From: an uncultured Myxococcales bacterium
GTDB taxonomy: Bacteria > Myxococcota > UBA4151
Assembly: GCA_964013405.1 (NCBI GenBank)
Contig: CAXGWI010000056.1
Location: forward strand, 1 to 20,231
DNA: 20,231 bases
Direction: 5' to 3'
Both the position numbers and the translations under genes were made by a program. The notes under the pieces are model-generated. The model saw only the letters and a program-made list of their open reading frames with translations, ran no database searches and had not been told where the DNA came from. Shown here piece after piece: positions 1 through 20,231 of the stretch. Every line of letters starts with the position of its first letter. Position 1 is the first letter of the stretch.

Positions 1-374
1 AAGTCCGCGGCCCCGCCGCTGCTTAGGACCAAGTCAAAGACCCCGGCGGGGCCCTCGGAGCGCAGGTCGATGGCGCACTGAGCCGGCGCCCCGGCGGTGG
101 TGCAGCTGTTGCCCAAACCAAAGCTCAGCGGCGGCGATTGATCGGCGGCTTTCACCACCCGAGCGGTCACGGTTTGCGCCGGCATGGGCTCACCGAACTG
201 ATCGAGCACTCGCAGGCTTAAAGCGCCCCAATCGCCGGCCACCAATTGGAGGGGCTCCCCCACCCGTTCGATGGTGGTGGGCTCGCGGGTGGGCTCCCCT
301 TCCGGCAGGCTGGGCAGCGGTGCTGCACAGGCGGCGCAAAGCACCAGGCTGTAGAAAGCAGTTCGAGTCATCAT
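1..374 (-). CDS. Putative lipoprotein with an Ig-like (Big/invasin-like) domain; partial, runs off the left edge
   Basis: Not in the ORF track; translated by hand from ATG at 374 (or 371): MMTRTAFYSLVLCAACAAPLPSLPEGEPTREPTTIERVGEPLQLVAGDWGALSLRVLDQFGEPMPAQTVTARVV..., open to position 1. Has a short signal peptide with lipobox-like CAAC; LRVLDQFGEP..QTVT resembles the 'V.D..GNP....V' Ig-like strand motif. Confidence 0.7.
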   Translation of the reverse strand, partial: MMTRTAFYSLVLCAACAAPLPSLPEGEPTREPTTIERVGEPLQLVAGDWGALSLRVLDQFGEPMPAQTVTARVVKAADQSPPLSFGLGNSCTTAGAPAQCAIDLRSEGPAGVFDLVLSSGGAAD

Positions 375-414
375 CGAGAGCCTAAGAGAAAGGCCGGCCG
401 CTTGGCTAGGGGCC

Positions 415-594
415 CTAAGGCGACGGGGAGTCGCCCGGCTCGGGACCAGCGATGCCGTTGTTGATGAAGAGTTGGAGGTCCCGTTTATCGGTCCCGATCA
501 AGTCCACATCGAAGTCACCGTTGAGGTCAGCGGCCTCTAGATAGTGGAGATCGGAGCTTGTGATCGCCTCTTGAGGCACAAGGAGCAGGGCCAC
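415..594 (-). CDS. 59-aa micro-ORF or gene remnant carrying one FG-GAP/VCBS-type Ca-binding repeat
   Basis: Hand translation from GTG 594 to TAG 415: VALLLVPQEAITSSDLHYLEAADLNGDFDVDLIGTDKRDLQLFINNGIAGPEPGDSPSP*. ADLNGDFDVDLI...LFINNG matches the FG-GAP consensus. There is an in-frame TAA five codons upstream and no clear RBS, so it may be a pseudogene fragment. Confidence 0.55.
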   Translation of the reverse strand: MALLLVPQEAITSSDLHYLEAADLNGDFDVDLIGTDKRDLQLFINNGIAGPEPGDSPSP

Positions 595-618
595 GCCGAG
601 GGGGCTTTAAGCGCGCGG

Positions 619-1698
619 CTAGTCGAGGAGGTGACGTAGACGCCGCCCCAAACGAATGCGGTCTAAGAGGCTGCGCAGCCGCAACAAGGGGCTCGGCGTG
701 CCCGACCGGGAAGGGGTCAGGTTCGGTAAGCGCCGAGGGACGGGGCCCGTGCGTCGCAGCTGGTCGAGCCACGTGGCGTAACTGGGACCGCAAACCGCCT
801 CGGGAGCCAGTCGCTCGACGATTTGTTCTAGGCGCCGGGCCAGGGCTTCACAGCGACCAAAACGTTCTGAGGGATCCCGGGCCAGGCTACGATTGACGAC
901 CTCGGCCAACTCACCGTCGAGGTCCGGTGTGAAGGCCGTCAGCGCGGGCACCTCGGCCCGGGCCACGGCCGCCACCACCTGGGCCGGGGCCTCGGCACCA
1001 AAAAGCCGACGGCGAGCCAAACACTCCCACAACAAGGTCCCCAACGCGAACTGGTCGCTAGCACCGGTGAGCGGCTGGCCGGTGACCAACTCAGGACTGG
1101 CGTAGCCCAGGTTACCGTAGAGGCCACCGCCCACGCTAAAGCGTTCATTGCTGTTGGACAGGGCCACGCCAAAGTCGAGGAGGCGCACCTGGCCATGGTG
1201 ATCCACCATCACGTTTTGCGGACTGAGATCCCGATGGATGATGGCCAGTGGGCGCCCGGTCTCATCCCGCTTCTGATGGGCGTAATCCAAGGCCTCGGCC
1301 AACTGGATGCCCATGCGCAGAATCAAGTCGAGGGGCAGGCCGATGCCGGCGCCCTGGGCACGGCGGCACAAACGCCAAAGGGTCATGCCCCGCACATATT
1401 CGTAGACAAGAATGGGTTCATCGCCGTGCTGGAACTGATCCATGAGTCGAACGATGGCCGGATGGTGCAGCTGGCGAGCGATGCGCCCTTCATCCTGCAA
1501 GCATGCCCGCAGGTGCTTATCGTGCTGCCGCCCCTGGGGCAGGCGCTTCAGGACCACTTCGTCGCCCCAGGGATCCCGGGCCAACCAGGCTTCGGCCATG
1601 CCGCCCCGACCGACGATGTTCAGCAGCTCATAGGCGCCGATGCGGGCCCGCACTCGATTGAGTCGAAGTCGATTTTTTGCCGCCTGGCGAGCCCTCAA
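619..1698 (-). CDS. Hanks-type Ser/Thr protein kinase, cytoplasmic (kinase domain plus short basic tail)
   Basis: GRGGMA Gly-loop, VVLK, HRDLSPQN catalytic loop, DFG, YASPE, SDQFALG and the subdomain XI Arg are present. GGGGAGGG lies about 7 nt upstream of the TTG start. No TM segment. Confidence 0.93.
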   Translation of the reverse strand: MRARQAAKNRLRLNRVRARIGAYELLNIVGRGGMAEAWLARDPWGDEVVLKRLPQGRQHDKHLRACLQDEGRIARQLHHPAIVRLMDQFQHGDEPILVYEYVRGMTLWRLCRRAQGAGIGLPLDLILRMGIQLAEALDYAHQKRDETGRPLAIIHRDLSPQNVMVDHHGQVRLLDFGVALSNSNERFSVGGGLYGNLGYASPELVTGQPLTGASDQFALGTLLWECLARRRLFGAEAPAQVVAAVARAEVPALTAFTPDLDGELAEVVNRSLARDPSERFGRCEALARRLEQIVERLAPEAVCGPSYATWLDQLRRTGPVPRRLPNLTPSRSGTPSPLLRLRSLLDRIRLGRRLRHLLD

Positions 1699-1791
1699 GA
1701 ATCTGCCCTCCCCCTGGAGGACATCGGAGCTTTCGTCGGAGGGCCTTAGGCCGAAGCGCTGGCCACGACCACGGGCTGATCGCAGGAGGGG

Positions 1792-3384
1792 CTAGCGCAG
1801 AAAACGGAAGACGTCGTTGATGAGGGCCAGGCCCATCAGACCCAGAACCAGAACCAACCCGACCTGGTTCGCCTTGACTCGGGCCTCCAAGGACAAAGGC
1901 CGCCGGCGCACCATCTCCACCAGGCTGATCATGATGAGCCCCCCGTCCAGAACCGGGATCGGCAGCAGGTTCATCAAGCCCAGGTTGAGGCTCAGTAACA
2001 AGAACCACCACCAGAACTGATCCCAACTGCGACTGGCCTCTTTGCCGATGTCATAGAGCATCAGCGGACCACCGATCTGGGACAAGGGCACCGTCCCTGT
2101 CACCATGCGCCGCAGCCCCTCGATCATCGTGCCGATGAAGTTGACACACTGGACAGAGGCCATGGCCGTGGCCGAGAAGATGCCCAGGGTTTCGGTCTTC
2201 AGTTGGGGCGAGCGGATGAAGCTGCTGGTGACGATGCCGTGTTCGAGAACCTCCCGCTCCGTGCGCAGCTCTGCAGAAACCATCCGTTTCTTCAGGGAGA
2301 GGGACACGGTGCGGGCTTCCTTGCCCCGCCGCACCCGGACGTCGGCCGTCAGGTCGTCGGCGTTCTCAAGAACCTGATTCAACTCACTCCAGGTTCGAAT
2401 GGCCAGGCCGCCGGCGCTCTCGATGCGATCCCCCGCTTGCAAGCCCTGTTCGGCAGCGGAGCTCCCCTCTTTCACCCCCTCCACGGTCAACTCGGGATAG
2501 AGGAAGCCCAAGGTGCCATCGGTGGGTCGCACCCAGGTCACTTCAAGGGTCTTTGCTCCGGCCTTGTCGAGGGGCTCACCGGCCTTGCGAGGGGGATAGC
2601 GGCGGACCTTCAGCAGGTGACGATTGCCCCGCAAGCCCCGCCACAATTCGGTAAAGGACCCAATCTCTCGGCCATCGAGCTCGAGAACTTCGTCGTAATC
2701 TTCGAGCCCGCAATCGCTGGTCACCAAGACCACCGGGCCCCGAGGGTTGGCCGAGATACCAAGCATGCCCCGACGGGTTTGACCCCCCAAAGGATCGGGG
2801 ACCAAGCGGCTATCGGGCTGGGCAACGATGCGCTTCAAACGGGAGCCGCGGCGCACCACGAGGTTCAGGCTGCGCCCAGCTGCGGGGGCGATGTGCCCAC
2901 TCAAATCCTGCCAGCTCTTGATCGGCTCGCCGTTGATCTCAAGGATCTGGTCACCCTCTTTAAGCCCCGCCTTGGAGGCCGCGCTGCCGACATTGATGCT
3001 GCCGACCACCGGCAGGGTGTAGGTGTGCCCCCGACCCATGAGGAAGACCGTCAACACGAGGACCGGGAGGATGAGATTTACCGCGGGCCCGGCAAAAGCG
3101 ATGAAGGCCCGCTGCAGGGGCGACTTGGCAAAGAGAGAGTCGGGCTCCGGCTCCTCGCCCTCCTCCATTTGCTCACCGGCAATCTTGACGTAGCCACCCA
3201 ACGGCAGGGCCGAGAGTCGCCATTCGGTCCCCCGCCAGGTGCGCTGCCAAAGGACTTTACCAAAGCCGACCGAAAAGGCCTCCACCCGCACGCCGCAGGC
3301 CCGGGCCGCCAAATAGTGACCCAGCTCGTGCAGGAACACGAGGGGCGTGATCAAAAGCAGAAAGAAGAGAAGTCCGGTTAGCAA
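1792..3384 (-). CDS. rseP: RIP metalloprotease RseP (site-2 protease, M50) with three PDZ-like domains
   Basis: HELGH zinc motif, FSVGFG, LPLGGYVKI, AGPAVN, NLLPIPVLDGG; PDZ signatures AGLKEGDQILEING and GLQAGDRIESAGG. Confidence 0.95.
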   Translation of the reverse strand: MLTGLLFFLLLITPLVFLHELGHYLAARACGVRVEAFSVGFGKVLWQRTWRGTEWRLSALPLGGYVKIAGEQMEEGEEPEPDSLFAKSPLQRAFIAFAGPAVNLILPVLVLTVFLMGRGHTYTLPVVGSINVGSAASKAGLKEGDQILEINGEPIKSWQDLSGHIAPAAGRSLNLVVRRGSRLKRIVAQPDSRLVPDPLGGQTRRGMLGISANPRGPVVLVTSDCGLEDYDEVLELDGREIGSFTELWRGLRGNRHLLKVRRYPPRKAGEPLDKAGAKTLEVTWVRPTDGTLGFLYPELTVEGVKEGSSAAEQGLQAGDRIESAGGLAIRTWSELNQVLENADDLTADVRVRRGKEARTVSLSLKKRMVSAELRTEREVLEHGIVTSSFIRSPQLKTETLGIFSATAMASVQCVNFIGTMIEGLRRMVTGTVPLSQIGGPLMLYDIGKEASRSWDQFWWWFLLLSLNLGLMNLLPIPVLDGGLIMISLVEMVRRRPLSLEARVKANQVGLVLVLGLMGLALINDVFRFLR

Positions 3385-3405
3385 GGCAAAGGTCCTGTTT
3401 ACAGC

Positions 3406-4806
3406 CTAAGGGTTAGGGGGGATGGCGCTGTCGTCCTGCCAGTCACTGGCCGTCACGTCACCCAGATCCTTCAATTGCTCGTAAATGGCCTCCCGGGGGC
3501 CCACGACGATGATGCGAAGTTTTTGCGGATCCAGCAGCTCGGCGGCCGCCAAAGCGACCCCGGTGCTGCTCACGGCCTCCACCCGCTCCGGGTAGGCTGC
3601 AAGGTAATCGTTCCCCAGGCCGTAACGGCGGGCCATCAACAACAATCCCCCCTCCCCTTCAGGGGTCTCCAGGCGCAGGGGAAAGCCGCCGAGAAGATAG
3701 TTTTTGGCCTGCTTAAGCTCCGCCTCGCTGACCCCATTTTTGCGCAGGTCCTCGACCACCTGGAAGCTCAGATCGATCAAGGCTCGAACCTTCTCCTTCC
3801 GGGTGGCCGCGCTGATGGTGAAGGGTCCACCCCGCTTCCCCCCAGCGAAGCGGGAACGGATCCCGTAGGTCAGCCCCTTTTCGCTGCGAACCAGCTTCAT
3901 CAGCCGGCTAGAGAAGCCACCGCCGCCGAGAATGAAATTCATCACCTGGACCGTCTCCCAGCGGGGATCGGTGCGCTGCAGTCCGCCGTGGGCGAGAATC
4001 ACCGTGGCCTGGGATAGATCCGCTTTGTGGACGAGATGAATACGGGGCCCATCTTGAAGACTCAGAGGCAGGGATTGCTGGGCTGAAGCCGCCCCGGACC
4101 ACTGACCAAAGGCCTGTTGCAGCAGGGGTTTGGCCTCGGCGATATCGATGTCGCCAAAAAGGCCGATCACCGCGGGGCCTCCGCCCACGATGCGCTGATA
4201 GAAACTCTTCAGCATGGCCGAATCCACTTGGGAGACACTGGCTTCGGTCCCGGCCACCGGCCGGCCGAAACGATCAGCACCATAGAGGCTCTTCAGCATG
4301 GCCTTGTCCCCCAGCTTCCCCGGTTGGCTGCGCTCCTCAACGAAGCGAGCCAATTGGGCCCGGCGGACCTTTTCCAGCTCGTCGGGTGCCAGGTTCGGTG
4401 CGCTGGCGATCAGCTGCATCAACTCCAAGAGCCGGGGCAGATGCTTCTTGAGCCCCGAACCGAAGATGGTGAAGGTCTCGCGCCCAGCGTTGACCCCCAA
4501 CTCCAATCCAAGCCCCTCCACAGCCGCGGCCATCTCCAGGGCGCTCTTGCCGCCGGCCCCCCGCTCCATCAGGGCGGCGAGCAAGGCCACCGCACCTTCT
4601 TCTTGAGGCGCCTCGATACTGGCGCCCATGGGGAACTCGAGGACCACTTTCACCGTCGGTAGAGAATGGTCCCGTACGTGGATGACGGGCAGCCCGTTCT
4701 CGAGACCATAGAACTCATCGCTGCGCACCGTGCTGGCGACAGCGTCGGGCTTGGGCGTCGACGCACAGGCGGTCAGCGCAAGAATCAGCAGGCTCAAAAT
4801 TCTCAT
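3406..4806 (-). CDS. M16 family peptidase, non-catalytic subunit; probable lipoprotein
   Basis: M16 fold motifs (LENGL, ILGGGGFSSRL..VRSEKGLTY with the R/Y pair); HxxEH is replaced by ALLAA; N-terminus MRILSLLILALTAC is a lipobox. Overlaps the upstream gene by 4 nt (ATGA). Confidence 0.9.
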   Translation of the reverse strand: MRILSLLILALTACASTPKPDAVASTVRSDEFYGLENGLPVIHVRDHSLPTVKVVLEFPMGASIEAPQEEGAVALLAALMERGAGGKSALEMAAAVEGLGLELGVNAGRETFTIFGSGLKKHLPRLLELMQLIASAPNLAPDELEKVRRAQLARFVEERSQPGKLGDKAMLKSLYGADRFGRPVAGTEASVSQVDSAMLKSFYQRIVGGGPAVIGLFGDIDIAEAKPLLQQAFGQWSGAASAQQSLPLSLQDGPRIHLVHKADLSQATVILAHGGLQRTDPRWETVQVMNFILGGGGFSSRLMKLVRSEKGLTYGIRSRFAGGKRGGPFTISAATRKEKVRALIDLSFQVVEDLRKNGVSEAELKQAKNYLLGGFPLRLETPEGEGGLLLMARRYGLGNDYLAAYPERVEAVSSTGVALAAAELLDPQKLRIIVVGPREAIYEQLKDLGDVTASDWQDDSAIPPNP

Positions 4807-6098
4807 GGCGAGGCCTCCGGCAGCAGGTGGACCGAAGTGATGAGTTTCGGATCGAGATAACGACGGGCAACCCGCTGCACATCGGCCGCATCGACCGCCT
4901 GTAACTTGTCCAAATAATGAAGGGCTGGGCGCCAGTCACCGTGATAGACCAGGCTGCGACCCAACAGGCCAGCGATGCCATGGGCCCGCTTCAAGGAATA
5001 GACCGCATCCCGCTCCACTTGGGCCCGGGCCCGGGCGAGCTCCTCGGCGGTCACCCCGCCGGCTCGCACGCCTTCGACGGCCTCAATCATCGCCGCTTCG
5101 ACCGCCTCGATCTTCACGCCGGGTCGAGCGCTGGCCCAGAGGTAGAACTGCCCCTTGCCCGCAAACTCCCAGACGTCGCCTGCCGCGTAATTGGCCATCT
5201 CTTTTTCATAGACCAGGTCCCGATACAGCCGACTGCTCATGCCGCCGGAGAGCACCTGACCGAGCACCTGCAGCGCCGGGATGTCCCCGTCGGCCGCCCG
5301 CGGGATCTGCCACCCGCCGAGTAAGAGGGGCGTTTGGGTGGCAAAGGAGAGGGTCTTTTTGCGCACCTTCTGTGGCTTGGGCTCATCCACATAGGCCCGG
5401 CGCGGCCGCTCTTGAGCGGCCCAGGCCCCGAAATGTTTCGTCACCTTGGCGAGCGCATCTTGGTGATCCACCGCGCCCACGACGATGACGGTGACGTTTT
5501 TCGGGTTGTAATGGGCTTTGTAGAAGGCACTGCAGTCGTCCAGCGTGATCTTGTTGAGATCCTCCATGTAGCCGATGACCGGCCAACGGTAGGTCGAGGT
5601 TTGGTAGGCGGTGGTGATGAAGGCCTCCACCAACTTGCCCACCGGATTGTTGTCCGTGCGCATGCGCCGCTCTTCTTTGACCACCTCTCGCTCGGACTTG
5701 AGCATGGTGTCGGAGAGGGCCAACCACTGAAAACGGTCAGCTTCCAACTCGAGAATCGACTCCAAGTGATGGGCTGCCACATTCTCGTAATAGACGGTCA
5801 TATCGGCCGTGGTGTAGGCGTTGAGCTGCCCCCCGAGATCTTGAACCTTACGGGCGTGCTCCTCGGGGCCCATCTTCTTCGACCCCTTGAACATCATGTG
5901 CTCAAAGAGGTGGGCGATACCGGTGATCCCAGGGCGCTCATCCCGGGAGCCCGTTCGCACCCAGAGTTGAACGCTCACCGTCGGGGCGCTCATGCGGCGG
6001 ACGGTGAGGACCTGAAGGCCGTTATCGAGATGATGCTCCTGAACATCCAAGGGCAGGGGTGCAGCGAGCAGTTGGGTCATCAAAGCCAGATGCAGCAT
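4803..6098 (-). CDS. M16 family zinc peptidase, catalytic subunit
   Basis: HLFEH inverted zincin motif, NAYT, EREVVKEERR. Start moved from 6125 to ATG 6098, which follows GGAGG; short signal-like N-terminus MLHLALMTQLLAA. Confidence 0.92.
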   Translation of the reverse strand: MLHLALMTQLLAAPLPLDVQEHHLDNGLQVLTVRRMSAPTVSVQLWVRTGSRDERPGITGIAHLFEHMMFKGSKKMGPEEHARKVQDLGGQLNAYTTADMTVYYENVAAHHLESILELEADRFQWLALSDTMLKSEREVVKEERRMRTDNNPVGKLVEAFITTAYQTSTYRWPVIGYMEDLNKITLDDCSAFYKAHYNPKNVTVIVVGAVDHQDALAKVTKHFGAWAAQERPRRAYVDEPKPQKVRKKTLSFATQTPLLLGGWQIPRAADGDIPALQVLGQVLSGGMSSRLYRDLVYEKEMANYAAGDVWEFAGKGQFYLWASARPGVKIEAVEAAMIEAVEGVRAGGVTAEELARARAQVERDAVYSLKRAHGIAGLLGRSLVYHGDWRPALHYLDKLQAVDAADVQRVARRYLDPKLITSVHLLPEASP

Positions 6099-6155
6099 GG
6101 ATCCTCCGTGGCCCCACTTGGGCAAGAACAGCCGTGATTCGCAAGCCTTCCCTGC

Positions 6156-6788
6156 TCAAGCACGAAAGCGTTCGCTCCCATCCTCGGCACTAATAATGCG
6201 CAGGGCCACCTCCGGTCCGAAGGCCTCCCGATAACGGGTCGCAATGGCCTCGAGGTCACCTTCGCCTAAAACCAATTCGACTTGCTCGTCGCTGATCTCT
6301 CCCAGCTCCAGGCCTTCCTCACCGGCGATTAACTGGCGGGCTTGCAAGCGATTGATGGCCTGACGGGGGCTGATCTCCCCCTCGGCCAGATCCACCAACT
6401 CCTGCCAAACGCTTTCGGCCGCCAACAAGCCCCGCTCCACCAACACGCCGAGGGTTTCTGGCACCGGCGGGGCCGCGGTGATGTCGAGACTGACCACCCA
6501 GCGGACGCTGCGTTGTTCAAAATCCAGATCCAAGCGCCCCACGGGGATCATGCCATTGAGGCGCAGCACGAACTCACCCACGTTGAGCAGCTGGGCTTCG
6601 GGGATCAGCAAGGGCCCCAGCACGAGAATACGGAAGATGCCCTGGTTCGGCTCCTCTGCAAGATAGACCTCCCAGGTTCGCTGTGTGCCTGAAAACACCG
6701 CCCGATGCCCCCGGCCCTCGGGAATCGGCTCCAGGTTCCAACCCCGGGTCGCGAAGGCCGCCCGAACAAACTCATCGGTTCTCTGCAT
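6156..6788 (-). CDS. YbjN-like domain protein (T3SS-chaperone-like fold) with acidic C-terminal extension
   Basis: VGEFVLRLNGMIPVGRLDLDFEQRSVRW resembles the YbjN 'EF..R.N.....G.F.LD...G.VR' motif. ATG 6788 follows AAGGAG at 8-nt spacing, preferred over GTG 6797. Confidence 0.65.
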   Translation of the reverse strand: MQRTDEFVRAAFATRGWNLEPIPEGRGHRAVFSGTQRTWEVYLAEEPNQGIFRILVLGPLLIPEAQLLNVGEFVLRLNGMIPVGRLDLDFEQRSVRWVVSLDITAAPPVPETLGVLVERGLLAAESVWQELVDLAEGEISPRQAINRLQARQLIAGEEGLELGEISDEQVELVLGEGDLEAIATRYREAFGPEVALRIISAEDGSERFRA

Positions 6789-6802
6789 CCTGGTCACTCC
6801 TT

Positions 6803-8869
6803 TTAGTGACTGGGCAGATCGTCGATCTTGATGATTTCGTCCAGATCCAACTCCAGATCGAGCCCGCCGAGGCGCACCCAGGCCCGGTCCCCTTGAATCC
6901 GATCGAGGCTCCCTTTGACCCCCGTTGAGAGCACTTTGACTCGATCGCCAGCGACGGGCCTGGGCCCCGATGGGACCCGGGGGCGATCCACGGGGGGGAC
7001 CGCATCTTGGTATTGGCTGCGCAATGCTCTCACATCATCATAGAGGGCCTCGCCCTCCCGGCGTAGCGAAGGATCCAAGCGGGGGTCGTCCCGCAAACGC
7101 TTGACCGCTTCCCGCAAGTCCGCCTGCAGGCCATCGAGGCGGGCGAGGCCTGCCCGGGTGAGGGCCTCCCGCTGGTCCGCTCGGCGGCGGCGGGCTTTGA
7201 CCTCCTTGTCGTCCACATGGGCTTCCCGCTTGGCCAGCTTCGCCTCCCTTTGATTGAGGGCCTCCTCCCGCCGCTCGAGCGCCAAACTGTCCCCTTTGAA
7301 CTGCTCGATCCGTTGCTCGAGATGTTCCTGCTGCCGATCCAGATCCTGGAGTTGATCCAGGCGCTGGTTACGCCCCCTGTCTAGGTAGGTCCTGGCGGCG
7401 GCGATCACCGGCTCTGGCAGGCCTTCAGAGAGGGCGGTCGCCAAGGGGTCGGCCGTTGAGACCTCGTCTCGATGTAGCTGAAAGGCCCGGTCCCGGCCCG
7501 GATCAAAAAAGGCGGCGGTTCGCATGGACGGGTGGGTTTGACCCAAGGACTTCACCGGATCGTAGTGGGTCGTGACGATTTGAAAGCCATCTTGCTGACA
7601 CAGCGATTCCGCCACGGCACAGGCGAGCGCACTCCCGGCAACCGGTTCCGTCCCACTGCACAGTTCGTCCACGAGCACCAAGTCGGCCGGCGATTCCAAG
7701 AGGGCCACCAAGCGCCGTAGGTGGGCTTGAAAGGTGGATGCCCCCGTCTCGAGGTGACTGGGGTCACCGATCACCGCGGCCAGACGAAAGGGCGGCGGCG
7801 GCAACTCGATCGACTCGGCTGGAACGGGCAGACCCCGCTGAACCAAGGCCCAGGCCCAGCCGATGCTGGTGAGCAAAACCGACTTCCCGCCGCCGTTGGG
7901 GCCACTAACCACCAGCAGCCCCCGGTCCCGCTCCAACCTGAGATCGGACGGCACCGGATCCTCGATGCCGGCCAGCAGCAAGGCCGTGGGTCGCAGGCCC
8001 TTGAACTGGAGTCGTTCCAGGCAAAACTGAGGCCGGATGCCACCAAAACTGCGGGCAAACTCCCCCCGAACCCGGTCGGCTTCCAGGCGCCCGAAACAGC
8101 CCAGATCCACCTGGAGCTCCTTGGCCCGTTCGGCCAACTGGGCGCAGAGGGAGCGAATAATTCGCTCCTCCTCCGCATCGAGGGCTTCTTGGGCCTGTTC
8201 GAGCGCCTGCTGGCGATCGGCGAGGACCGCGGGCTCCACAAAAGCCGTGGCGCCACTGCGACTGCTGTCCCGGACTTTACCCTTGAGACGGTTCTGCATC
8301 CCGGCCCGAACTGGCACGACCTGTCGATCGCGCCGTTGGGTCACAAAGCGGTCCTGGAGAATGCCTTGGCGGTTCAAGTCCTCGACCACCTCCTCCGCGC
8401 TCTCGCTCAAACGACGCCGGGCGCCGGCCAGGGCTCGCCGCAGCCCCCCGAGAGCTTCGCTGGCCTCATCCCGCAACTGACCATCAGCGCCCAGGGCCCG
8501 AACCAAAACCCGAGCCAGGGCATCATAGTCAGCCAGCTCCTCTAAAGGCTGCCGGATCGGCGCCGGGTAGTCCGCGCCCCGGGATCTAAGATCGCAGAGA
8601 AGACTCACCAAGAGGGAAAGGGACCGCAAGGCCTCCAGCTCGAGAATCCCCCCCCGAAGTAAGCGCTTCAGATAGGGACCCACATCGGTCTCGAACTCGG
8701 TGTCGAGGTCATCCACATGCCGCCAGGCCTCGGCCGCATCAAACCGGCGCTCTAACTCGGCGCCAGAGGCCAGGGGATGGGCCTGTAACTCAAACAGACC
8801 CCAGGGATTCTTCGCAGCCTGCTCGATCCAGGCATCGAGGCGCCCAAGACCCAGGGCCTCTCGATGCAC
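6803..8869 (-). CDS. mutS2: MutS2-family ATPase (RqcU-like) ending at the KOW domain, without Smr
   Basis: SSRSGATAFVEP, Walker A SGPNGGGKS, STFQAH signature, Walker B LVLVDELCSGTEP, TTHY, a long coiled coil, then KOW-like VAGDRVKVLSTGVKG...AWVRLGG and stop. Confidence 0.9.
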   Translation of the reverse strand: MHREALGLGRLDAWIEQAAKNPWGLFELQAHPLASGAELERRFDAAEAWRHVDDLDTEFETDVGPYLKRLLRGGILELEALRSLSLLVSLLCDLRSRGADYPAPIRQPLEELADYDALARVLVRALGADGQLRDEASEALGGLRRALAGARRRLSESAEEVVEDLNRQGILQDRFVTQRRDRQVVPVRAGMQNRLKGKVRDSSRSGATAFVEPAVLADRQQALEQAQEALDAEEERIIRSLCAQLAERAKELQVDLGCFGRLEADRVRGEFARSFGGIRPQFCLERLQFKGLRPTALLLAGIEDPVPSDLRLERDRGLLVVSGPNGGGKSVLLTSIGWAWALVQRGLPVPAESIELPPPPFRLAAVIGDPSHLETGASTFQAHLRRLVALLESPADLVLVDELCSGTEPVAGSALACAVAESLCQQDGFQIVTTHYDPVKSLGQTHPSMRTAAFFDPGRDRAFQLHRDEVSTADPLATALSEGLPEPVIAAARTYLDRGRNQRLDQLQDLDRQQEHLEQRIEQFKGDSLALERREEALNQREAKLAKREAHVDDKEVKARRRRADQREALTRAGLARLDGLQADLREAVKRLRDDPRLDPSLRREGEALYDDVRALRSQYQDAVPPVDRPRVPSGPRPVAGDRVKVLSTGVKGSLDRIQGDRAWVRLGGLDLELDLDEIIKIDDLPSH

Positions 8870-9835
8870 TTACTTCACAGCCGCTTCGCAGGCCTTCACT
8901 CGACCGCGCTTGCCGATGGTCAGACTCAGGACCATCGCACCCTTGCGGCCTTCTTCGCTCACCGTCGTTTTGGGGCCCGGTGGAAAACGCCACCGCGTCG
9001 CCGAGGGACAAATGCAGCGGGTGAAAGATTTCCTGCGCCGCTTTCGGTCACCGCCGCGCTTTTTCGCCTCAGCCACGCAGTCGGTGATTTCGGAACGGTG
9101 CCTTTCAAGGACCCGTAGGATCGCCGCATTGCGTTGGGGCTTGATGGCATCCAGCTTTTTCTGCGCCTTGCGCACGGCCTGTCGTTGACCCCTCGCCAAA
9201 CTGCGGGAGGGCAGGATGTATTCAGTCTCTCGGCTGGTCTGGAACCGGCGCACCTGACAACCCGAGGTGGAGACAGAGGCACGGATTTGTTTGACGGTGG
9301 CTTGGTCGGCCCCGTCGAGGCTAGCGATGGCCGCCAGATTCTCCAGACACCCGCAATTCAGCTTGCGTACAGGCCTTCCACCGATGCCTTTAACGGACCA
9401 ATCCCGCACGGCCCCCGCCTCCTTTGGCGCCAGTCGAGACTCCATGGCGAACGCATTGGGCAACTCGCAGGCTTTCCCCACGGCGTGCAGAGCCCACTTG
9501 ATCTTCCAGGGGGCCACACGCCCCTTCGCACCGGCGAGCTTCTTGCGCAGATCACCCGTGAGCGTCATGGCCTCCTGAAGGTAGCTCGCTCGAACCTTCG
9601 CTTGTTTGACATAGTCGGGGTGACGGGGGCTGAGGCCTGCACTTTTGGGGGCGTTGGCCGTCAGGAGCGCCAGACGACAGGCGATGCCGGGGGAGCTGCC
9701 CTTGCGCAGCAGGGTCGTGCGGGTGCACCGAAGCACGCCTAGGTCCCGAACCCGGGCAAGCGCGGCCTGATCCTTGGCGAGTTGGGTCACATTGGCGCTC
9801 GGGCTGATGGCCAGAAAGACAAGGCTGCTGATCAT
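8870..9835 (-). CDS. Hypothetical secreted, basic, Cys-rich protein with a C-terminal TonB_C/AgmX-PglI-like domain
   Basis: Signal-like N-terminus MISSLVFLAISPSA; 10 Cys; C-terminal elements ILRVLERHRSEITDC, RCIC....RWRFPP and MVLSLTIGKRGRV. Preceded by a GAGGAG RBS and abuts the mutS2 start. Confidence 0.75.
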   Translation of the reverse strand: MISSLVFLAISPSANVTQLAKDQAALARVRDLGVLRCTRTTLLRKGSSPGIACRLALLTANAPKSAGLSPRHPDYVKQAKVRASYLQEAMTLTGDLRKKLAGAKGRVAPWKIKWALHAVGKACELPNAFAMESRLAPKEAGAVRDWSVKGIGGRPVRKLNCGCLENLAAIASLDGADQATVKQIRASVSTSGCQVRRFQTSRETEYILPSRSLARGQRQAVRKAQKKLDAIKPQRNAAILRVLERHRSEITDCVAEAKKRGGDRKRRRKSFTRCICPSATRWRFPPGPKTTVSEEGRKGAMVLSLTIGKRGRVKACEAAVK

Positions 9836-9848
9836 GACAGTCGACTCC

Positions 9849-10109
9849 TCAGCGCATCGTCAGGGCCCCAAGGACCCCGATCAGGGCCAAGCCCCCTGCG
9901 TAGATTTGGAAGAACACAGGATCTACGGTGAGGCGAGCCCTGATTTCCTCGTCATTTTCGCCGCAAGCGGCCCGGGCGCCCAAGTAGTCGCCAGCGGCAA
10001 ACAAACGCTGCGCTTCGCTGGTTGTCTCTTCGGCAACGGCCGGGGCCGATAACGGCGCCCCCTCGGCCCGTTGCTTGGCCTTCTTTGCGGATTTCTTTCG
10101 CTTGCTCAT
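9849..10109 (-). CDS. Small tail-anchored membrane protein (86 aa)
   Basis: AAGGAGGAG RBS; ATGA overlap with the rarA stop; Lys-rich N-terminus; single C-terminal hydrophobic helix after DP. Confidence 0.75.
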   Translation of the reverse strand: MSKRKKSAKKAKQRAEGAPLSAPAVAEETTSEAQRLFAAGDYLGARAACGENDEEIRARLTVDPVFFQIYAGGLALIGVLGALTMR

Positions 10110-11389
10110 GACTCCTCCTTTGCCCCGCCGACGGGCTGCCGTCCAGAGGTCCTGACCGGCGGGCGGCCTTGCTCCATCCCCAGACCACTGGGTCGGTAGT
10201 AAACCTTGCCCTGGAGTACGCTGGGCAACAGACTTTGATTCACTGGGGCCCGGTGCGGATTGACGTAGCCCTCCCCCCGACCCTGTTCCCGGTGGACCGC
10301 AGTCGGTGCTGGCAGCAGGTCGAGGGGGATGGGGGGCCAGGCCCGACCAACCAAGTCAGCCTTGGCCGCCTCATAGGCCCGGTAGCCGGCATCGGACTTG
10401 GGCCCGCAACTCAGGTACAGACTGGCTTGGATCAGGGCGAATCGGCCTTCGGGCAAACCGAGGAATTGAACGGCCTGAGCAGCGGCGTTGGCGAGCACCA
10501 ACCCATGGGGATCTGCGTTCCCCACGTCTTCCGACGCGAAGATCACCAAACGCCGTGCGATGAAGAGAGGATCCTCCCCCCCTTCGATCAAGCGCACGAG
10601 ATAGTGGAGTGTGGCTTCTGGGTCGCTAGCTCGCATCGCCTTGATGAAGGCCGAAACCGTATCGTAATGGTCCGAGCCCTTCGCCTCGTAGCTGCCGCCA
10701 CCGCTGCCCGCGGCGGTGGTGATATCTGCAAGCCGAATCGGCCCCTCGCTGAGCGGCGCTGCCCACTCCAACAGGTTCAACAAACGACGACCATCCCCCC
10801 CAGCCACACGCAGCAAGAGCGCCCTCGCCTCGGCTTCGATGCTCCAATGCTCTTGGGCCAAGGCCCGACCTAAAAGCGTATCCAAATCCTGTTCGGCCAA
10901 AGCATCCAACTGGATCAAGCTGCATCGGGACCGCAAGGCCGGGGACAAGGCGAAGCCGGGATGTTCCGTGGTGGCTGCGATCAAGACCAGCCGGCCCGAC
11001 TCCACCAGGGGCAGCAGAAAGTCCTGCTGAACCTTGCTGAAGCGATGGACTTCGTCGAGGAACAGCACCGTCGGTCGACCATGAAGGGCTTGTCGTTCCT
11101 CAGCCTCAGCGGCAACGGCACGAAGCTCGGGAATTCCGACCCGAACGGCGGACAGCTCGACGAGGTGGGCATCGTTGCGGTCTGCGAGCAGACGAGCGAG
11201 GGTTGTCTTCCCCACCCCCGGGGGACCCCACATCACCAACGAGCAAAGGCGCCCGCCCTCGACCACCGACTGCAGCACGGAGCTTCCCTTGAGGACATCG
11301 TGGTGACCGACGACCTCGGCCAAGGACTGGGGGCGCATTCGGTCGGCAAGGGGCTGGTGGGCCCGAGCCCGTTGTTTGAAGAGTTCCAT
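10106..11389 (-). CDS. rarA: Replication-associated recombination protein A (RarA/MgsA AAA+ ATPase)
   Basis: PLADRMRP, WGPPGVGKTT, LFLDEVHRF..QQD, HYDTVSAFIKAMRASDP, ASEDVGNADP. Confidence 0.95.
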   Translation of the reverse strand: MELFKQRARAHQPLADRMRPQSLAEVVGHHDVLKGSSVLQSVVEGGRLCSLVMWGPPGVGKTTLARLLADRNDAHLVELSAVRVGIPELRAVAAEAEERQALHGRPTVLFLDEVHRFSKVQQDFLLPLVESGRLVLIAATTEHPGFALSPALRSRCSLIQLDALAEQDLDTLLGRALAQEHWSIEAEARALLLRVAGGDGRRLLNLLEWAAPLSEGPIRLADITTAAGSGGGSYEAKGSDHYDTVSAFIKAMRASDPEATLHYLVRLIEGGEDPLFIARRLVIFASEDVGNADPHGLVLANAAAQAVQFLGLPEGRFALIQASLYLSCGPKSDAGYRAYEAAKADLVGRAWPPIPLDLLPAPTAVHREQGRGEGYVNPHRAPVNQSLLPSVLQGKVYYRPSGLGMEQGRPPVRTSGRQPVGGAKEES

Positions 11390-11401
11390 CGTTTGCCGTC
11401 C

Positions 11402-12202
11402 CTAAACCTGGGGGGAGCGTCCCCAGCCCAGCTTCTTGCGCAGGTGTTCGAGGGCGTCATCGTCCCCTTCCCGCAACAGGGTGATGGGCGTGGCGGCTTT
11501 GGTGATCCGAACCACCTGGTCGTGGACCATGGCAAATCGGGCTTGGCCATCGACGCTCAACCAGCCCTCACCATGAATTTGGACCTCAAGGCTCTCGTCA
11601 GGCCGCAGGACAAGGGGGCGAAAGCTGAAGGAATGGGGCGCCACAGGCACCACGACCATGGCTTCGAGGTCCGGGGCGAGGACGGGTCCCCCTGCGGACA
11701 GGGCATAGGCTGTACTGCCCGTCGGCGTCGCCACAAGGAGGGCGTCCCCCCGCAATCGAGCCAGGGTCTCGCCATTGCGCCGGAGACTAAACTCACCGAT
11801 GCGGCCGGCCTCAGCGCCACTGATGACCACCTCGTTAAGGGCCGGCCCCAGGGCAGCCATCGAGCCGCTTGAGACCTGTAGTCGCATCCGTGACTCCCGC
11901 TCCAAGCGGCCGGCCAAGGCCGCATCCAAAGCCGTTTTCGCCGCGCTGGGAGAAAAGGGCGTCAAATAGCCGAGCCTGCCCAAGTTGACACCGAGGACTG
12001 AAGCCCCTGAAGATCCCCACTCCCGGGCCCACTCGATCAGGGTGCCATCACCGCCAAGCACGATGACGAGATCACTGGCCTGCAGTTGCTCTTCGGGCTC
12101 CAAGGTACCGATATCGACGCCAGATCCCCCGTGGGCGATCAAGGCCTGGGCGAGGGACAGGGCCTGGTCGCTGCCCTCCTTACAGAAGAGTCGCACCCTC
12201 AT
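11402..12202 (-). CDS. nadK: NAD(+) kinase
   Basis: LGGDGT, GVNLGRLGYL, LNE, TPTGSTAYALSAGGP and DGQ motifs. ATGA overlap with the motB2 stop. Confidence 0.95.
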   Translation of the reverse strand: MRVRLFCKEGSDQALSLAQALIAHGGSGVDIGTLEPEEQLQASDLVIVLGGDGTLIEWAREWGSSGASVLGVNLGRLGYLTPFSPSAAKTALDAALAGRLERESRMRLQVSSGSMAALGPALNEVVISGAEAGRIGEFSLRRNGETLARLRGDALLVATPTGSTAYALSAGGPVLAPDLEAMVVVPVAPHSFSFRPLVLRPDESLEVQIHGEGWLSVDGQARFAMVHDQVVRITKAATPITLLREGDDDALEHLRKKLGWGRSPQV

Positions 12203-13014
12203 GGTTTGCGGGGCAGGATCCGCTGCCCAGCCCCTTCGCCACCCCCTTTGGTGGGGGCGCGAAGGCGCGCCGCATCGTCCTGTTTTAGACTCTTGGACTC
12301 AGCCCCCTTCATACGCTCGATGAAGCTGATTTCAATGCGTCTATTCTTCTGCCTGCCCCACTTGGTGGTGTTGGGAAAGACGGGCTCGAAAGCCCCCTTG
12401 CCCAAGGCGAGGACCCGACTCACATCGAGGGGCTCTGAATTGATGAGATAGTTGATCACCCGAGCCGATCGGGCCGCGGATAAATCCAGATTGGATCGAA
12501 AGGCCCGGGTCCGAAAGGGGCGGCTGTCCGTATGGGCCTCCACCAAGATATTCGCCTCGCTCTTGGCCGCCCGCACCGCGACTTCATCGAGAAAGCCGTA
12601 ATAACGGGGGTCGATGAGTTTTTGGCCCGATGGAAACATCCCATCACCGTTAAACCGCAAGGTGACCCGGTCCATGGTGCGCACCACCTCCGGTTGAATG
12701 ATCTCCATATCCTCGGGGGGGAATCGGGGCACCACGCTCTCGTTCAAGGTCTTCTCAAGGGCCTTCGCATTGAAGTTCGGATCCGGGTTCATCTCGATCA
12801 GATCCAAGGCTCCGGGGGGCTTAATCGTGACATCTGACTCCAGACCGAAGGCCTGCTTAACGTTACCAAAAGTCGATACGTACTGCTGGGGGCTGGTGAT
12901 TTTCGAAAAGGAAAGAAGCAACACGAAGAAGGTGAGCAACAGACTCATGAGATCGCCAAAGGTCACCACCCATGCGGGCGCCCCTTTGATGATGATGATC
13001 TTCGGCTTCTTCAT
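12199..13014 (-). CDS. motB: Stator B subunit (MotB/PomB) with intact OmpA-like peptidoglycan-binding domain (copy 2)
   Basis: TM WVVTFGDLMSLLLTFFVLLLSF with the conserved Asp; OmpA-like FPSG, VEAHTD, NLDLSAARS, NRRIEI. Confidence 0.92.
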   Translation of the reverse strand: MKKPKIIIIKGAPAWVVTFGDLMSLLLTFFVLLLSFSKITSPQQYVSTFGNVKQAFGLESDVTIKPPGALDLIEMNPDPNFNAKALEKTLNESVVPRFPPEDMEIIQPEVVRTMDRVTLRFNGDGMFPSGQKLIDPRYYGFLDEVAVRAAKSEANILVEAHTDSRPFRTRAFRSNLDLSAARSARVINYLINSEPLDVSRVLALGKGAFEPVFPNTTKWGRQKNRRIEISFIERMKGAESKSLKQDDAARLRAPTKGGGEGAGQRILPRKP

Positions 13015-13802
13015 TTGGCCTTGCCCCGACCCGGCCGGATCCCCCGGGCAAAGAAGACAAACTCGGTGATGTTGACCACCTTGTCTGGGTAGTTCTTCCC
13101 TTCGAGAACCCGCATCCCCCTCGGGCTCGCCGAGGGAATCACCTCTGCGGCTTTGACCCCCTTGACCCGGGTCCCCACCAGGTTCTCAGCACCGATCACC
13201 GCCCGTCGAGCCGCCGCTTCCAACTTGCTCACCCCATCGGCCCGCTTACGTCCCCGCTCCCGTAGGTCCATGCTGAACTGCTCGGTGGAAAGGACCTGGA
13301 CCTCAAGCCGAGCGTTGGCCTCTACCATCGTTTCAGCCATCACCTTCAGAACCGGCTTACTCCTTCGTTCTAAGGACTCACCGCCGGCCTCGAAGAGGTT
13401 GGGCGCAACGAAGCGAACCAAGACACCGCGCACATCGGTAAAACGCTCCACAGCACCGAAGTCATGACCCGGTGGGAACGAGTCTCGAACCTTCTTTTTG
13501 ATGATCGATTCAATGCTTTGATTGAAATCCCGTCGATTGAAGGTCTTAGCGATCACATTTTCGCTGCGAGGCATTTCGTAGATGGGATCTTTTTTCTGGA
13601 TCCCGAGGGCTTGGTCGATGGAGCCCCGGACCACTTTAAAGCGTTCCGGATCCATGGTGGCGAAACTCAGGAGCAGCACGAAGAAGGTGAGTAGGAGGCT
13701 CATCAGGTCGCCGAAGGTCACGACCCAGCCGGGTGCACCCTCGCGAACCGTCTTGATCTTCTGGAGACCTTCCTCCTCTTCCAACTCCTCCTCTTCGGAC
13801 AC
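13011..13802 (-). CDS. motB: Stator B subunit (MotB/PomB) with degenerate OmpA-like domain (copy 1)
   Basis: Same TM motif WVVTFGDLMSLLLTFFVLLLSF and a plug helix; the C-terminal domain keeps LFEAG but has no GHTD or NRR(V/I)E. GTG start follows GGGAGG. Confidence 0.85.
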   Translation of the reverse strand: MSEEEELEEEEGLQKIKTVREGAPGWVVTFGDLMSLLLTFFVLLLSFATMDPERFKVVRGSIDQALGIQKKDPIYEMPRSENVIAKTFNRRDFNQSIESIIKKKVRDSFPPGHDFGAVERFTDVRGVLVRFVAPNLFEAGGESLERRSKPVLKVMAETMVEANARLEVQVLSTEQFSMDLRERGRKRADGVSKLEAAARRAVIGAENLVGTRVKGVKAAEVIPSASPRGMRVLEGKNYPDKVVNITEFVFFARGIRPGRGKAK

Positions 13803-13827
13803 GGCCTAGACCCTCCCGGCGCGTACC

Positions 13828-14586
13828 CTACTCGTCATCGCCACGCCCGCTCGCGGGCAGATTTGCGATCAGCATACTGCGAATCGCGTTGGGGTTCGTA
13901 TCCCCCCGACCAATGGCCACCACGCCCTCAAGAATCAGGCGCTTGGCGAAGAGCTCTTCCTCGGATCGGAAGGCCAACTTATCGGCGATGGGCAGACAGA
14001 GCAGGTTGGCGATCATCGCCCCATAGAGCGTCGTCAAGAGTGCCACCGCCATCGCAGGACCGATGGCGGATGGATCCTCCATGGCCGAGAGCATCTGCAC
14101 CAAACCGATCAAGGTGCCGATCATGCCGAAGGCCGGTGCCACATCGCCCCCCATCTTATAGAGGCCGATGTTGGTGTCGTGACGGGCTTGAATCTGTCCC
14201 AACTCTGTCTCGAGGTTGCGCTTGATCTGACCTGCATCCACACCATCGACCACTTGGGCGATGGCCTGGCGCATAAAGGGGTCTTCCGGCTCCACGGATT
14301 CCAAGGCGAGGACGCCTTCCTTGCGGGCGAGGCGAGCCATTTCGACGATTTGTTCGATGAGCGCCATCGGGGCCGGTGGTGCGGCGAAAAAGGCAGCTTT
14401 TACCACCTTGAGACCATTGATGGCATCGGCCACGGGAAAACGCATCAGCAGGGTTGCGATCGTGCCACCCACAACGATCAACAAGGAAGGCACGTTGACG
14501 AAGATCAGCGCATTGCCACCGTTAACGATGGCAGCACCCACCAAGCCAATGCCGACGAGCAGTCCAATTAGAGTGGCGAGATCCAT
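13828..14586 (-). CDS. motA: Flagellar-type stator A subunit (MotA/PomA)
   Basis: MDLATLIG, PSLLIVVGGT, ARKEGVLALE (rotor-contact R/E), APAFGMIGTLIGLVQML, IGPAMAVALLTTLYG; 252 aa, PomA-like length. Confidence 0.95.
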   Translation of the reverse strand: MDLATLIGLLVGIGLVGAAIVNGGNALIFVNVPSLLIVVGGTIATLLMRFPVADAINGLKVVKAAFFAAPPAPMALIEQIVEMARLARKEGVLALESVEPEDPFMRQAIAQVVDGVDAGQIKRNLETELGQIQARHDTNIGLYKMGGDVAPAFGMIGTLIGLVQMLSAMEDPSAIGPAMAVALLTTLYGAMIANLLCLPIADKLAFRSEEELFAKRLILEGVVAIGRGDTNPNAIRSMLIANLPASGRGDDE

Positions 14587-14621
14587 CGGTGCTGGGCTTA
14601 CACTCCCCTGACTTCGGGGGC

Positions 14622-14650
14622 ACGGTACAGAAGGAAATGGGAACCCTCAA
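14622..14650 (-). promoter_or_regulatory. Candidate sigma70-type promoter for the motA block
   Basis: Minus strand TTGAGG (14650-14645), 17 nt spacer, TACCGT (14627-14622), 35 nt upstream of the motA ATG in the divergent intergenic region. Partial consensus match only. Confidence 0.35.
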
Positions 14651-14715
14651 GGTCGGGAAAAGACTGGTGCTCCCTTTGCCCCTATGGCAGGTGCGATCGC
14701 CGCCCGGGAGAACCC

Positions 14716-15468
14716 ATGATCTTGAGAAGCAGCGCCGCCACCGATGTGGGCCGGGTTCGCGAACTCAATGAAGATGCTTTTCATGTGGATCAGGACCGCG
14801 GCTTGTTCATCGTCGCGGACGGCATGGGCGGCCATAATGCGGGTGAACGGGCCAGCGCTTTGGCGATCGAAAGCATCTGCGACGACCTGCCCAAAGACTG
14901 CAGCGATCTCCTCGCCGAGCAGCGTGACTACGGCAAACCCGACGCAAACGCTCCGGCCGTGAAGCGAGTCAAAAACGCCCTCGCCCATGCCAATACCAGC
15001 GTCTACACGGCCAGCCAGGAGGATTCCGACCTCAGCGGCATGGGCACCACAGCCACGGCCCTGCTCCTCCTCGAAGACACAGCGGTCATCGGGCACGTGG
15101 GTGATTCCCGGGCCTACCTCTTGCGGGACGACCACTTACAACAGATCACCGAGGACCACAGTCTGGTCACCGAGTGGGGCCTGATGCCCAGCCATCCGCT
15201 CTACGCCCAATATCGCAATGTCATCACCCGCTCGATCGGCGTGGAAAACAACGTCGAAGTGGATATTTATTTCGTCCAGGTCCAACCGGGCGACATTCTG
15301 ATGATGTGCAGCGATGGCCTCTCCGGCATGGCAAGCGACGAAGAGATCGCGACCCGAATGCGGGGCTCGTTTTTGGACCACGCGGCGAGCGATCTCGTCG
15401 AGTTGGCCTGCGCCGCAGGTGGGGACGACAACGTCACCGTCATCTGCATTTGGTTCGAAGCGGAATAG
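14716..15468 (+). CDS. PP2C-family Ser/Thr phosphatase (Stp1/PrpC-like)
   Basis: DVGRVRELNED, VADGMGG, GMGTT, HVGDSRAY, DHS, RNVITRSIG, CSDGL, GGDDNVT; GGGAG RBS. Confidence 0.95.
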   Translation: MILRSSAATDVGRVRELNEDAFHVDQDRGLFIVADGMGGHNAGERASALAIESICDDLPKDCSDLLAEQRDYGKPDANAPAVKRVKNALAHANTSVYTASQEDSDLSGMGTTATALLLLEDTAVIGHVGDSRAYLLRDDHLQQITEDHSLVTEWGLMPSHPLYAQYRNVITRSIGVENNVEVDIYFVQVQPGDILMMCSDGLSGMASDEEIATRMRGSFLDHAASDLVELACAAGGDDNVTVICIWFEAE

Positions 15469-15511
15469 CCTCTCTCGCATTCTGTTCTCAGCCCACAGAC
15501 CGCCGTTTTTC

Positions 15512-15540
15512 TTGACGAGCCCCAGGCTCGCCGATAGGCC
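15512..15540 (+). promoter_or_regulatory. Possible sigma70-type promoter upstream of the M23-secA-lspA genes
   Basis: TTGACG preceded by a T-tract, 17 nt spacer, TAGGCC. The -35 is good and the -10 is weak. Confidence 0.25.
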
Positions 15541-15587
15541 GCTCGCGGCCTGCTGGTCGCAGGATGGGAGTGGTTGGGCACCGAGCC

Positions 15588-16511
15588 ATGAGCGAACGCC
15601 GCGACGAGTTTTACACGATCACGGTCGCCCCCGAACGGACAGGGCGTGTCCGGTACTATGTGCTCACCCGAGGCCATCTCCGGCTCCTGGCGCTCAGTGG
15701 CGGTCTCCTGCTGCTCATCGGCCTCTTCGCGGGCATCCAGATGTGGCGCACGATGGATGGCCTGAGCGAGGTGAAGGAACTTCGGCGCCAAGAACTGGCG
15801 CTGCGGACCCAATTGGATGGCGCCGACAGCCGCTTAAAGGATGTCAGCGAGCGACTGGAATCCCTCGACCAGTTAGAAAAGCGACTGCGAAGCCTGGCCC
15901 AACTCAGTGATCCCGCTCGCCGGATTGCCATGGGGCCCGGTCAGAACCTCTCAGATGATGACTCTCGTCTCTGGGATCCCGGTGAGTCACCTCTGCTCGC
16001 CCAGGCCCGGACTCACCTTTTTCGTGAGCGCCTCGATGGCCTCCTCGAAGAAGCGGACCTGCAGGTCGAACGGTTGGATCAATTAGCCCAACACTTCGAA
16101 GCGGTGCGACATCGACTGGCCGCGACGCCGGCGGTCTCCCCGCTCATCGGCTGGGTCACCAGTCGCTTTGGAATGCGTCAGGACCCCATGACGGGGCGGC
16201 ACCAGATGCACAAAGGCTTAGACATCGCCAGCGCCATGGGCACGCCGATCGTCAGTCCCTCCGACGGGGTGGTTGCCAAGGTTGGTGAGCAAAGTGGTTA
16301 TGGCCTGGTCGTGCTCATCGATCACGGCTTCGGCATCATGAGCTCCTATTCCCATCTACTGGATACGCCCGTGAAGGCCGGCGAGCCGATTAAACGGGGC
16401 CAACAGATCGGTCGCGTCGGAATGTCCGGGCGCTCGACGGGCCCCCACCTTCATTACGAGATTCGGGTCGACGGCGTTGCGGTCGATCCGGAGTTCTTCA
16501 TTCTTGATTGA
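15588..16511 (+). CDS. M23 family peptidoglycan endopeptidase with N-terminal TM anchor and coiled coil
   Basis: TM helix, coiled coil, TPAVSP, HKGLD (HxxxD) and STGPHLHYE (HxH). Start at ATG 15588 or 15564. Confidence 0.92.
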   Translation: MSERRDEFYTITVAPERTGRVRYYVLTRGHLRLLALSGGLLLLIGLFAGIQMWRTMDGLSEVKELRRQELALRTQLDGADSRLKDVSERLESLDQLEKRLRSLAQLSDPARRIAMGPGQNLSDDDSRLWDPGESPLLAQARTHLFRERLDGLLEEADLQVERLDQLAQHFEAVRHRLAATPAVSPLIGWVTSRFGMRQDPMTGRHQMHKGLDIASAMGTPIVSPSDGVVAKVGEQSGYGLVVLIDHGFGIMSSYSHLLDTPVKAGEPIKRGQQIGRVGMSGRSTGPHLHYEIRVDGVAVDPEFFILD

Positions 16512-16526
16512 GTCAGCCGCCACACC

Positions 16527-19424
<2,898 letters not shown>

Positions 19425-19427
19425 GCC

Positions 19428-20162
19428 ATGAACCGCGCCCGCATTCTCGCCACCTATCAGATGCCCCTTTTGCTGATGACCATCATCATCGCCCTCGATC
19501 AGTGGACGAAGCAATGGGCCCTGGGCGCCTTATCGAAGCCGGTCCCCTGGTGCTGGAAAAAGATCACGCTGAAAGACGGTACGGAGGCATCTCGACTGCT
19601 GGATGTGCCCCTTGCCGAGGCCCAGCGCTTGCTCGCCGCCCCGCCGGAAGGGGTCAGTTGCTGGGCCAACAGCCGGGAAGGGCATGTAGAGGTCTTTCAA
19701 TCTTGGTTTTGGCTCCGCTACGCGGAGAATCGGGCCGCGGCCTTTAGCCTCACGGAATCGATCCCGGAATGGTTTCGCATGCCCATGCTGATCTCGGTGA
19801 GCCTCTTGGCCGTCGTCGGCGTCCTTTGGTGGCTCTGGAAGCTGACCCCTGAGCAAATCGTCCTGCGGGTGGCTCTGGGGCTCGTCCTCGGCGGTGCGAT
19901 CGGCAACCTCATCGACCGGGTGAGCCTCGGCTACGTCATCGATTTCATCGATTGGCACTTGCGACCGGCCTACGGCTGGCGCTGGACCTTCCCCACCTTT
20001 AACATCGCAGACTCGGCGGTGGTCTGCGGTGGCGCGCTCATCTTGATTTTTGGTGGCAAGACAGCGGCAGAGGATAGCGACGCACCACCGGAGGAGGAGC
20101 CACCGGAAGGGGATTCCGAGCCCCCTTCTGACGACGAGGCCTTTACGGCGGGAGCAACCTGA
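19428..20162 (+). CDS. lspA: Lipoprotein signal peptidase II with periplasmic insertion and acidic tail
   Basis: DQWTK, NRAAAFS, GAIGNLIDR, VIDFID and FNIADS, with the catalytic Asp pair present. Confidence 0.93.
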   Translation: MNRARILATYQMPLLLMTIIIALDQWTKQWALGALSKPVPWCWKKITLKDGTEASRLLDVPLAEAQRLLAAPPEGVSCWANSREGHVEVFQSWFWLRYAENRAAAFSLTESIPEWFRMPMLISVSLLAVVGVLWWLWKLTPEQIVLRVALGLVLGGAIGNLIDRVSLGYVIDFIDWHLRPAYGWRWTFPTFNIADSAVVCGGALILIFGGKTAAEDSDAPPEEEPPEGDSEPPSDDEAFTAGAT

Positions 20163-20185
20163 GCAAGAGAAGCCTCACGAGACAT

Positions 20186-20231
20186 GCTGGAGTGGCGGAA
20201 TTGGTAGACGCAGCGGATTCAAAATCCGCCG
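20186..20231 (+). tRNA. tRNA-Leu(CAA), 5' part, truncated by the window edge
   Basis: GCTGGAG acceptor 5' strand, TGGCGGAATTGGTAGACGC D-arm typical of tRNA-Leu, anticodon arm GCGGA-TTCAAAA-TCCGC with CAA at 20220-20222. Confidence 0.95.

Follow-up and report, generated by a model that had tools for sequence, protein, structure and literature searches.

A motA gene followed by two unlike motB genes in an uncultured marine bacterium: a likely heterodimeric flagellar stator

In the textbook stator the two B chains are identical, and because they are, neither the wall anchors nor the ion sites can be changed singly. The locus described here raises the question of whether one MotA could assemble with two unlike B chains at once. 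It lies in a window of 20,231 nucleotides (the whole stretch of DNA analysed) in which, as the first-pass annotation had claimed, the ORF calls give one PomA-like gene and two motB genes with a 4-nt overlap. The order is motA, motB1, motB2, all on the minus strand (Table 1). The host is an uncultured marine bacterium, and the pairing of B1 with B2 is proposed from genomes. On balance, and with considerable room for doubt, we read the trio as a likely Na+-driven A5:B1:B2 heterodimeric flagellar stator.

Table 1. Features of the stator locus (positions in the window).
Feature	Position	Strand	Evidence
motA/pomA-type stator A subunit, 252 aa	13828..14586	-	Pfam MotA_ExbB (PF01618) E 2.6e-27; PomA alignment; residue table
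motB1, 263 aa, GTG start	13011..13802	-	Pfam MotB_plug only; PomB the top PDB match by sequence; AF2 model; fold searches
B1 Asp32 codon, ion-binding aspartate	13707..13709	-	Sequence; alignment of homologues
B1 periplasmic domain, residues ~110-252, predicted OmpA-like fold, remodelled pocket	13047..13475	-	Structure comparison, profile alignment, columns
motB2, 271 aa, TM Asp21 and canonical OmpA-like wall-binding domain	12199..13014	-	Pfam OmpA E 4.9e-13 and MotB_plug; PomB alignment; AF2 model
ATGA 4-nt overlap, motB1 stop / motB2 start	13011..13014	-	Sequence
NAD kinase gene, 4-nt overlap with motB2	11402..12202	-	Pfam; synteny

The 4-nt overlap was tried as a marker of fixed stoichiometry and rejected. 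It is ordinary, because motB2 overlaps the NAD kinase gene in the same way and the five distant trios are spaced by 2–11 nt, with no overlap. The NAD kinase gene is a neighbour kept by synteny in the window's family only, and is not considered a motor component. Promoter and terminator scans of the locus gave nothing exceeding shuffled sequences. Two marine metatranscriptome assemblies contained just four contigs (151–215 nt, depth 4–6) covering motA and the motA/motB1 junction, too little to prove expression or co-transcription.

Vibrio PomA is the closest solved structure to MotA (E 4e-63), with a gap-free alignment across residues 1–228. In Vibrio PomA numbering, MotA retains the rotor-contact residues R88, K89, E96 and D114 and the Na+-site residues T158, T185 and T186. 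These are present in 14 of 14 trio MotAs, which counts for a heterodimeric flagellar stator. Counted against it is the equivalent of PomA R232, which is Asn in the window and Asn or His across the family, Arg being absent in 6/6. MotA has the torque-generating cytoplasmic domain of flagellar stators, with conserved R88, E96 and D114. The signature of Na+ stators (PomAB/MotPS) is found as well, namely T158, T185, T186 and A190 in A and a Thr and a Ser beside the Asp in B; the roles of these residues and the Na+-site criteria are those in the accessible text of PMC10374538. From these PomA/PomB site residues we predict Na+ as the likely driving ion of the window stator.

A flagellar rotor is encoded in the host genome, with FliG, flagellins, FliL/M/N and FliF/FlhA-type clusters. 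FliG is also found in 5/5 distant genomes and in five of the six family genomes, the lone miss being a genome only 59% complete. Together with the FliG-contact residues and full cytoplasmic domain of MotA, this makes it very improbable that the trio drives a non-flagellar machine, of the AglRQS gliding or ZorAB defence kind. Such a machine would suit the myxococcotan lineage of the host and the position of the trio, which has no flagellar genes close by at any locus read. However, its neighbours include no conserved partner genes: the family has the NAD kinase gene and the secA region, and the one distant locus checked has a PPIase gene upstream. In the five distant genomes, the trio MotA is the sole full-length flagellar-type MotA found (5/5) and the trio appears to be the sole stator, although another could be missing from view because the assemblies are incomplete. 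Upstream DNA, with flgE or fliM visible, was covered for three clusters of these genomes, and none of the three showed a motAB before fliL.

The B2 protein is complete. Pfam recognises both MotB_plug and OmpA, and the wall-binding residues H161-T162-D163, N175, R182 and N224-R225-R226 are in place, so that the canonical OmpA-like domain ascribed to copy 2 is confirmed, with the motifs quoted for it. Because B2 is complete, a B2 homodimer could do without B1, which counts against the heterodimer. B1 has a PomB-like transmembrane (TM) segment and plug, with T29, D32 and S35, and its Asp32 is unchanged in 30 of 30 aligned homologues. The TM Asp and plug/linker of flagellar stators are kept by B1 and B2 alike. 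The two TM segments are near-identical as protein, yet 14 of 25 shared codons differ, which points to constraint from one MotA and not to recent copying. Recent gene conversion between the segments was rejected on the same count.

That both B proteins keep the Asp and the plug also suits another arrangement, in which MotA would work with either B as a homodimer. The resulting stators would be interchangeable, B2(2) anchored to the wall and B1(2) on a scaffold or by its remodelled pocket, for differing loads or conditions, and heterodimers would be incidental. In Aquifex, according to the available part of PMC4525482, each B TM segment alone supported rotation when fused to the periplasmic part from E. 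coli, and stator anchoring on a scaffold is documented in what is accessible of PMC7990780. Against this, near-identical and co-translated B helices would offer no obvious means of homodimer sorting. We regard interchangeable homodimers as unlikely, though a serious possibility.

It is in its periplasmic part that B1 departs from B2. Pfam finds MotB_plug only above cut-off, and PF00691 (OmpA) is not matched at E 0.1. The H-T-D, Asn and N-R-R signature of canonical OmpA-like peptidoglycan binding is absent. The Asp column and N-R-R are substituted in 8/8 B1 and retained in 17/17 other B proteins, and the profile alignment of B1 with canonical B ends at residue 171. The earlier statement that copy 1 lacks the peptidoglycan-binding motifs thus holds for the signature, and the heterodimer idea is not refuted by an intact one. 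It does not extend to the fold: the AF2 model and fold searches give a confident, full MotB/OmpA-like fold (VIA Z 15.2, rmsd 2.9 and 143 aligned residues against PomB 3wpw). The OmpA-like fold of flagellar stators is thus found in B2 by Pfam and in B1 by predicted structure.

Residues E174, D179, R181, R199, R200, N244 and E247–F250 of B1 are invariant within the family, E174 in 22/22 sequences. The stretch LEAAARRA, quoted earlier as evidence of loss, likely holds a conserved pocket Arg, R200, which stands at the pocket-Arg column in the MAFFT and helix registers (the HMM register has Ala there). E174 may substitute for the pocket Asp, and the acid/Arg pair E174/R200 may persist in the window's B1, which was counted against the heterodimer. 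The corresponding diaminopimelate-binding pair is D271/R286 in AbOmpA, as given in the available text of PMC12108004. In the distant B1 clade both pocket Asp and Arg are substituted, in an almost gap-free alignment. The proposal of only one wall anchor is thus clearer for that clade and uncertain for the window's family, because the pair may persist there. The pocket of B1 looks remodelled rather than erased. The invariant charged patch is in keeping with the suggestion that B1 was repurposed to bind a different partner, but none was found.

Could B1 simply be a functionless duplicate in decay? The OmpA signature is gone, as such a duplicate would have it. However, the B1 frame is open in all relatives with dN/dS of about 0.03–0.07, indicating purifying selection, and the changed half (dN 0.145, dS 2.05) is under purifying selection too, these values being rough because dS is near or at saturation. 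This half has a mean identity of 53% among 22 sequences, with many invariant residues, and the confident fold also argues against decay. The selection data contradict this explanation, which we consider extremely improbable, and the pseudogene that could have undone the heterodimer idea is not what was found. The B1 domain evolves faster than that of B2 (dN 0.149 versus 0.054). This rate, and the loss of the anchor signature while everything for entry with MotA is kept, would be in line with B1 being a regulator that enters stators, weakens wall anchoring and tunes exchange or serves as a brake, with A5B2(2) as the working unit. Such a role is improbable, given that the trio is the sole stator found in five distant genomes with B1 as the first of the B genes, and that the ion-binding Asp is kept in all aligned B1 homologues.

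The distribution of B1 bears on the choice between homodimers and the A5:B1:B2 heterodimer. B1 sits between motA and canonical B2 in six of six family genomes, the same order recurs in five further genomes among 80 loci, and it is found in 5/5 informative metagenome loci (one likely duplicate). B1 is thus present in relatives and always precedes canonical B2; no B1 of this clade was seen without B2 in 15 distinct loci (11 genomes, 4 further contigs), which speaks against interchangeable homodimers. When a distant B1 was searched against the phylum (401 genomes, 16 matches at E 1e-22), the trio appeared only in the window's family; the other 11 matches have a canonical B right behind motA. For both MotA and B2 of the family, the nearest relatives come from Desulfobacterota, where they form single motA-motB pairs (SH-aLRT 81–90). 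This implies either that B1 was lost there or that there were two origins; it was counted against the heterodimer and agrees with homodimers, A and B2 having single-B relatives. Three Magnetococcales loci have a single MotB without pocket Asp and Arg and no second B. A B of this kind can therefore be the only one in its operon, which again favours homodimers over the heterodimer. The degenerate B proteins form one clade (SH-aLRT 85 and 97, in two quick trees with long branches), but no such single clade unites the MotAs of the trios or their partner Bs.

The trio was called an orphan, which is true within the window only, since flagellar genes are present elsewhere in the genome, along with a second motA-motB-motB that precedes fliL in its flagellar cluster (contig C7). 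The losses in the C7 trio are complementary: one B has no Asp and keeps the wall motifs, the other has the Asp and no wall motifs. Two homodimers are not plausible for such a set. Among 30 loci in Desulfobacterota, an Asp-less B is directly followed by an Asp-bearing B in 18/18. Unlike B pairs recur across these lineages and, with the C7 trio, count for the heterodimer. Like the window, these motA-motB-motB-fliL trios have one A and two unlike B, but their asymmetry is at the ion site. In the window it lies at the anchor, the Asp being present in both B proteins. The two types look independent, because their MotAs fall in different clades. Only one of the four MotB proteins of the host genome is fully canonical. 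It is possible, though on the doubtful side, that every flagellar stator of the host lineage is asymmetric, and that this state was reached twice independently. On this reading, the window A5:B1:B2 would combine both ion sites with a single wall grip and a new, conserved face for scaffold binding, and in the A5:Bx:By of the flagellar cluster one B would conduct ions and the other would anchor. A fixed B1/B2 polarity would orient each stator relative to the rotor.

In the heterodimeric stator that we propose for the window, five MotA would surround one B1 and one B2. Ions would pass via the Asp of both B helices as in an ordinary stator, and with both helices carrying it a normal rotary cycle would be expected. 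The periplasmic side is where the two would differ, B2 supplying the standard peptidoglycan grip, while the remodelled and strictly conserved charged patch of B1 would bind a motor scaffold protein, a different wall ligand, or the wall more weakly. According to the available part of a recent in situ study, the two MotB of a stator occupy non-equivalent positions and their wall domains touch scaffold proteins (bioRxiv 10.64898/2026.10.14.759253). The host would then have two stator sets, the window trio and that of the flagellar cluster. To judge from its genes, the flagellar motor unit of this bacterium is likely lopsided, with two unlike anchors. A natural heterodimer would allow one to ask whether a single anchor suffices for holding torque, and whether the rotor-proximal and distal B positions have separate jobs. 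The C7 trio adds the question of whether the 36-degree alternating step model (PMC9389320) could work with just one aspartate. The window trio consists of three ordinary membrane-protein genes that laboratory strains mutated in motAB or pomAB could express.

Among known systems, the Vibrio PomA5PomB2 Na+ stator (PDB 8BRD/8BRI; PMC10374538, in part) is the best solved match for A, B1 and B2, with the Na+-site Thr, rotor-contact charges, TM Asp and PomB-like plug in common. It differs from the window, which has two unlike B genes, a B1 without H-T-D/Asn/N-R-R and Asn or His for R232. No description of a MotB/PomB heterodimer, of motA-motB-motB or of an anchor-side variant was found in the literature searched, which mostly excluded subscription journals. 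The layout itself has a published precedent in the motA-motB1-motB2 operon of Aquifex aeolicus, likewise of Na+ type, whose B proteins have TM regions 97% identical and periplasmic regions 23% identical. The accessible part of that paper (PMC4525482), with which we compare by description, treats MotA/MotB1 and MotA/MotB2 as alternatives with an OmpA-like domain in both; it reports neither a heterodimer test nor loss of wall-binding residues, and the loss of the anchor signature in one B was not found described there. This operon is a nearer precedent than the Myxococcus AglRQS motor drawn on by the first-pass annotation, a parallel that holds as analogy only. AglRQS also has one A-type and two B-type subunits, and an AglR5-AglQ-AglS heterodimer is predicted by AlphaFold (PMC11761067; PMC9389320), with homo- versus heterodimer stated as unknown in PMC9389320. 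In the accessible class scheme of PMC12505986, MotAB/PomAB are FIT, TGI4, and the TolQR/ExbBD types are distinguished from them. The window trio shows neither a TolR/ExbD-type B devoid of plug and linker/OmpA-like domain nor the condensed A cytoplasmic domain of AglRQS/TolQR/ExbBD. AglRQS, unlike the window trio, is TolQR-type, non-flagellar and without an OmpA-like domain.

The window, 20,231 bases long, is one entire contig (C56) of a host genome of 3.9 Mb that is 94% complete. As the first-pass annotation had proposed, one A gene is followed by two MotB genes with a 4-nt overlap; another 4-nt overlap joins motB2 to an NAD kinase gene. Its description of a canonical B2 and a motif-less B1 agrees with Pfam, which gives an OmpA match for B2 and none for B1. 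The two proteins share 33% identity across 151 residues, the local alignment stopping at B1 residue 169. Profile-profile alignment of 22 B1 sequences from the family (the close relatives with this type of trio) with 27 canonical B stops at residue 171, directly ahead of the H-T-D motif. In the TM segment common to B1 and B2, 14 of 25 identical codons differ. B1 is not absent from relatives, as the trio is found with the same neighbours in 6/6 family genomes. The motA-motB-motB gene set, with its anchor-side asymmetry, is real and conserved.

Stator genes and other features of the host genome (G000)
Feature	Position	Strand	Basis or remark
motA	window 14586-13828	-	Pfam MotA_ExbB
motB1	window 13802-13011	-	GTG start; Pfam MotB_plug alone
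motB2	window 13014-12199	-	Pfam MotB_plug + OmpA
ORF, 86 aa	window 9849-10109	-	no Pfam match
ORF, 321 aa	window 8870-9835	-	no Pfam match; adjoins mutS2, kept in family
ORF, 213 aa	window 6156-6797	-	no Pfam match
motA-Bx-By, ahead of fliL-fliM-fliN	G000:C7:25741-28025 (L013:10742-13026)	+	sequence
four tandem membrane-protein genes	G000:C49:4160-10286 (L017)	-	MotA TM3-TM4-like segments, single or doubled

Compared with its same-genus orthologue, B1 shows a dN of 0.098 for a dS of 3.4, and its residues 168-255 a dN of 0.145 for a dS of 2.05, both dS values being near saturation; the dN of the B2 domain is 0.054. By these values B1 is not a pseudogene, and a B1 in decay, which fits less well, is exceedingly improbable. 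The AlphaFold model of B1 has a mean pLDDT of 75 (mostly 83-94 in the domain). Its OmpA-like fold is predicted to be intact because the model matches MotB, MotS and PomB periplasmic domains (2zov, 3khn and 9ljl are the top Foldseek matches; VIA comparison with PomB 3wpw gives Z 15.2 and rmsd 2.9 over 143 residues). In OmpA, an Asp/Arg pair is what binds diaminopimelate (PMC12108004, in part). In one of the alignments, 8/8 B1 carry other residues at the Asp column and at N-R-R, which 17/17 other B retain. The pocket Asp and Arg are both substituted in B1 of the distant clade, where the alignment is almost gap-free. For the window family the alignments leave the register ambiguous: MAFFT and the helix start both put R200 at the pocket Arg, and E174 comes to lie on the pocket Asp, given a one-residue insertion. 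Since E174, D179, R181, R199 and R200 are invariant in 22/22 family B1 sequences, and R200 and E174 may occupy these two places, the family pocket reads as remodelled and conserved. B1 has likely lost wall binding.

The closest solved structure to the window MotA is Vibrio PomA, with which it aligns in register. The rotor-contact residues R88, K89, E96 and D114 and the Na+-site residues T158, T185, T186 and A190 (roles from PMC10374538, in part) are present in it and in 14/14 trio MotAs; where PomA has R232, all 6 MotAs of the family have Asn or His and the remaining 8 have Arg. B1 and B2 have a PomB-like T-x-x-D-x-x-S helix in common. As the likeliest reading we lean slightly towards an A5:B1:B2 unit that has two ion sites and whose periplasmic dimer is asymmetric. 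B2 would be the grip on peptidoglycan, and the conserved charged patch of B1 would bind either a scaffold or some other ligand. In Borrelia in situ, rotor-proximal and distal MotB have different environments and collar proteins bind MotB wall domains (bioRxiv 10.64898/2026.10.14.759253, in part); stator anchoring on a scaffold has been reviewed (PMC7990780, in part). A regulatory B1 fits less well and is quite unlikely.

The stator had been called an orphan, which does not hold: FliG is encoded in the genome, together with eight matches to the flagellin family, and contigs C7 and C11 have flagellar clusters (cluster genes other than FliG were named by sequence recognition). FliG is present in 4/5 family relatives, the one without it being 59% complete, and in all five distant trio genomes. 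These distant genomes are incomplete assemblies; as far as found, their sole flagellar-type MotA of full length is that of the trio, and no motAB turned up ahead of fliL in the clusters read. This pattern points to a flagellar role; a non-flagellar machine fits less well and is very doubtful. The tandem genes on contig C49, with no motB adjoining, seem to be without the torque domain; one of the frames (995 aa) runs on into an S9 peptidase. G407, G409 and G410 give partial MotA matches of a similar kind. A divergent MotA-like gene, which matches the window MotA at just 27-29%, forms a widespread pair with a short MotB (~207 aa) in Myxococcota (L254, L185, L187, L063, L064, L066); the pair has no linked flagellar genes in the Myxococcota loci read.

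In the second trio, on C7, Bx has Ala at the TM Asp position, a positive OmpA score and both pocket residues, Asp and Arg, whereas By has the TM Asp and neither OmpA match nor wall motifs. Of the four MotB proteins in the genome, which lie in the window and on C7, just one is fully canonical. Four relatives from the family and one further family have the Bx/By pair as well, and a Bx profile matched 30/121 Desulfobacterota genomes. These 30 loci (L191-L220) comprise 18 motA-B(no Asp)-B(Asp), with fliL mostly next, three with two Asp-bearing B and nine with one B; none has an Asp-less B standing alone. In two Desulfosarcinaceae genomes of this sample, a relative of the window stator with just one B also lies ~21 kb away. 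Because neither Bx nor By is plausibly functional as a homodimer, pairs of unlike B, with only one gripping the wall, are credible in this lineage. The C7 pair does not prove B1:B2 pairing, since B2 is complete.

The main alternative is two homodimeric stators with one MotA in common, which is possible, if somewhat unlikely; it draws on relatives with a single B and on a lone motif-less MotB in Magnetococcales. The genome collection gave 550 confirmed loci, and the 80 best of them comprise four family trios, five trios from other lineages (one labelled Bradymonadia), three loci with two canonical B, three (Magnetococcales) with a lone B missing Asp and Arg, and 65 others with a single B, a few of them truncated. 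At the Magnetococcales loci L078, L079 and L140, motA is paired with one MotB, which has H-T-S/G, Glu at the pocket Arg and N-H-R; there is no second B in the operon. At L096, L123, L130 and L057 (Latescibacterota-labelled records and one Myxococcota genome), both MotB behind motA have the Asp and wall motifs, possibly an earlier stage of such trios. Metagenome loci showed the trio in 5/6 cases (one likely duplicating a genome locus), the sixth being incomplete. The B1 clade has few members: a 50%-identity library yields 9 clusters with an E of 1e-30 or lower, and the motifs are missing in all 12 best clusters, several of them fragments. No trio outside the window family was found in the 401 genomes searched of the host phylum. 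In trees, all degenerate B form one clade (SH-aLRT 85 and 97); family MotA and B2 cluster with Desulfobacterota single-B pairs, so B1 would either have been lost there or have arisen twice.

A phrase search of the literature found no MotB heterodimer. The available text of a stator phylogeny (PMC12505986) lacks the word 'heterodimer', and its sequence tables could include such trios; that of PMC9093738 and PMC7175107 has nothing on this point. Tandem motB genes are indeed known elsewhere: in the motA-motB1-motB2 set of Aquifex aeolicus the TM parts are near-identical and the periplasmic parts divergent (PMC4525482; PMC4987623, both in part), and no heterodimer discussion was found in the accessible portions of these sources, including the supplement of the former. 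For AglQ/AglS a heterodimer has been predicted, in a motor of the TolQR type (PMC11761067; PMC9389320, in part).
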